A stretch of DNA of 64,000 nucleotides from Eubacteriales bacterium (GCA_045653945.1 JAZOML010000033.1:8798-72797); one strand, 5' to 3'. Counted from the stretch's first letter, positions 1 to 64,000 are shown. Program-made: numbers and translations. Notes: generated from the sequence alone by a model not told the origin.

Positions 1-589
1 AGAAAAGCTCGGTGTGATAGGTAAATACCGATACGTTATAGTTAGCTTTGGCGGTAGCCTTGGTGCTAAAACCGTAAACGATATAGCACTTAAAACAATG
101 GTGAAGCTAAGCAGTAAGCGTAGCGACGTGCTCCACGTTCACTCCTGCGGAAGGGCATGCTGTGCGGAGTTTTTCACTGAATTTAAACGCTTGGGACTTG
201 AGGGATGTAAAAATATAAAAGCAAGTGAATATATATACGATATGCCACTGTACCTTAGCGCCGCCGATGCGGTAATCTGCCGTAGCGGAGCTATGACACT
301 ATCCGAAATTGCGGCGGCGGGCGTTCCGTCGGTGCTTGTGCCATCGCCAAACGTTACCGCTAATCACCAATACGAAAACGCTCTTGAATACTCAAACGTC
401 GGTGCGGCGTTTGCCGTTGACGAAAAGGAATACGGTTCAACGGATAAAGCCTTTGAATACGTCAGCGCCCTTATAACCGAGCCGTCTTTACGCAAAAAAA
501 TGTCCGAAAACGTGCGGAAACTTGCTTGTATAGACTGTGCCGAGCAAATTGTAAAAGAGATTGTATCCTCAATAAAAAAAGAACGCTGA
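1..589 (+). CDS. murG: MurG undecaprenyl-PP-MurNAc-pentapeptide UDP-GlcNAc transferase, C-terminal part (5' end lies outside the window)
   Basis: The frame stays open back to the window edge. GGSLGA and RSGAMTLSEIAAAGVPSVLVPSPNVTANHQYENA match the GT28 C-terminal UDP-GlcNAc-binding region. Confidence 0.85.
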   Translation, partial: EKLGVIGKYRYVIVSFGGSLGAKTVNDIALKTMVKLSSKRSDVLHVHSCGRACCAEFFTEFKRLGLEGCKNIKASEYIYDMPLYLSAADAVICRSGAMTLSEIAAAGVPSVLVPSPNVTANHQYENALEYSNVGAAFAVDEKEYGSTDKAFEYVSALITEPSLRKKMSENVRKLACIDCAEQIVKEIVSSIKKER

Positions 590-604
590 AAAGCGTTCTT
601 TTTA
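575..604. terminator. Bidirectional hairpin terminator between convergent murG and the CPBP gene
   Basis: AAAAAAGAACGCT-gaaa-AGCGTTCTTTTTT, a perfect stem flanked by an A-run and a T-run. Confidence 0.6.
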
Positions 605-613
605 TTTAATAAT

Positions 614-1846
614 TTAAGCCATTTGCTCAAGGCTTTGAAGCATCGCTTCCATATCAAGAAACGAATAGGTTATAATGTTTGATATAATTACCAAAAATAA
701 GACAAGCGAAAGTGGGTGAAGCGCAAACGAAAGGAATTTCTCGCCAATGCGCAGTCCCGAATCGCTCTTTGGCAGAGCAAACTGTGATTTGTTTGTAGTA
801 GCTTCTACTATAAGCATTATTATACCGATTATAATAACGACAAACAAAAGCAGGTCGAGTATTCCGATAGCGCCGATAAGAGCCGCAGAGCCTTCGAGAG
901 AGTCTGTTGCTCCTGCTACATATTCAGCGCCGTTGTCGGCAAAGCTCAAAAGCAGAGTGGTGAGGAAGGAGTAGCCGTTTAAACAGATATGAGCAATGAG
1001 TGATGGATATATTGATTTTGCTCTGAGGGTGATAAAGCCGGCTAAAATTCCGAAAGCCGTTGCAAAGAAAAGCTGCTGGGTATTTTGGTGGAAAAGCCCG
1101 AAAAGAACACCTGTGGTAATTGCGGCAAACCAACCGCCGTATCTGCTTAGCTTGGTAAGAAGAATTCCTCTGAAAAGGATTTCCTCAAAAATAGGAGCTA
1201 AAATAACGACTGTAATTCCGAAAACAATTCTTTCAATGTTAGTTGTAGGAAGCGGAGATGACAAATCGTTCGTATGGATTCCAAGCGACTCTAAAGCTGT
1301 AAACAAAAGATTAAAAACAATAGCGGTAGCATAGGTTATTCCAAGTATAATGATTATCCAGCGGAACGTATAGAATTTGCTTATCTGAGTCTTTTTAAAA
1401 TAGGTCAGCGACTTATTCTTGTTTCCGACTGTTGCAATATAAAAGACTATCGGGAAAAGCGCAACGTATTGGAGCGCCATTAAAGCAAACGCAAAAAGGT
1501 TGGTGTACTGTTCGCTTATAATTGTAAGAAAGCCTGTGGCGGCGCTTGAAAGTGAATTCATAAGCAAAAGCACAAGTAGAAGAATAAGCGAAACCGAACC
1601 TCCTGTATTCTTTACCATAGTTAAAGTAGAGCTTTTTATAAGTGTATCCTCGTATGCACGACGCATTCCAAACGCCTGCGGAGATTCCCAACTGAGGGGA
1701 GACGTTCCGCCGAGTCTACCTGCGTTTTCCTTGCAGACCTCCTCGATTACCGAGGGATTATCGTTATAGGGGTTGTAGTCCTTTGGTGGCTTGGGATCGT
1801 GGTGTGTGTACCACGACTTTTTATTATAAGTTGGTTCAAAATTCAT
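614..1846 (-). CDS. CPBP family (CAAX/Abi) intramembrane glutamic protease with a long soluble N-terminal region
   Basis: Multi-pass membrane protein carrying EEILFRG, FGLFH and HICLNG motifs in the order typical of CPBP proteases. It starts 5 nt after the upstream gene's stop. Confidence 0.8.
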   Translation of the reverse strand: MNFEPTYNKKSWYTHHDPKPPKDYNPYNDNPSVIEEVCKENAGRLGGTSPLSWESPQAFGMRRAYEDTLIKSSTLTMVKNTGGSVSLILLLVLLLMNSLSSAATGFLTIISEQYTNLFAFALMALQYVALFPIVFYIATVGNKNKSLTYFKKTQISKFYTFRWIIIILGITYATAIVFNLLFTALESLGIHTNDLSSPLPTTNIERIVFGITVVILAPIFEEILFRGILLTKLSRYGGWFAAITTGVLFGLFHQNTQQLFFATAFGILAGFITLRAKSIYPSLIAHICLNGYSFLTTLLLSFADNGAEYVAGATDSLEGSAALIGAIGILDLLLFVVIIIGIIMLIVEATTNKSQFALPKSDSGLRIGEKFLSFALHPLSLVLFLVIISNIITYSFLDMEAMLQSLEQMA

Positions 1847-1851
1847 AATAA

Positions 1852-2820
1852 TTATTTAACCTTGGGAAGATATGCAAGTAAGGTACGAAGTCCCCCCTGC
1901 TTAACTGCGTTTATTATTTGCGGAAGTTCACGCTCGAATACCTTTTTGTGATATTCCTTGTTTTCCTGAGGAAGTCTTGAAAATGCACCCGTGAGAACCT
2001 TTTGCATTTCCTCGGGGGTGTACTCATCAAGGAGCGCCTCGGCAGTTGTTACGTCGTCTTCGCTAAGAAGAACGTGTGCGATACCGGGCATAAGGAACTG
2101 ACAAACGAGTGCGCAACGGAGTATCGGTACGTAAAGATTTCCGACGTTGCTTTCCATATCCTCGGCTCTCATTATCTCGAATGCGATAACGGTACGTACC
2201 TCCTCGCTGTCGTAGTTACGGCAGAAAACGTTTTCTGCAAGAAGATTGGTGAGATACTTTTTGATTCTGACAATACCCGAGCCTTTTGCCGCGAGTGCGG
2301 TTTTGTACTTTGGTATAACAGGGTTGCGGTGAGCTCCGAAACGGATATTGTATGCCTTTGAAAAATTTCTTATATCCTCGTCAATAGCCTTGTTGTAAAT
2401 GGGAGAACCCTCGGGAAGACGGTTTCTTTTGTTGGTAAAAAGAAGTGCTGTGCAGTCGGCCAAAACTCTTTTAAGAGCTACCCCTCCCATATCGTAAAGG
2501 TATTTTACGGTTTTCTCCTCAACCTCTGCAAGAGCCTTTTCTGTGTCCTTCAAGGAAATAAGATAGGCGTCTATATTGTAGAGGAGCGAGGACAGAAGCT
2601 CATTTGCCTTGTCATTTGAAACGGAGGAGCTTGCGCCCTTGGTGTATTCGTCTATTACAATAGCGAGTCCGTCAAAAATTTTGGCGCGCAGAGCAGACTC
2701 TTTTACCTCGTCGATAATGCCAACTCTGAGAGCCTCGCGCAGAAGTGTTACCGTATATTCCGAATTGCTCGGTCGCATTGCCTCATAAGAAATGCGTTTT
2801 GTACTTTGTAATTCGTTCAT
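1852..2820 (-). CDS. Hypothetical protein, 322 aa, soluble, no recognisable catalytic motif
   Basis: Long ORF with an AAAGGA Shine-Dalgarno 9 nt upstream of the ATG. Codon usage matches its neighbours. It is the middle gene of a tight three-gene minus-strand operon. Confidence 0.6.
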   Translation of the reverse strand: MNELQSTKRISYEAMRPSNSEYTVTLLREALRVGIIDEVKESALRAKIFDGLAIVIDEYTKGASSSVSNDKANELLSSLLYNIDAYLISLKDTEKALAEVEEKTVKYLYDMGGVALKRVLADCTALLFTNKRNRLPEGSPIYNKAIDEDIRNFSKAYNIRFGAHRNPVIPKYKTALAAKGSGIVRIKKYLTNLLAENVFCRNYDSEEVRTVIAFEIMRAEDMESNVGNLYVPILRCALVCQFLMPGIAHVLLSEDDVTTAEALLDEYTPEEMQKVLTGAFSRLPQENKEYHKKVFERELPQIINAVKQGGLRTLLAYLPKVK

Positions 2821-2850
2821 AATAAAATATCCTTTCAGGTATGTTATCTC

Positions 2851-3348
2851 TTATTTTCTATCATCGGGATCTACGTATGTACCGTTAGCCTTGCGAATAA
2901 AAATTTCAAATTGTGGGAGCATATAGATTTTTGAAACATCACCGCCTGTTGTTTCAAATGCTACTTCAAGGAAAGCAATCACCTCGTCGTCGCTTACTTT
3001 ATCGTCGGTTTCGTTTTTGATTGCGTAAAAGCATTCAAGCAGCTCCTCAACCACGCCTGCAAACGTTTTTTGGTCAACGTATCCGCTATCGCAAAAAGCT
3101 TCAATAATTCTTTTTACTGCTCCGAGTCCTATTTCAATGCGTTCGGTCTTTACAAGCAGGTCGCTTCGGCATTCCGCAATGTCCTTGCAGTCTGCTTGAG
3201 AAAGCACTATACCGTGTTGCTCGGTGTAACTGTTCAGTGAAATAAGTTGTCCTGCAATGTATTTGGTGTGCACCTCGGACAGCATACCGTTTTTTACAAA
3301 TAAAGTAAGATAATCTGCCATAAAGAGCACCACTCCTCCCGTAGCCAA
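2851..3348 (-). CDS. Hypothetical acidic protein, about 156-165 aa (start ambiguous: TTG 3348 or ATG 3321)
   Basis: First ORF of the operon. GGAGG lies upstream of ATG 3321. No recognisable domain. Confidence 0.55.
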   Translation of the reverse strand: MATGGVVLFMADYLTLFVKNGMLSEVHTKYIAGQLISLNSYTEQHGIVLSQADCKDIAECRSDLLVKTERIEIGLGAVKRIIEAFCDSGYVDQKTFAGVVEELLECFYAIKNETDDKVSDDEVIAFLEVAFETTGGDVSKIYMLPQFEIFIRKANGTYVDPDDRK

Positions 3349-3368
3349 AAATTAGTTTAAATAAATGC

Positions 3369-3397
3369 TTGACAAATCAAAATAAATATGTTAAAAT
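3369..3397 (+). promoter_or_regulatory. Candidate sigma-A promoter for the thrS leader
   Basis: TTGACA (3369-3374), 17-nt spacer, TAAAAT (3392-3397). Confidence 0.4.
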
Positions 3398-3510
3398 AGA
3401 TATACCTTGATATACAGTATATAAACTTTTAATATTTATTCAATTATACAACATCTTGTGGTAAAAGTCAAGTAAGAAAAGAATAATTTTATACAAAGTT
3501 TACAATGTTT

Positions 3511-3702
3511 TTGAGGTTGGTAGGGACACGTTGCGACGAGCTTGAAATCCACAGAGAGAGGTGCGATGGCTGAAAGCACCTTGTTTTTGAACGGCGCGAT
3601 ACCACCTTATTGTTAATTTGATATCCAAATGAGTTAAAAGCTCGGGTGGAACCGTGTGAATTATTTGCACCCCGACAATGTTTTGTCGGAGTGCATTTTT
3701 TT
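3511..3702 (+). promoter_or_regulatory. T-box leader (tRNA-Thr sensing) with intrinsic terminator
   Basis: Elements occur in canonical order: AGAGAG bulge (3553-3558), GGTGCGA distal loop (3560-3566), GAA-AGC-ACC specifier region with Thr codon ACC at 3578-3580, and T-box sequence GGGTGGAACCGTG (3644-3656). A terminator stem GCACCCCGACA/TGTCGGAGTGC follows, then T7 (3667-3702). The element lies upstream of thrS. Confidence 0.8.
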
Positions 3703-3883
3703 GTACCGTCTGTTAAAATTCCGTAATACTTTGTTGCTTCCTTGGCAGCGGCTCGACTTACACTAAAGTAAGCCTTCGCCTTGCTACCTACGTTGCGCCT
3801 CGTCTTTCGAAATTTTTCCTAGACGGAATGTGCGTTTTTTGACGCAGTCAAAACAGTAAAATTAAATTTTGGAGGATATAAAA

Positions 3884-5767
3884 ATGACGGCTTACGAAGT
3901 ATTAAGAAGCAAGGAGCTTATGCAAAGAAGTGTAATCGGTGCTCTTGTAAATGGAGAGGTAGCAGAGCTTACCGCAGAGGTAGCGGACGGAGCAGAGGTA
4001 ACTCCTCTTACCTTTGAGGACGCAGAGGGAAAGAAGATTTTTTGGCATACCGCATCTCATATTCTTGCACAAGCAGTAAAGAACCTTTACCCCGATGCAA
4101 AGCTTACCATCGGTCCCTCTACCGATAGAGGATTTTACTACGATATCGATAGAGATACCCCCTTTACCAACGATGAAATAGCGGGTATTGAGGCTGAAAT
4201 GACCAAGATAGTCAAGGCAGACTATAAGATTGAAAGATTTACTATGCCCCGTGATGAGGCAAAGAAATTTATGGAAGAAAAGGGTGAGCCTTATAAGGTG
4301 CTCTTAATTGACCGTGTTCCCGAGGGCGAGGAGATTTCCTTCTATAAGCAGGGGGATTTCGTTGACCTTTGCGCAGGTCCTCACCTTTTCTCAACCGGAC
4401 TTGTAAAGGCATTTAAGATTTTGCAAATTACAGGTGCATATTGGGAGGGCGACTCCAAAAACAAGGTTCTTCAGAGAATTTACGGCGTTGCATTTCCTAA
4501 AAAAGACGAGCTTGCCGCTCACCTGCTCCAGCTTGAAGAGGCAAAGAAGCGCGACCATAATAAGCTCGGACGCGACCTCGAAATATTTACCACCGTTGAC
4601 GTTATAGGTCAGGGACTCCCGATACTTCTTCCTAAGGGCGCAAAGATAATCCAAACGCTTCAAAGATGGGTTGAGGACGAGGAATATAAGAGAGGCTGGC
4701 TCCCCACTAAAACTCCGTATATGGCAAAGCGTGAGCTTTACAAACTTTCGGGACACTGGGATCACTACCTTGACGGTATGTTCGTTCTCGGCGACCCCAA
4801 TGACGAAACCAAGGAGTGCTTTGCACTTCGCCCAATGACCTGTCCTTTCCAATATCAGGCTTACCTCAACAGAGCTCGATCCTACCGTGATTTGCCGCTC
4901 CGCTATAACGAAACCTCGACTCTTTTCAGAAACGAGGATTCGGGAGAAATGCACGGACTTATCAGAGTTCGCCAGTTCACCATTTCCGAGGGACACCTTA
5001 TGTGCCTTCCCGAACAGCTTGAAGAAGAATTCAAGGGCTGCCTTGAACTTGCAATTTATATGCTCAAAACCCTCGGACTTTACGAGGACGTTTCCTATCG
5101 CTTCTCGCAGTGGGACCCCAATAACCGTGAAAAGTACATTGGCACTAACGAGCAGTGGGACGAGGCTCAGGGTATAATGAAGAAAATACTTGATAACCTC
5201 GAAATTCCTTATAAAGTCGGTGTTGGTGAGGCGGCGTTCTACGGACCTAAGCTTGATATTCAAATCAAGAACGTTCACGGCAAAGAGGATACCCTTATCA
5301 CTATTCAAATAGACCAGCTTCTTGCTGAAAAGTTCGGTATGGAGTACACTGACCGCGACGGACAAAAGAAGAATCCTTACATTATCCACAGAACATCTAT
5401 CGGATGCTACGAAAGAACCCTTGCGCTTCTTATCGAAAAGTACGCAGGTGCGTTCCCGCTTTGGCTTGCTCCGAATCAGGTAACCGTTCTCCCCGTATCC
5501 AACACCTATGACGAATACGCCGAAAAGGTTGTATCCGCTCTAAGAGCTGTCGGTATCAGATGCGAGCTTGACAACAGAAACGAAAAGATAGGCTACCGCA
5601 TAAGAGAAGCAAAAATGTCTAAGGTACCTTATATGCTTATTCTTGGCGAGAGGGAAGCAAACGAGGGCACCGTTACCACCCGTAACCGTAAGGACGAGAG
5701 CGAAACCCTTACCGTTGACGAGGTAGTGGCAAAATTCCTGAAAGAGATTGCTGAAAAGGCAAGATAA
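3884..5767 (+). CDS. thrS: Threonine--tRNA ligase
   Basis: 627 aa with TGS-like N-terminus, second additional domain, class II core (FRNEDSGEMHGLIRVRQF, GEAAFYGPKLD) and anticodon-binding C-terminus. I prefer ATG 3884, which has GGAGG 8 nt upstream, over the track's TTG 3869. Confidence 0.95.
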   Translation: MTAYEVLRSKELMQRSVIGALVNGEVAELTAEVADGAEVTPLTFEDAEGKKIFWHTASHILAQAVKNLYPDAKLTIGPSTDRGFYYDIDRDTPFTNDEIAGIEAEMTKIVKADYKIERFTMPRDEAKKFMEEKGEPYKVLLIDRVPEGEEISFYKQGDFVDLCAGPHLFSTGLVKAFKILQITGAYWEGDSKNKVLQRIYGVAFPKKDELAAHLLQLEEAKKRDHNKLGRDLEIFTTVDVIGQGLPILLPKGAKIIQTLQRWVEDEEYKRGWLPTKTPYMAKRELYKLSGHWDHYLDGMFVLGDPNDETKECFALRPMTCPFQYQAYLNRARSYRDLPLRYNETSTLFRNEDSGEMHGLIRVRQFTISEGHLMCLPEQLEEEFKGCLELAIYMLKTLGLYEDVSYRFSQWDPNNREKYIGTNEQWDEAQGIMKKILDNLEIPYKVGVGEAAFYGPKLDIQIKNVHGKEDTLITIQIDQLLAEKFGMEYTDRDGQKKNPYIIHRTSIGCYERTLALLIEKYAGAFPLWLAPNQVTVLPVSNTYDEYAEKVVSALRAVGIRCELDNRNEKIGYRIREAKMSKVPYMLILGEREANEGTVTTRNRKDESETLTVDEVVAKFLKEIAEKAR

Positions 5768-5825
5768 ACTTTTGCATAAGCATTAAGATTTTTCCGTAAA
5801 ATAACACAAAAAAGGAGAAATAACA

Positions 5826-7214
5826 ATGGGAAACGAAGAAAAGCTTTCGGATAAGCTTTATATGAAAAAGAAGAATATCTTTGACGAGGCAGACGCTGCT
5901 CGCAAAAAGCAAATTTTTGAATTTTCCGAGGACTATAAGAGATTTCTTGATATAGCAAAAACCGAGCGCGAGGCAACCGATGAGGCTGTTGAAATGGCAA
6001 AATCGTTCGGCTTTACCGAATACAAATTCGGTGATACGCTCAAGGCAGGCGATAAGAAATATTACAACAATCGCGGCAAGAGCCTGTATGTGTTCAAAAT
6101 AGGTACAAAGCCCCTTGATAAAGAGGGAATAAGACTTCTTGCGGCGCATATAGACTCTCCAAGAATTGATTTGAAGCAGGTTCCTCTTTACGAGGATAGC
6201 GGTATGGCGTTTTTCAAAACGCACTATTACGGCGGCATCAAAAAATATCAGTGGACGGCAATTCCGCTTTCACTCCACGGTGTTATCCTTAAAAATGACG
6301 GTACGTCGGTAAACGTCCGTATAGGTGATGATGCGGGCGACCCCGTATTCTATATAAATGACCTGCTTCCTCACTTATCTCAGGAGCAAAGCCAAAAGCC
6401 TCTTGCAAGTGCAATAACGGGCGAAGGACTTAATATACTTGTCGGCGGCATACCGCTAAAGGATGGAGAAGGCGAAGGCTCTATAAAGCTCGGTGTCCTT
6501 AATGTCCTCAATGAAAAATACGGCATTACCGAAGAGGACTTTATCAGTGCGGAGCTTACCTGCGTTCCTGCATTTAACGCAAGAGATATTGGCTTTGACA
6601 GAGCCTTTATCGGCGCATACGGACACGATGACAGAGTTTGTGCATATCCTATGCTTCGTGCTATCTTTGATAACGAAACCGAGCATACCGTTCTTACGGT
6701 TCTTGCCGATAAGGAGGAAACGGGAAGCGACGGAAATACGGGTATGCAGAGTATGCTGCTTCTTGATATAATCAACGAAATTTCCGTAGCGCTCGGTGTA
6801 AACCCGATAGCCGTAAGAGCAGTATCCAAATGCCTCTCGGCTGACGTTCACGCAGGCTATGATCCCAATTATAAGGAAGCCTTCGAGGCTCGCAACAGTG
6901 CTATGATTTCCTGCGGTACGTGTATGTCAAAATTCACGGGAGCAAGAGGAAAATCGGGTACAAGCGATGCATCGGCTGAGTACGTTGGTTTTATCCGTAA
7001 GCTCTTTGCAGAGCACGGCGTACAGTGGCAAACGGGTGAGCTTGGTAGAGTAGACCTTGGCGGCGGCGGTACGGTTGCAAAATATATTGCAAACCTTAAT
7101 ATTGATACCGTAGACCTTGGTGTACCTGTAATTTCAATGCACGCACCTTATGAGGTAGTATCAAAGGCAGATGTCTACTCAACCTACGAGGCGTTCACGG
7201 CATTTGTAAAATGA
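5826..7214 (+). CDS. M18 family aminopeptidase
   Basis: LAAHIDSPRIDLK, YGHDDRVCAY, DKEETGS and ISMHAPYE are the metal-binding motifs of M18/aspartyl-type aminopeptidases. Confidence 0.85.
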   Translation: MGNEEKLSDKLYMKKKNIFDEADAARKKQIFEFSEDYKRFLDIAKTEREATDEAVEMAKSFGFTEYKFGDTLKAGDKKYYNNRGKSLYVFKIGTKPLDKEGIRLLAAHIDSPRIDLKQVPLYEDSGMAFFKTHYYGGIKKYQWTAIPLSLHGVILKNDGTSVNVRIGDDAGDPVFYINDLLPHLSQEQSQKPLASAITGEGLNILVGGIPLKDGEGEGSIKLGVLNVLNEKYGITEEDFISAELTCVPAFNARDIGFDRAFIGAYGHDDRVCAYPMLRAIFDNETEHTVLTVLADKEETGSDGNTGMQSMLLLDIINEISVALGVNPIAVRAVSKCLSADVHAGYDPNYKEAFEARNSAMISCGTCMSKFTGARGKSGTSDASAEYVGFIRKLFAEHGVQWQTGELGRVDLGGGGTVAKYIANLNIDTVDLGVPVISMHAPYEVVSKADVYSTYEAFTAFVK

Positions 7215-7232
7215 TTAAAATTTGTTAAAAAT

Positions 7233-7267
7233 AAAAATCCGTTGCGGTAAAGCAACGGATTTTTTTA
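7233..7267. terminator. Bidirectional terminator between the convergent aminopeptidase and CNNM genes
   Basis: AAAAATCCGTTGC-ggtaaa-GCAACGGATTTTTTT. Confidence 0.65.
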
Positions 7268-7272
7268 TGTTG

Positions 7273-8586
7273 TTATACGTTTTTGAGAATATCCTGAATT
7301 TTAAGTCGAACAGAGGTTTTTTCGATTCGCAAATCCTTTACCGAAAGCACCTTGACGGTCATTAGGTCGTTTTCAACGGTAAGCGTTGTGCCGTCATCGG
7401 GAATTGCGTCCATCATAGTAAGCACGTAGCCTGCAAAGGTATCGTAGTCGCCCTCAATGTCTATATCAAGAGCCTCCTGTACGTCATCAATTGACGCCTG
7501 ACCTAAAATAACCCAATTCTTTGAGTCAAGCGGCTCAATGTCGGGTACTTTCTTTGTGTCCTCATCCTCAAAAATTTCGCCGACAATACATTCAAGCAGG
7601 TCGGTAACGGTGAGAATACCAGAAAGTCCGCCGTATTCGTCAATAACAACCGCAAAATAATTTTTCTTTTGCTTCATAGCCTTTAAAACGGCATTTGCCT
7701 TCATTGAGCTCGGAATATAAAACGGTGGCTTTACCGCATTTTTCATAATATTCTCTCGGCTCTTATTTTTAAGACGGAAATATTCCTTTGAATTTAAAAC
7801 GCCAACTACGTTGTCGATTTTTTCATCACAAATCGGGAAATAGGTGTGATGACTCTGAATAATAGTCTTTTCCCACTGTGCGTTTGTTTCATCAAGCCAA
7901 AGAATAGTTATTTCCTTGCGGTGAGTTGCAATTTCGTCGGCGTCAACGTCGTCAAAATTGAATACGTTTTCTATAAATTCCTTTTCCTCATCGTCAATCA
8001 TACCGTGCTCACTACCGGTATCAACGAGGTTTTTGATTGCTTCCTCAGTTGCGGTTTTGCCGTCCTGCACCTCGGGATTTATACGCATCATAGTCAAAAT
8101 TCCCTTTGAAATGAGAGATATTACCGTAGCAAAAGGAGTAAATATCTTATGTACTGCCATAGCAAAGGATGAAATTCCGAGAGCTGTTTTCGTGGGATTT
8201 TTAAGTGCTATGTGTCTTGATACAATAGCTACCAAAACAACCGTAAGCGTAATGTAAATTAAAAGTGAAGCAACGCCGCAAAGCATTGATGAAACGATAG
8301 GGTGAAGTCCAAGGCTTGTAAAATATGCTGCAAGATATCCCGAAGTATAGAGCACCGAGCCTGCTCCTAAAAATTCAAAGGTGCTTATCGCCACCTTGAA
8401 CGGTGAGGTGGAGCGTGAAGCACCTGAAATCAGCTTAATTACACGCTTTGCTCTCTTGTCGCCACCGTCGGCAAGCTCGACAATTTCCGTTTCCTCGGCG
8501 TAAGAAATAGCGGATTCCGCTATTTTAAAAAGCATACAAAAAATAATAGCTCCTGCAACAAAAATCAGGTGTAAGGGTAAAATCAT
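7273..8586 (-). CDS. Hemolysin/CorC-type CNNM family protein (DUF21 membrane domain, CBS pair, CorC_HlyC C-terminal domain)
   Basis: Four N-terminal TM helices, a tandem CBS region (FAVVIDEYGGLSGILTVTDLLE) and a CorC/HlyC-like C-terminus. I prefer ATG 8586 (AGGAG upstream) over the track start 8622. Confidence 0.85.
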   Translation of the reverse strand: MILPLHLIFVAGAIIFCMLFKIAESAISYAEETEIVELADGGDKRAKRVIKLISGASRSTSPFKVAISTFEFLGAGSVLYTSGYLAAYFTSLGLHPIVSSMLCGVASLLIYITLTVVLVAIVSRHIALKNPTKTALGISSFAMAVHKIFTPFATVISLISKGILTMMRINPEVQDGKTATEEAIKNLVDTGSEHGMIDDEEKEFIENVFNFDDVDADEIATHRKEITILWLDETNAQWEKTIIQSHHTYFPICDEKIDNVVGVLNSKEYFRLKNKSRENIMKNAVKPPFYIPSSMKANAVLKAMKQKKNYFAVVIDEYGGLSGILTVTDLLECIVGEIFEDEDTKKVPDIEPLDSKNWVILGQASIDDVQEALDIDIEGDYDTFAGYVLTMMDAIPDDGTTLTVENDLMTVKVLSVKDLRIEKTSVRLKIQDILKNV

Positions 8587-8747
8587 TTCTTTTCTCCTAA
8601 AAATAAAAAAGCAAAACGGCACACCCCTATGCTTCTTTTCCCGTTCGGGATGTCCCGATTAAATTGTATTTTTTATACTTCGCCCGCAAGGGTCAGCGTT
8701 CATTTTTGCTTTTTCCTTAACTAAAAATTTGGCTTTAGCCTACTGTT

Positions 8748-8776
8748 ATATTATCATAAATATTAGTTTTTGTCAA
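8748..8776 (-). promoter_or_regulatory. Sigma-A promoter for the CNNM gene
   Basis: Minus strand reads TTGACA, 17 nt, TAATAT. It leaves a 5' leader of about 155 nt. Confidence 0.55.
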
Positions 8777-8805
8777 TATATAAATAAAAATATTTAAATT
8801 AAACC

Positions 8806-8834
8806 TTGACAAAATGCTATTAAAGGGTTATAAT
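8806..8834 (+). promoter_or_regulatory. Sigma-A promoter for pth-mfd
   Basis: TTGACA (8806-8811), 17 nt, TATAAT (8829-8834). Confidence 0.65.
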
Positions 8835-8911
8835 CAATTTAAAGAATAGATAGCGGAACTGAAGGGAAGACCTCGGCTCCGCCTTTCGTACATTTTAAAA
8901 AGAGGAAAATT

Positions 8912-9544
8912 ATGGGAAACATTTTCGATATTTTCAAAAGCATTGAAAAAGAAAAAAACGAGGTAAAAACGGGTGCCCCCGAAAAGGTTATAGCGTTTCT
9001 CGGTAATCCCGGTGCCGACTACGTTAAAACAAGACATAACGCAGGCTTTATGCTTGCCGATTACATTTCCGAAAAGGAAAATGTTAAAATAGACAGAGCA
9101 CGCTTCAAGGCATTAACGGGTGAGGCAATGCTTGGCGGTAAAAAGGTGCTTCTTATTAAGCCTCAAACGTATATGAATAATTCGGGCGAGGCTGTAAGAG
9201 AGGCTCTTGCATTTTATAAGCTTAATGCCGACAACGACCTTATCGTTGTTTATGACGATATTTATCTTGACGCAGGTAAGCTTAGAATAAGACAAAAGGG
9301 CTCGGACGGCGGTCATAACGGTATCAAGAGCATAATATATCATACAAATACCGACGGCTTTGAGCGTATTCGCATAGGTGTAGGTAAGCCGCCAAAGGGG
9401 TACTCAATGCCCGATTGGGTGCTTGGCAATATTCCCGAAAACGATAGAGCGGCGTTCTTTGAAAGCCTTGAAAGAGCGCACTCCGCTCTGCTTTTAATGA
9501 TATCGGGGAAAACCGAAGAGGCTATGAACAAATATAACGGTTAA
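8912..9544 (+). CDS. pth: Peptidyl-tRNA hydrolase with an N-terminal extension of about 25 aa
   Basis: FLGNPGADYVKTRHNAGF, YMNNSGEAV and DGGHNGIKS are canonical Pth motifs. A GAGGAA Shine-Dalgarno precedes the ATG. Confidence 0.9.
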   Translation: MGNIFDIFKSIEKEKNEVKTGAPEKVIAFLGNPGADYVKTRHNAGFMLADYISEKENVKIDRARFKALTGEAMLGGKKVLLIKPQTYMNNSGEAVREALAFYKLNADNDLIVVYDDIYLDAGKLRIRQKGSDGGHNGIKSIIYHTNTDGFERIRIGVGKPPKGYSMPDWVLGNIPENDRAAFFESLERAHSALLLMISGKTEEAMNKYNG

Positions 9545-9552
9545 GGTGGGAA

Positions 9553-12500
9553 ATGGAAAGACTTATTGCCCCGATAAGGACGGAAAAGGAATATAAGGAG
9601 TTACTTGCCGAGCTCGTCGCACAAAGCCGCTCGCAAAAAAAATACCCCGTTCTTTTAACGGGACTCTCCGACGGTGCAAAATGCGCCTTTTATGTAGCTC
9701 TTGCGCTTGATTATAAGAAAAAACGCGACGGAAAAACATTAATAATCGTGCCCGATGAATCATCGGGCTATTTGTGCGAAAAGGTGTTTACTGAGTGCGG
9801 ACTTAAAGCAGCAGTATATCCATACCGCGACTTTAATTTTACTAAGATTAGTGCTTCGCATACCTACGAGCACGAACGCCTTGCGACGCTTGATAAAGCG
9901 CTTTCGGGAACAGCCGACGTGTATATTTCAACCCCCGATGCGGCGCTTCAGTACACCGTACCGAGAAAACGCCTTGCAGAACGCTCTGTAATGCTGAAGG
10001 TTGGCGAGGAGCTACCTATGACGGAGCTTATCGAAAAACTGCTTCTTCTCGGATACAGCCGAGCCGATATGGTAGAGGGCGAGGGACAGTTTTCGGTGCG
10101 AGGCGGAATTTGTGATATATTCCCGCCTAAATATGAAAATCCCGTACGCGTGGAGTTTTTTGGTGATGAGATTGACCGTATGGCAACCTTTGACGTTATT
10201 TCACAGCGTTCCGATGCTATGCTTGATGAACTCACGCTATCGCCCGGTAGAGAGGTAGTTATAGGTGAGGAGGAACGCAAGGCTCTTGTTAAGACGGTAG
10301 AAAAACAGTTAGTAAAGGTAAAAAACGATAAGGTCAGAGAAGAGCTTTCGGAGGAACTTGAGGCTCTTAAAAATGGAACGGAGCTTCAAAATTCCGATAA
10401 ATATATATCGCTTATCTATCCCGAAAAGGAGTGTCTGCTCGACTATTTTGATGAGAACGCACTGCTTATCGTTTCCGAGCTTAATGCGGTAAACGATAGA
10501 ATTAAAAGCTATGATTTCCATAGCAACGAAAATGTTCAAACGCTTATCGAAAACGGACAAATTGCAGGTACGTATGCCTCATACGGCAAATGTATTGACG
10601 ATTTTAATTACGCCATTTCAACCCACGCAACCCTTTACTGTAATATGTTTTCGCAGTCGGTTGACAGGCTTTCGGGACTCTTTAATATCCGCTGTAAGCA
10701 AAACGTTTCATATAAGGAAAATTTAAATTTGCTTCTTGAGGACCTTGAGCATTATATTGCAAACGGCTATACGATAAATATTCTCACCGAAAATGAAACG
10801 GTTTCTAAAAAAATATCCGAGGTGCTGCTTGATAATAGCATTTCATCAACCGTTTCGGGTGAACCGAAACCTAAAATTCCTAACTTTTTAAGTGGCATAA
10901 ACCTTCCCGGCTTTGAGCTGCCGACAACAAAATACGTTTGCCTTTCTATGTACGCTTCAATGTTCTCGGCAGGAAAGGTTATAAACGCAAAGCGCAGACG
11001 TGTGGCTAAAAAGACGCAGGGAATGAAGATAAGCTCTCAGGCAGAGCTTGAGCTTGGAGATTACGTCGTACACGAAAATCACGGTATTGGTCGCTATTGC
11101 GGTATTTCAACCGTAACTATGGCGGGAGTTACAAACGACTATATAAAAATTGAATACGCAGGGGACGGTAGCCTTTATTTGCCTTGCACTCAGCTTGATA
11201 GAATTTATAAATACACGGGCGCAGGAGTCGAGGCAGGAACGGTTAAGCTTTCTAAGCTCGGCGGAGCAGAGTGGGGAAAAGCAAAGCTAAAGGCAAAGGC
11301 TTCCGCAAAGGAAATGGCAAAAGAGCTAATTGCCCTTTACGCAGAGAGGATGCGTAGACAGGGAATCGCCTTTGATGAGGACGATGCGCTCCAACAGGAG
11401 TTTGAAAGTGCCTTTGAATACGAGGAAACCGACGGTCAGCTCGAAGCGGCAAGAGAAATAAAGGACGATATGGAACGCCCCGTACCTATGGAGCGTTTGC
11501 TTTGCGGAGACGTTGGATACGGTAAAACTGAGGTTGCTCTCCGTGCGGCGTTCAAGGCAGCAAGAAGCGGATATCAGGTTGCGATTTTAGTGCCTACCAC
11601 CGTTCTTGCATTTCAACACTATCAAACTATTCTTGCACGTATGAGAGGCTTTCCCGTAACGGTAGATATGCTATCTCGCTTCCGTAAGCCCTCAGAGCAA
11701 AAGGAAACGCTAAAAAGACTTAAACGAGGCGAAATTGATATTATCGTGGGTACTCACCGCCTACTTTCAAAGGATATTGAATTCAAAAAGCTGGGGCTTG
11801 TTATTGTTGATGAGGAGCAACGCTTTGGAGTTGCTCAAAAGGAAAAATTGAAGCAGCTTGTCAAGGACGTTGACGTGCTTACACTTACCGCAACGCCAAT
11901 CCCAAGAACTCTTAATATGGCGCTATCGGGAATTCGTGATATGTCGGTGCTCGAAGAACCGCCCGTTGATAGAATACCTGTTCAAACATACGTGCTTGAA
12001 TATGACGAGGCAATAATTATGGAGGCCCTTCAAAAGGAGCTTCGCCGAGGCGGTCAGGCATTTTACCTGCACAATAGAATAGAGGCTCTTTCCGATATTG
12101 CCGATAAAATTGCTCTTCACTGCCCGGGAGCGGTGATTGCCGTTGCTCACGGACAAATGGATAAGGAGGAGCTTTCGGATATTTGGAGAGAGATGCTTGA
12201 AGGAAAAATTGACGTTCTTGTTTGCACCACCCTTATCGAGGCGGGTGTAGACGTGCCAAACGCAAATACTCTTATAATCGACGATGCCGACCGCTACGGA
12301 CTTGCGCAGCTTCACCAGATAAGGGGTAGAGTGGGACGTTCGGGAAGACGTGCTTATGCCTACCTTACTTATAAAAAGGGCGCAGTTCTTAAGGAAATTG
12401 CGGAAAAACGACTTTCGGCTATCCGAGATTTTACCGAATTTGGCTCGGGCTTCCGTGTTGCTATGCGTGATATGGAGATAAGAGGAGCGGGCAATATGCT

Positions 12501-13044
12501 CGGAAGCGAACAACACGGTCAAATTGAGAGTGTAGGTTACGACTTGTATATGAAGCTTCTAAACGAGGCGGTGCTTGAGGAAAAGGGTGAAGCACCGACA
12601 GTTAAACCCGAGTGTACGGTCAGCCTGAATATTGATGCATATATTCCCGAAAAATTTATCAGAAGCACCGCGCAGAGAATCGATGCCTATAAGAAGATAG
12701 CATCGGTTGAAAACGAAGAGGATATGCTCGACGTTTACGATGAGCTTGCGGACCGCTACGGACCTCTGCCCAAGCAGGCGGATATACTGCTTAAAATTTC
12801 ACTTATACGTGCGCTTGGAAGATTTTGCGAATTTGAAAAAATCGAAAGACATGCGCAGTCGGTCATTTTTTATACGAAAACCTACAATTTCGAGGCTTGG
12901 AAGCCTATTATAGCCGAATATAAGGGAAAGGTTATGCTTTCAGCAGGAAATATCCCCTATGTAACCCTTAAGATAGCCGATATAAATACCCTTCTTGACG
13001 AAATTTTGGCATTGTTAAAAAAATATATACAAAAAATGGGCTGA
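9553..13044 (+). CDS. mfd: Transcription-repair coupling factor
   Basis: 1163 aa with a UvrB-homology N-terminus, CarD-like RNAP-interaction domain (GDYVVHENHGIGRY), superfamily-2 helicase motifs (GDVGYGKTEVA, DEEQRFG) and a TRCF C-terminus. The pth-mfd order is conserved. Confidence 0.95.
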   Translation: MERLIAPIRTEKEYKELLAELVAQSRSQKKYPVLLTGLSDGAKCAFYVALALDYKKKRDGKTLIIVPDESSGYLCEKVFTECGLKAAVYPYRDFNFTKISASHTYEHERLATLDKALSGTADVYISTPDAALQYTVPRKRLAERSVMLKVGEELPMTELIEKLLLLGYSRADMVEGEGQFSVRGGICDIFPPKYENPVRVEFFGDEIDRMATFDVISQRSDAMLDELTLSPGREVVIGEEERKALVKTVEKQLVKVKNDKVREELSEELEALKNGTELQNSDKYISLIYPEKECLLDYFDENALLIVSELNAVNDRIKSYDFHSNENVQTLIENGQIAGTYASYGKCIDDFNYAISTHATLYCNMFSQSVDRLSGLFNIRCKQNVSYKENLNLLLEDLEHYIANGYTINILTENETVSKKISEVLLDNSISSTVSGEPKPKIPNFLSGINLPGFELPTTKYVCLSMYASMFSAGKVINAKRRRVAKKTQGMKISSQAELELGDYVVHENHGIGRYCGISTVTMAGVTNDYIKIEYAGDGSLYLPCTQLDRIYKYTGAGVEAGTVKLSKLGGAEWGKAKLKAKASAKEMAKELIALYAERMRRQGIAFDEDDALQQEFESAFEYEETDGQLEAAREIKDDMERPVPMERLLCGDVGYGKTEVALRAAFKAARSGYQVAILVPTTVLAFQHYQTILARMRGFPVTVDMLSRFRKPSEQKETLKRLKRGEIDIIVGTHRLLSKDIEFKKLGLVIVDEEQRFGVAQKEKLKQLVKDVDVLTLTATPIPRTLNMALSGIRDMSVLEEPPVDRIPVQTYVLEYDEAIIMEALQKELRRGGQAFYLHNRIEALSDIADKIALHCPGAVIAVAHGQMDKEELSDIWREMLEGKIDVLVCTTLIEAGVDVPNANTLIIDDADRYGLAQLHQIRGRVGRSGRRAYAYLTYKKGAVLKEIAEKRLSAIRDFTEFGSGFRVAMRDMEIRGAGNMLGSEQHGQIESVGYDLYMKLLNEAVLEEKGEAPTVKPECTVSLNIDAYIPEKFIRSTAQRIDAYKKIASVENEEDMLDVYDELADRYGPLPKQADILLKISLIRALGRFCEFEKIERHAQSVIFYTKTYNFEAWKPIIAEYKGKVMLSAGNIPYVTLKIADINTLLDEILALLKKYIQKMG

Positions 13045-13109
13045 AAACGGTAGACAAAAGTTAAAATTACTGTTATAATGTAATAAATATATACGAAAAG
13101 GATATAGCT

Positions 13110-14243
13110 TTGAAAAAATTTTTAAGAATTATTTGCCTTGTACTGCTTACGGCTATGCTTGTTCCGAGCATTGCCGCCTGCGGCGTTATAACAGGCGATA
13201 CGGTAATGGAATACGAGGGGTATGAGATAACCGAGGCAATGTTTTCATACTGGGTATCTCATCTCAAGGCACGTTTTGTAAACAGATACGGAGAAATTGA
13301 CGTAAACGGCAAGCGCGCAGTCGATTGGGATAAAAAATTGCCTGACGGCAGTACCTACGAAAGCTTTTTTGAGGAACAGTATGTTATTCCGTATGCAGAA
13401 AAAGTGCTTATCTCAATGAAGCTATTTGATGATTATTCGCTTTCAATCGGCGATGAAGTAGCGCAGGGGATTGCAGACCGTTTAGAGAGTATAACAGGTA
13501 TATACGGCGATGAAAAGGGATTTAATACCTACCTTGCCAATTACGGACTCAACGTAAAAACACTTGAAAGAATTTATTATGCTGAGGCAAAGGTGGATAT
13601 AGTAAACGATTATATATTTGGTAGCGGCGGTCCTGCCGAGCTTACGGCAACCGAAAAGCAAAATTATTATAACGCAAATTATTACTGCGTAAATTGGATT
13701 TATATATTCACCGAAAAGAAGCCCTCAACATCTGATAAGGGAACAAATTCCGACGGTAGCTATATTCTTACCGAAATGACTGAAGAGGAAAAGGCTAAGA
13801 AGAAAGAACTGGTTAGCGATATCGTCGCAAAGCTCGAGTCGGGCGATAAGACGTTTGCGGAGTTAAAAAAAGACTACTGTGAGGATAAAAACGACGACGG
13901 AACAAGTAAATACGATTATCTGCCAAACGGCTTTAATCTTTGCGCAAACGACTACTCAGTGTACGGATTAGACCTCATTTCGCTTATTCAAGGTATGGAA
14001 ATCGGCGAGGTAAAAACCTATGAGGATAACTACGGAGGAACACGTATTATAGTGCGAAATCCACTTGTACCGTTTGGCTCGCTTACCCCTCAGGAATACA
14101 GCTTTATGAATGGCTTTGAGGAATATGTAAGAGAAACTAAATGGGATAAAATGATAACCAACGCTGATATAAAGGTTGACAGCGAGGTTGCAAACAGATA
14201 TGACGTAAAAACGACTAACCCCTTTGCAAATACTGCAATATGA
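13110..14243 (+). CDS. Lipoprotein, PrsA/SurA-like foldase with a degenerate parvulin domain
   Basis: Signal peptide with lipobox (SIAAC). The C-terminal region FAELKKDY...GEVKTYEDNYGGTRIIV resembles a parvulin PPIase. TTG start with an AAAAGGA Shine-Dalgarno. A foldase after mfd is common in Clostridia. Confidence 0.6.
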   Translation: MKKFLRIICLVLLTAMLVPSIAACGVITGDTVMEYEGYEITEAMFSYWVSHLKARFVNRYGEIDVNGKRAVDWDKKLPDGSTYESFFEEQYVIPYAEKVLISMKLFDDYSLSIGDEVAQGIADRLESITGIYGDEKGFNTYLANYGLNVKTLERIYYAEAKVDIVNDYIFGSGGPAELTATEKQNYYNANYYCVNWIYIFTEKKPSTSDKGTNSDGSYILTEMTEEEKAKKKELVSDIVAKLESGDKTFAELKKDYCEDKNDDGTSKYDYLPNGFNLCANDYSVYGLDLISLIQGMEIGEVKTYEDNYGGTRIIVRNPLVPFGSLTPQEYSFMNGFEEYVRETKWDKMITNADIKVDSEVANRYDVKTTNPFANTAI

Positions 14244-14267
14244 TATAACGAAAGGACGGACCAAATA

Positions 14268-14720
14268 ATGCTTGATAAGTTAAAGAGTGTATTTCTTTAT
14301 GCAAAGGACTTTTGTGAGGACACTGCGGATAATATAAAAGAAACGGTTGTTACAGCAGTTGACTGCGCGAAGCTCCACTACCGTATTGTTTCTATGAGAA
14401 ACGAGCTTAATAGCCTATACGCTGTGCTCGGAAAATCTCTGATGAACGGTGATGATGAGGAGGCAACCGATAAAGAGGAAAAAATCAACGCCCTTATTGA
14501 AAGAATAAATGCAAAGGAAGAGCTTCTTTCGGGACTTCTTGACCAATATAGAATTGTTAGTGGAAAGGTGATTTGTCCCGACTGTGGAAAATTCTTAAGT
14601 GAGAAGTATCCGTTTTGCCCGTATTGTGGTAACCACGTAAACGAGCTTGTTGAGGATAGTGGCTATTCTGATGTTACCGAAGAAGAGCTTGAGGACGTGC
14701 GTGAAATAGATGAGCTTTGA
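14268..14720 (+). CDS. Zinc-ribbon domain protein with a coiled-coil N-terminal part
   Basis: CPDCG-x12-CPYCG four-cysteine ribbon near the C-terminus, followed by an acidic tail. Confidence 0.6.
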   Translation: MLDKLKSVFLYAKDFCEDTADNIKETVVTAVDCAKLHYRIVSMRNELNSLYAVLGKSLMNGDDEEATDKEEKINALIERINAKEELLSGLLDQYRIVSGKVICPDCGKFLSEKYPFCPYCGNHVNELVEDSGYSDVTEEELEDVREIDEL

Positions 14721-14808
14721 TTTTTTGTGTATGATGCACAAAAAAATCTACATTTATTTGTAATGCAAGGTATAATATTATAAAAAATATAGAAAAAGAT
14801 AAATACTA

Positions 14809-14837
14809 TTGATTTTTACAAAATAATATGATATAAT
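14809..14837 (+). promoter_or_regulatory. Sigma-A promoter for the rimP-nusA-infB operon
   Basis: TTGATT (14809-14814), 17 nt, TATAAT (14832-14837). Confidence 0.6.
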
Positions 14838-14926
14838 AGTATCACAATTAAATAGTATAGAAAGAGTAGGATAAAACATAACCTGCTCTTTTCTATTTGT
14901 TAAAGCAAAAAAGAAAGGAAGGTATT

Positions 14927-15400
14927 ATGGCGCAAAAAAAGAACACCGCTGAAAAGGTAAGAGAGCTTGTTGAACCCGCTATTAACGAGCTTGGTTACAC
15001 CGTATGGGACGTTGATTACTCAAAGATTGGGACCGAAAGACACCTTGAGATTACAATTGACAGCGAAAAGGGTATTGATATCAGTGATTGTGAAAAGGTA
15101 CACCGCATAATTGAGGTTATAATTGACGAGGCGGATCCGATTGAAGAAATGTACTACCTTGACGTTTCATCTCCGGGACTTGAAAGAGTTATAAGAACAA
15201 AGGAGCATTTTGAAAAATGCGTAGGAGAAACGGTAGAGCTTAAGCTCTTTGCCGCAGTAAACGGAAAGAAAAGTATTATTGCACACCTGACGGCTTATGA
15301 GCCTGAAAGTGATACCGTAACAGTTACCGAAAAGAACGGCAACGTAGTTACTCTTGAAAGAAAACAAATATCAAAGGCAAACGTATATTTTGAATTTTGA
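14927..15400 (+). CDS. rimP: Ribosome maturation factor RimP
   Basis: Conserved position before nusA. LEVSSPGLERV-type motif (YYLDVSSPGLERVIR). ATG 14927 has a GGAAGG Shine-Dalgarno. Confidence 0.9.
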   Translation: MAQKKNTAEKVRELVEPAINELGYTVWDVDYSKIGTERHLEITIDSEKGIDISDCEKVHRIIEVIIDEADPIEEMYYLDVSSPGLERVIRTKEHFEKCVGETVELKLFAAVNGKKSIIAHLTAYEPESDTVTVTEKNGNVVTLERKQISKANVYFEF

Positions 15401-15428
15401 ATTATAAAAAATAAGTGAGGATAAATTA

Positions 15429-16451
15429 ATGAACAAGGCATTATTTGAAGCTCTTGAAATGCTTGAGGCTGAAAAGGGAATTCCCAAGGAATATATGTAT
15501 GAAAAGCTTGAAGCGGCTCTTGTAAACGCATATCGCCGTGAAATGGGCGGAAACACCAACGTAAGAGTTCAAATCAACGAGGAAAAATTTGATTTCAGAG
15601 TTTATAAGCAGCTTGAGGTTGTTGAAGAGGTTACCGACCCCGCAACACAGATTTCTCTTGAGGACGCAAAGAAGCTTTCCAAGAGAAATACGCTTGGTAA
15701 GATAGTCGAGATACTTATTAAACCCGATGAATTTCGCCGCCTAAGCGCAATTACGGGTAAGCAGGTTATCGTTCAGGCTATCCGTGAGGCTGAGCGCGGA
15801 CTTATGCTCAAGGAGTATGAGGAGAAGAAGGAAGAAATCGTTACCGCTGTTGTTGACAAAATCGACGATGAAACCGGCAACATCAGAATTCTTATTGGAA
15901 ATCGCGGCGCAACACTTCTTAAGGCTGAGCAAATTCCCGGCGAAAGCTTTGAGGTTGGTCAACATATCAAGGTATACCTCATTGAGGTTAAGAGAGGCGA
16001 AAAGGGAGCATTTGCAACCTTCTCGCGTACCCATTCAGGACTTGTAAAGCGCTTGTTCGAGCTCAATATTCCCGAGGTTGCAGATGGCACCGTTATCATC
16101 AAGAGCATTGCAAGAGAGGCAGGCTCAAGAACCAAGGTTGCAGTTATGAGCCGTGAGCCTGACGTTGATCCTATCGGTACCTGTGTAGGGCCCCAGAATC
16201 AGCGTAAAGCTGTTATCACTGATGAGCTTTGCGGAGAGAAGATAGATATTATCCGCTTCAGTGAGGACCCTGCTGAGTTTGTTGCAGCTGCACTTGCACC
16301 TGCTGTCGTAGATGCAGTTGAAATTGACGGCGAGCACTCCTGCAAGGTTTACGTTGCTCCTGATCAGCTTTCACTTGCAATCGGTAAGGAAGGTCAAAAT
16401 GCAAGACTTGCCGCAAGACTTACCGGTATGAAAATTGACATCAAAGCTTAA
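15429..16451 (+). CDS. nusA: Transcription termination/antitermination factor NusA (short form without C-terminal AR repeats)
   Basis: N-terminal RNAP-binding domain, S1 domain and two KH domains (DPIGTCVGPQNQR, LAIGKEGQNARLAARLTG). Confidence 0.95.
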   Translation: MNKALFEALEMLEAEKGIPKEYMYEKLEAALVNAYRREMGGNTNVRVQINEEKFDFRVYKQLEVVEEVTDPATQISLEDAKKLSKRNTLGKIVEILIKPDEFRRLSAITGKQVIVQAIREAERGLMLKEYEEKKEEIVTAVVDKIDDETGNIRILIGNRGATLLKAEQIPGESFEVGQHIKVYLIEVKRGEKGAFATFSRTHSGLVKRLFELNIPEVADGTVIIKSIAREAGSRTKVAVMSREPDVDPIGTCVGPQNQRKAVITDELCGEKIDIIRFSEDPAEFVAAALAPAVVDAVEIDGEHSCKVYVAPDQLSLAIGKEGQNARLAARLTGMKIDIKA

Positions 16452-16467
16452 GTAAGGGGAAAACACC

Positions 16468-16746
16468 TTGGAAGCAAAGAAGAAGAAAATACCTCAGCGC
16501 CGTTGCGTAGGATGTGGCGAAACGAGGGATAAAAAGGAGCTTGTCCGAGTAGTAAGAAGTCCTGAGGGGGAGATTTCACTTGACCTTACGGGTAAAAAGT
16601 CGGGAAGAGGGGCATATCTTTGCAACAATCTTTCTTGCCTGAAAAAAGCGAGAAAGAGCAAGAGAATAGAGCAAAACCTAGAAACGTCTATTCCTGAGGA
16701 GCTTTACGATGCTCTTGAAAATCAACTCGGTCAAGGCGCTAAATAA
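16468..16746 (+). CDS. ylxR: YlxR/RnpM family (DUF448) RNA-binding protein
   Basis: PQRRCVGCGETRDKKELVRVV and GRGAYLC motifs. Conserved position between nusA and infB. Confidence 0.85.
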   Translation: MEAKKKKIPQRRCVGCGETRDKKELVRVVRSPEGEISLDLTGKKSGRGAYLCNNLSCLKKARKSKRIEQNLETSIPEELYDALENQLGQGAK

Positions 16747-17057
16747 TGAACGAAAGTAAGATAATATCGCTTCTCGGAATTGCCAAAAAGGCAGGGAAAA
16801 CGGTAAGCGGTACGGATATGACGGTTGAGAGCATACGCAAGAAAAAAGGGCTTGTTTGTCTTATTTTACTTGCATTTGATGCCTCGCAAAACACCGTAAA
16901 ACGAATAACCAATACGTCGCAGTATTACAGTATTCCGCTTGTTAGGATGAGTATAGGAAAATCGGAGCTGGCAAGAATTATTGGCAGCGTAAGTGAGGTT
17001 TCGGTAATAGGAATAACCGATAGCGGATTTGCTGCGGCAATGCAAAATGAAGAATAA
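16746..17057 (+). CDS. ylxQ: L7Ae/L30e family RNA-binding protein YlxQ
   Basis: About 100 aa with LLGIAKKAGK near the N-terminus. Conserved position before infB. Confidence 0.8.
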   Translation: MNESKIISLLGIAKKAGKTVSGTDMTVESIRKKKGLVCLILLAFDASQNTVKRITNTSQYYSIPLVRMSIGKSELARIIGSVSEVSVIGITDSGFAAAMQNEE

Positions 17058-17133
17058 TTTTTAGAAATAAACGGCTTGTGGGTTAAGTGAAGCGAACCTA
17101 AAGCCTGTAATAGTGAAAGGAAAGGTATACTGA

Positions 17134-19674
17134 ATGGCAGTATTTAATCAAGCACTGAAAATCAGCTCGCTTGCCAAGGAGCTTGGTATGAAATCAAGTA
17201 AAGAGCTTCTTGATAAGTTAAAGGAGCTGGGCTTTGATGAATTCAAGGCATCTTCAAACAGTATAACTCCCAAAGCTTTCAATATTCTGTTTGAAAGCAT
17301 AAGAGATAGTTATACCTGCGAGGAAATCGAAATTGCGGATTATATTAGCGGTGCGGCATTTATTCCCGGATTTGAAATAAAGAAGGAAGAGCCAAAGCCT
17401 GAGCCGGTAAAGGAAGCAAAGAAGCCGGTAGAAAAGGTTGAGGAAAAGAAGCCTGAACCCAAGGCTGAAGAAAAGAAACCCGCACCAAAGACAGAGGAAA
17501 AGAAGCCTGTGGTAAAGGTTGAGGAGAAGAAGCCTGCTCAACCAAAGCCTGAGAGAGTATTTACTCCTCCTACCCAGACAAAGCCTCAAAAGTCTGCGGT
17601 AAAGGATAAAAAGCCTCAGCCTCAACCCCAACCCACTCAAAGACCGAAGTCCTCGGGCGGAGTTGAATTTACCTCTCAGTTTGAAAGCGGACAAAAGAAC
17701 GCAAAGGCGAGAGTTGTTGATACAAGAGGAACAAATGTTGACCTTTCAAAGTACGATGAAAAGTACGAGCATATTTCCGCAAAGTCCGGTAAGGATTACG
17801 GAGATAGTCGTGGCGGCAGAGTCGTTGACGGAAGAAAGAAGGGCGGCAAGTTCGATAAGGAAAAGGATAAGGAAAGAATTGAACTTGAAAAGCTCCGCAA
17901 GCAGCAGATGGAAAAGGCAAGAAAGCTTCCCGTTTCCGTATCTATACCCGACGAAATCACTGTTGGTGAGCTTGCGTCAAGACTTAAAATAACCTCGGGC
18001 GACCTTATAAAGAAGCTCTTTATGCTCGGAGTTATGGCAAACGTAAACCAAGTTATAGATTATGACACTGCATACCTTATAGCCGATGAAATGGGTGCGA
18101 AGGTAACTAAGGAGGTTGTTGTAACCATAGAGGAGAAGCTCTTTAACGAGGAGGAGGATACCCCGGAAAGCCTCGTAACCAGAGCTCCCGTTGTTTGTGT
18201 TATGGGACACGTTGACCACGGTAAAACCTCGCTTCTTGACGCTATCCGTCATACTAAGGTTACCGCAGGCGAGGCAGGCGGTATTACCCAGCATATCGGC
18301 GCGTACAGAGTTAAGGCAAACGGACAGGATATAACCTTCCTTGATACCCCCGGCCACGAAGCATTTACAGCAATGAGAGCAAGAGGTGCTATGGCAACCG
18401 ATATCGCTATCCTTGTTGTTGCGGCTGATGACGGTATAATGCCTCAGACTGTTGAAGCTATCAACCACGCAAAGGCTGCAGGCGTTGATATAATTGTTGC
18501 TATTAACAAGATGGATAAGCCCACCGCTAACCCTGATCTTATCAAACAGGAGCTCACCACCTATGAGCTTGTTCCCGAAGAGTGGGGCGGCGACGTTATT
18601 TGCGTACCTGTATCCGCACTTACAGGTAAGGGTATTGATGATATTCTTGAAAATATTCTTCTTATCGCTGAGATTAAGGAATATAAGGCTAACCCGAATA
18701 AGCGTGCAAAGGGTATTGTTATCGAGGCTAAGCTTGATAAGGGCAGAGGTCCCGTTATGACCGTTCTTGTACAAAGCGGTACTCTTAAGGTCGGCGACGT
18801 TGTTATCGCAGGTACGGCAGTTGGTCGTGTAAGAGCAATGAAGGACGATAACGGCAAGCAGGTTAAGCTTGCAGGCCCATCTGTTCCTGTTGAAATAGAT
18901 GGTATGAGCGAGGTTCCTGCGGCAGGCGACGAATTCAATGCTGTTGAAAACGAGCGTATGGCTAAGGAGCTTGCTGAACAGCGTAAGGCAAAGATTAAGG
19001 ACGAGATGTTCAAGGCAAACGCAAAGGTTAACCTCGAGGCTCTCTTTGATAACCTTAACGAGGGAGCAAAGGAGCTTAATATTATCATCAAGGCTGATGT
19101 TCAGGGCTCTGCCGAGGCACTTAAAGCATCACTTCTTAAGCTCTCCAACGAAGAGGTTAAGGTTAACGTAATCCACTCGGCAGTCGGCGGAATAGTAGAG
19201 AGCGACGTTATGCTCGCATCGGCATCTAACGCAATAGTTATCGGCTTTAACGTAAGACCTGACAAGGTTGCGCTCGATTCTGCTGAAAAGCAAAGCGTTG
19301 ATGTAAGAACTTATAGAGTTATTTATGATTGCATTGAGGAAATTCAGGCGGCGATGAAGGGTATGCTTGCCCCGACCTATAAAGAGGTTGTTATCGGACA
19401 CGCTGAGGTTCGTCAGGCAATCAGAGTACCTGGTGTTGGTATTATTGCAGGTTGTTATATTACCGACGGTAAGGCAACAAGAAACTGCCAGATGAGAATA
19501 CTTCGCGACTCCATTGTGCTTTGCCAGGATAAGCTCGCATCACTTCGCCGTTTCAAGGACGACGTTAAAGAGGTTGCGGCAGGCTACGAATGTGGCGTAG
19601 GAATTGAGCGCTTCAACGATATCAGAGAGGGAGATACACTCGAATTCTTTGAAATGGTTGAGGTTGAAAGATAA
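17134..19674 (+). CDS. infB: Translation initiation factor IF-2
   Basis: GTPase motifs [17 protein letters not shown] and NKMD, plus the IF-2 C-terminal domains. Confidence 0.95.
17386..17650 (+). repeat. In-frame imperfect tandem repeats (E-E-K-K-P-x-P-K units, then a PQ-rich tract) in the IF-2 N-terminal linker
   Basis: GAGGAAAAGAAGCCTG recurs at about 17440, 17494 and 17521, with a diverged copy at about 17468. The protein reads [41 protein letters not shown], then [13 protein letters not shown]. Confidence 0.8.
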
Positions 19675-19704
19675 AAATAATCAGTATACCTTTTAAAAGC
19701 TTCA

Positions 19705-19741
19705 CAAAAAAAGCAGACCGATTTTTCGGTCTGCTTTTTTT
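19705..19741 (+). terminator. Intrinsic terminator after infB
   Basis: AAAAAAAGCAGACCG-attttt-CGGTCTGCTTTTTTT. Confidence 0.8.
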
Positions 19742-19823
19742 AAAAATATATTTTGTGATTGATTTTTTTCTTTTACACGGTGTTATACTATAATATAGCA
19801 GTATATTCGTGAGGTAAATTATA

Positions 19824-20315
19824 GTGGCAGTAAACGTTAAAGCTGTTGTAAATGAAATAAAAGCCGAAATTGAGGAAAGTAAGGAAAGGTCGGATATTCC
19901 AACCTTTGCGGAAGTAATGAGTGTTCTTGAACCGAGTGTAGTTGAATACGACGGTGCAGAGCTTCGTAGCCTTATTTGTGCATATAACGAAAACTCTTAT
20001 ATAATTGAATCAACTCCTATAAAGGGAAATCGCTTTATAGCATTTATCAAGAGAATTATAAGAAAATTGACCAGATTTTATATCAGGCCTATCGTTGATA
20101 AGCAAAATTCTATCAATGCAATGACGGGCAGAGTGTTAATTGCTCTTGATAACGATATGCAGAGGGTGAGCCTTTGCAGTATGGGTGAGTATGCAGAGAA
20201 ATATGCACTTCTTGAACTTAAATTTAATAAGCTTGATAGTAAAACGACAATGCTTTTAAATAGAGTAAACGAGCTTGAGGCGGAAAATAAAGCTTTAAAG
20301 GAAAAGCTAAAATGA
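19824..20315 (+). CDS. Coiled-coil protein of unknown function, first gene of a glycosyltransferase operon
   Basis: GTG start with a GAGGT Shine-Dalgarno 8 nt upstream. Heptad-like N- and C-terminal segments (NRVNELEAENKALKEKLK). Its stop overlaps the next start (ATGA). Confidence 0.6.
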   Translation: MAVNVKAVVNEIKAEIEESKERSDIPTFAEVMSVLEPSVVEYDGAELRSLICAYNENSYIIESTPIKGNRFIAFIKRIIRKLTRFYIRPIVDKQNSINAMTGRVLIALDNDMQRVSLCSMGEYAEKYALLELKFNKLDSKTTMLLNRVNELEAENKALKEKLK

Positions 20316-21400
20316 AGATAATTCAGATAATATCCACCATTTCTTACGGTGATGCTGTAAGCAATGATGCAAAGGCGATATGTAAGGTTATTGCCGAAAT
20401 GGGGTATAAAACGGGCATATACGCAGAACATATAGGTAAGGGGGTATCAGATAAATATACCCATAATATATCTGATATTGATTCGCTTCACTTAACTGAT
20501 GAGGATGTAGTTATTTTTAATCATAGCACGGGAACAAAGCTTTGCTACATTCTTGACAGTATTCCCGGACGGAAGCTGATGATTTATCATAATATCACCC
20601 CGCCAAAATTTTTCAGAGGCTTTTCGGAGCATCTTGAGGGGGATACCGAATACGGATACAGAGGTACTCGCCACGCTGCAAGAAGTATAGAACAGGTAAT
20701 GGCGATTTCAAAATATAACGCCGACTCTCTTGTAGAGCTTGGTTATACCTGCAAAATTACGGTTCGCCCTATACTTATTCCATTTAATAAATATAATACA
20801 GAGGCGGATAATTCGGTTATCGCAAAATATACCGATGACGGATACGTAAATATATTGTTTGTTGGAAGAATTGCCCCAAATAAAAAACACGAGGATATAG
20901 TGCGCGCGTTTGCACACTATAAAAAATATGTAAATCCAAAATCAAGACTTATATTTGTAGGAAATGATAGGGGAATTGAAAAATACGGAGAGTGCATAAG
21001 AAAATACGTTAATGCTCTTCAAATAGATGACGTAGTATTCACAGGACATATTTCTTTTTCAGAAGTGCTTTCATACTACAAAATTGCACACGTATTCCTT
21101 TGTATGAGCGAGCACGAAGGCTTTGGTGTGCCGCTTGTTGAGGCTATGTATTTTAACGTGCCGATAATTGCTTATGATAGCAGTGCCGTTGCCGAAACCC
21201 TTGGTGGTAGCGGAATACTTGTTGATAATAAAAACCCCGTTATGATAGCGGCATTTATTGACCGACTTGTGCGTGATAAGGAATTTAAGAACGCAGTAGT
21301 AAATACACAAAGGCAAAGGCTGAAATATTTTTCTTATGACAAAGTAAGAAATCAGTTTTGTTTGCAGTTAAAAGAATTTATAAATAATAAACAGGAGTAA
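20312..21400 (+). CDS. Glycosyltransferase family 4 (group 1)
   Basis: C-terminal Rossmann half with SEHEGFGVPLVEAM, the E-x7-E motif of GT4 enzymes. Confidence 0.85.
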   Translation: MKIIQIISTISYGDAVSNDAKAICKVIAEMGYKTGIYAEHIGKGVSDKYTHNISDIDSLHLTDEDVVIFNHSTGTKLCYILDSIPGRKLMIYHNITPPKFFRGFSEHLEGDTEYGYRGTRHAARSIEQVMAISKYNADSLVELGYTCKITVRPILIPFNKYNTEADNSVIAKYTDDGYVNILFVGRIAPNKKHEDIVRAFAHYKKYVNPKSRLIFVGNDRGIEKYGECIRKYVNALQIDDVVFTGHISFSEVLSYYKIAHVFLCMSEHEGFGVPLVEAMYFNVPIIAYDSSAVAETLGGSGILVDNKNPVMIAAFIDRLVRDKEFKNAVVNTQRQRLKYFSYDKVRNQFCLQLKEFINNKQE

Positions 21401-21402
21401 TA

Positions 21403-22494
21403 ATGAAGATAATACAGGTCATTGCGTCGGTATTTTTCGGTGATGCGGTTGGAAACGATTGCCGCGCTCTTGCAAGGGTTATATCAGATCTTGGATACGA
21501 AACCGGAATATATACCTACGATATAGACCCAAGAGTTAAGGATAGCTTTGTACGTAAGATGTCAAAGCTCCCAAAATTAGAGAATGATGATATTGTAATA
21601 TTCAATCATTGTTCAGGTACAAATTTGTGTTACGAGGTTCCTGAAATGGGTGGCCGCAAGATTATGATTTATCATAATATAACACCCGCGTATTTTTTTG
21701 AGGGGTATAACGAGGATACCGTCCGAAGCATTCGCGCAGGATATAAGGGAACAGAGTACCTTAAGGATAAGATAGATTTTGTTATGGCAGTATCGCAGTA
21801 TAACGCAAACGATTTAAAGGCTATGGGATATAAATGCCCTATGTATATACGCCCGATAGTAATTCCCTTTGAGGATTATACAAAGGAACCCGATAAGGAG
21901 ATTGTAGCTAAATATGGAGCAGACGGATATACAAACATACTTTTTCTTGGCAGAATTGTGCCTAATAAAAGGCAAGAGGACATTATCACAGCATTTGCGT
22001 ACTATAAAAAGCATATTAACTTGAAATCTCGTCTTATACTTGTAGGTAACGACGGCGGTGTAGAAAAGTACGGAGATAGCCTGAAAAAATACGTCAAGGC
22101 ACTTGAGGTCGATGACGTTATATTCACCGGTCAAACTAGCTTTCGGGCAATTTTGGCATACTATACCATTGCCGACGTATTTCTTTGTATGAGTGAGCAC
22201 GAGGGATTTTGCGTACCGCTCGTCGAATCTATGTTCTTTAAGATACCGATAATTGCATACGATAGTAGTGCAATAGGCAGCACACTTGGTGGAAGCGGTG
22301 TGCTTTTGCAGGATAAGGACCCGGTACTGGTATCGCGTATTATTGATAGAATTGTAACCGACAAGGAGCTTCGTGAGCAAATAATTGCAGAGCAGTCAAA
22401 ACGCCTTGAGGCATTCTCGTATGAGGCTATGAAGGAAAACTTCAGACGCGGGCTTGAGCTGTTTATCAGCGGCGAGTATAAAAATTTAAAATAA
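21403..22494 (+). CDS. Glycosyltransferase family 4 (group 1), paralog of the preceding gene
   Basis: Collinear with the previous protein over its full length, by eye a little over half of positions identical. Same E-x7-E motif (SEHEGFCVPLVESM). It starts 2 nt after the upstream stop. Confidence 0.85.
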   Translation: MKIIQVIASVFFGDAVGNDCRALARVISDLGYETGIYTYDIDPRVKDSFVRKMSKLPKLENDDIVIFNHCSGTNLCYEVPEMGGRKIMIYHNITPAYFFEGYNEDTVRSIRAGYKGTEYLKDKIDFVMAVSQYNANDLKAMGYKCPMYIRPIVIPFEDYTKEPDKEIVAKYGADGYTNILFLGRIVPNKRQEDIITAFAYYKKHINLKSRLILVGNDGGVEKYGDSLKKYVKALEVDDVIFTGQTSFRAILAYYTIADVFLCMSEHEGFCVPLVESMFFKIPIIAYDSSAIGSTLGGSGVLLQDKDPVLVSRIIDRIVTDKELREQIIAEQSKRLEAFSYEAMKENFRRGLELFISGEYKNLK

Positions 22495-22496
22495 AT

Positions 22497-22527
22497 AAAA
22501 AATGCTCGGATTTACCGAGCATTTTTT
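22497..22527. terminator. Bidirectional terminator between the GT operon and convergent yloV
   Basis: AAAAAATGCTCGG-attta-CCGAGCATTTTTT. Confidence 0.75.
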
Positions 22528-22536
22528 GGTTCTAAA

Positions 22537-24210
22537 TTATTCATTTTCGCCCGAAATGATGTAGGCGTATACGGGCTGACCACCCTCAATGAGCGTAACC
22601 TCAGCGTAGGGATTAACGTGCTCAGTGATAATTTCAACAGCCTTTTCGGCTTCTTCGAGGGTTACGTCCTCACCATAGTAAACGGTGATAATACTGCTCT
22701 TTTTTACTGAATCGGCAACAAGCTCAAGACACTCCTCGCGAGTATCGGTTACGTATTTAACCTTGTTTTCAACGAGTCCAAGTATCTGACCGATGCTTAT
22801 TTTCTTGCCGTCGAAGGTGGAATCGTGTGCCGCATAGGTAATAGAAGCGGTCTTTGTATCCTTAATTCTTGTTTCCATAGCCTCGCGGTTTTCCTCGGGA
22901 GTTGCGTCCTCATCAAAGGCGAACATAGCGGAAACACCTTGGGGAACGGACACCGTGTTGATAACCTCAACGCGCTTGTCCTCTACCATTTCAGCCGCAG
23001 TTTTTGCTGCAAGGAAGATGTTTTTGTTGTTAGGAAGAACGAATACAACCTCGGCAGGAGTTGCGCAAATAGCCTTTAAAAGGTCCTCGGTTGACGGGTT
23101 CATAGTTTGACCGCCCGTTACAATCTTATCAGCGCCAAGGTCGTTAAATACCGCCTTGATACCGTTACCCGAGCATACGGTAACGAATCCGTATTTCTTT
23201 TCGGGTGCAACGGAAACAAGCTCGTCGCTTTCTGAAGGAGCTTCTTCAATAAGCTCGGAGTGCTGATTTTTCATATTTTCAACCTTTATGGTATAGAACT
23301 CTCCGTACTTAACCGCCTCAGAAAGAACCTTACCGGGGTCGTCGGTATGAACGTGAATTTTAACGATATCGGTGTCTTCTACGAAAACAACACTGTCGCC
23401 CATACCGATAACGAACTTGTGTAAATCCTCGCACATTTCCTCGCCCTCGTAAGCCTTGGATTTGGTTACGATGCATTCGGTACAGTAGGGGAAGGTTATA
23501 TCCTCGTTTGCAAACTGTGAAAAGTCAGCCTGCTTTTTGGTGGTTTTAACGCTTGAAGGGTCCTTGGGAAGAACGGGAGTACCCTCAAGATAAGAAATGA
23601 TACCGCGAAGAACGGTTACAAAGCCGCAGCCGCCGGCATCAACAACGTTTGCCTGTTTAAGCTGGGGAAGAAGCTCGGGAGTTTTTTCAAGAGATTCCTC
23701 AGCCACACCAAGCATATAGTTAAATAGGGTAAGAATGTCCGAATATTTTTCAGGCTCCTCCTCAAGCTTGGCGCTTGCCGCCTCGCCTGCTTCTCTCATA
23801 ACTGTAAGAATTGTACCCTCGGTAGGCGTCATAACCGCCTTGTAAGCCGCATTTACACCGTTTTGAACGCCATTTATTATAGTAGAAGCATCCGCTTCCT
23901 CACAGTCTTTGACGCCCTTTGCAAGTCCTCTGAAGAATGAGGAAAGAATAACGCCTGAATTTCCTCTTGCAGAACGAAGGAAGGTCTTTGCGACCTCGTC
24001 GGCAACCTGAGAAACGTCGCCTTCAAAGCTCATAAGCTCTCCTCTTGCGGGGCTCATCGTAAGGCTCATATTTATACCCGTATCTCCGTCGGGGACAGGG
24101 AATACGTTAAGATTATTTATTTCGTCCTTGTCGTTGTCAAGCGCAAAGGCGGCGGAAACTATCATATCACGGTATGCCGTACCTGTTAATTTATTTATTG
24201 CATTTTTCAT
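22537..24210 (-). CDS. yloV: DAK2 domain fusion protein YloV
   Basis: N-terminal DhaL-like domain with DGDTGINM, plus a C-terminal DegV-like domain. 557 aa is typical for the family. Confidence 0.9.
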   Translation of the reverse strand: MKNAINKLTGTAYRDMIVSAAFALDNDKDEINNLNVFPVPDGDTGINMSLTMSPARGELMSFEGDVSQVADEVAKTFLRSARGNSGVILSSFFRGLAKGVKDCEEADASTIINGVQNGVNAAYKAVMTPTEGTILTVMREAGEAASAKLEEEPEKYSDILTLFNYMLGVAEESLEKTPELLPQLKQANVVDAGGCGFVTVLRGIISYLEGTPVLPKDPSSVKTTKKQADFSQFANEDITFPYCTECIVTKSKAYEGEEMCEDLHKFVIGMGDSVVFVEDTDIVKIHVHTDDPGKVLSEAVKYGEFYTIKVENMKNQHSELIEEAPSESDELVSVAPEKKYGFVTVCSGNGIKAVFNDLGADKIVTGGQTMNPSTEDLLKAICATPAEVVFVLPNNKNIFLAAKTAAEMVEDKRVEVINTVSVPQGVSAMFAFDEDATPEENREAMETRIKDTKTASITYAAHDSTFDGKKISIGQILGLVENKVKYVTDTREECLELVADSVKKSSIITVYYGEDVTLEEAEKAVEIITEHVNPYAEVTLIEGGQPVYAYIISGENE

Positions 24211-24243
24211 ATTTTATAATCCTCTTAATAGCTAAATCGTTGT

Positions 24244-25137
24244 TTACTCTTTAACTCTTGCGTCGCCTCTGTTTTCACCAACACAGAAAATTGCCAATGT
24301 TTTGTAGCCTGAGTGAGCACCGATTACAGGTCCTATGTAGTTTGTAATAATTTTTCTTTTTGGTAGCTTTTCTTTAAGCATGTCGATTACAAGATGTAAA
24401 TCATCCTCGCAATCACCATGACTGATAAATATTGGAAGTGATGTGTCATCGCTTATCTCAGCAAATATCATATCAACAAGCTTTGCAAGAGAAAGACGTC
24501 TGCTTCTGACCTTGTCGTAAGCGGCAAGCTTTCCGATTTCGTTTACGAAAAGCATAGGCTTTATTTGAAGCACAGAGCCAAAGAACGCCGCAGCGGATGA
24601 AATTCTACCGCCTCTTTTAAGCTGTCCAAGGTCATCAACTGTGAACTCGTGGCAAATCTTATGACGCATTTGCTCGGCGTAAGCCTTGACCTCGTCAAGC
24701 GTTTTGCCTGCTTTTTTTTGCTCGGAGCAAAGGTAAACGAGAAGTCCTTGTCCAAATGATGCACAAAGTGAGTCTACTGCCTCGATTTTTCTATCGGGAA
24801 ATTCCTCACGAAGCTCGCTTATAGCGTTGATTGCGTTTTGATAGGTTGCGGAAAGCCCTGACGAAAAGCCGATATAAAGCACGTCCTTTCCGTCCTTTAA
24901 ATAAGGAGTAAAGGCATCGGTGAAATCCCCGATGTTAATAGCTGAGGTGGAAGCCTTAGCGCCGTTCTTTAAAATTTGATAAAATTCGGGAACTGATAGT
25001 TCACTGTGGTCAGGATTGTTTACGTATAAAGTGCCGTTTAAAAGATAGGACATTTTGATTATCGGAGTGTCCCATTCCTTTTCCTGCTCAACCGAAATAT
25101 CCGCTGCGGAATCGGTAATAATTACATAGTTCGCCAT
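24244..25137 (-). CDS. DegV family fatty-acid-binding protein
   Basis: N-terminal IITDSAADI. About 290 aa, the typical DegV length and profile. Confidence 0.85.
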   Translation of the reverse strand: MANYVIITDSAADISVEQEKEWDTPIIKMSYLLNGTLYVNNPDHSELSVPEFYQILKNGAKASTSAINIGDFTDAFTPYLKDGKDVLYIGFSSGLSATYQNAINAISELREEFPDRKIEAVDSLCASFGQGLLVYLCSEQKKAGKTLDEVKAYAEQMRHKICHEFTVDDLGQLKRGGRISSAAAFFGSVLQIKPMLFVNEIGKLAAYDKVRSRRLSLAKLVDMIFAEISDDTSLPIFISHGDCEDDLHLVIDMLKEKLPKRKIITNYIGPVIGAHSGYKTLAIFCVGENRGDARVKE

Positions 25138-25306
25138 TTTTTAAAACCTTTCTTTCAAAAAAAATTAGTTTAGATATGGACAAAACGTGTTTAATATGCT
25201 ATTATATAATCATGAGCTATTTACTCACTAAATATATTAGTGTAATATATTTTAAAAAGGTTACAAAATATTTTATATTTTTATTTTATATAATAAAGGA
25301 ACGCTT

Positions 25307-25825
25307 ATGCAAAAATATCTTGAATGCGGAATAATCACTAATACTCACGGAATAAACGGGGCTTTAAAGGTGCTTTCACAATGCGATAGTCCCGATGTAC
25401 TTGCAGAGCTTGAATACGTGTATATAGAGCAGCTGGGAGTTTACCGAGAGCTTGAGGTTACGTCCGCCGCAGTATATAAGGATACCGTAATATTCACTTT
25501 TGAGGGAATTGATACGGTAGACAAGGCGGTAAGACTGAAGGGCAAAACACTCTTTGCAGACCGTGAGGACTTTATTCTTGAAGACGGTGAATACTTCCTT
25601 GCCGATATTATCGGCCTTGAAGTCATAGATGCAAATACGGGAAAGGTTTACGGAAGGGTCGAAAACGTAAACACAAACTCAGCTCAACTGCTTTATGAGG
25701 TAAAAACCGAGAAGGGAATAAGACTGCTACCCGCAGTTGATGCATTTATAAAAGAGGTAGTTCTTGATAAAGCGATCTACGTAACGCCTGTTGCAGGACT
25801 TCTTGATGACGAGGATGATGTATAA
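25307..25825 (+). CDS. rimM: 16S rRNA processing protein RimM
   Basis: GIITNTHGINGALKV N-terminal barrel and a PRC barrel C-terminus. It sits immediately before trmD. Confidence 0.9.
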   Translation: MQKYLECGIITNTHGINGALKVLSQCDSPDVLAELEYVYIEQLGVYRELEVTSAAVYKDTVIFTFEGIDTVDKAVRLKGKTLFADREDFILEDGEYFLADIIGLEVIDANTGKVYGRVENVNTNSAQLLYEVKTEKGIRLLPAVDAFIKEVVLDKAIYVTPVAGLLDDEDDV

Positions 25826-26502
25826 TGAGATTTGACGTTTTAACATTATTTCCCGAAATGATAAAGGGTGCTCTTGGGCAAAGCATAATAGGACGTGCAG
25901 AGGAAAACGGTCATATAGAAATTTTTGCCCATAACATAAGGGACTATTCCCTTGATAAGCACCGTAAGGTAGACGATACGCCGTGTGGCGGAGGTATGGG
26001 TATGCTTATGTCCTGCCAGCCTATCGACGATTGCCATACCGCTGTAAAAAATCTTGCGCCCGATATGAAAACGAGAACGGTATATATGTCGCCGCAGGGT
26101 AGAGTTTTTAGCCAAAAGATAGCAAAAGAGCTTGCCGCATACGATAGACTTATTATACTTTGCGGTCATTACGAGGGAGTTGACAGACGTGCTGTTGAGC
26201 TTGTTTGCGACGATGAAATTTCTATTGGCGACTTCGTTTTAACAGGTGGTGAGTTACCTGCTTGCGTGCTTATCGACTGCGTAAGCCGTATGGTTGACGG
26301 AGTTCTCCCTGAAAGTGAAGCATACGAGCAGGAAAGCTTTATGAACGGACTTCTTGAATACCCACAGTACACAAGACCGATAGAGTATAAGGGGATGAGA
26401 GTTCCCGAGGTGCTGCTTTCGGGAGACCACAAGAAAATTGAGGAGTGGCGAAAAAAGGAAGCACTTGCGCTGACAAAGAAAAATCGCCCCGATTTACTTT
26501 AA
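25825..26502 (+). CDS. trmD: tRNA (guanine37-N1)-methyltransferase
   Basis: DDTPCGGGMGMLM, LCGHYEGVDRR and SIGDFVLTGGELPA match the SPOUT knot motifs of TrmD. Confidence 0.95.
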   Translation: MRFDVLTLFPEMIKGALGQSIIGRAEENGHIEIFAHNIRDYSLDKHRKVDDTPCGGGMGMLMSCQPIDDCHTAVKNLAPDMKTRTVYMSPQGRVFSQKIAKELAAYDRLIILCGHYEGVDRRAVELVCDDEISIGDFVLTGGELPACVLIDCVSRMVDGVLPESEAYEQESFMNGLLEYPQYTRPIEYKGMRVPEVLLSGDHKKIEEWRKKEALALTKKNRPDLL

Positions 26503-26503
26503 T

Positions 26504-27094
26504 ATGGAAAAGCTAAAGATACCTTACCCTGTCATCGTAGAGGGTAAGCACGATAAAATAAAGCTGCAAACGGTTATTGATACCGAAATTTTCGTTACCG
26601 ATGGCTTTGGAATTTTCCGCCAAAGCGAAAAAACCGCGCTTGTACGTGCGCTTTGTAAAAAAAGTAAGATTATCATACTTACCGATAGCGATGGCGGTGG
26701 AAGAGTTATAAGAAATTTCTTTAACTCGGTGCTTGATAAGGATAGAATTATACACCTGTATATCCCACAAATCAAAGGCAAGGAAAAACGCAAGACAGCA
26801 CCCTCAAAAGAAGGCACACTTGGTGTTGAGGGTATGGAAGCAAAGCTGCTTTATGAGCTTTTTTTACCGTTTGCGGGTGGGATTGAAAATGGAAATAAGA
26901 TGCCCGTAACTAAGGCAGAACTCTACGAAATGGGACTTTGCGGTAGAGAGGGAAGCGCTATAAAACGAGCCGAATTTGCCCGTTACCTTGGCTTTCCTGC
27001 GGATATGACGGCCCCCGCCTTGCTTTCGGCGGTTAATATACTTTATGGAAAAACAGAGCTTGAAAAAATTTACGCTGAATTTTTATCAAAATGA
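26504..27094 (+). CDS. Toprim domain protein, RNase M5-like
   Basis: VIVEGKHDKIKL ... IIILTDSDGGGRVIRN has the Toprim E ... DxD signature seen in RnmV-type nucleases. It starts 2 nt after the trmD stop. Confidence 0.7.
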   Translation: MEKLKIPYPVIVEGKHDKIKLQTVIDTEIFVTDGFGIFRQSEKTALVRALCKKSKIIILTDSDGGGRVIRNFFNSVLDKDRIIHLYIPQIKGKEKRKTAPSKEGTLGVEGMEAKLLYELFLPFAGGIENGNKMPVTKAELYEMGLCGREGSAIKRAEFARYLGFPADMTAPALLSAVNILYGKTELEKIYAEFLSK

Positions 27095-27153
27095 CGTAAA
27101 CAAAGGGGAAATACGATTTTTTTAAAAAAAGAAAAGAAAATTTGTTTTTCCCC

Positions 27154-27182
27154 TTGACAAAAGTAAAAAGTTGTGCTATTAT
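27154..27182 (+). promoter_or_regulatory. Sigma-A promoter for tRNA-Arg(ACG)
   Basis: TTGACA (27154-27159), 17 nt, TATTAT (27177-27182). Confidence 0.65.
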
Positions 27183-27200
27183 ATATAAGCACGAAAAAAT

Positions 27201-27277
<77 letters not shown>

Positions 27278-27282
27278 AAACA

Positions 27283-27312
27283 AAAAAAGCAGGTCAAAGA
27301 CCTGCTTTTTTT
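27283..27312 (+). terminator. Terminator after tRNA-Arg
   Basis: AAAAAAAGCAGGTC-aaa-GACCTGCTTTTTTT. Confidence 0.8.
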
Positions 27313-27417
27313 GTTTTCGTGTCCTCAGTTAACACGAAAACCCACGCAAAGCGAAAGCTTTGCTAAGGTTTTGTGTTTGAAATGTTGAAAATTTAAAGAA
27401 ATGTTGGCGCAAAACAA

Positions 27418-27455
27418 GGGTTCAGAGTCCCGCAGGTCGAATGACCTGCTTTTTG
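27418..27455 (+). repeat. Degenerate second copy of the tRNA-Arg T-arm/3' end fused to a copy of its terminator
   Basis: GGGTTCAGAGTCCCGC compared with GGGTTCGAGTCCCGC in the tRNA. It is followed by CAGGTC-gaat-GACCTGCTTTTT, compared with CAGGTC-aaa-GACCTGCTTTTTTT. Confidence 0.5.
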
Positions 27456-27495
27456 ATTTGCTATACTTCATAAAAAAGAGGCAACCGCCTCTTTT

Positions 27496-27708
27496 TCATT
27501 TATCTGAAAGTCCTATAAAATAGTCAGCACTGACACCGTAAAAGCGACAAAGCTTTTTTAAATCATCAATTTTTAATTCCGCACGCCCCTCTTCAATATG
27601 ACTGTACCCTTGCTGAGATTTATTTATCACCTTTGCCACCTCACGTTGCTTTAAATCTCTATCCTCACGCAGCGCTCTCATCCGCTCTCTGTAATTCATT
27701 ATACTCAC
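27496..27708 (-). CDS. XRE family helix-turn-helix transcriptional regulator (70 aa)
   Basis: LKQREVAKVINKSQQGYSHIEEGR is a canonical Cro/C1-type HTH. AAAGGTGAG Shine-Dalgarno, and its own terminator at 27470-27495. Confidence 0.85.
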   Translation of the reverse strand: MSIMNYRERMRALREDRDLKQREVAKVINKSQQGYSHIEEGRAELKIDDLKKLCRFYGVSADYFIGLSDK

Positions 27709-27737
27709 CTTTTTATCTCATTTGATAAAATTTTATC

Positions 27738-27784
27738 ATACTCACGAATTGAGTATTGACAAATACTCAAAGATTGAGTATAAT
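27738..27784. promoter_or_regulatory. Two 19-bp palindromic operators overlapping divergent promoters
   Basis: ATACTCA-N5-TGAGTAT is a perfect inverted repeat at 27738-27756 and again at 27763-27781. The plus-strand promoter is TTGACA (27756-27761), 17 nt, TATAAT (27779-27784). A minus-strand TTGTCA-16-TATGAT promoter serves the XRE gene. Confidence 0.6.
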
Positions 27785-27846
27785 ATAGGTAGTTGAGAGC
27801 TTAAACGGAAATGACAGTGTTATTTTATCAGCAAAGAACTTCAACT

Positions 27847-27877
27847 AAAAAACGCTTGCAAGCCTGCAAGCGTTTTT
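27847..27877. terminator. Bidirectional terminator (3' end of the IMPase operon; also stops the plus-strand transcript from the operator region)
   Basis: AAAAAACGCTTGCA-agcc-TGCAAGCGTTTTTT. Confidence 0.75.
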
Positions 27878-27880
27878 TAT

Positions 27881-28666
27881 TTACATATATTTTCTAACGA
27901 TTTCAAGTAGCTCCGGATAAGCCACGGGGTTTCCCGCAATAACGGGCATCGGCTTTTCAAAGCTTAGCTCGTTTCCTTGCATATCGGTAATAACACCGCC
28001 CGCCTCCTTGATAAGAAGCATACCTGCGGCATAGTCCCAGGGTGAGAGCTGAATTTCAAAAAAGAGGTCATATCTACCTGCCGCAATGCCCGAAAGGTCG
28101 ATTGTTGCCGAGCCGCACCGCCTTAAATCCGCACACTTAAAGAGTATTTCGGTAGCCATTTGCATTGTTTTTTCACCGTTTTGTATCTTGGTGTAGGGTG
28201 AAGTACCAAACGCAACAACCGACTCGCTCATAGTTCTTTTGGAAACGGAAATTTTTTTGCCGTTACAAAACGCACCCAACCCCTTTTCCGCATAGAAAAG
28301 CTCGTTTGTATACGGGTTGTAGATAATTCCTAGGACAGACTCGCCATACTTAAGCATAGCAACGGAAATAGCGCTCAGATGTAAATCGTGAATAAAATTG
28401 GTTGTTCCGTCAATTGGGTCTATTATAAAGCAATATTCCTGATTTAAAACCGCTAAGTCGTTTTCCTTTTCCTCGGAGAAAAACTCCGCCTCTGGATATA
28501 TCTTTTTTATCCCGTCAATCAAAAATGCTTGTATCTTAATGTCATATTCGGTAACAAAATTTGCAGTCCCGCCCTTTTCGGTGATTTCCTCTACACCGTT
28601 AACGGACAGCATAATTTTTCCTGCCTCTTTTATAAGAGCTATAAGAGAGGATACCTTGTTATTCAT
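27881..28666 (-). CDS. Inositol monophosphatase family protein (SuhB-like)
   Basis: IIDPIDGTTNFIH and WDYAAG motifs. I prefer ATG 28666 (AAGGAAG Shine-Dalgarno 6 nt upstream) over the track start 28684. Confidence 0.85.
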   Translation of the reverse strand: MNNKVSSLIALIKEAGKIMLSVNGVEEITEKGGTANFVTEYDIKIQAFLIDGIKKIYPEAEFFSEEKENDLAVLNQEYCFIIDPIDGTTNFIHDLHLSAISVAMLKYGESVLGIIYNPYTNELFYAEKGLGAFCNGKKISVSKRTMSESVVAFGTSPYTKIQNGEKTMQMATEILFKCADLRRCGSATIDLSGIAAGRYDLFFEIQLSPWDYAAGMLLIKEAGGVITDMQGNELSFEKPMPVIAGNPVAYPELLEIVRKYM

Positions 28667-29564
28667 CGTAATCTTCCTTGTCATTTTTATTTTTTCTTTT
28701 TTTGAATTTGTGATATATAAATGTTATGAAATCCTCAAGTTTTCTTAGTAAAAAGAGCAAAAAAACCTTGATTTTGCCGAAAACAAAGCCAATTCCTTTA
28801 CCTATCCAACCGAAAAATTTACCGATATATGAGGCAGGATTGCGCTCTGGGTGTTTTTCAAAATATTTGCCAAGCAGCTTTGATAAAACAACAAATAGAA
28901 TAAATCCTACAATAATTGAGCAAATGATAAGTATTATAAAGAAAGTGGTTGTGTTGGTAAAATCGGTATTGATATTTTCGGCTTCGGCATAGTTTGCGGC
29001 GTACTCGTTTTCGCTTACGTCAAGCAAGATACTTTCACAGTTAAGGAAGGCATCGTGCCCGATAGAGGTAACACTTGCAGGAATTTTAAGACTACCAAGC
29101 ATAGAACAGTTTTTAAAGCAATCGTCTCCGATGCTGATAAGTCCATTTGGGAGATTTACGGTTGTCAGGATTTTGCAATCGTAAAAGCACTCGTCGGGGA
29201 GCGCTTCAATTACACCGTTAAAGGTTACCTTTGTGAGGTTTTCGCAGTTGCGAAACGCCGCCTTTCCAATGGTGGTAACAGTGCTCGGTATGATTACGGA
29301 GTTGACGTATCTATTGCTTTGGAACGCCGATTCCGCTATTGCTAAAACAGGAATACCGTCAATATTTGTAGAAATCGTATATGATAACATTTCGGTTTCG
29401 TACCCGATTACGGTATAATAAGTTTCATCATCGCTTAAACGATACGTTACACCGTTTCGTATAGGGTCCTGACCGTCTCTTACGGCAAGGCAAACGATTG
29501 AAAACGATGCTAAAACGCAAATTATAATCAGAATTGAAGTGAAAAAACGAATACTTTTTTTCAT
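28659..29564 (-). CDS. BspA-type leucine-rich-repeat surface protein with signal peptide and C-terminal TM anchor
   Basis: Repeats of the form IPSTVTTIGKAAFRNCENLTKVTF, LPNGLISIGDDCFKNCSMLGSL and IPASVTSIGHDAFLNC. Hydrophobic N-terminus and one C-terminal TM helix. Confidence 0.8.
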   Translation of the reverse strand: MKKSIRFFTSILIIICVLASFSIVCLAVRDGQDPIRNGVTYRLSDDETYYTVIGYETEMLSYTISTNIDGIPVLAIAESAFQSNRYVNSVIIPSTVTTIGKAAFRNCENLTKVTFNGVIEALPDECFYDCKILTTVNLPNGLISIGDDCFKNCSMLGSLKIPASVTSIGHDAFLNCESILLDVSENEYAANYAEAENINTDFTNTTTFFIILIICSIIVGFILFVVLSKLLGKYFEKHPERNPASYIGKFFGWIGKGIGFVFGKIKVFLLFLLRKLEDFITFIYHKFKKRKNKNDKEDYDE

Positions 29565-29566
29565 AT

Positions 29567-29863
29567 TTATTTCTTCCCGTCCTCGACGTCATCGCCGTCA
29601 TCGTTGTCATTCTCGTTATCGGTATCAGCTTCGTCGCCGTTGGCACCGCTTTCGTCTTTTTCTTCAAATTTTTTACCTGTTGCGTGCTCGTAAACCTGCT
29701 TGGTTTCACCTGCAAGCGCAGCAACAAGCTCTTCATCAGTCATAGCACTGTAACGTGCGGAATTTCTCGCCTTTATTTCTTCAAGCTCCACAAGCTCATC
29801 ACGGTACATTTGAATTATTTTCTCAAGCTCCTCGTCGGAAATCTTCTTTTTCTTCTTTGCCAT
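29567..29863 (-). CDS. Small highly charged protein (basic N-terminus, coiled middle, poly-acidic D/E/N tail), unknown function
   Basis: ATG is preceded by GAGGAAAA. A TTGCAT-17-TATAAT promoter lies upstream on the minus strand. It is the first gene of the acidic protein-LRR-IMPase operon. Confidence 0.5.
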   Translation of the reverse strand: MAKKKKKISDEELEKIIQMYRDELVELEEIKARNSARYSAMTDEELVAALAGETKQVYEHATGKKFEEKDESGANGDEADTDNENDNDDGDDVEDGKK

Positions 29864-29950
29864 ATCACATTTTCCTCGTAAATGTATTTTAATATATTAT
29901 AGCATAAATGTATGCAAAATGCAATAGGCAATAATTTTTCCAATGATAAC

Positions 29951-29979
29951 AAAAAGACACCCAATCGGGTGTCTTTTTG
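29951..29979 (-). terminator. Terminator hairpin following the truncated tRNA-Ser copy
   Basis: AAAAAGACACCC-aatc-GGGTGTCTTTTT. Confidence 0.6.
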
Positions 29980-29984
29980 TTATT

Positions 29985-30016
29985 GGCGGAGAGGGAGGGA
30001 TGCGCTTGCGCCCTCG
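29985..30016 (-). pseudogene. Truncated tRNA-Ser 3' fragment (acceptor 3' strand plus T stem with a non-canonical 11-nt loop)
   Basis: TGGCGGAGAGGGAGGGA...CCCTC compared with TGGCGGAGAGAGAGGGATTCGAACCCTC in the intact gene 171 nt away. I found no matching 5' acceptor strand (GGAGAGG) upstream. Confidence 0.5.
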
Positions 30017-30121
30017 AACCTGCTTCACGGGGATATCTAGTGCGAACAAATTCGGCGTGAAGCTTTAGTAAAATCCGCCTTGCGTATTTTACCGGTTCTT
30101 TATCCGTTACTTTCGAGAATA

Positions 30122-30154
30122 AACAAAGCACCCCGATTGGGGTTCTTTGTTTAT
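30122..30154 (-). terminator. Terminator after tRNA-Ser
   Basis: AAACAAAGCACCCC-gatt-GGGGTTCTTTGTTT (plus-strand view). Confidence 0.65.
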
Positions 30155-30155
30155 T

Positions 30156-30247
30156 GGCGGAGAGAGAGGGATTCGAACCCTCGGTCGGGTATTAGCCGAC
30201 ACACGATTTCCAATCGTGCGCCTTAGACCAGCTCAGCCATCTCTCCA
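30156..30247 (-). tRNA. tRNA-Ser (anticodon GGA), long variable arm, CCA encoded
   Basis: The reverse complement folds as acceptor GGAGAGA/TCTCTCC, anticodon stem CACGA/TCGTG with loop TTGGAAA, variable arm GTCGG-ctaatac-CCGAC and T arm GAGGG-TTCGAAT-CCCTC. Length 92 nt. Confidence 0.95.
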
Positions 30248-30281
30248 TTTATTAAATTTGCGTTCTCAAAACGCTTAGATA

Positions 30282-30311
30282 TTATAACACAAGTTTATAG
30301 CATTTGTCAAT
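30282..30311 (-). promoter_or_regulatory. Sigma-A promoter for tRNA-Ser
   Basis: Minus strand reads TTGACA, 18 nt, TATAAT, about 30 nt upstream of the tRNA 5' end. Confidence 0.6.
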
Positions 30312-30375
30312 AGGTAAATAAAAAAAAGTTGAATAAATTTAAAAAGCAGGTGCTTTCGCATCTGCTTTTTAGTAA

Positions 30376-31371
30376 TTATTGAACGTCGTCGTTGAAAATT
30401 GGCGCTTCCTCAATAGGTGCGTCTTGAGTTTTAGGCTCTTCGTCAGCATACGGGTCAACCATAAGCTGTTTAATTTTAGGCCAAGAAACGTAGCTTCCGA
30501 TATAGGCGCAGTATCCGTATAGGAACACTATCGGGATGATAAGTCCGAGCGGTGTAATAAATTTAAGCAAATACCAGTCAATAACAATGAGTGCTACAAT
30601 TCCAAAAAATCCGAGTGCATTTCGTTTCATTGCAACGCCTGCAAAGATAAAAGCGTTTTTTATTACCTTGAATAGTGAAAGGTCAAAGGTAATTATCAGC
30701 GTGTAGATATAGAATCTCATCAGGCAGTATAGGAAGGCAATGAAAAGAAGCAGGTAGAAAAAGAAGGAGTAGTTTGGAAGGTTCATATAATAAATAAGCA
30801 GACCGTATCCAATCATAAACATAAAGACAAGGTCGAGAATACCCATTATAAAGCCTTGGCGCAGGTTTCTTTTTATTGCGTAGAAGAAGTCGTGGAAGAA
30901 GAAAATCGGGTCCCCCTTGACAAGGTTACGAAGGATGTAGGTTGTTCCGATATTCGTAAATCCCCAGGTAAGCAAAAGCAGGAGCGAAAGCCAAAACATT
31001 GTAGTAGAGGCTGTGGTTTGGACCGACATTTCGCTTGGCGCACCGTGTATACCGTAAAGTGCGGCTGTTAGCGGGTTTGCGCTATCCTTAACTATTCCGA
31101 AGAGGTTGGGGAATATAGAGGATGAGGGGTTTGGTATGCTTGTTGTGAGCAACCCCGAAATTGCGAGGAGTAAAAAGAAAATAGGGAAGTTTCCGAAGAG
31201 GAAAACAAGGTTTACCGAAACGATGCTTCCCATATGCCACCACGAGAGCTTAAAGAAATTTTTGAAATTTCTTTCAAGGGTGTCCTGCTTTGAAACGCCC
31301 TTACCTGAGAGGGGATTGCGGTGGAACAAATTATATAAGCTTGGTCCTTTTTTATTGTTCGATTTTGCCAT
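30376..31371 (-). CDS. YesL/DUF624-like integral membrane protein
   Basis: Six or so TM helices. The N-terminal FFKLSWWHMGSIVSVNLVFLFGNFP and central FFHDFFYAIKRNLRQGF segments resemble the DUF624 pattern. Confidence 0.55.
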   Translation of the reverse strand: MAKSNNKKGPSLYNLFHRNPLSGKGVSKQDTLERNFKNFFKLSWWHMGSIVSVNLVFLFGNFPIFFLLLAISGLLTTSIPNPSSSIFPNLFGIVKDSANPLTAALYGIHGAPSEMSVQTTASTTMFWLSLLLLLTWGFTNIGTTYILRNLVKGDPIFFFHDFFYAIKRNLRQGFIMGILDLVFMFMIGYGLLIYYMNLPNYSFFFYLLLFIAFLYCLMRFYIYTLIITFDLSLFKVIKNAFIFAGVAMKRNALGFFGIVALIVIDWYLLKFITPLGLIIPIVFLYGYCAYIGSYVSWPKIKQLMVDPYADEEPKTQDAPIEEAPIFNDDVQ

Positions 31372-31389
31372 TTTAAAGCTAACCTTTCT

Positions 31390-32187
31390 TTATTTATCAA
31401 GCTCGGCGGAAAGCTCCTCCGCCCTTGCGGTACAAGCCTTCATTGCGTTTGAAATGATACCGTCAAGCCCGTTTTCGTAAAATACGTTCATTGCTCTTTC
31501 GGTTGTGCCGTTTGGCGAGGTAACCATTTTTACAAGCTCGGCAGGAGTTTTGTCTGTGCTCATAATCATATCAGCCGACCCCTTCACCATTTCACAAATT
31601 GCAGAGGTGAGCTCGGGGCAATCCATACCCTGCGCCACTGCCTCTTTTATCATACAGTCGATAATGTAGTAAATATATGCAGGAGCGCTAGACGTCGCAG
31701 CAATAACAGCGTTCATTTTATCCTCAGGAAGCTCGAAGATCTTTCCGCACGAGGCAAACGCATTTTTTATTGTTTCAAAATCGCTATCGCTTACAAGAGT
31801 ATTTCTTGAAAGTGCAGTAACCCCCTTTCCAATAAGAAGGGGAGTGTTTGGCATTGTGCGTATAATCGCAACCTCCTTGCCAAGCGCCTTACAAATTGAG
31901 GAAATTTTTACACCTGCCGCAATAGATATGAAAACCTTATTATCAAGACAAACATCGCTTTCTTTGATTTGTGAGAGTACGTCTTTAAAATTTTGCGGCT
32001 TTATTGCAAGGAAAATATAATCGGCGACCTCAACTGCTTTAGCTGAGGAGGGGGCGATAGCAACCGTATTTCCGAATTTTTCATACTGTACTGTGTTTGT
32101 ATCGTAAACAGTTATATCGGCATCCTTCATACCGCCGATTATCGCATACGCCATATTTCCTGCGCCTATAAACGAAAAGCGTTTCAT
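31390..32187 (-). CDS. proC: Pyrroline-5-carboxylate reductase
   Basis: FIGAGNMAYAIIGG Rossmann motif and the C-terminal VTSPNGTTERA dimerisation-domain motif. Confidence 0.9.
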   Translation of the reverse strand: MKRFSFIGAGNMAYAIIGGMKDADITVYDTNTVQYEKFGNTVAIAPSSAKAVEVADYIFLAIKPQNFKDVLSQIKESDVCLDNKVFISIAAGVKISSICKALGKEVAIIRTMPNTPLLIGKGVTALSRNTLVSDSDFETIKNAFASCGKIFELPEDKMNAVIAATSSAPAYIYYIIDCMIKEAVAQGMDCPELTSAICEMVKGSADMIMSTDKTPAELVKMVTSPNGTTERAMNVFYENGLDGIISNAMKACTARAEELSAELDK

Positions 32188-32340
32188 TTTTCTATCTCCA
32201 TTGATATAATATATATTTATAATATCATTTAATTTTTAATAATTCAACAAGTAACCTAAAATTTTACAATTTACTAACTTATCGGCGGTAAAAAAATAAT
32301 ATAATATTTATAAAGAAAGCCTAGCAGGAGGGAGAGTACA

Positions 32341-32967
32341 GTGCTAACCGAATATTTTAAAAGGTATACCGAAATTAAAACGGCTCGTCTTACTTTTCGC
32401 CGTCTTAAGGTAGAGGACGCCTCCGATATGTATGAATATGCCAGTCGTCCCGAAACCACTGAGCACCTTCTTTGGCGTCCGCATACCGACGTTTCATTTA
32501 CCGCACTGCTTCTTAAAAATTTACAAAGACAGTATGCAGACGGAGAGTTTTTTGATTTTGCTGTAATTTGGAATGAAAACGGCAAAATGATAGGGACGTC
32601 CGGCTTTACCGCATATGAGCCAAAGGATAGAACTGCGGAAATCGGCTACGTGCTTAACCCCAATTATCACGGGCGTGGGATTGCTACGGAGTGCCTTTCG
32701 GTAATGATGGATTTTGCGTTCACAAGGCTTAACGTCGATAGAGTGGAGTGTAGATACCTTGTCGGAAATGATGCCTCGCTTCGTGTAATGCAAAAGTGCG
32801 GTATGACCCACGAGGGCATAAAGGGGCAATATTATGTTAAGGGTAAATATCGTGATTACGGTGCGTGTGCCATATCAAAGGAAGAATACTTTGGTATGAA
32901 AAAAGAGATAAAATATGAGGTAAAACTCGGCAGAGGACTGCTTTACCGACTTTTTCATAAAAATTAA
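32341..32967 (+). CDS. GNAT family N-acetyltransferase (RimJ/RimL-like)
   Basis: RLTFRRL...D start, then acetyl-CoA motif YHGRGIATE. GTG start with a GGAGGG Shine-Dalgarno. Confidence 0.8.
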   Translation: MLTEYFKRYTEIKTARLTFRRLKVEDASDMYEYASRPETTEHLLWRPHTDVSFTALLLKNLQRQYADGEFFDFAVIWNENGKMIGTSGFTAYEPKDRTAEIGYVLNPNYHGRGIATECLSVMMDFAFTRLNVDRVECRYLVGNDASLRVMQKCGMTHEGIKGQYYVKGKYRDYGACAISKEEYFGMKKEIKYEVKLGRGLLYRLFHKN

Positions 32968-33040
32968 CAAATTAGCATTGAATTAACATAGTAAAAAGCA
33001 TACAATAATAATGATAAATAAAAAAGGAATGGTAACAAAA

Positions 33041-33370
33041 ATGTATAACGTATTTCTTGAAGGTACAACAGCACCGGCAGACAGCGGTATGGGTTCTCTT
33101 ATTATGATGGGTGTAATGGTCGCTCTTCTTATCGGCTTTATGGTATTTTCTTCCCGTAGATCCAAAAAGGAAAAGCGTCAGTATGAGGATATGCTTCAAA
33201 ATCTCGCAGTTGGTGACGAGGTAACAACAATCGGCGGAATCATCGGAAGAATCGTTTCTATAAAGGGCGAAACAGTTCTTATCGAAACCGGACGCGACAG
33301 GGTAAAAATCAGATTTCTCCGCAGCGCAATAAAGAGCGTTGACGTTAAGGCAGAGGACGCAGCAAACTAA
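33041..33370 (+). CDS. yajC: Preprotein translocase subunit YajC
   Basis: Single TM helix, then LAVGDEVTTIGGIIGRIVSIKGETVLIETG, the hallmark YajC motif. The start among 33011, 33029 and 33041 is uncertain. Confidence 0.85.
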   Translation: MYNVFLEGTTAPADSGMGSLIMMGVMVALLIGFMVFSSRRSKKEKRQYEDMLQNLAVGDEVTTIGGIIGRIVSIKGETVLIETGRDRVKIRFLRSAIKSVDVKAEDAAN

Positions 33371-33382
33371 TAATAAAATTAA

Positions 33383-33467
33383 ATCAGCCTCATATTTTTT
33401 CCTTTTCCCGCATACATTTCAATAAAAAGAAAATGTGGGGATGCAAAATATGAGGCTGATATTTTTT
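33383..33467 (+). promoter_or_regulatory. Long-range perfect 16-bp hairpin plus T-run spanning the yajC 3' UTR and the RBS/start of the next gene
   Basis: ATCAGCCTCATATTTT (33383-33398) pairs with AAAATATGAGGCTGAT (33445-33460), followed by aTTTTTT. The right arm contains ATG 33450 and the 46-nt loop contains GGGGA. Confidence 0.5.
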
Positions 33468-33860
33468 AAAAAATTATTTTTAGCATTGCTTGTCGGTGCA
33501 ATTACCTGCAGTGTGCTTTTACTTGTTTTTTCGGCAATACTTTCCCGTCAGGACGATCCGAGTAAGCTTTTAGATGTATTTTCGGTAGCTTCACTGCTTG
33601 TGGGGGCGTTTGTTTGCGGAAAAATGTCAACTCTCGGACTTGAAGAAAAGGCTTTGCAGGGGATTTTATCGGGCGTGTGCTTTGCACTCCTTGTGCTACT
33701 CCCCTCGGTTTTGCTATCCGATTTTGGCGCTGGCTCACTTCTTAAACTGCTTACAACGGTGATTATCGCATTTTCGGGTGCGATGCTCGGTGGCAAAAGT
33801 GGGGGACGCGTACGTTCCTCTAAAAAACGAAAGAACGTGGTAAAAAGATACGCAAGATAA
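33450..33860 (+). CDS. Small integral membrane protein (YrzE/TIGR04086-like, about 136 aa)
   Basis: Four predicted TM segments and a basic C-terminal tail. Start candidates are GTG 33435, ATG 33441 and ATG 33450. Confidence 0.5.
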   Translation: MRLIFFKKLFLALLVGAITCSVLLLVFSAILSRQDDPSKLLDVFSVASLLVGAFVCGKMSTLGLEEKALQGILSGVCFALLVLLPSVLLSDFGAGSLLKLLTTVIIAFSGAMLGGKSGGRVRSSKKRKNVVKRYAR

Positions 33861-33884
33861 ATTTTAAAGAAAAGGAAGTTGAAT

Positions 33885-34559
33885 ATGGTAAATATAGGAA
33901 ACGATTGGGACGAAATTCTCGACGGCGAATTTGAAAAGGAATATTACCTGAAAATAAGACAGATACTTAAAAACGAATATTTCAGTACAACGGTATTTCC
34001 GCCGATGCACGATATTTTCAATGCCCTTAAATATACCCCGAGAGAGAAGACCAAGGTGGTAATTTTGGGTCAGGACCCATATCATGAGGTAGGTCAGGCA
34101 CACGGACTTTCCTTTTCGGTAAAAAAAGGAGTTAAAATTCCCCCGTCGCTTGTAAATATCTATAAGGAGCTTAAAACCGATATCGGTATGAAAACACCAA
34201 ATCACGGAGAGCTTACCTCTTGGGCAAAGCAGGGAGTTATGCTTCTTAACGCTACTCTTACGGTGCGTGAGCATCAGGCAAATAGCCACCAGAATATCGG
34301 TTGGAGCATTTTCACCGACGAGATTATCAAAAAGCTTGACGAATGCGATAACCCAATGGTCTTTATTTTGTGGGGCGGAAACGCTCGAAAAAAGAAATGC
34401 TACATAACCAATAAAAATCACCTGATACTAGAAAGTGCACACCCCTCACCCCTGTCCGCATATAACGGATTTTTCGGTTCACGCCCCTTTTCAAAGGCAA
34501 ATAAATTCCTTGAAGAACACGGAGTTGAACCGATAAACTGGGCGTCGGTGCTTGAATAA
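33885..34559 (+). CDS. ung: Uracil-DNA glycosylase
   Basis: GQDPYH water-activating loop, GVMLLN and HPSPLSA leucine-loop motifs. ATG 33885 follows an AAGGAAG Shine-Dalgarno. Confidence 0.95.
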   Translation: MVNIGNDWDEILDGEFEKEYYLKIRQILKNEYFSTTVFPPMHDIFNALKYTPREKTKVVILGQDPYHEVGQAHGLSFSVKKGVKIPPSLVNIYKELKTDIGMKTPNHGELTSWAKQGVMLLNATLTVREHQANSHQNIGWSIFTDEIIKKLDECDNPMVFILWGGNARKKKCYITNKNHLILESAHPSPLSAYNGFFGSRPFSKANKFLEEHGVEPINWASVLE

Positions 34560-34562
34560 ATA

Positions 34563-34597
34563 AAAATGAGCTTAGTCAATCGACTGGGCTCATTTTT
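34563..34597. terminator. Bidirectional terminator between ung and the AraC-family gene
   Basis: AAAAATGAGC...GCTCATTTTTT with inner AGTC/GACT pairing. Confidence 0.6.
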
Positions 34598-34601
34598 TGT
34601 T

Positions 34602-35435
34602 TTATGTAATTTTAAATGGGGTAGTGGCTTTTTGTTGCTCCATTATTTTTTTTGATATTTTTTGCTTATTGCGGTATTCAGTGGGGGTAATACCAAGCAC
34701 CCTTTTGAAGGTACGCATAAAATGTACGTCGTTTTTATAGCCGCAAAGCTCTGAAATTTCCTTAATTTGAATATCGGTGCTGAAAAGCAGATATTTTGCG
34801 TATTCGATTCGGCTTGTCAAAATGTCAGTGGAAATAGTTGTGTTAAAAGTAGTCTTGTAAAGATGATGCAGGTGTGAGCGACTGATACTGAGATTAAGAC
34901 AGATGCTTTCAATGCTCCAATCCTTGTCAGGATAGCTATATATATCGGAACGCAGCTTTGATAAAGCTTCATAGTATATTCCCTCACCGCTTGGCACAGG
35001 AGTTTTCCGAGATTCGGCAAGCTTTAATAGGATAAGTCTTAAAAAGAGGGAAACGGAGTCATCGGAATATAAGTTGTTTGAATAAAGCTCGTAGAAAACA
35101 CTTTTTATCAGTGATGATAAAATAGAAGAATTGTGCGTTTGCAAAATGGTATCAAACTCAACGCCGAGTGATTTGAGTTCGTCATACTCATTTTTATCAA
35201 GCTCAAAATGTATCCAATCGTTTATAAATTTATCTTTTGCTGCTCCGTATATCTGCGGAGTTCCTTTTTTATAAGCAATTACAGAGTCTTTTGGTGCTAC
35301 TATGCGTTCTCCGTTTAATATAAAAAAGGCTTCTGTCTTTATTATAAGCAGTACGTAATCTCCCGAACCGTGCGGGCGGTTTACAACGAAGTCTGCGGAA
35401 TGTGTGTACTTATATCCTGCGTTTACAACTTTCAT
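34602..35435 (-). CDS. AraC family transcriptional regulator (cupin-like N-terminal domain plus double HTH)
   Basis: The C-terminal region has an AraC-type HTH signature (ISELCGYKNDVHFMRTFKRVLGITPTEYR). It is divergent from a GH51 gene. Confidence 0.85.
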   Translation of the reverse strand: MKVVNAGYKYTHSADFVVNRPHGSGDYVLLIIKTEAFFILNGERIVAPKDSVIAYKKGTPQIYGAAKDKFINDWIHFELDKNEYDELKSLGVEFDTILQTHNSSILSSLIKSVFYELYSNNLYSDDSVSLFLRLILLKLAESRKTPVPSGEGIYYEALSKLRSDIYSYPDKDWSIESICLNLSISRSHLHHLYKTTFNTTISTDILTSRIEYAKYLLFSTDIQIKEISELCGYKNDVHFMRTFKRVLGITPTEYRNKQKISKKIMEQQKATTPFKIT

Positions 35436-35545
35436 ATAATTTCCCCATAGGACAAAATATCAGTTTTTATACATTATATATCATTGCGTCAAATAAGTCA
35501 ATAGTGTATAATCATATTGTATTCTAAAAAAGAGGTATAAAATAT

Positions 35546-37054
35546 ATGAAAGCAAAGCTTATAGTAAACAAAAATTATGAGATAGGGAAAATAGATGATA
35601 GAATATACGGTTCGTTTATCGAGCACCTCGGCAGAGCCGTTTACAGCGGCATTTATGAGCCGACGCACGAAAGCGCAGACGATATGGGCTTCAGGGGTGA
35701 CGTTATTGATATGGTAAAGCAGCTTAACGTCCCGATAGTGCGTTATCCCGGTGGTAACTTTGTGTCAGGCTACGAATGGGAAGACGGAACGGGAGATAAA
35801 ACAAAGCGCCCGAAGCGTGCCGAGCTTGCTTGGGGTACAGTTGAAACTAACGAGGTCGGAATTGATGAATTTCAGGAGTGGGCAAGGCGTGCTAATTCCG
35901 AGGTAATGATGGCGGTAAACCTTGGCACAAGAGGACCTGCCGACGCCCAGCATCTGCTTGAATACTGTAACCTTAATACCGATACGAAATATGCAAAAAT
36001 GCGTAAGGAAAACGGATTTGAAAAACCTTTTGGTATAAAAACGTGGTGTCTTGGTAACGAAATGGACGGACCGTGGCAGATATGCGGCAAAACCGCCGAG
36101 GAGTATGGCAGAATAGCCTGTGAAACGGCGAAAATTATGAAATTCACCGACCCGTCTATTGAACTTGTTGCATGTGGAAGCTCATTTCTCGAAATGCCGA
36201 CCTTTGGGGATTGGGAGCTGACGGTTCTTGAGCATACCTACGATTACGTTGATTATATTTCAATGCATCAATATTACCGAAATACAAAAAACAACGCCCC
36301 CGAATTTCTCGGCAAAAGCGTTATTATGAACAGATTTATAAAGGACGTTGCCTCGCTCTGTGATGCCGTTAAAGCAAAAAAACACTCAGATAAGACGATA
36401 AATATTTCGTTTGACGAGTGGAACGTATGGTATCACGTTCCTACAGCCGAAAAGGATGCGCAGGGCAATGAAATTGAGCGTTGGTCGGTAGCACCGCATC
36501 AGCTTGAGGATATTTATACCTTTGAGGACGCTCTTGTTGTCGGTACACTTCTTATGACCTTGCAAAACAATTGCGACAGAGTTAAGATGGCTTGTCTTGC
36601 ACAGCTTGTAAACGTCATTGCACCCATAATGACCGAAAACGGCGGTAAGGCTTGGGCGCAAAGCATTTTCTATCCATTTATGTACGGTTCTATTAACGGA
36701 AGAGGCGCAGCTATGCGTATAATTAAGGAATGTGATAGCTATAAAACAAGCTACGCAGACGTGCCGTACCTTGAAAGCTCGGTAATACATAATGCTGAAA
36801 AAAGGACGTTAACTGTATTTGCGGTCAACCGCTCACTTGATGAGGATATGAGCCTTGACCTTAATTTTGAAAGCTTTGGTGATTGCAAAATAACGGAGCA
36901 TATAGAGCTTTATCACGATGACCTTAAATCCACGAATAGCGCAGAAAAGCAATCCATCGCACCCGCAAAGCGTGAAATACCCGATGTGTCATCGCAAAAC
37001 CACAGTGTTTTACTTAAGAAGCATTCTTATAACGTAATTAAATTCACCTATTAA
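35546..37054 (+). CDS. abfA: Alpha-L-arabinofuranosidase, glycoside hydrolase family 51
   Basis: YGSFIEHLGRAVYSGIYEP, RYPGGNFVSGYEWEDG, WCLGNEMDG (acid/base Glu) and SFDEWNVW (nucleophile Glu). Confidence 0.9.
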   Translation: MKAKLIVNKNYEIGKIDDRIYGSFIEHLGRAVYSGIYEPTHESADDMGFRGDVIDMVKQLNVPIVRYPGGNFVSGYEWEDGTGDKTKRPKRAELAWGTVETNEVGIDEFQEWARRANSEVMMAVNLGTRGPADAQHLLEYCNLNTDTKYAKMRKENGFEKPFGIKTWCLGNEMDGPWQICGKTAEEYGRIACETAKIMKFTDPSIELVACGSSFLEMPTFGDWELTVLEHTYDYVDYISMHQYYRNTKNNAPEFLGKSVIMNRFIKDVASLCDAVKAKKHSDKTINISFDEWNVWYHVPTAEKDAQGNEIERWSVAPHQLEDIYTFEDALVVGTLLMTLQNNCDRVKMACLAQLVNVIAPIMTENGGKAWAQSIFYPFMYGSINGRGAAMRIIKECDSYKTSYADVPYLESSVIHNAEKRTLTVFAVNRSLDEDMSLDLNFESFGDCKITEHIELYHDDLKSTNSAEKQSIAPAKREIPDVSSQNHSVLLKKHSYNVIKFTY

Positions 37055-37057
37055 AAT

Positions 37058-37096
37058 AAAAATGGGCAGAGCTAAAATTAAGCTCTGCCCGTTTTT
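37058..37096. terminator. Bidirectional terminator between abfA and the ABC ATPase gene
   Basis: GGGCAGAGC-taaaatta-GCTCTGCCC flanked by an A-run and a T-run. Confidence 0.7.
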
Positions 37097-37101
37097 GTAA
37101 A

Positions 37102-37920
37102 TTATAAATTTGTTTTTCCGAGGAATGCCTGAAGTATTGGGCTTTTTGGATTGCCGAAAACCTCGTCCGGCGTACCTGCTTCTTCGATTACTCCGTTTGC
37201 CATAAAGATTACCTTATCTGCAACGTGTGCGGCAAATTCCATCTCGTGGGTTACGACTATCATTGTGCTGTCGCTCGATTTCAGACCTCTGATTACGTTA
37301 AGAACCTCGCCCGTAAGCTCGGGGTCAAGAGCCGAGGTTGGCTCGTCAAAGCACAGTATATCGGGAGTAAGAGCAAGAGCTCTTGCAATAGCGGCTCTCT
37401 GCTGCTGACCGCCCGAAAGCTGACAGGGATAAAATCCCGCCTTTTCGGTAAGTCCAACCTTTTCAAGCAAAGCCATTGCCTTTTCGTTGAACTCGTCCTT
37501 TACCGCCGCCTTTTTTTCCTTGTACTCGGCCTTGGTGATTTCCTTTGCCTTATACTGCTTTTTTAATTCGTCATAACGGAGCAGCTTTGCGGCGAGAGTT
37601 AAATTATCAAGCACCGTGTACTGCGGAAAGAGATTGAACTGCTGGAATACAAGCCCGAAATGAAGCCTGCGAAGACGCTTTTCGCTGTCGCTTAAATTCT
37701 TGTTTTCCTCGGCATCAAAATAGGTTTTTCCGTCTACGGTTATAGTACCCGTATCGGGAGTTTCAAGATAGTTAAGACAACGCAGAAGCGTCGTTTTACC
37801 GCTACCCGATGAGCCGATTATGGCAAGGACCTCACCCTTTTCAAGAGTGAAATTTATACCCTTTAAAACCTCGGTATTATCAAAGCTTTTAAATATGTTT
37901 TGTACTTCAAGAAATGCCAT
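37102..37920 (-). CDS. Amino acid ABC transporter ATP-binding protein
   Basis: Walker A GSSGSGKTT, Q-loop, signature LSGGQQQR, Walker B LCFDEPTSALD and H-loop. A lysine-rich helical insert of about 25 aa precedes the signature motif. Confidence 0.9.
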   Translation of the reverse strand: MAFLEVQNIFKSFDNTEVLKGINFTLEKGEVLAIIGSSGSGKTTLLRCLNYLETPDTGTITVDGKTYFDAEENKNLSDSEKRLRRLHFGLVFQQFNLFPQYTVLDNLTLAAKLLRYDELKKQYKAKEITKAEYKEKKAAVKDEFNEKAMALLEKVGLTEKAGFYPCQLSGGQQQRAAIARALALTPDILCFDEPTSALDPELTGEVLNVIRGLKSSDSTMIVVTHEMEFAAHVADKVIFMANGVIEEAGTPDEVFGNPKSPILQAFLGKTNL

Positions 37921-37968
37921 TAAAATATCTCCGTTTTAAGGGACTGCCACAGACAGTCCCTTATGTTT

Positions 37969-38613
37969 TTAAATTTTGTAGTAGCTTTGCTTTTTTTCAA
38001 GATATCCAAAGAGAAGTGTGAGAGCACCGACAAATATTAGATAGAATACCGCTGTGTAGAAGAGCGGCCATATCATAGCCTGTCCTGCAAGAAGTAGCTC
38101 CGCCTTTTTTATGACTTCGACAACCATAATAACACGAGCAAGAGCGGTATCCTTTACAAGCGTGATAATTTCGTTGCCCATAGGGGGAATTATGCGCTTG
38201 AATACCTGTTGAAGCGTTACTCTTGTGAATATTTGGAATTTTGTCATCCCAAGGACAAGTCCCGCCTCGGTTTGACCTATCGGAACTGCCTCGATACCAG
38301 CTCTGAAAATTTCAGAAAAATAGCAGGCGTAATTTATAATGAAGGCTACAAGAGCAGCGGGAAAACGGTCAAGTGAGCTAAGACCTATAAATCCCGGCAC
38401 GTAGAATACAATAAATACCTGAAGCATCAGCGGAACACCGCGAATAATCCAAACAAAGACCTTTACCGCATAGCTTATCGGCTTAATTTTGGACATTGAG
38501 CCAAATGAAATAATAAGACCGAGTGGCAAAGCGAATACAAGCGTGAATAAGAAAAGCTCACAGGTAGTAGCAAAGCCTTCAAGAAGATATAGTGTTACGT
38601 CAATAAAGGACAT
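37969..38613 (-). CDS. Amino acid ABC transporter permease (His/Glu/Gln/Arg/opine family)
   Basis: Five TM helices and an EAA-like loop (IEAVPIGQTEAGLVLGM). Confidence 0.85.
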   Translation of the reverse strand: MSFIDVTLYLLEGFATTCELFLFTLVFALPLGLIISFGSMSKIKPISYAVKVFVWIIRGVPLMLQVFIVFYVPGFIGLSSLDRFPAALVAFIINYACYFSEIFRAGIEAVPIGQTEAGLVLGMTKFQIFTRVTLQQVFKRIIPPMGNEIITLVKDTALARVIMVVEVIKKAELLLAGQAMIWPLFYTAVFYLIFVGALTLLFGYLEKKQSYYKI

Positions 38614-39452
38614 TATTTTGCGGTTTTCTTAGCGAGAAGAGATGCGGTGATGGTTACGTCATACTTAGTAGCGAGTGCTTCAAGCTTACCGTTGTTGAGG
38701 AGAACAAGGATAGCATCGTTAACCTTTTCAGCAAAGTCGCTGTTCTTTCTGAAGCCAACGGAGTACTCCTCGGTTTCAATTTGAATAGCGCTTGCCTTTA
38801 CAAGATCGGGATAAGCACTTGTTCCGCACTTTTCATTTGCGAGAAGAACGTCAACAACGATAAAGTCAACCTTACCTGCCTGAAGCTCGGTAAATGCATC
38901 AATCTGAGATGTAACAGGGAACTGCTTGTTTTCGTCAGTTACAACGGAGGTTGCAAAGGTTGCGCCTGCGGAGCCTGCCTCATAAGCTACCTTTTTGCCT
39001 GCAAGAGCGTCCTTTGAGGTGAAGCTTGCGAGGTCGCCGTTTCTTACAACTACGCACTGTGCGTTGTCAAGATATGCGTAAGAGAAGGTAACCTTGTCGG
39101 AACGCTGAATTCCGTCATCGTCTGCGCAGTTGGAGGTGAAACCGTTCCAGAGGCAGTCTACCTTGTTACCGTTGAGTTCAAGGTACTTGTTGCCCCACTC
39201 AATAATTTGGAATTTTACCTCAACCCCGAGAACCTCAGCAACAAGCTGAGCAAACTCGGTATCAAATCCGGTGAGGGTTGTGCCGTCCTCTGCATAGTAG
39301 TTCATAGGCTCGTAAATGGTCATACCAACGGTAAAGTAACCGTTCTGTTCAATAACCTTCCAGTCCTCAACAACGGGGTCGCCACAGGAAACCATCGCAA
39401 ATGCGCTAACACACATAAGAAGCGCAAGAGCGAGTGCCAAAATCTTTTTCAT
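38613..39452 (-). CDS. Amino acid ABC transporter substrate-binding lipoprotein
   Basis: I prefer ATG 39452 (GGAGAA Shine-Dalgarno), giving MKKILALALALLMCVSAFAMVSCG with a lipobox. Type 2 periplasmic-binding fold pattern. Confidence 0.85.
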   Translation of the reverse strand: MKKILALALALLMCVSAFAMVSCGDPVVEDWKVIEQNGYFTVGMTIYEPMNYYAEDGTTLTGFDTEFAQLVAEVLGVEVKFQIIEWGNKYLELNGNKVDCLWNGFTSNCADDDGIQRSDKVTFSYAYLDNAQCVVVRNGDLASFTSKDALAGKKVAYEAGSAGATFATSVVTDENKQFPVTSQIDAFTELQAGKVDFIVVDVLLANEKCGTSAYPDLVKASAIQIETEEYSVGFRKNSDFAEKVNDAILVLLNNGKLEALATKYDVTITASLLAKKTAK

Positions 39453-39628
39453 AATTTTTTCTCCTTTGAAAAATAAAAAATATTCCGTCAATCTTTTTGG
39501 GATACTCAACTCGTTTTGGATGTCCCTTAAAAGCACTGACAACTTATTATAGCAATAATATTATAAAAAGTCAAGTGTTTTGCAAAAATATACGGTGTGT
39601 ATTCATTTTTGCTAACTAGGGGTTAGAT

Positions 39629-40459
39629 TTAAATTTTAAACCGCCTTGCATAAGAGCATTTGCGGCAAAGCTCCTCGGTTGCTTTTTTGCACTGGAAGCC
39701 GTTTTTGATTGCAAGGGCTCTTTTACTGCTCAGGATATCCTCAATTTCATCATCAAAAATATTGCCTAAAGCGATATCGCCCTCGTGGTCAAGACAGCAG
39801 GGAACAACCGTTCCGTCGCATAGTACCCCGAAATGGTCATTAAGCCCTTGACAAAATACCTTTTCGCCAAAATTCTCGGCGCTCATATCGGGCCAAACGA
39901 AACGGTCTGCGTATTCAAGATGTAATTTCGAGCGAAGCCTTGCGCCTCTTTGTGAGGTCTGCTCGGGCGCGCCGAAGCGCTCCGAAATCAAACGCTCCGT
40001 CATCTCGTTTTTAGTATCACTGACACCGCCGTTCCAAAGACGGAGAACAACAAGTACGCCGCTTTTTGACGCCTTGTCCGCAAAATCAAGGCAGGCGTCT
40101 ATGTATTTTTTGTGTTCCTCATTGCTTCCGTCCTCAAAGGAGTGGAGTGAAATGTTGACTTTGTAAACACCGCTTGCAATAAGCTCGTCGCCTCGTTTTT
40201 CAAGAATCGAACCGTTTGTGGTAACGGCACTTTTAAAGCCCATAGCGTTAGCAATCTCGATAAATCTCGGAAGGAGTGGGTGAGTAAGCGGCTCACCCAT
40301 AACGTGATAGTAGATATAATTAGTTACACCCTTTATCTTTGTCGCAATTTCGGTAAATTCCGCCTCGCTCATAAGCCTCGGCACACGCCTTGTTTTCGGA
40401 CAAAAGGAGCAGCTTTTGTTACATATATTCGTAATTTCAACGTAAGCTCTGGAATACAT
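39629..40459 (-). CDS. Radical SAM protein with a Cys-rich SPASM-like C-terminal domain
   Basis: CNKSCSFCP is a CxxxCxxC cluster. A C-terminal CxxxxxCC...C...CxxC cysteine set is present. Monocistronic, with no adjacent precursor peptide seen. Confidence 0.75.
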   Translation of the reverse strand: MYSRAYVEITNICNKSCSFCPKTRRVPRLMSEAEFTEIATKIKGVTNYIYYHVMGEPLTHPLLPRFIEIANAMGFKSAVTTNGSILEKRGDELIASGVYKVNISLHSFEDGSNEEHKKYIDACLDFADKASKSGVLVVLRLWNGGVSDTKNEMTERLISERFGAPEQTSQRGARLRSKLHLEYADRFVWPDMSAENFGEKVFCQGLNDHFGVLCDGTVVPCCLDHEGDIALGNIFDDEIEDILSSKRALAIKNGFQCKKATEELCRKCSYARRFKI

Positions 40460-40632
40460 ATTTTTGCTCCTTTCTTTTTTTAAAATTTTATCACAAAAGC
40501 CCTATTTTGTCAACCAAATAATAAAAAATGCTTAAATATATAATATTTCTATTGACAAAATACGCAAGCAACTGTATAATTTAAGAGTAAAAATATTTTT
40601 AAAGCATTTTAATTGAAATAAAGGATAAAGCT

Positions 40633-42726
40633 ATGATAAACGTACCCGAAATGTTTGGAAATATGGTGTTCAGCGACACCGTTATGAGAGAAAGACTGCC
40701 AAAAGAGGTCTATAAATCTCTGATTAAAACTATTGAGAGAGGTAAGGCTATTGACCCCTCTATTTCCGACTGCGTTGCTGCCGCAATGAAGGACTGGGCA
40801 ATAGAGAAGGGCGCAACTCACTATACCCATTGGTTTCAACCCTTAACGGGCTTTACCGCAGAAAAGCACGATGCTTTCATTACCCCCGTTGGTAACTGCA
40901 AGGTAATAATGGAATTTTCGGGCAAGGAGCTTATCAAGGGCGAATCCGACGCTTCCTCGTTCCCCTCGGGTGGACTTCGCGCAACCTTTGAGGCAAGAGG
41001 GTATACCGCTTGGGACCCCGCTTCATACGCATTCGTAAAGGACGGCTCGCTCTATATTCCCACCGCATTTTGCTCCTATAACGGCGAGGCTCTTGACTCC
41101 AAAACACCGCTTCTTCGCTCAATGGACACGGTAAGTGAGCAAATGATAAGAATACTCCGCCTTTTCGGTGATGACACTACAAAGCGTGTCTACTGTACCG
41201 TCGGAGCAGAGCAGGAATACTTCCTTATTGACAAGGAGGACTATAAAAAACGTAAGGATATTATATATTCGGGAAGAACGCTTTTCGGCTCAAACGCACC
41301 CAAAGGTCAGGAAATGGAAGACCACTACTTTGGTCGCCTTAAAACAAGAGTAAGCGCATTTATGCACGAGCTTGATACCGAGCTTTGGTCGCTTGGTATT
41401 AACGCAAAAACCAAGCATAACGAGGGCGCACCCGCACAGCACGAGCTTGCGCCAATGTTCACAACGGCAAACCTTGCCGTTGACCAAAACGTCCTTATCA
41501 TGGACTGTATGAAGAAGATAGCGGAAAAGCACGGACTCGTTTGCCTGCTCCACGAAAAGCCCTTTAAGGGCGTAAACGGCTCGGGTAAGCACGATAACTG
41601 GTCGCTTTCCACCGATACCGGCAAAAACCTTATGAAGCCGGGTAAAACTCCCGAAGAAAACGCACAGTTTATGCTTATTTTAGCGGCAACGGTAAGAGCG
41701 GTTGACGAATACGCTGACCTGCTTCGTATGTCGGTAGCATCGGCAGGAAACGACCACCGACTCGGTGCAAACGAAGCTCCCCCCGCAATTATTTCTATGT
41801 TTGTTGGCGACGAGCTTGAAGCGATAATCGACTCGATAGTTGATGGCACAGCATATAAAAAGGTACAGGGCGCGCAGATGAACCTCGGCGTTCCCTCACT
41901 GCCCACCTTCCAAAAGGATAACACCGACAGAAACCGTACCTCTCCGTTTGCATTTACGGGTAACAAATTTGAATTCCGTATGCCGGGCTCAAGCCAAAAC
42001 GTGGCGTTCCCCAACGTAGTTTTAAATACTGCTATGGCTCAGGTGCTTTTTGAAATGGCAAACGAGCTTGAAAAGGCAAAGGACTTTGATGCGGCAGTAA
42101 AAAAGATAATCAAGGATACCTTGACCGCTCATAAGAGGGTAATTTTCAATGGCAACGGCTACTCTGACGAGTGGGAAAAGGAAGCGGCAAGACGCGGACT
42201 TCCCAATATGAAAAAGTCGGTTGACGCCTTTGCCTGCCTTACGGCTGAGAAGAACGTAAAGCTCTTTGAGGCAAGGGGCGTTATGAGCCGCTCCGAGCTT
42301 TATTCCCGTCAGGAAATCTACTATGAAAACTACGCCAAAACCCTCAATATCGAGGCAAGAGCGATGCTTGAAATGGCTCGCCGCGACTTTATCCCTGCGG
42401 TTGAAAAATACCTCTCGCTCCTTGCAAAAACGGCGAAAAATAAACTCGCAATCGCACCCGAAATGTGCGTAACCGTTGAAAAGAGCCTTATAAATAAGCT
42501 CTCAACCTATACCGCCGAAGCGCTTGAAATTTCGGATAGACTTGAAGCACTTGCTTATGAGATAAGAAAAATGCCAAGAGGCGAGGCACAGGCAAGACGC
42601 TACTGCTACGAAATTATTCCTATGATGGACGAGCTTCGTGAAAGAGTTGACAATATGGAACGCTACACCGACGCATCGGTCTGGCCCGTTCCTACCTACG
42701 GTCAGCTGACGTATTACGTTGACTAA
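40633..42726 (+). CDS. glnN: Glutamine synthetase type III
   Basis: 697 aa. N-terminal FGNMVFSDTVMRERLPKEVY, typical of GSIII. Catalytic region with HNEGAPAQHELAP and GSGKHDNWS. Confidence 0.9.
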   Translation: MINVPEMFGNMVFSDTVMRERLPKEVYKSLIKTIERGKAIDPSISDCVAAAMKDWAIEKGATHYTHWFQPLTGFTAEKHDAFITPVGNCKVIMEFSGKELIKGESDASSFPSGGLRATFEARGYTAWDPASYAFVKDGSLYIPTAFCSYNGEALDSKTPLLRSMDTVSEQMIRILRLFGDDTTKRVYCTVGAEQEYFLIDKEDYKKRKDIIYSGRTLFGSNAPKGQEMEDHYFGRLKTRVSAFMHELDTELWSLGINAKTKHNEGAPAQHELAPMFTTANLAVDQNVLIMDCMKKIAEKHGLVCLLHEKPFKGVNGSGKHDNWSLSTDTGKNLMKPGKTPEENAQFMLILAATVRAVDEYADLLRMSVASAGNDHRLGANEAPPAIISMFVGDELEAIIDSIVDGTAYKKVQGAQMNLGVPSLPTFQKDNTDRNRTSPFAFTGNKFEFRMPGSSQNVAFPNVVLNTAMAQVLFEMANELEKAKDFDAAVKKIIKDTLTAHKRVIFNGNGYSDEWEKEAARRGLPNMKKSVDAFACLTAEKNVKLFEARGVMSRSELYSRQEIYYENYAKTLNIEARAMLEMARRDFIPAVEKYLSLLAKTAKNKLAIAPEMCVTVEKSLINKLSTYTAEALEISDRLEALAYEIRKMPRGEAQARRYCYEIIPMMDELRERVDNMERYTDASVWPVPTYGQLTYYVD

Positions 42727-42760
42727 CAAAAAATGCAGAGCAAAACGCTCTGCATTTTTT
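42727..42760. terminator. Bidirectional terminator between glnN and smpB
   Basis: AAAAAATGCAGAGC-aaaac-GCTCTGCATTTTTT. Confidence 0.7.
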
Positions 42761-43235
42761 AATAATCGCCTCTGTTACTTGTTTTATGATACCTTTCAAT
42801 ATCCCTGTTAGCCTGCTTTTTGGCATCGTCATCACGCTTGTCGTAAAGCTTTTTGCCTCGGCAAAGACCGAGCTGTACCTTGACGTGCGAGCCGCTGAAA
42901 TAAAGCGAAAGAGGAATAAGAGTAAATCCCTTCTGACTTACAAGACCGTGAAGCTTCATAATCTCCCGCTTGTGCATAAGCAACTTTTTCTGACGGAGCG
43001 GATCACGGTTGCAAATGTTACCCTTTTCGTAAGGACTTATGTGAATGCCCGAAGCCCAAAGCTCGCCACCCTCGATATAACAGTACGAATCCTTTAAATT
43101 GACCGTGCCTGCACGGACGCTCTTTACCTCGGTGCCGAATAAAGCGATACCGGCTTCATAAGTTTCGTCAACGAAAAAATCGTGATATGCTTTTTTGTTT
43201 TGTGCAATTATCTTTTTACCCTTGCTCTCAGCCAT
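42759..43235 (-). CDS. smpB: SsrA-binding protein
   Basis: IAQNKKAYHDF, GTEVKS and LLLHKRE-type (LLMHKREI) motifs, plus a basic C-terminal tail. Confidence 0.95.
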   Translation of the reverse strand: MAESKGKKIIAQNKKAYHDFFVDETYEAGIALFGTEVKSVRAGTVNLKDSYCYIEGGELWASGIHISPYEKGNICNRDPLRQKKLLMHKREIMKLHGLVSQKGFTLIPLSLYFSGSHVKVQLGLCRGKKLYDKRDDDAKKQANRDIERYHKTSNRGDY

Positions 43236-43369
43236 AACGCCTTATCCTTTCTAAAAATCAGTATAATAGAGTATAACACACAAAAAAAACGTTGTCAAGT
43301 CGATAAAAGCCGAAAAATAAAAACTTTTTCAAAAACTGTCCAAAAGCTTGATTTTTTCTTTTAAACACC

Positions 43370-43398
43370 TTGCAAAACGGCAAACAATATGCTATAAT
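43370..43398 (+). promoter_or_regulatory. Sigma-A promoter for tRNA-Arg(CCT)
   Basis: TTGCAA (43370-43375), 17 nt, TATAAT (43393-43398). Confidence 0.65.
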
Positions 43399-43412
43399 AT
43401 ATTGGTAAATAC

Positions 43413-43487
43413 GTCCCCATAGTTAAATGGATATAACAAATCCCTCCTAAGGATTAGTTGTGAGTTCGATTCTCGCTGGGGACGCCA
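43413..43487 (+). tRNA. tRNA-Arg (anticodon CCT), CCA encoded
   Basis: Acceptor GTCCCCA/TGGGGAC, anticodon stem AATCC/GGATT with loop CTCCTAA, T arm GTGAG-TTCGATT-CTCGC. Confidence 0.9.
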
Positions 43488-43490
43488 CAG

Positions 43491-43514
43491 GGCAGTCAAA
43501 TCGACTGCCTTTTT
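43491..43514 (+). terminator. Hairpin terminator after tRNA-Arg(CCT), 17 nt before the GIY-YIG start
   Basis: GGCAGTC-aaatc-GACTGCC followed by TTTTT. Confidence 0.65.
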
Positions 43515-43531
43515 GAGTAAAGAGGTACAAT

Positions 43532-44383
43532 ATGATTAAATTAGCAGAATTTCTTGGTATTCCCAAAAACGAATACAAAAATTATAAAATTCATCTTGCA
43601 GTTGGTGCTCGTGACAGAAAAGAACCGTATAATGTCTTTATATTAGATGTTAATAAGTTCAAGTATTGGCAAGAAGAACAAACTGGGAAAAATTGGAGTA
43701 GAAAATATATCATATCTCTAATATATTATTCGAAAAATTTATGGCTTTTCGGAGGAGTTTATGAGGTTTTAGGGCAACCCGAAAAGTATAAACACCAAAA
43801 GTGGAAAACATATGGTTGGAAATACGAAACAAAGCTTTTGGATATCCAAAGCGACCTTATCGGCAGAGTATTGTTTTATTACAAAAAGGAATATAGAGCA
43901 CAATATCCCAAGCTCGAATTACACGCAAAAAATGGTATGTCACCGTCGGATATTTATGTATCAAGTATATTTGATAAAAAGGTGGCAATTACCGATTTCC
44001 TTGGCTTTGACAATGTAAATATTGATCACGAAACCCTGCGACTCATTGTAAATGATAATATTCAGTCTTGGAAAACGGCACTTTCTAATGTTAAAGGCAT
44101 ATATCTTATTATGGACGAGCTTACGGGCAAACAGTATGTTGGAAGTGCATACGGCGATGACTGTATATGGCAACGCTGGTCGGAATATGCCAAAAACGGA
44201 CACGGCGGAAATGTCGAACTTAAAGAGTTGCTTAAACAGCACGGAGAGGATTATAAATACAATTTTAAGTATTCCGTTCTTGAAATTTGTAATATGAGCC
44301 TTGGCAATGAATACATAATAGCAAGAGAAAACCAATGGAAAGAGGTTTTGATGACAAGAAAGTTTGGCTTAAACAAAAATTAA
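43532..44383 (+). CDS. GIY-YIG nuclease domain protein with an uncharacterised N-terminal domain of about 190 aa
   Basis: The C-terminal part has the GIY ... YVG ... R ... E ... N order of a GIY-YIG fold: KGIYLIMDELTGKQYVGSAYG...WQRWSEY...GHGGN...E...ARENQWKE. AGAGG Shine-Dalgarno. Visibly more AT-rich than the flanking genes. Confidence 0.75.
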   Translation: MIKLAEFLGIPKNEYKNYKIHLAVGARDRKEPYNVFILDVNKFKYWQEEQTGKNWSRKYIISLIYYSKNLWLFGGVYEVLGQPEKYKHQKWKTYGWKYETKLLDIQSDLIGRVLFYYKKEYRAQYPKLELHAKNGMSPSDIYVSSIFDKKVAITDFLGFDNVNIDHETLRLIVNDNIQSWKTALSNVKGIYLIMDELTGKQYVGSAYGDDCIWQRWSEYAKNGHGGNVELKELLKQHGEDYKYNFKYSVLEICNMSLGNEYIIARENQWKEVLMTRKFGLNKN

Positions 44384-44408
44384 AGCAAAGCACCCGCTTT
44401 GCTTTTTT
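44383..44408 (+). terminator. Terminator after the GIY-YIG gene
   Basis: AAAGCAAAGC-accc-GCTTTGCTTTTTT. Confidence 0.75.
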
Positions 44409-44653
44409 CTTTCCCTAAATTTCCCGAAAAGCCTTGATTTTCCTTAATATTTATGATATACTATGGACAGAAAAACTAAGGTATACCCGAAAGGAGAATT
44501 AGCGTGAAGTTAATTTGGTCGAAAGTCTGAAATTTGTTTTTCACGCTATGAATTTCCATAAAAAATTAAACATTTTTTGTTTTGCTCTGCAAAACACTGA
44601 AAATTCGCCAAGTATTGGTGCAGTTGCCTGACGGCAACGGAAAGGAAAGAATT

Positions 44654-46408
44654 ATGTTTACTTACACAAGAGATGAAATAAAAGCGGCGCTTGACGCAGG
44701 CAGCAAGGACGCGCTTAAAATAACCGATGCCAAGATTGCCGAAATGAAGGCAAATCCGCAGCTTAAATTTGCTCACGGTCGCCTTGCAGAGTGTCGCGAG
44801 TTTTACGGCAAAATGGAAATTCCGAGCATTTCGTTTACGCAGTTCAACCGTTTCTACGTAGACGGCGACAGAGCCGCTTATGAAAGAGAATACTTCCGCC
44901 GCCGCGGACACCTCAAAACGTGGGCAATCTCTCTCTTATTTGATAAGGAAAACAAGGAATACAAGCAACGCCTCGAGGACACCATCTGGGCAATCTGCGA
45001 CGAATTTACTTGGTGCTTGCCCGCTCACTACCACCTCGACGTGCACGAAATTGACCTTTTCGGTTGTGAAACAACCGGCGCACTTGCCGAGGTAATCTTC
45101 CTTGTGGGCGACCTGCTTCACCCGTGGGTAGTAGAAAGAGCGAAAAAGGAGCTTATGCGCCGCGGAATTGAACGCTTTGAGGAACACACCGACAGCGAAT
45201 TCCTTTGGGCTGATCCTGCAAGAAGACAGGGTAACTGGACAACCGTTTGCTCTGGCTCGCTCGGTATTGCCGCGATGTGTATGCTCGACGATAATGACCG
45301 ACTTGCAGATATGCTTGCTCGTATAAATAAAATAATGGAGCTTTACTTTGCCGCTTACCCCGACGACGGTGCATGCCCCGAGGGATTTGGCTACTGGGGT
45401 TACGGCTTTGGCTTCTTTACCGCCTACGCCGACACACTTTATAAGCGTACAAACGGTATGGTTAACCTCTTTAAATTTGAAAAGGTTCGCCTTTTTGCTT
45501 CTTTCCCTGCAAAGCTGCTCTTTGACGGCAGCAGATGCGTGGCGTTCTCCGACAGCGGTAGCTATGGCGGAATGTCGCTTTCGCTCACCTCGGCGCTCAA
45601 GCAGTACTACCCCGAGCTTTATATCCCCTCAACCACCAACTTCGGTTGCGATATCGAGGTCGAGGGCTGCCACCGCTTTACCACCAACCTTCGCACGTTA
45701 ACTTGGGTTGCGGGCGAGCTTGAAAAGGAAGAGGCAGGTGCAAAAACATATATTCTTGATAAGGTACAGTGGTATATTTCCTCAAGTGCCGATAAGGTGG
45801 GATTTTGTTGTAAGGCAGGTCATAACGACGAGCACCACAACCACAATGACGTCGGACACTTCCAAATATTCAAGGCGGGTGAGGAATTCTTTGCCGACTT
45901 TGGCGCAGGTGTTTACAGCGGACCGTACTTCGGTAGAGAACGCTACACCTTTATTCAAGCGGGCTCGCAGGGACACAGTGTTCCGATAATCAACGGCAAA
46001 TATCAAAAATTTGGTAAGGAGTACGCCGCAAAGGACGTTTTGTTTAGCGACGAGGGTATGATAGCCGATATTTCGGGCGCATACGCCATTGACGAGCTGA
46101 AAACTCTTAACCGTACCTTTAAATTTAATAAGGAAACCTCTACCGTCTACGTAAAAGACGAGTTTGAGCTTGCAGGTGATAATATTCCCGTAACCGAGCG
46201 ATTTGTTTCGTGGAAGAAGCCCGAAATCACTGACGGAAAGGTAACACTTACTGCAAAAAACGGTATGTCGATGTCGCTTTACTTTGATGCAAACGTATTT
46301 GACGCAAGCTTTGAGGCTATCGACTCGGGCAAGGGAACGGTTTACGTAACCGACCTTGCAGTAAAAGAGCCGAGAGCAAATATGACGGTAGAATTTGAAA
46401 TCAAATAA
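44654..46408 (+). CDS. Heparinase II/III-like (polysaccharide lyase-like) protein
   Basis: An alpha/alpha toroid-like N-terminal half, then a beta-rich half with HNDEHHNHNDVGHFQIF, the histidine cluster typical of the Hepar_II_III family. I prefer ATG 44654 (GGAAAGGAAAG Shine-Dalgarno). Confidence 0.6.
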   Translation: MFTYTRDEIKAALDAGSKDALKITDAKIAEMKANPQLKFAHGRLAECREFYGKMEIPSISFTQFNRFYVDGDRAAYEREYFRRRGHLKTWAISLLFDKENKEYKQRLEDTIWAICDEFTWCLPAHYHLDVHEIDLFGCETTGALAEVIFLVGDLLHPWVVERAKKELMRRGIERFEEHTDSEFLWADPARRQGNWTTVCSGSLGIAAMCMLDDNDRLADMLARINKIMELYFAAYPDDGACPEGFGYWGYGFGFFTAYADTLYKRTNGMVNLFKFEKVRLFASFPAKLLFDGSRCVAFSDSGSYGGMSLSLTSALKQYYPELYIPSTTNFGCDIEVEGCHRFTTNLRTLTWVAGELEKEEAGAKTYILDKVQWYISSSADKVGFCCKAGHNDEHHNHNDVGHFQIFKAGEEFFADFGAGVYSGPYFGRERYTFIQAGSQGHSVPIINGKYQKFGKEYAAKDVLFSDEGMIADISGAYAIDELKTLNRTFKFNKETSTVYVKDEFELAGDNIPVTERFVSWKKPEITDGKVTLTAKNGMSMSLYFDANVFDASFEAIDSGKGTVYVTDLAVKEPRANMTVEFEIK

Positions 46409-46461
46409 ATAAATAAATAAATAAATAAATAAACGAGGTCGATGACCTCGTTTATTTATTT
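46402..46461. repeat. (AAAT)7 microsatellite merging into an 18-bp perfect palindromic bidirectional terminator
   Basis: AAAT x7 (46402-46429) overlaps the TAA stop at 46406-46408. AAATAAATAAACGAGGTC-ga-GACCTCGTTTATTTATTT forms the terminator stem. Confidence 0.85.
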
Positions 46462-47295
46462 ACCGTCTATATTTTCTTTTGCAATTCTACCGTCCTTAAG
46501 AAGTGAACGAAGAGTGTCCTTATCGCCGTTTGCGATGGCATTGCGGTAATCGCTTAAATTCTTTATTATAGTGTCAATTTCAAACAGAAGTGGTTCTTTA
46601 TTTTCAAGAAAAAGCTCTGACCACATATTTTCATTTAACCACGCAACACGGGTTAAATCCTTGTATGAGCCTGCCGAAAAGCCCTTGTGTACCTTTGCGG
46701 TAGGACTTTTTACGTAAGCGTTTGAAACTATGTGCGCAAGCTGAGAGGTAAACGCAATTATCCTGTCGTGTGTGCTTGCATCGGTTACACTGATTGAACC
46801 AAAGCCGCAGGGCAAGAGTATTTGCTTTATGCTGTCAAGAAATTCAATATCATCGTATTTTGGCGGTACGATAACCATAGGTGCGCCCTTGAAAAGCTCT
46901 GCACTTGCGTACTTAAATCCCGAAAGATGCTTTCCTGCCATCGGGTGTCCGCCGACAAAGGTAAAGTCATACTTTTCAGCAAGGTCAAATCCTATCTCAC
47001 AAACCTGCTTTTTTGTGCCGCACAAATCCATTACAAATTGTTTTTTTGCAAATACGTTGGCGTAATTTTGCAAAAAATCCACCGTTGCCTTTGGGTATAT
47101 AGCAATAAAAATTGCATCGCACGTAGTAATTGTTTTTTCATTTAAAATCCCGTCAACTACACCCGATAGCTGCGCAAAGCCGAGTGTGGTTGCATCGCTA
47201 TCAAACGCAAAAATCTCACATTCGCAATTTTTTCTAAATGCCTTTGCTACCGAGCCGCCGATTAGCCCAAGCCCGACAATACCAATTCTTTTCAT
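46456..47295 (-). CDS. tyrA: Prephenate dehydrogenase
   Basis: IGIVGLGLIGGS Rossmann motif, HPMAGK catalytic motif, and a C-terminal PDH dimerisation domain. Confidence 0.9.
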   Translation of the reverse strand: MKRIGIVGLGLIGGSVAKAFRKNCECEIFAFDSDATTLGFAQLSGVVDGILNEKTITTCDAIFIAIYPKATVDFLQNYANVFAKKQFVMDLCGTKKQVCEIGFDLAEKYDFTFVGGHPMAGKHLSGFKYASAELFKGAPMVIVPPKYDDIEFLDSIKQILLPCGFGSISVTDASTHDRIIAFTSQLAHIVSNAYVKSPTAKVHKGFSAGSYKDLTRVAWLNENMWSELFLENKEPLLFEIDTIIKNLSDYRNAIANGDKDTLRSLLKDGRIAKENIDGK

Positions 47296-47305
47296 ACGCT
47301 TTACC

Positions 47306-48307
47306 TCATTTTATAGCTACAAGCACTTTATTTACTGCACACACAACCTCGTCAAATTGCTCGGGAGTGAGGGACTGAGCGCCGTCGCAAAGAGCATTTT
47401 TGGGGTCATTATGCACCTCTATCATAAGTCCCTTTGCGCCGCAGGCTGCAGCAGCAAGAGCCATTGGACGAACGAGTCTTGCCACACCCGTTGCGTGGCT
47501 AGGGTCAACGATAACGGGTAGATGCGTTAACTCCGAAAGAACGGGAACGGCGGATAGGTCAAGCACGTTACGGGTGTAATTGTCGTAGCTTCTGATACCT
47601 CTTTCGCAAAGGATAATATTTTCTTTTCCGCCCGCCATAATGTATTCGGCGCTCATTAAAAATTCCTTTAAGGTTGCCGCAAGACCGCGTTTGAGCAAAA
47701 TAGTCTTTTTGGAGCGTCCAAGCTCCTTGAGTAACTCAAAATTTTGCATATTTCTTGCACCAATCTGCAAAATATCAACGTCTGAAAACAAATCCAGATG
47801 AGATGCGTCCATAATTTCGGTTACTACGGGCAGTCCCGTAGCTTTTTTTGCCTTTAAAAGAAGCTCAATTCCCTCGCTCTTAAGTCCTTGGAAATCGTAA
47901 GGTGAGGTTCGCGGTTTAAAAGCGCCCCCACGAAGTATCGTTGCACCGGATGCTTTGACCTTAGTTGCTATTTCGGTAAGCTGCTCCTCGCTTTCAATAG
48001 AGCAGGGTCCTGCCATAATAGAAAAAGTGTCGCCTCCAACTGTGGTATTATCAACCTTAATTACGGTATCGTCGGGATGAAATTTCCTGTTTGCACTTTT
48101 GAACGGCTCGCTTATACGCTTGACGCTTTCTACCATTTCGAGGCTTTCGAGCAGGTCGGCATCCACCCTTGCGGTGTCGCCTATAAGACCTATAACCGTT
48201 TGAAATTCACCGCGTGAGATGTGCACGTCAAGATTCTGGTTTTTAAGCCAAACGGTAAGGCTTTCGATTTGTTTTTCGGTTGCTCCGTGTTTTAAAACTG
48301 CTATCAT
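47306..48307 (-). CDS. aroF: 3-deoxy-7-phosphoheptulonate (DAHP) synthase, type I-beta with an N-terminal ferredoxin-like regulatory domain
   Basis: KdsA-like core with GPCSIES, LRGGAFKPRTSPY, IGARNMQN, KRG and DPSH motifs, preceded by a regulatory domain of about 70 aa as in Thermotoga-type DAHPS. Confidence 0.9.
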   Translation of the reverse strand: MIAVLKHGATEKQIESLTVWLKNQNLDVHISRGEFQTVIGLIGDTARVDADLLESLEMVESVKRISEPFKSANRKFHPDDTVIKVDNTTVGGDTFSIMAGPCSIESEEQLTEIATKVKASGATILRGGAFKPRTSPYDFQGLKSEGIELLLKAKKATGLPVVTEIMDASHLDLFSDVDILQIGARNMQNFELLKELGRSKKTILLKRGLAATLKEFLMSAEYIMAGGKENIILCERGIRSYDNYTRNVLDLSAVPVLSELTHLPVIVDPSHATGVARLVRPMALAAAACGAKGLMIEVHNDPKNALCDGAQSLTPEQFDEVVCAVNKVLVAIK

Positions 48308-48342
48308 TGTATTGTATCTCCTTTAAAAATCAAAATTAACGA

Positions 48343-48379
48343 AAAAAACAGCCCCGCAGTGTTCCTTACTGTGGGGCTG
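48343..48379 (-). terminator. Intrinsic terminator inside the aroF leader (attenuator)
   Basis: Minus strand reads CAGCCCCACAGT-aaggaac-ACTGCGGGGCTG (12 bp, one mismatch) followed by T7. It lies about 35 nt upstream of the aroF Shine-Dalgarno. Confidence 0.75.
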
Positions 48380-48423
48380 AAATTAATATCTATCAGAACG
48401 CAGCAAAAAGCACTATTACCATT

Positions 48424-48474
48424 TTAAAAATAGTAATAGTAGTAATATCCCTTTGCGTTTGCTCTTGTAAACAT
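48424..48474 (-). CDS. Candidate leader peptide MFTRANAKGYYYYYYF (16 codons)
   Basis: ATG 48474 has AAGGA 8 nt upstream. Six consecutive Tyr codons are followed by Phe, then TAA at 48426-48424. It sits between the promoter and the terminator upstream of aroF-tyrA. Confidence 0.6.
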   Translation of the reverse strand: MFTRANAKGYYYYYYF

Positions 48475-48520
48475 AATAAAAATCCTTTTCCTTTGACGGG
48501 GCTTTTATCCGTCTAAGGTT

Positions 48521-48549
48521 AATATAGCACTGTTTTGAAAATTTGTCAA
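48521..48549 (-). promoter_or_regulatory. Sigma-A promoter for the aroF-tyrA operon
   Basis: Minus strand reads TTGACA (48549-48544), 17 nt, TATATT (48526-48521). Confidence 0.65.
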
Positions 48550-48564
48550 GTGTTTTTTAAAAAT

Positions 48565-50580
48565 TTAAAACGGTTTTTTTGGCGGTTTGCCGTTGGGGAA
48601 AAACGGCGGCGGTGTAGCTTCAACGTGCTCGGAGTTTTCGATATAGCGCTTTGCCTGAGTGGAGAAGAGCGTATGGTACTTTCCTTTTGCTTCCATTAAC
48701 TCTTTATGGCTACCCTGCTCGATAAGCTCACCGTATTCAAGCACGAGAATTTTGTTTGCGGTTGTGGCGCTTGAAAGCCTGTGTGAAACGAAAATCGAGG
48801 TTTTATCCTTGCGGAGATGGTCAAATCTATTGAAGATTTCCTGCTCAGCCATCGGGTCAAGAGAGGCGGTAGGCTCGTCAAGGATAAGTATATCAGAATT
48901 AGCATAAAATGCTCTTGCGATAGAGAGCTTTTGCCACTGACCGATAGACGGTTCAATTCCGCCGTCCTCGAAAATTCTCATAAGAGGCGTATCGTATCCG
49001 TTGGGAAGCTTGGTAATAAACTCATCAGCATCGCTCGCTAAGGCGGCATCAATCACTCTTTCATCGTCTAGCTGACCGTCAAAATCACCGAAAGCAATGT
49101 TTTCCTTTGCGGTTACGGCGTATTTGCCGAAATCTTGGAATATGATACCGAACATCGAATAAAGCTGCTCGACGTCATATTCTCTTATATCGTGGCCGTC
49201 AAGCAAAATTTGACCTTCGGTTGGGTCGTAAAGTCGGGTAAGCAGCTTAACAAGAGTGGTTTTACCTGCGCCGTTAAGACCTACAAGCACAACCGTTTCT
49301 CCGGGTTCGATTTTGAACGAAACGTTTTTAATTACATCGCGCTCGGTATCGGGGTATCTAAAGGAAACGTTTTTAAATTCAATAACGTGGGGAATTTGCC
49401 GCTCAGGAATTCTCGGCGTATCAATTATAGGCTTAATGGTTTGCTCTCGCTTCATAAATACAATCATATTGTCAATAAAGAGTGTGCCCTCGTAAATGGT
49501 AGCCGTTGTGCCTATAAGCGTTCCGACGCCCCCCGAAATCCCGCTTAGAGCCGATACGTAAAGCGAATAGTTACCTACAAGCACGTTGCCACTGCAAACC
49601 TGAACGGCAATATAAATAAGTATAGCACAGTTTGCCACAGCGTTAAGGACAGTCAAGGCGATATGCCAAAGTCCCTCGGTTACAAAGAGCTTTTTCAGAC
49701 CTTTAAAGTATCTTTTAAAGGTTTCCTTGTACCTGCCTATAAAGACGTCGGAAAGTGAAAACATTTTGATTTCCTTTACCATATCCTTGTTAGTTATGAT
49801 AGAGGAATAGTAGTTCATAACACGTCTATCCTTGGAGCGACGGCGAATATAGTCAGCATTTTTCTTGCGATATATAAAATTAATGATAGCGGAGGGAATG
49901 GCGAGAATAACGATTATTGCAGGAGCAAGTGGACTAACCGCAATAAGGACAACAACAAACGAAATTATAGTGATAAGCGTACTGAAAATCTTGAATGTGG
50001 AGTTCAGTATCTGAACGGGGCGCATACCTGCCTCGCGGTTTGCATTTTCAAGCTTTTCGTAAAATTCGGTGGTGTCAAAGCTTGCAAGATCGACGCTTTT
50101 CGCCTTATTCATTATTTTAAGCTTTATGTGGTTAACAACAAGCTCACCGTAAATTCGGGTGAGAATAGTGTCGATATTTGTAATAATACTTTTTGCGAAG
50201 GTGAAAATAAGCTGAATAACAAGCCAAAAAATTATTGCTTTTCCTATATCGCTGGACATTATGCTTGAAACCTGCTCGCCGATGGTAGCATCAGGCACGC
50301 TCACCTCACCAAACGCCGCCACAAGAGAATTCAAAATATTTGCTGTGATAGCAGCGCCAAGCACGGGGATAATACCGTTGAATATTGCCATAAAAACCAT
50401 AACAAACAGTATCCAAGGTCCTGTTTCCCAAACCAGACCGAAAATATAAAACAGGCGCGAAAAGAAGCCTCCGAAAAGCGTTTTAAGGAAAGATGGAACT
50501 TCCTTTATACTTTTTGGAAGTGGTGGCTTTAATTTGTCATTTCCGCCTCCGAAGGGCGGGCCCATAAATCCGGGTCCCAT
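48565..50580 (-). CDS. ABC transporter ATP-binding/permease fusion protein (exporter type)
   Basis: Six-TM exporter domain, then an NBD with GLNGAGKTT, LSIGQWQK-type signature and ILILDEPTASLD. Gly/Pro-rich N- and C-terminal tails. Confidence 0.85.
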   Translation of the reverse strand: MGPGFMGPPFGGGNDKLKPPLPKSIKEVPSFLKTLFGGFFSRLFYIFGLVWETGPWILFVMVFMAIFNGIIPVLGAAITANILNSLVAAFGEVSVPDATIGEQVSSIMSSDIGKAIIFWLVIQLIFTFAKSIITNIDTILTRIYGELVVNHIKLKIMNKAKSVDLASFDTTEFYEKLENANREAGMRPVQILNSTFKIFSTLITIISFVVVLIAVSPLAPAIIVILAIPSAIINFIYRKKNADYIRRRSKDRRVMNYYSSIITNKDMVKEIKMFSLSDVFIGRYKETFKRYFKGLKKLFVTEGLWHIALTVLNAVANCAILIYIAVQVCSGNVLVGNYSLYVSALSGISGGVGTLIGTTATIYEGTLFIDNMIVFMKREQTIKPIIDTPRIPERQIPHVIEFKNVSFRYPDTERDVIKNVSFKIEPGETVVLVGLNGAGKTTLVKLLTRLYDPTEGQILLDGHDIREYDVEQLYSMFGIIFQDFGKYAVTAKENIAFGDFDGQLDDERVIDAALASDADEFITKLPNGYDTPLMRIFEDGGIEPSIGQWQKLSIARAFYANSDILILDEPTASLDPMAEQEIFNRFDHLRKDKTSIFVSHRLSSATTANKILVLEYGELIEQGSHKELMEAKGKYHTLFSTQAKRYIENSEHVEATPPPFFPNGKPPKKPF

Positions 50581-50605
50581 ACGTTTTTCTCCTTAATATC
50601 AAAAT

Positions 50606-51436
50606 TTAAAATCCTAAATTTGCAAAAAGCCTTGCTACGTAAATTTCAAGGTCGGAGGGTAGCATACTGCGTATCCCCATTTCAGCGGCGCACATAATTG
50701 AAGCAAAAGCGTGTACGGCGACTCCGATTACGGCAGCATCCTCGGCGCTGTATCCCTGCGCAAAAAATCCTGCAACAAGTCCAGCCAGCACGTCGCCGCT
50801 GCCACCCTTTGAGAGTCCCTCACTTGCTTTATCGGAAATATAGACGTTTCCGCTCGGCGTAGCGATTACGGTAAAGTAGTCCTTTAAAACAACGGTGCAA
50901 CCGTAAGCCTTTGCAAATTCAAGGGCATATTTTTCGCGATTTGCTTTAATTTCAACACAATCAAGCCCCGTAAGACGGGAAAATTCTCCAATATGCGGTG
51001 TTATGATATTACCGCATAGCGCTTCCTTTAACTTTGGATGCTGTGAAATGATATTAAGCGCATCTGCATCAAGTACTGCTTTTCCCGATACGTCAAAAAC
51101 TGCGGAAACTGCCCTTGCACTTTTAACTGACGTTCCAAGTCCGCAGCCTATAAGATAGTATCCGCTACCAATTTCAGTAATCTCTTGAGAGGCGTTTTCA
51201 GTTGGCAAAAAGGTGCAGGTAGGATGTCTTTTTGCAACCGATAAAATAACGCACTCGTTTGAAATCAGTCTTACAATGCCTGTACCGGTACGTAGAGCCG
51301 CACCAACGCAAAGGTCGGCAGCACCTCTGTATTTTTCGGAGCCTGCAACAACGTTAAGAAAACCGTTATCGCCCTTATGACAATCACGCGGCAGTTTTTT
51401 CAGCTTTTCGTTTAATAAGGCTTCGGTAATAATCAT
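50606..51436 (-). CDS. nnrD: ADP-dependent NAD(P)H-hydrate dehydratase (YjeF C-terminal domain only)
   Basis: KGDNG, ITPHIGEF and KGGSGDVLAGLVAG motifs of the ribokinase-like YjeF_C family. I prefer ATG 51436, which is 1 nt after the gpsA stop. Confidence 0.8.
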   Translation of the reverse strand: MIITEALLNEKLKKLPRDCHKGDNGFLNVVAGSEKYRGAADLCVGAALRTGTGIVRLISNECVILSVAKRHPTCTFLPTENASQEITEIGSGYYLIGCGLGTSVKSARAVSAVFDVSGKAVLDADALNIISQHPKLKEALCGNIITPHIGEFSRLTGLDCVEIKANREKYALEFAKAYGCTVVLKDYFTVIATPSGNVYISDKASEGLSKGGSGDVLAGLVAGFFAQGYSAEDAAVIGVAVHAFASIMCAAEMGIRSMLPSDLEIYVARLFANLGF

Positions 51437-51437
51437 A

Positions 51438-52403
51438 TTAAAATTCGCTCTTTTGTTTGCGAAGGAATAGCGATGTAAAGGCTTTCTTGGGATCTTTTCC
51501 ACCGTGAATTATATCGTTTACGACGGAACAAATCGGTAGCTCAACACCGTATTTTTCGCCAAGCGTAAGCACACTTCGTACAGTGTAAACACCTTCAGCA
51601 AGCTTGTCGTATGGTATTTTCTTAATAAATGCCTCACCAAAATAGCGGTTGTGCGAGTGAGCAGAAAAGAGAGTAGCCTCGTAGTCGCCGATATGACAAA
51701 GTCCGAAAATGCTGCGTTCATCTCCGCCCATAGCTGCGGTAAGACGTGCAATCTCGCGTGGCCCTCTTGCCATAAGTGCTCCCTTAAGCGACGTATATCC
51801 CATACCGTCAAGAATACCTGCAGCGATACCCATAACGTTTTTTGTTGCACCGCCAAGCTCACAGCCTATAAGGTCTGTGCTATAATAAAAACGAATAAGA
51901 GAAGAACCGAATAGTCCGCAAAGCTCTTTTGCATATTTTACGTCGGCAGAGCAGATAGTCATACAGTTTGGAACACCTCTGGTAAAGTCCTGAACGTGTC
52001 CTGGGCCAAGCCAAACCGCACACTTTGTAGCAGCGCCAAGTCCGTCGTATACCACCTCAGAGAGTCGTTTTCCACTGTTTTCGACGATACCCTTCATACA
52101 AAGCACGTACTTTTTGTCCTTTGCCTTTGGGGAAGTGTTGTTTAACTGCTCGATAAGGTTGGGGAAGCCTTGTGCGCCGATAGAAATAACGATAATTTCA
52201 GCGTGGTCGATTGCATAGCCAAGGTCAGAGGTAAACTCCATATCGTCCTGAATAGTTAAATATTCGTTTTTATGTGTATTTTTAAGTATCTCATAAGAAG
52301 GAGCGCCTTCTATTCCGTATATAAGCACACGATTGCCAAGGTTTTTTAAATACCAAGCAAGAAATGACCCCCATCTTCCGCATCCAATAACTGTAATATT
52401 CAT
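51438..52403 (-). CDS. gpsA: NAD(P)H-dependent glycerol-3-phosphate dehydrogenase
   Basis: N-terminal Rossmann ITVIGCGRWGSFLA, central KG and C-terminal HSHNRYFGE region, collinear with GpsA. Confidence 0.85.
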   Translation of the reverse strand: MNITVIGCGRWGSFLAWYLKNLGNRVLIYGIEGAPSYEILKNTHKNEYLTIQDDMEFTSDLGYAIDHAEIIVISIGAQGFPNLIEQLNNTSPKAKDKKYVLCMKGIVENSGKRLSEVVYDGLGAATKCAVWLGPGHVQDFTRGVPNCMTICSADVKYAKELCGLFGSSLIRFYYSTDLIGCELGGATKNVMGIAAGILDGMGYTSLKGALMARGPREIARLTAAMGGDERSIFGLCHIGDYEATLFSAHSHNRYFGEAFIKKIPYDKLAEGVYTVRSVLTLGEKYGVELPICSVVNDIIHGGKDPKKAFTSLFLRKQKSEF

Positions 52404-52725
52404 ATTTTTTCTCCTTGTCTAAAAAATTAGGATAGAAAGCGAATTTATTCACTAAAATTATATCATATTTTAAATAATATGTCAATAGAAGTTAAAATAA
52501 GTTATGTTATTAAGCAAATTTAATGATTAAATAAGGCTATATGTGTACTAAAAATTAAGTTTTTTTGTGAAAAAATACCAAAAAATTAATTATTTTTTGA
52601 TAAAATAAGTCAATTTTTAGCAAAAGCTATTGATTTTTTATAAAATAGATGTTATAATACTATCAAGAAGTGTACAAGGAATACAAAATACACTTTAATG
52701 TTTAATACGAAAGGATCTTATAAAA

Positions 52726-53001
52726 ATGAACAAGACCACTTTAATCGAAGCAGTAGCAGCAAAGGCAGATCTCAAAAAGGTAGACGCAGCAAATGCAGTT
52801 AACGCAGTTATCGCAGCAATCACCGACGCACTTGTAGCAGGCGATAAGGTTCAAATCGCAGGGTTTGGTACTTTTGAGGTAAAGGCAGTTGCAGAGCGTC
52901 AGGGCGTAAACCCCAAGACCGGCGAAAAGATCACTATCAAGGCAAGCAAGGCTGCTAAGTTCTCGGCAGGCAAAACCCTTAAGGATGCCGTTAACGCTTA
53001 A
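52726..53001 (+). CDS. hup: HU family DNA-binding protein
   Basis: MNKTTLIEAVA ... GFGTFEV ... RQGVNPKTGEKITI is the canonical HU arm. Confidence 0.95.
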   Translation: MNKTTLIEAVAAKADLKKVDAANAVNAVIAAITDALVAGDKVQIAGFGTFEVKAVAERQGVNPKTGEKITIKASKAAKFSAGKTLKDAVNA

Positions 53002-53022
53002 TTAATAGCATAAACTTCCTAA

Positions 53023-53055
53023 AAGCCGTTTTGCGTATGCAAGACGGCTTTTTTA
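53023..53055 (+). terminator. Terminator after hup
   Basis: AGCCGT...ACGGCT stem followed by TTTTTT. Confidence 0.6.
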
Positions 53056-53074
53056 TTTCAAAAGGCGGTAAAAT

Positions 53075-53338
53075 ATGAGACTTGATAAATATTTAAAGGT
53101 TTCAAGAATAATTAAAAGAAGAACGGTTGCCAACGGTGCCTGCGATGCCGAGCATGTAACGGTAAACGGAAGGGTAGCAAAGGCGTCTTACGACGTAAAG
53201 GAAGGCGATATAATTGAGGTTACCTTTGGTCAAAGAACGCTTAAAATCAAGGTTCTTGACGTAAAGGAGCATACCTTAAAGGCGGATGCCTCATCGCTTT
53301 ACGAGGTAATAGAGCAAAGCGTAAAGCCAAGACAGTAA
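53075..53338 (+). CDS. yabO: S4 domain RNA-binding protein (YabO-like)
   Basis: MRLDKYLKVSRIIKRRTVA is the S4 alpha-L motif. It precedes yabP-yabQ, as in Bacillus. Confidence 0.85.
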   Translation: MRLDKYLKVSRIIKRRTVANGACDAEHVTVNGRVAKASYDVKEGDIIEVTFGQRTLKIKVLDVKEHTLKADASSLYEVIEQSVKPRQ

Positions 53339-53342
53339 ATAA

Positions 53343-53371
53343 GCATAATTTGTCCGTTTTTTGCATACAGT
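53343..53371 (+). promoter_or_regulatory. Sigma-E-like sporulation promoter upstream of yabP
   Basis: GCATAATT (53343-53350), 13 nt, CATACAGT (53364-53371). This resembles the mother-cell sigma-E consensus (ATATT-like -35, CATACA-T -10). Confidence 0.4.
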
Positions 53372-53408
53372 TTGGTGTGTAAATTAAACTGTATGGGAGA
53401 AAACGTAT

Positions 53409-53693
53409 ATGGCAGAGCTTCAAAACAATCGCACGGCAGCAAAAAAACACACCCTGGAAATGGCGGAGCGAAAAACTCTTACAGTGTGCGGAGTGCAGGA
53501 CGTTATCAGCTTTGATGACACTTGTATTCTTTTATCCACTGTTTGCGGAGTTATGTCTATTGACGGAGCTGACTTGCGTATAGTCAGTCTTGACCTTGAA
53601 AGCGGAAGGGTTGAAATCTCGGGGAACGTAAACGGAATTATTTATCCTGAAAGCGTAAGTAAAGGCGGCTTTTTCCGTAGGAAGCAAAAATAA
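53409..53693 (+). CDS. yabP: Sporulation protein YabP
   Basis: About 94 aa. The LEMAERKTLTVCGVQDVISFDD ... IDGADLRIVSLDLESGRVEISGNVNGI pattern is typical of YabP. Confidence 0.85.
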   Translation: MAELQNNRTAAKKHTLEMAERKTLTVCGVQDVISFDDTCILLSTVCGVMSIDGADLRIVSLDLESGRVEISGNVNGIIYPESVSKGGFFRRKQK

Positions 53694-54295
53694 TGTTTGC
53701 AAATACCGAGGCATTTTTTATTCTCGCCGTATATTCGCTTATCATAGGTGCTTGTCTTGGGATATTTTACGATACTCTAATGACGGTTGCCGAGGCAATT
53801 TTTCCAAAAGTGGACAAAATACCAAAAAAGAGAGTCCTTGGGGCGAATTCGCACGAGGCGGAACGCTCACTTTTCCCGTATAAATGGAAATTCGGAGCAA
53901 GAGAGGTGCTTTTTCTTGTATTTGACCTTATTTTTTGGAGCGTAAGCGCTATAACAGTGATAATACTGCTGTATCATTTAAATTACGGTCAAATAAGGGT
54001 ATTTTCGCTTTTTTGTGCTTTTGGTGGCTTTTGGATTTTTAGAAAAACAATTGGAAAGCCTATTCGAGCTATAATTAAATGGGTATTAAAAAAAGCACTG
54101 CTTATTTTGAAAAAAACGTTTTCAATTCTAAAAAGTTTGCTCGGATTTTTATTAATGCCTTTACAAAAGACGCTAATAAAATTCGTAATACCCAAAATTG
54201 AAAAGCGAAAGCTTGTCAGAAATCGCAGGAAAACAAGAAAATATCTTGCTTTAATGCAGGAAAACGAAATAAAACTAAGGAAAATCGGAAAATGA
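53693..54295 (+). CDS. yabQ: Spore cortex biosynthesis protein YabQ
   Basis: Membrane protein with 4-5 TM helices directly coupled to yabP (TAATG overlap), plus a basic C-terminal tail. Confidence 0.75.
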   Translation: MFANTEAFFILAVYSLIIGACLGIFYDTLMTVAEAIFPKVDKIPKKRVLGANSHEAERSLFPYKWKFGAREVLFLVFDLIFWSVSAITVIILLYHLNYGQIRVFSLFCAFGGFWIFRKTIGKPIRAIIKWVLKKALLILKKTFSILKSLLGFLLMPLQKTLIKFVIPKIEKRKLVRNRRKTRKYLALMQENEIKLRKIGK

Positions 54296-55137
54296 GAGAA
54301 GTAAAGGCATCGGCTTTGACCGATAAGGTAAAGGAGCTTTTTTTAAAAGCTAACGTAATACTGCCACACGATACCGAGGCGGCACTTTGCGTAGCCTGTA
54401 AAAATGAAATAAACCCCGTAGGTGCGTCCGCATTAAAGGTTGCAATGGATAACGCAGATGTTGCAAAAAGCGAGAATATGCCTATTTGTCAGGATACGGG
54501 TATGGCGGTTGTTTTCGTTGATATCGGAAGCGACGTACATATAACCGACGGCTCATATGAGGCGGCAATAAATGAGGGGGTACGTCAGGCGTATAAGGAA
54601 GGATATTTTCGACTTTCCGTTGTCGATGACCCGCTGTTTAACCGAAAAAATACAGGTGATAACACACCTGCCGTTATACATACGAGAATAGTTGACGGTG
54701 ATAAAATTGATATACGAGTTGAGCCTAAGGGCTTTGGCTCGGAGAATATGAGCAAAATAAAAATGTTTAATCCCTCAATTGACAGGCAGGCGATAATCGA
54801 TTTTGCTGTGCAAACGGTAAAGGAGGCAGGCGGCAATCCTTGTCCGCCGGTTGTGCTGGGAATAGGTATAGGCGGCACGTTTGACTACACTGCCGTACTT
54901 GCAAAAAAAGCGTTGACGAGAAATATTTCGGAGCGTAATAAAAATCCTCTTTACGCCGAGCTTGAAAACGATATTTTGGTAGCTCTCAACGAAACAGGAG
55001 TCGGGCCGCAGGGCTTTGGCGGTAAAAAAACCGCACTTGCAGTAAATATAGAATATTTCCCGACACACATAGCAGGACTTCCCGTAGCGATAAACGTTAA
55101 CTGCCACGTTGCAAGACACGCAGAGGGGCAAATATAA
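54292..55137 (+). CDS. Fe-S type (class I) fumarate/tartrate hydro-lyase, alpha subunit only
   Basis: PICQDTGMAVVF, PKGFGSENMS and GIGIGGT motifs of the FumA/TtdA N-terminal catalytic domain. Its start overlaps the yabQ stop (ATGA). Confidence 0.85.
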   Translation: MREVKASALTDKVKELFLKANVILPHDTEAALCVACKNEINPVGASALKVAMDNADVAKSENMPICQDTGMAVVFVDIGSDVHITDGSYEAAINEGVRQAYKEGYFRLSVVDDPLFNRKNTGDNTPAVIHTRIVDGDKIDIRVEPKGFGSENMSKIKMFNPSIDRQAIIDFAVQTVKEAGGNPCPPVVLGIGIGGTFDYTAVLAKKALTRNISERNKNPLYAELENDILVALNETGVGPQGFGGKKTALAVNIEYFPTHIAGLPVAINVNCHVARHAEGQI

Positions 55138-55145
55138 AGTAATTG

Positions 55146-55185
55146 AAAACCACCCGTAAACTTTGATGTTACGGGTGGTTTTTTA
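55146..55185 (+). terminator. Terminator after the hydro-lyase alpha subunit gene
   Basis: AAAACCACCCGTA-aactttgatgt-TACGGGTGGTTTTTT. Confidence 0.8.
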
Positions 55186-55248
55186 TTGACAAATAAAGTC
55201 GGATATGATAGAATAATGAGGTATTTATTTTAAAAAGGATTTGCACAA

Positions 55249-56607
55249 ATGGAAGTAATGGCAAAAGAAAATAAAATGGGAACGATGAAGATACCGAGCC
55301 TGCTTTATTCGGTATCGCTTCCTATAATTATATCAATGCTAATTCAGGCACTGTATAATATTATTGACTCGGTGTACGTTGCACAGTTTGATAATATAGC
55401 GGGAACGGGAGCGCTTACTCTTGCATTTCCGATACAAAACCTGATGATAGCAACCTCAGTCGGTCTTGCAGTGGGTATGAACGCCCTGCTTTCCCGCTCG
55501 CTTGGACAAAAGAATTTTGATAAAGCAAACCTTGTTGCAGGTCAGGGAATTTTCCTTGCGTTTTGTGGATACCTTATATTCCTTGTTATCGGACTTTTTG
55601 TGGTGACACCGTATTCTGTAAGCTCTTCGGGTAACAATCCGCTTCTTGCACAGTACAGCAGTGAGTATATCTCTATTGTTTGTATTGGTTCGTTTGGAGT
55701 TTTCACTGAAATTGCAATGGAAAGACTTCTGCAAGCGACGGGAAAATCCGTTTACAGTATGATAACACAGATGACGGGTGCAATAATAAATATCGTGCTT
55801 GACCCGATACTCATTTTCGGTTGGCTTGGACTTCCTGCGATGGGAATAAAGGGAGCGGCGATAGCGACGGTTATCGGACAGTGCTTTGCGGGTGCGATGG
55901 GAATTGTACTTAATATTGCCGTAAACAAGGAAATAAAACTTGCATTTAAAAATATGATACCAAAGCTTAAAGTGATTATAGAAATGCTTACAATTGGTAT
56001 CCCCGCAATACTTATGCAGGCAATAGGATCGGTAATGACGTTTTGTATGAATAAGATACTCATTGGATTTTCCGAGGAAGCGCTCAACGTATTCGGACTT
56101 TATTTCAAGCTACAAAGCTTTATATTTATGCCTATTTTCGGACTTAATAACGGTATGATTCCGATAGTTTCTTATAACTTCGGAGCGCAAAAGAAGGACA
56201 GAGTATTCGCTACCGTAAAGCTTGCCACCGTAACCGCCATTGCATATATGTTCCTTGGACTTTCGGTATTTCACGCTGTTCCCGACGTTTTGCTTGGATT
56301 TTTCGATGCTTCGGAAATGATGCTCGTTATAGGCAGAAAGGCGCTACGTATCATAAGCCTTAGCTTTATATTTGCAGGCTTTTCGGTAATCTCAATAGCT
56401 ACCTGTCAGGCACTTGGTAAGAGTATTTATAGCCTGATAGTAAGCGTAGGCAGACAGCTTGTCGTTTTAATTCCAACCGCATTTTTACTTTCGCTTTCGG
56501 GCAATGTTGACGTTGTTTGGTTTGCTTTCCCGATTGCCGAATTAATGAGCCTTATGCTTTGTGCTTATTTCCTTATAAGAGTGCTTAAAAAATCGTTTCC
56601 AAAATAA
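55249..56607 (+). CDS. MATE family efflux transporter
   Basis: Twelve TM helices and an N-terminal LPIIISMLIQALYNIIDSVYV pattern typical of MATE/NorM proteins. Confidence 0.85.
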   Translation: MEVMAKENKMGTMKIPSLLYSVSLPIIISMLIQALYNIIDSVYVAQFDNIAGTGALTLAFPIQNLMIATSVGLAVGMNALLSRSLGQKNFDKANLVAGQGIFLAFCGYLIFLVIGLFVVTPYSVSSSGNNPLLAQYSSEYISIVCIGSFGVFTEIAMERLLQATGKSVYSMITQMTGAIINIVLDPILIFGWLGLPAMGIKGAAIATVIGQCFAGAMGIVLNIAVNKEIKLAFKNMIPKLKVIIEMLTIGIPAILMQAIGSVMTFCMNKILIGFSEEALNVFGLYFKLQSFIFMPIFGLNNGMIPIVSYNFGAQKKDRVFATVKLATVTAIAYMFLGLSVFHAVPDVLLGFFDASEMMLVIGRKALRIISLSFIFAGFSVISIATCQALGKSIYSLIVSVGRQLVVLIPTAFLLSLSGNVDVVWFAFPIAELMSLMLCAYFLIRVLKKSFPK

Positions 56608-56609
56608 AA

Positions 56610-56633
56610 AAGGTTGAGCTAAGGCTCAACCTT
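56610..56633. terminator. Bidirectional terminator
   Basis: AAGGTTGAGC-taag-GCTCAACCTT. Confidence 0.65.
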
Positions 56634-56640
56634 CTTTTCG

Positions 56641-57039
56641 TTAATTTAAATTATCAAGCAATTTCTTTAGCTCTTTTTCAAGCTCTTTTAAAAATTGACG
56701 TATTTGCTCATTCCAATCAGAGAATAAATCACCGTATTCAGGTACAAGCTCTTCAAGAATTTCACATCTTTCCCAGTTATCCTCAGGTGGATAGCCTTCG
56801 GGAAATATTGCGCCAAGGCTATCAAGCACAAACGCCGCCTCATCAAGATTAAGAGAGCTTAAAAGCTCAATCAGGCGCTCGTGGTATGCACCGCAGTCCT
56901 CTCGGTAAAATATAGTAATATCCCCGTCATTTACTGCATTTATAAGCGATGCTAAAAGGAAAATATCCTGTTCTGAATCGGTAAGCTCAAAATAATCCTC
57001 GCTACCAGTTTGCATTATTCTTGTAAGAGTTTCGTTCAT
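56641..57039 (-). CDS. Small acidic cytoplasmic protein, unknown function (weak resemblance to DUF4375/DMP19-like proteins)
   Basis: I prefer ATG 57039, which overlaps the upstream MATE stop as ATGA. The INAVNDGDITIFY segment loosely recalls the NGG-F-xx-F motif of DUF4375. The assignment is tentative. Confidence 0.45.
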   Translation of the reverse strand: MNETLTRIMQTGSEDYFELTDSEQDIFLLASLINAVNDGDITIFYREDCGAYHERLIELLSSLNLDEAAFVLDSLGAIFPEGYPPEDNWERCEILEELVPEYGDLFSDWNEQIRQFLKELEKELKKLLDNLN

Positions 57040-58412
57040 ATTGTTGCTCCTTGTTGTTTTTTGAACTTTTTGATAAAAAATATACAGCAAATTGCCAGAG
57101 TGATAGCCGTAACACCCCACGTTATCGGATAGCAGAGATAAAGTGTGGTCTGTACGGGATTTATCGGGAATATAAGTTTAACCCAAATAATACGCAACAG
57201 ACAAGCTCCGGAAAGCGATACTATCATTGAAATAAAGGTACGTCCTATAGCTCTCATAAATCCTGCGAGGTTATCCATAATACCGCAAAGGAAATATGTG
57301 GATAGGATTATTGAAGAGCGGAATACGGCAGCATCTGTAACGAGCGTGGGATTTCCCTGTTCGGGATTTATAAAGAGCTGTACGAGAATTGGTGTGAGGG
57401 CAAGTAGAGTAAAAGAAACAGCCGCTCCAATTACGGTAACCTGCAAAATGGAATAAATAATAGTTTTTTGTATCCTATCGGTTTTCTTTGCGCCGTGATT
57501 TTGACCAACTACGGTTATAACCGCTTGGCTGAAGCTATTCATCACTGTATAAGCAAAGCCCTCAATAGTGCCGCCGATAGTGTTTCCCGAAATTGTTTCA
57601 AGCGGAAAGGTATTAACTGCACTTTGAATAATTATATTTGATATAGAGAATAGTGAGGACTGAATACCGGAGGGAACACCTAAAAGCAGTATTTTTTTTA
57701 GAGATATACGGTCAATCCGAAGCTTTTTAAAGGAAAAAGCATAGCAGTCCTTTGATTTAAGCAAAACGCAAATAACTGCAATAGCCGATGCGTATTGCGA
57801 AATTACAGTGGCAAGTGCAACACCCTCGACGTCAAGTCCGAAGCAAATAACGAAAATAAGATTAAGAATAACGTTCAGTATTCCCGAAAGCGAGAGGATA
57901 ATAAGAGGGGTTTTTGAGTTACCCCCCGCTCTTAAAATACCTGCGCCAAAATTATAAACCGAGGTTGCAGGGATACCAAGACAAATTAAACGGATATAAA
58001 GCACTGCATCCTCAAGGATAATCTCGTTTGTGTCCATAAGAATAAGCATCGGCTTTGAAATAAGAAGTCCGATGGACATAAACAAAAAACCGCATATAAC
58101 GGAAAATGCAATCGATGTGTGTACTGCAAAGGAAACGTCATTATATTTTTTTGCTCCGATATGCTGTGCAACAAGAATTGGTGCACCTATTGACAGACCG
58201 ATAACAATGTTAACAATAAGATTATAAAGGCTGTTGGTTGAGCCAACCGCCGCAATTGCGTTTGGATTTGATGAAAAACGTCCTACGACCATATGGTCGG
58301 CAGCGTTGTAGAGCAGCTGAAGTATTCCCGTCAGCATTATCGGGATAGTAAATAAGAATATCCTTGTAAAAAGTGGACCTTCGGTAAAATCCTTTTTTTT
58401 AACTGTTTGCAT
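57036..58412 (-). CDS. MATE family efflux transporter
   Basis: Twelve TM helices and an N-terminal FTIPIMLTGILQLLYNAADHMVVG pattern. Confidence 0.85.
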   Translation of the reverse strand: MQTVKKKDFTEGPLFTRIFLFTIPIMLTGILQLLYNAADHMVVGRFSSNPNAIAAVGSTNSLYNLIVNIVIGLSIGAPILVAQHIGAKKYNDVSFAVHTSIAFSVICGFLFMSIGLLISKPMLILMDTNEIILEDAVLYIRLICLGIPATSVYNFGAGILRAGGNSKTPLIILSLSGILNVILNLIFVICFGLDVEGVALATVISQYASAIAVICVLLKSKDCYAFSFKKLRIDRISLKKILLLGVPSGIQSSLFSISNIIIQSAVNTFPLETISGNTIGGTIEGFAYTVMNSFSQAVITVVGQNHGAKKTDRIQKTIIYSILQVTVIGAAVSFTLLALTPILVQLFINPEQGNPTLVTDAAVFRSSIILSTYFLCGIMDNLAGFMRAIGRTFISMIVSLSGACLLRIIWVKLIFPINPVQTTLYLCYPITWGVTAITLAICCIFFIKKFKKQQGATI

Positions 58413-58569
58413 TTAAAACCTATCTTTCTGAAATGGGCAATAAGTTACTTCTTTAATTTCATTATACACCGTTAGAAGAATTTGTCAATGAATTTTCAAA
58501 ATTAACTTGCAATATTTTTTATTATATGTTAATATAAATTATAACTTACTTATGCGAGGAAAAAACGTT

Positions 58570-59361
58570 ATGATTTTTGAAAAAATAAAGCTTGGAAATG
58601 CAGACTTGTTTATATATAGGCCCGATGCGGCAATTAACAGACCCGCAATGCTTGTTATACCCGGCGGAGGATACGGTGCAATATGTACAGAACGCGAGGG
58701 AGAGCCGGTTGCTCACACGTTCCTTGCAAAGGGCTACGTGTCCTTTTTACTGCATTATTCCATATATCCTAACGCTAAAAATAACACTCCTCTTATTGAG
58801 GCAAGTATGGCTATGGCATACATAAGGCGCAATGCTGAAAGATTTGGTGTTGATAAGAACAAGGTGTACGCAATAGGCTTTTCGGCAGGCGGACATCTCG
58901 CCACCTCTCTTGCAACTCTTTGGCACAGAGAGGAAATAGTAAAGGGTGCAGGTATTGAATACGGAGAAAATAAACCTGAAGCGGTTATAGCCTGTTATCC
59001 CGTTGTTTCTGGAACTAATCACCCTCATTTCGCTTCATTTCAAAACCTTACGGGACAGGTAAATCCCACTCCCGAAATGATAGACTATTATAGTCTTGAA
59101 AAACACGTTGATAAGCGTTCCTCCCCTGCATTTATAATTCATACGGCAGAGGATACCCTTGTACCCGTACAAAACTCAATTTGCCTTGCAAAAGCTTACG
59201 CCGATGCAGGAGTTCAGTTTGAATTCCATATATTTCCACACTGCGACCACGGTTTTGTGCTTGGAAACGACCTTACGCAAAAGCCTGACGGAAGCTTTAA
59301 CGATCCGCAATACGCAAGATTTGTTGACGATGCAATTTATTTCTTTAAGCATTTAAAATAA
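58570..59361 (+). CDS. Alpha/beta hydrolase (acetyl esterase-like)
   Basis: PGGGY oxyanion region, nucleophile elbow GFSAGGH, HTAEDTLVP and a C-terminal catalytic His (CDHGF). I prefer ATG 58570. Confidence 0.8.
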   Translation: MIFEKIKLGNADLFIYRPDAAINRPAMLVIPGGGYGAICTEREGEPVAHTFLAKGYVSFLLHYSIYPNAKNNTPLIEASMAMAYIRRNAERFGVDKNKVYAIGFSAGGHLATSLATLWHREEIVKGAGIEYGENKPEAVIACYPVVSGTNHPHFASFQNLTGQVNPTPEMIDYYSLEKHVDKRSSPAFIIHTAEDTLVPVQNSICLAKAYADAGVQFEFHIFPHCDHGFVLGNDLTQKPDGSFNDPQYARFVDDAIYFFKHLK

Positions 59362-59373
59362 GGAGTAAAGATT

Positions 59374-60174
59374 ATGTTTTTTAATAAAATTAAGCTTGGT
59401 AACGCCGAGCTCCATATTTATAAGCCCGATATGGCTAAAAATTACCCTGCTATGCTGGTTATCCCCGGCGGCGGATACGCTCAGGTATGCGCAGACCGAG
59501 AGGGTGAGCCTATCGCTATGGCGTATGCGTCAAGAGGCTACGTTTGTGCAGTTCTTTTTTACTCGGTAGCAAAGGCGCTTCCCGAAAACTGCCCACTTGC
59601 TGAGGCAAGTAAGGCGATTGCATATCTTCGCCGAAACAGTGAAGAACTTGGAATTGACAAAAATAAGGTCTACGCAGTAGGCTTTTCGGCAGGCGGACAC
59701 CTCTGCGGTTCACTTGCAACCCTATGGCACAAAGATAATATTATTGAAAAGGCAGGTATAAAGTACGGTGAAAATAAGCCTACGGCAGTAGTTCTTTGCT
59801 ATCCCGTAATATCCGCTGAAAATATATGCGAGAAGCCACACCTTGGCTCGTTTTACAATCTGCTCGGTACAACTGCACTGACAAAAGATGATATTGATGC
59901 GTGGTCGCTTGAAAAGCACGTTGACGAGCGTACATCTCCTGCATTTATCATACATACGGCAGAGGATACCGTTGTTCCCGTACAAAATGCAATCGTTATG
60001 GCAAACGCCTACGCAAACGCAGGTATTCAGCAGGAGCTTCACATCTACCCACACGGGCCTCACGGATTTGGACTTGGAAACCGTATAACCGATCAGGGCG
60101 ACGGCGCTTGGATTGATGAAAAATACGCAAGATGGGTTGATGACAGTATATACTTTTTTGAACATTTAAAATAA
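59374..60174 (+). CDS. Alpha/beta hydrolase (acetyl esterase-like), tandem paralog
   Basis: Collinear with the previous protein, with the same PGGGY, GFSAGGH, HTAEDTVVP and HGF motifs. Confidence 0.8.
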   Translation: MFFNKIKLGNAELHIYKPDMAKNYPAMLVIPGGGYAQVCADREGEPIAMAYASRGYVCAVLFYSVAKALPENCPLAEASKAIAYLRRNSEELGIDKNKVYAVGFSAGGHLCGSLATLWHKDNIIEKAGIKYGENKPTAVVLCYPVISAENICEKPHLGSFYNLLGTTALTKDDIDAWSLEKHVDERTSPAFIIHTAEDTVVPVQNAIVMANAYANAGIQQELHIYPHGPHGFGLGNRITDQGDGAWIDEKYARWVDDSIYFFEHLK

Positions 60175-60176
60175 GA

Positions 60177-60199
60177 TTAAGGGGGCAAAAGCCCCCTTA
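60177..60199. terminator. Bidirectional terminator between the esterase and dpaB genes
   Basis: TAAGGGGGC-aaaa-GCCCCCTTA. Confidence 0.7.
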
Positions 60200-60760
60200 T
60201 TTTAATAATAACGGTTGCAGCTGTTTACCCTGCATAGCCAAATCGAGCGTTTGCTCTAAAAGAGAAAAATCACTTATCAGTGAGTAGGGCTTTCCCATTG
60301 GAGCGTCTTGACCAAACGGCACAAAATAAACGCTTTTTCGTGTTAAAATTGTACCGATATTTTTCAGATTTCCCGAAAGTGCGTCGTTGGTCGAAATTGC
60401 AATTATAAGCGGCCTGTCGCACCTGAGATGAGCCTTAACTGCCATAGTTACCGCACCGTCGGTTATACCGTGTGATATTTTTGCAAGGGTGTTTCCCGTA
60501 CAGGGACAAATAATCATAGCGTCAAGAGGATTTTTAGGGCCGAGAGGCTCGGCGTCAACAATCGTGCAAATAGGTTCTTTTCCGCATATTTCCGTAAGAG
60601 CGCGAAAGGTGTTTTCCGCTTTTCCAAAGCGTGTGTCGGTTGACCTTACCGCCTCGCTTATTATTGGATATATATCGTGATTTTTTGCAAGATTTTTTAA
60701 GGCTTCAAGCGAGTGAGCAACGGTACAAAACGAGCCGCAAAGACAGTAACCGATTTTCAA
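60197..60760 (-). CDS. dpaB: Dipicolinate synthase subunit B (SpoVFB)
   Basis: Flavoprotein-like, about 190 aa, with GYCLCGSFCT near the N-terminus. Coupled to dpaA (4-nt overlap). Confidence 0.85.
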   Translation of the reverse strand: MKIGYCLCGSFCTVAHSLEALKNLAKNHDIYPIISEAVRSTDTRFGKAENTFRALTEICGKEPICTIVDAEPLGPKNPLDAMIICPCTGNTLAKISHGITDGAVTMAVKAHLRCDRPLIIAISTNDALSGNLKNIGTILTRKSVYFVPFGQDAPMGKPYSLISDFSLLEQTLDLAMQGKQLQPLLLK

Positions 60761-61623
60761 GGCGTATCACCTCCTACCGCTAATTTATCCCGTATTTCAT
60801 CGCAAATAATTTTTGCGGCGGTTTCGGGTGCATATTTCCCGGGAAGTGAAAGTGCCCATATTGCTTTTAGTCCGAGAGTCTTTACCTCAGAAAGGTTTAC
60901 GCCACCGGGGGCTGAGGCTAGGTCGATTATAAGCGTATTTTTGTTCAAAACGGAAAGCTCTTGTCTGTCGAGTATCATAGCAGGTACGGTATTGAAAATT
61001 ACGTTTGAGGTAGCTAACATTTCTTTTATATCCGCTATATTAAATCCTGCCGCTCCATCGCAATTAGCACAAGCAATCGCCTCGCTACGCCTTGCAAAAA
61101 CACTTACCTTGCCGCCAAGAGCAATAAGTCTGCGGGTGAGAAGCCTTGCTATACGCCCATATCCTATCACCGCACTGTGTGAGTCTTGAATATTTATCGG
61201 TAGCTCTCGCATTGCGATTTCAATAGCACCCTCAGCAGTACAAAGCGCATTTTTTACAAGAAGCGCCTCACTTTTTGCAAAATCGTATACTTCGATTCCT
61301 CTTTTGTCAATTTCCAAAAGTAGCTCTTTTTTGAAATTGCCGCCGATTATTTTGCTTACTCCGAAGCGTGTGAAGGTGTCAAGTAAGTGCAAAATTCGCA
61401 GCCGCCCGTCATCACTAGATGAGCTTAAAAACACACCGTCAGGGGAAACAGGTAATGGCAAAATTACCACTTTTGCTCCTTCAAGCGCGAATTCAAGCGA
61501 GTGGAAATTTTCATAACCCGTTACACCGTAGGCACTAACCGAAAAGCCCTCATTTGAAAGCTGATTTGCAAGATAACCCTGTCGCCTATCTCCGCCGATT
61601 ACACATATTTTTATATCTTTCAT
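60757..61623 (-). CDS. dpaA: Dipicolinate synthase subunit A (SpoVFA)
   Basis: About 290 aa, dehydrogenase-like with a VIGYGRIAR Rossmann motif. The dpaA-dpaB order is conserved. Confidence 0.85.
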   Translation of the reverse strand: MKDIKICVIGGDRRQGYLANQLSNEGFSVSAYGVTGYENFHSLEFALEGAKVVILPLPVSPDGVFLSSSSDDGRLRILHLLDTFTRFGVSKIIGGNFKKELLLEIDKRGIEVYDFAKSEALLVKNALCTAEGAIEIAMRELPINIQDSHSAVIGYGRIARLLTRRLIALGGKVSVFARRSEAIACANCDGAAGFNIADIKEMLATSNVIFNTVPAMILDRQELSVLNKNTLIIDLASAPGGVNLSEVKTLGLKAIWALSLPGKYAPETAAKIICDEIRDKLAVGGDTP

Positions 61624-61798
61624 TTTTTATAATTCCTTTCAAGCAGCAATAGTGCCTTTATTTGAAATTATATGCAACGTTGGGTGTCCTTGACAAAGAT
61701 AATATGAAGGTGAAATAACAGCAAAAAAATAATTGTTGACTTTTGGCATATTTTATATTATAATAGTATTAAGAAAAATATGTTTTTCGGAGGCAGAC

Positions 61799-62599
61799 GT
61801 GATTATAAGAATATATAAGCTGCTTGTTACGGCGGCCATAACCGTTTTGTCGGTATTTATTTTTGAAGAGTGCGCACCGTATATTCTTATACCTATTGCA
61901 CTTGTTGTTGGATACCTTATTTCCAATGTTTTAATTTGGCTGTTTATTATCGGAGTTGCTTTGATAGCAAGTAAAAATCCGAAAAAGAGCAAAATCAGCC
62001 TTTTTTACGGTTCTGTACTTAATGTGGCATTTTCCGAGGTTTGCAAATTTGCAAGGATGAAAATTAAGGTTACAGGTAAGGAAATTATCCCTGATAAGCC
62101 ATACCTTCTCGTATGCAATCACCGTTCTAATTTCGATAACTTCGTTATCAGCTCGGTGATTAAAAATCCCTACCTTGTCTACATATCAAAGCCAGCAAAC
62201 TTCGATATTCCATTTGCAGGCAGAATAATCACACGTGCGGGATATATGCCGATAGATAAGGACGATCCCCGTAAAGCGCTCAAGGCTATTCATAAAGCGG
62301 CAGAGATAGTTAAAAACGACGGTGCATACGTTGGAGTTTTCCCTGAGGGAAGAAGAGTATTTGAAGGTCCGATGGTGCCGTTTAGTGAAGGATGCTTTCT
62401 TGTTGCTAAAAAGGCGGCTTGTCCTGTTTTGGTTTGCTCTCTTAAGGGCACTGAGGAGGTTAAAAAGCGCTTCCCGAGAAAGACCGTTATAAACCTTGAT
62501 TTCATTACCGTAATCGACGAAGAAACTGTTGCCGCAAAGCGCTCGGGCGATATTTCCGAAATTGCGTTTAATGCTATTAACGAAAACTTGAACAAATAA
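61799..62599 (+). CDS. plsC: 1-acyl-sn-glycerol-3-phosphate acyltransferase
   Basis: NHRSNFD (H-x4-D) and FPEGRR motifs. I prefer GTG 61799 (GGAGG Shine-Dalgarno), downstream of a TTGACT-17-TATAAT promoter that lies inside the track ORF's 5' end. Confidence 0.8.
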   Translation: MIIRIYKLLVTAAITVLSVFIFEECAPYILIPIALVVGYLISNVLIWLFIIGVALIASKNPKKSKISLFYGSVLNVAFSEVCKFARMKIKVTGKEIIPDKPYLLVCNHRSNFDNFVISSVIKNPYLVYISKPANFDIPFAGRIITRAGYMPIDKDDPRKALKAIHKAAEIVKNDGAYVGVFPEGRRVFEGPMVPFSEGCFLVAKKAACPVLVCSLKGTEEVKKRFPRKTVINLDFITVIDEETVAAKRSGDISEIAFNAINENLNK

Positions 62600-62626
62600 A
62601 AAATCAGCGAGAGGAAATCTCATTAT

Positions 62627-63484
62627 ATGAAATACGTACTGTATAATCCCCTTGCATCAAATAAAAACGGCGAGGAAAAGGCTCACCGTATAACCGAACA
62701 AACACAAAATCCGTACTACACCTTTGTTGATATAACGGCACTATCAAAGGAAGAGCTTGATAGTATTATAGACGATGCCGAGGAAATAGTTCTTGCAGGT
62801 GGCGACGGAACACTAAATAGCTTTGTAAATTTGCTTGATAACAATATCCCTGATAAGACGATATATTTTTATCCAACAGGCTCAGGTAACGACTTTGTTC
62901 GCGACGTAAAAGAAGAAGACAAGGAAGGTTCACTTATAAAGCTAAATAAGTATATCAAAGACCTTCCCAAGATAGTAATAAACGGAAAGGCTCACCGATT
63001 TATAAACGGTGCAGGCTACGGAGTTGACGGCTTCAGCTGTGCTATGGTTGAAAAGAAAACCAAGGAGGATGCCTCCAAAAAGTGTAGCTACGTGCTTGAG
63101 GCGTTTCTTGGTATTATGTACGCCTACAAGCCCGGTAAGGCTAAAATAACCGTTGACGGAGTTACAACCGAATACGAAAATGTTTGGATGATATCCGCAA
63201 TGAACGGTAGATATTTTGGCGGCGGTGTTATGATTGCCCCCAATCAGGACAGACTAAACGAGAACCACACTCTTTCAATAGTTGTTGTGTCCACAAAAAG
63301 CCGACTTCGTATTTTGCGTGCGTTTCCGAGTATAAAAAAGGGTAAACACCTCAAATATACTGATATAGTTACAGTGCTTGAGGGTAAGGAAATTATAGTC
63401 GAGGCGGAAAACGCATCCTGCGTTCAAATCGACGGAGAGCCGATAAATGACGTATCGGACTATACTGTAAAAACCGAAAAATAA
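62627..63484 (+). CDS. Diacylglycerol kinase catalytic domain lipid kinase (YegS/BmrU family)
   Basis: IVLAGGDGTLNSFVN nucleotide-binding motif. About 285 aa. Confidence 0.8.
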   Translation: MKYVLYNPLASNKNGEEKAHRITEQTQNPYYTFVDITALSKEELDSIIDDAEEIVLAGGDGTLNSFVNLLDNNIPDKTIYFYPTGSGNDFVRDVKEEDKEGSLIKLNKYIKDLPKIVINGKAHRFINGAGYGVDGFSCAMVEKKTKEDASKKCSYVLEAFLGIMYAYKPGKAKITVDGVTTEYENVWMISAMNGRYFGGGVMIAPNQDRLNENHTLSIVVVSTKSRLRILRAFPSIKKGKHLKYTDIVTVLEGKEIIVEAENASCVQIDGEPINDVSDYTVKTEK

Positions 63485-63485
63485 T

Positions 63486-63521
63486 AAAAAACGAGCTCGC
63501 AAGTGAAGTGAGCTCGTTTTT
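63486..63521 (+). terminator. Terminator after the lipid kinase gene
   Basis: AAAAAACGAGCTC-gcaagtgaagt-GAGCTCGTTTTT. Confidence 0.7.
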
Positions 63522-63532
63522 ACTTTTTGAGA

Positions 63533-63569
63533 AAAAAATAAGAGGCTGAAAATCAGCCTCTATTTTTTT
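63533..63569 (-). terminator. Terminator after the S1-domain gene
   Basis: AGAGGCTGA-aaa-TCAGCCTCT flanked by an A-run and a T-run. Confidence 0.7.
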
Positions 63570-63575
63570 GTTTAA

Positions 63576-64000
63576 TTACTCAGCGTCAGCAGGAGCATCT
63601 TCTTCTGCAGGAGCATCTTCCGTAGCAGGAGCTTCTTCTACTATCTCGGGCTCAAGAAGAGCGCGGATAGAGAGGGAAACCTTTCTCTTTTCGGTGTCGA
63701 TTTCGATGATCTTAGCATCAACAACGTCGCCAACGTGGAGAACCTCAGCGGGATTTCCGAGACGCTTGTTAGCAATCTGGGAAATATGAATAAGACCGTC
63801 AACACCGTCGATAATCTCTGCAAATGCACCATAGGTCATTATGTTAGCAATCTTAACGGAAACAACGTCATCAACGTTGTACTTGGAAACGAAAATATTC
63901 CAAGGATTGTTTTCCTCAGTCTTACAGCCGAGAGAAATTCTCTTCTTATCGGGATTGAGATCCTTGATGTAAACGGTGAGCTTGTCGCCAACGGAAACAA
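63576..64000 (-). CDS. S1 RNA-binding repeat protein (ribosomal protein S1-like), C-terminal part; 5' end lies outside the window
   Basis: The frame stays open to the window edge (VGDKLTVYIKDLNPDKKRISLGCK ... YGAFAEIIDGVDGLIHISQI ... VGDVVDAKIIEIDTEKRKVSLSIR). Ala/Glu/Pro-rich acidic tail. Confidence 0.85.
   Translation of the reverse strand, partial: VSVGDKLTVYIKDLNPDKKRISLGCKTEENNPWNIFVSKYNVDDVVSVKIANIMTYGAFAEIIDGVDGLIHISQIANKRLGNPAEVLHVGDVVDAKIIEIDTEKRKVSLSIRALLEPEIVEEAPATEDAPAEEDAPADAE

Follow-up and report, generated by a model that had tools for sequence, protein, structure and literature searches.

Two predicted 'aromatic amino acid attenuators', both found from Clostridium novyi, have been reported (Stav et al. 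2019, BMC Microbiol 19:66, PMC6429828). The first of these, uORF-13, whose type locus lies in Clostridium novyi NT (NC_008593.1/2309418-2308872; PMC6429828, Additional file 3, Table S1), comprises 336 examples from Firmicutes (Clostridiales and others) and metagenomes, about half of them located 5' of aroF, with tyrA the next commonest gene and in the same operon; its short ORF, with an F-Y-F consensus, lies inside stem P1 and is followed by a terminator, and an action like that of the trp attenuator was proposed (PMC6429828). The second motif also contains a Phe/Tyr-rich uORF, occurs in Firmicutes and is sometimes found 5' of shikimate-pathway genes, but it lies mostly 5' of amino-acid transporters, has a more complex structure and encodes its peptide immediately 5' of P1, as opposed to inside P1 in uORF-13 (PMC6429828). 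In Corynebacterium glutamicum (aroR/aroF), a Phe-Tyr-Phe leader peptide found by transcriptomics precedes a DAHP synthase gene and has been read as a ribosome-mediated attenuator (PMC4046766); it belongs to the Actinobacteria and has only three aromatic codons, and Stav et al. describe its peptide and RNA structure as different from those of the Firmicute motifs (PMC6429828). The Acholeplasma motif uORFC-13-1 places a uORF with Phe codons directly 5' of a terminator and aroF (Brewer et al. 2021, PMC8632094) and occurs only in Acholeplasma and in unknown organisms from the environment (PMC8632094), its U-run encoding Phe whereas the leader studied here carries a Tyr run. Leader-peptide attenuators had been reported in Firmicutes before, in the form of His leader peptides in bacilli (PMC2965389).

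The leader described here precedes an aroF-tyrA operon on the minus strand of a 64,000-nucleotide stretch of DNA from an Eubacteriales bacterium (GCA_045653945.1, JAZOML010000033.1:8798-72797; hereafter the window), and a preliminary description had proposed that it is a leader-peptide attenuator. With all computational tests run, that proposal is supported by the parts of the element, by their conservation and by covarying helices, and very probably the element is a classical ribosome-mediated transcription attenuator of aroF-tyrA that senses the charging of Tyr (and Phe) tRNA. Compared by description only, it appears to match all published textual features of uORF-13: it lies upstream of aroF with tyrA, and the related loci are Clostridia MAGs. 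Its aromatic codons are situated inside an outer helix (48456-48449/48410-48403) with the terminator after it, an arrangement that would fit stem P1 as described. Its near-pure Tyr run (Y6 F1) differs from the F-Y-F consensus, and an antiterminator pairing, absent from the published text on uORF-13, is defined here from an alignment of 32 leaders. The window fits uORF-13 better than the second motif of Stav et al., since the latter encodes its peptide before P1 and not inside it. By description, the element would stand at the Tyr-rich end of a class predicted earlier. The novelty implied in the preliminary description was overstated, as Firmicute leader-peptide attenuators (PMC2965389) and uORF-13 at aroF-tyrA (PMC6429828) predate it; both concept and class were already published as predictions, and what is added here is confirmation and detail of the mechanism, not a discovery. 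Our search of the literature found no experimental validation of the Firmicute aroF-tyrA attenuator class.

The pheL-pheA, trpL, hisL and thrL leaders of E. coli follow the same logic, with regulatory codons in segment 1, alternative 1:2, 2:3 and 3:4 helices and a terminator before the first biosynthetic gene, but they share no sequence homology with the leader in the window and come from a different phylum. To our knowledge E. coli has no leader peptide for tyrosine, and its aroF-tyrA operon is controlled by the TyrR repressor. The leader in the window, by contrast, would sense mainly tyrosine; such a Tyr-run leader would be a natural sensor of Tyr-tRNA charging, absent from the E. coli paradigm, and could be a good experimental model of a Tyr-sensing leader.

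Searches of the window and of 20 related loci against Rfam 15 returned no family at gathering score. Sub-threshold matches to the element (trpB motif, 27.8 vs a gathering score of 59; Thr_leader, RF00506, 22.8 bits vs 55; Phe_leader, RF01859, 15.3 bits vs 55) rest mainly on the terminator and on a generic hairpin layout. The element is not a T-box, the T-box model (RF00230) giving no match in 48250-48620 even at E<=10 and none at gathering score in the whole window; the T-box earlier assigned to thrS was borne out weakly, its score of 27.3 bits falling short of the gathering score of 93. Neither the element nor the uORF-13 motif is listed in Rfam, the gene calls also lack the element, and the alignment, covariance model and antiterminator presented below are usable to annotate it.

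The aroF-tyrA operon and its leader

The features of the operon and its leader are as follows.

48521-48549, minus strand: sigma-70-type promoter, with TTGACA at 48549-48544, a 17-nt spacer and TATATT at 48526-48521
48483-48487, minus strand: Shine-Dalgarno sequence AAGGA of the leader ORF, 8 nt 5' of the ATG at 48474
48424-48474, minus strand: leader ORF of 16 codons encoding MFTRANAKGYYYYYYF, with six Tyr codons at 48447-48430, one Phe codon at 48429-48427 and the stop codon TAA at 48426-48424
48342-48379, minus strand: intrinsic terminator, CAGCCCCACAGU (48379-48368) paired with ACUGCGGGGCUG (48360-48349), loop AAGGAAC and U7 at 48348-48342
47306-48307, minus strand: aroF, type I-beta DAHP synthase (PF00793, DAHP_synth_1, 7e-77; PF18152, 3.6e-23)
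46456-47295, minus strand: tyrA, prephenate dehydrogenase (PF02153 and PF20463, PDH_N and PDH_C), second and last gene of the operon

Pfam agrees with the gene content first read from the stretch, DAHP synthase and prephenate dehydrogenase, and the operon consists of aroF and tyrA only, since a convergent gene follows tyrA. Translation of aroF would start from the Shine-Dalgarno sequence AAAGGAG at 48324-48318, and its product carries an N-terminal ferredoxin-like regulatory domain (PF18152). Domains of this type mediate allosteric feedback in related DAHP synthases. From the domain match alone, the enzyme encoded by aroF would also be subject to allosteric feedback, in which case attenuation would be the transcriptional layer of a two-level feedback.

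Direct reading of the minus strand bore out both the TTGACA-17-TATATT promoter and the 16-codon Tyr-run ORF with AAGGA 8 nt upstream that had been noticed initially. The promoter matches the consensus at 11 of 12 positions in a promoter scan and has an extended -10 TG at 48529-48528, inside the 17-nt spacer; promoters of the form TTGACA-N17-(TG)nTAnAAT are found at a comparable distance in six relatives (L001, L002, L003, L032, L073 and L081). A leader RNA of ~170 nt would result, and the minimum free energy (MFE) of a 216-nt leader is -58.5 kcal/mol (z = -4.8 vs shuffles). This 5' leader contains a short ORF with its own ribosome-binding site and start codon, and the ORF holds a run of codons for the amino acid that the pathway itself makes (Tyr x6 plus Phe x1, ahead of a DAHP synthase and prephenate dehydrogenase operon). 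In most relatives a GGAG/AGGA-like sequence is likewise present ahead of the leader ATG.

Downstream of the leader ORF and ahead of aroF lies an intrinsic terminator. A 12-bp GC-rich hairpin followed by T7 had been described at this position; the hairpin and the T7 are there, but the stem consists of 11 bp and one A.C mismatch instead of 12 perfect pairs, with a dG of -18.6 kcal/mol. A simple terminator scan of the window missed the terminator at 48379-48342.

Conservation of the leader among related Clostridia

The comparison covered 80 genome and 80 metagenome loci with the closest DAHP synthases (63-79% identity), and the genome and metagenome scans yielded no relative above ~79% DAHP synthase identity. 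Nearly all of these loci come from Clostridia MAGs labelled Oscillospiraceae, Lachnospiraceae, Ruminococcus or Acutalibacteraceae. Most of the ~150 related Clostridia loci contain a Tyr/Phe-rich mini-ORF with an ATG start and a Shine-Dalgarno sequence 70-190 nt 5' of aroF, encoding peptides such as MFTRNYAAEYYYYYYSKKSNSDFCCGKI, MNKLFATAYYYYFFSREKR and MKNMLFAFAYFYFYFYF. When an aromatic mini-ORF is defined by an ATG start, a length of 6-60 codons and at least six aromatic residues per window of eight, such ORFs are present in 62% of 144 windows upstream of aroF, whereas among 2242 control windows taken from these loci the figure is 0.04%. The loci that have none are mainly Bacteroidaceae-labelled contigs and those in which aroF is operon-internal (e.g. 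behind pheA).

A MAFFT alignment of 32 leaders, including that of the window and made with no structural input, revealed strong conservation at the nucleotide level and gave the consensus UUUGCAGCnGnAUAUUAUUACUUUUACUUU ... AAAAGUAAnAGUGAUUUUUGCUGCAAA ... spacer ... CGCAGUgAAA..CACUGCGG..UUUUUU. The covariance model built from this alignment matches 52 of the 80 genome loci and, in a second mixed set made up of 64 loci and the window, 55 of the 65 sources. Within the window it occurs as a single copy, the seed itself, with next-best matches at E>0.04, and every match in the related loci (~0.5 Mb searched) is on the aroF strand and directly 5' of aroF. In most leader-bearing related loci tyrA directly follows aroF, while the gene 5' of the element varies among loci, which argues that the element belongs to aroF-tyrA. 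The related loci also hint that the ratio of Tyr to Phe codons may go with the presence of tyrA or pheA.

Alignment of the aroF upstream regions of related Clostridia, proposed in the preliminary description, thus found the mini-ORF, its reading frame and the hairpins conserved, and the helices covarying. The parts of the element, their order, their conservation and the three competing helices described below are established by the sequence and its comparison with relatives. Where T-box and TRAP systems are commonly cited for Firmicutes, a leader peptide instead appears to govern both shikimate-pathway entry and the tyrosine branch in many gut Clostridia.

Competing helices in the leader RNA

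Three segments of the leader take part in the helices; the terminator 3' arm serves as segment 4.

48428-48456, minus strand: segment 1, comprising GCAAAGGG (48456-48449) and the Tyr/Phe codon stretch UACUAUUACUAUUU (48441-48428)
48401-48424, minus strand: segment 2, comprising AAAUGGUAAUAGUG (48424-48411), CUUUUUGC (48410-48403) and UUUUUGCUG (48409-48401)
48363-48380, minus strand: segment 3, the terminator 5' arm and loop, including CAGUAAGGA (48371-48363), which pairs with 48409-48401

Helix 1:2 in the window has 14 bp (48441-48428/48424-48411), in which AAAUGGUAAUAGUG pairs with the Tyr codons, and a further 8 bp (48456-48449/48410-48403), in which CUUUUUGC pairs with GCAAAGGG. The 8-bp pairing ACTATTAC/GTAATAGT recognised at the outset is real and forms a portion of this longer helix. 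Across the family, helix 1:2 joins the aromatic codons and a preceding GCAGC box to segment 2, where nucleotide conservation within the family is highest (consensus AGUAAnAGUGAUUUUUGCUGCAAA). In the 32-leader alignment 83.8% of its cells are paired vs 34-57% in shifted registers, and its covariation score was reached by none of 500 shuffles. At one of its column pairs, which holds the middle base of an aromatic codon, UA occurs 14 times and AU 10 times among the sequences; the codon switches between Phe (U) and Tyr (A) with compensation in segment 2, so selection maintains aromatic identity and pairing alike.

Helix 3:4, the terminator, is paired in 88.5% of cells vs 32-45% in shifted registers, with compensatory changes at eight of nine pairs and a covariation score that was again not reached in 500 shuffles; its stem and U-run are kept with compensatory changes in nearly all relatives. 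RNAalifold applied to the same alignment recovered the terminator alone. Helices 1:2 and 2:3 were defined by column-pair scans of the alignment, a choice that carries some selection bias, mitigated by the shifted-register and shuffle controls.

Helix 2:3, the antiterminator, uses UUUUUGCUG (48409-48401), for which segment 3 is the alternative partner. In the family it is formed by the 3' half of segment 2 (UUUUUGCUGC) and the top of the terminator 5' arm and loop (GCAGUGAAA); 83.6% of its cells are paired across the 32 leaders vs 34-61% in shifted registers, both-sided changes occur at six of ten pairs, and the covariation score was reached in 0 of 500 shuffles. The terminator loop is conserved in sequence because this helix extends into it. 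The window forms nine of the ten antiterminator pairs in the family register, with further pairs between C48373 and G48399 and between UCAG (48380-48377) and CUGA (48396-48393).

Helix 2:3 was also checked outside the 32-leader alignment by calculating segment 2-segment 3 duplex energies for each sequence, which replaced a fixed-column test on an alignment derived from the covariance model, where GCGGCACAG-type terminators, being paired in another register, made fixed columns unsuitable. The mean energy of these duplexes is -13.7 kcal/mol, and in 58% of 62 loci they are more stable than shuffled sequences (p<=0.05). The duplex of the window (-10.5 kcal/mol, z = -0.2) is by itself not better than shuffles, and the window's antiterminator is credible through homology to the family register, not through energy. 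An earlier test in which segment 3 was the terminator 5' arm only (window -5.4 kcal/mol; family mean z -1.2) underestimated the pairing because the conserved pairing reaches into the terminator loop.

The search for mutually exclusive terminator and antiterminator structures, by folding and by the 32-leader alignment, thus arrives at three competing helices, 1:2, 2:3 and 3:4, with the regulatory codons in segment 1, and the evidence for them is strong at the family level. The preliminary description had seen no convincing antiterminator; a pairing does exist, between 48409-48401 and 48371-48363, and it covaries in the family.

Mode of action and alternative explanations

The element most likely switches the operon on when charged Tyr-tRNA is low, a response to tRNA charging that we infer from the trp/phe/his paradigm. 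Where charged Tyr-tRNA is plentiful, the ribosome would translate past the Tyr codons as far as the stop codon (48426-48424), directly adjacent to segment 2. That segment would be covered, or taken back by segment 1 into the highly stable helix 1:2, and with the 3:4 terminator formed, transcription would stop at ~48342. When charged Tyr-tRNA, or to a lesser extent Phe-tRNA, is scarce, the ribosome would stall at 48447-48427 and occupy segment 1, so that segment 2 could pair with the newly transcribed segment 3; with 2:3 formed there would be no terminator and RNA polymerase would read into aroF-tyrA. An element of this kind may serve in engineering as a tyrosine-responsive part.

A ribosome positioned on the stop codon at 48426-48424 covers the RNA to ~48412 only and leaves 48409-48401 unmasked, so where the stop codon comes early, as in the window and certain other members of the family, termination would have to rely on ribosome release and a timely re-formation of helix 1:2. 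Elsewhere in the family the ORF continues across segment 2, giving SNSDFCC in the peptide, and there masking of the classical kind would apply. Also counted against the proposed mechanism is the moderate stability of the antiterminator in the window (-10.4 kcal/mol as a hairpin, -8.5 kcal/mol for the duplex alone) vs -18.6 kcal/mol for the terminator.

Among the alternatives, it is improbable that the mini-ORF senses Tyr-tRNA but acts on mRNA stability or on the translation of aroF, with the hairpin and U7 being mainly a structural or processing element. The end of the terminator is located 41 nt 5' of the aroF ATG, the U-tract and the region downstream of it are weakly paired in folds of the full leader, and leader peptides that attenuate translation are known from Firmicutes, e.g. 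the erm leaders (cited in PMC2965389), all of which would suit such an output. However, the hairpin has the canonical form of an intrinsic terminator, a GC-rich stem followed by U7, and is conserved with compensatory changes; the aroF Shine-Dalgarno sequence falls outside the conserved helices, and the alternative helix competes with the terminator stem and not with the ribosome-binding site.

Control by a trans-acting factor, such as a TRAP- or PyrR-like RNA-binding protein that reads the UAC/UAU repeats or the 1:2 hairpin while the mini-ORF is incidental, appears very improbable. Protein-mediated attenuation is known in Firmicutes, e.g. TRAP on the trp operon, the Tyr codons do repeat as regular UAY units, and helix 1:2 makes a long, stable hairpin. 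Yet what the family retains is the ATG, the Shine-Dalgarno sequence, the reading frame and the aromatic residues, not the nucleotide repeat: UAU, UAC, UUU and UUC interchange freely, and Phe/Tyr swaps are compensated in segment 2. Aromatic ORFs are moreover ~1000-fold enriched over the control windows, there is no linked candidate regulator gene, and the upstream gene varies among loci. The remaining explanation, a chance co-occurrence of an unrelated small ORF and an ordinary hairpin or terminator with no coupling between them, could draw on the ease with which AT-rich intergenic DNA gives TAT/TAC/TTT codons and short ORFs and on a 2:3 pairing that is not significant in the window by itself, but it is in effect refuted by the comparative data, that is by the fixed order and spacing across ~100 species-level loci, by the mini-ORF enrichment over control windows, by the covariation of all three helices and by covariance-model matches solely 5' of aroF in ~0.5 Mb.

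Apart from the three helices of the leader-peptide attenuator, one further structure is predicted close to the 5' end of the leader.

48495-48513, minus strand: small 5' hairpin (GACGG...CCGUC), present in the MFE fold and containing AGCCCCGU (48503-48496)

The preliminary description had put forward AGCCCCG, in this part of the leader, as a candidate antiterminator. In the window AGCCCCGU is indeed complementary to the terminator 3' arm GCGGGGCU (8 bp, -16.8 kcal/mol, z = -3.3), but complementarity of this type is not conserved across 92 relatives (mean z -0.09, with 3% below -2), and it was rejected as the mechanism of the family. It is probably not the regulatory pairing, and may represent either chance or a lineage-specific addition. 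There is a slight probability that this lineage has gained a second, translation-independent antiterminator, formed by the 5' AGCCCCGU and the terminator 3' arm GCGGGGCU, with AGCCCCGU normally sequestered in the small GACGG/CCGUC hairpin. Were this true, termination would hinge on the state of the 5' end, e.g. on ribosome loading at the adjacent Shine-Dalgarno sequence, in addition to stalling at the Tyr codons.

Codon pairing and stop position in the leader

The segment of the leader designated segment 2 can pair with the aromatic codons of the mini-ORF or, alternatively, with segment 3. In our structure-blind alignment of 32 aroF leaders (A1), columns 50 and 88 covary (UA in 14 sequences and AU in 10). 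Column 50 is the second position of an aromatic codon, where U gives Phe and A gives Tyr, and column 88 is the base opposite it in segment 2. Because this codon base changes together with its partner, the comparison shows that the aromatic identity of the peptide and the pairing of the RNA are under selection simultaneously. The conserved core of segment 2, GUAAUAGUG (A1 columns 84-92; window 48411-48420), also contains UAA and UAG in a single shared frame. The reading frame of a leader ORF therefore decides whether it ends no later than segment 2, which is the case in the window, or is translated across it as ...SNSDFCC.... The attenuator family thus falls into two classes by stop-codon position, with implications for the masking of segment 2 by the ribosome.

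The 5' end of the leader

The preliminary description had put forward the 5' end of the leader as a candidate antiterminator, and the complementarity itself was recovered: AGCCCCGU (48496-48503, minus strand) can form 8 bp with the 3' arm of the terminator (48349-48356), at -16.8 kcal/mol (z = -3.3). However, related loci lack an equivalent pairing: across the 92 compared, the mean z is -0.09. In the window, AGCCCCGU lies within a small hairpin:

48513-48495, minus strand: small GACGG/CCGUC hairpin containing AGCCCCGU

Operon content and boundary

Where aroF is not followed by a tyrA homologue (related loci L009, L010, L034, L067, L071 and L140), the leader tends to be dominated by Phe codons (F10 Y2 and F11 Y6, for example), and mixed or Tyr-rich runs are found in the leaders of loci with tyrA; one exception is L159, with an F12 Y1 leader despite tyrA. 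This trend hints that leader codon composition is tuned to operon content. The ferredoxin-like regulatory domain found at residues 1-67 of the window's DAHP synthase (PF18152, 3.6e-23; 47306-48307, minus strand) confers allosteric feedback by aromatic amino acids in related enzymes, and since the enzyme carries this domain, entry into the pathway is probably subject to two levels of control. A convergent gene marks where the two-gene operon ends; its sole match, at 24.5 bits, barely exceeds the cut-off of 24:

44582-46408, plus strand: gene convergent with tyrA, marginal heparinase II/III C-terminal match

T-boxes and unusual related loci

A T-box had also been proposed for thrS, a label that we retain as putative for the 632-aa ORF at 3869-5767 (plus strand). 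An Rfam match does lie upstream of it:

3462-3677, plus strand: weak T-box match

It scores 27.3 bits (E = 4.5e-4), below the gathering score of 93, and was not returned by the gathering-level search over the whole window. At the related locus L066, a full T-box (157-393, minus strand, 128.8 bits) lies a short way upstream of the aromatic leader, on the opposite strand.

At L065 the best aromatic mini-ORF is 379 nt upstream of aroF, far beyond the usual distance. DAHP synthases approximately 70% identical to the window's Clostridia enzyme were encountered on several contigs binned as Bacteroidota; those labelled Bacteroidaceae (L006, L011, L013 and L039) are without an attenuator leader, and the one labelled Alloprevotella (L014) matches the covariance model built from A1 at 41.6 bits. 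Mis-binning or horizontal transfer could account for these contigs.
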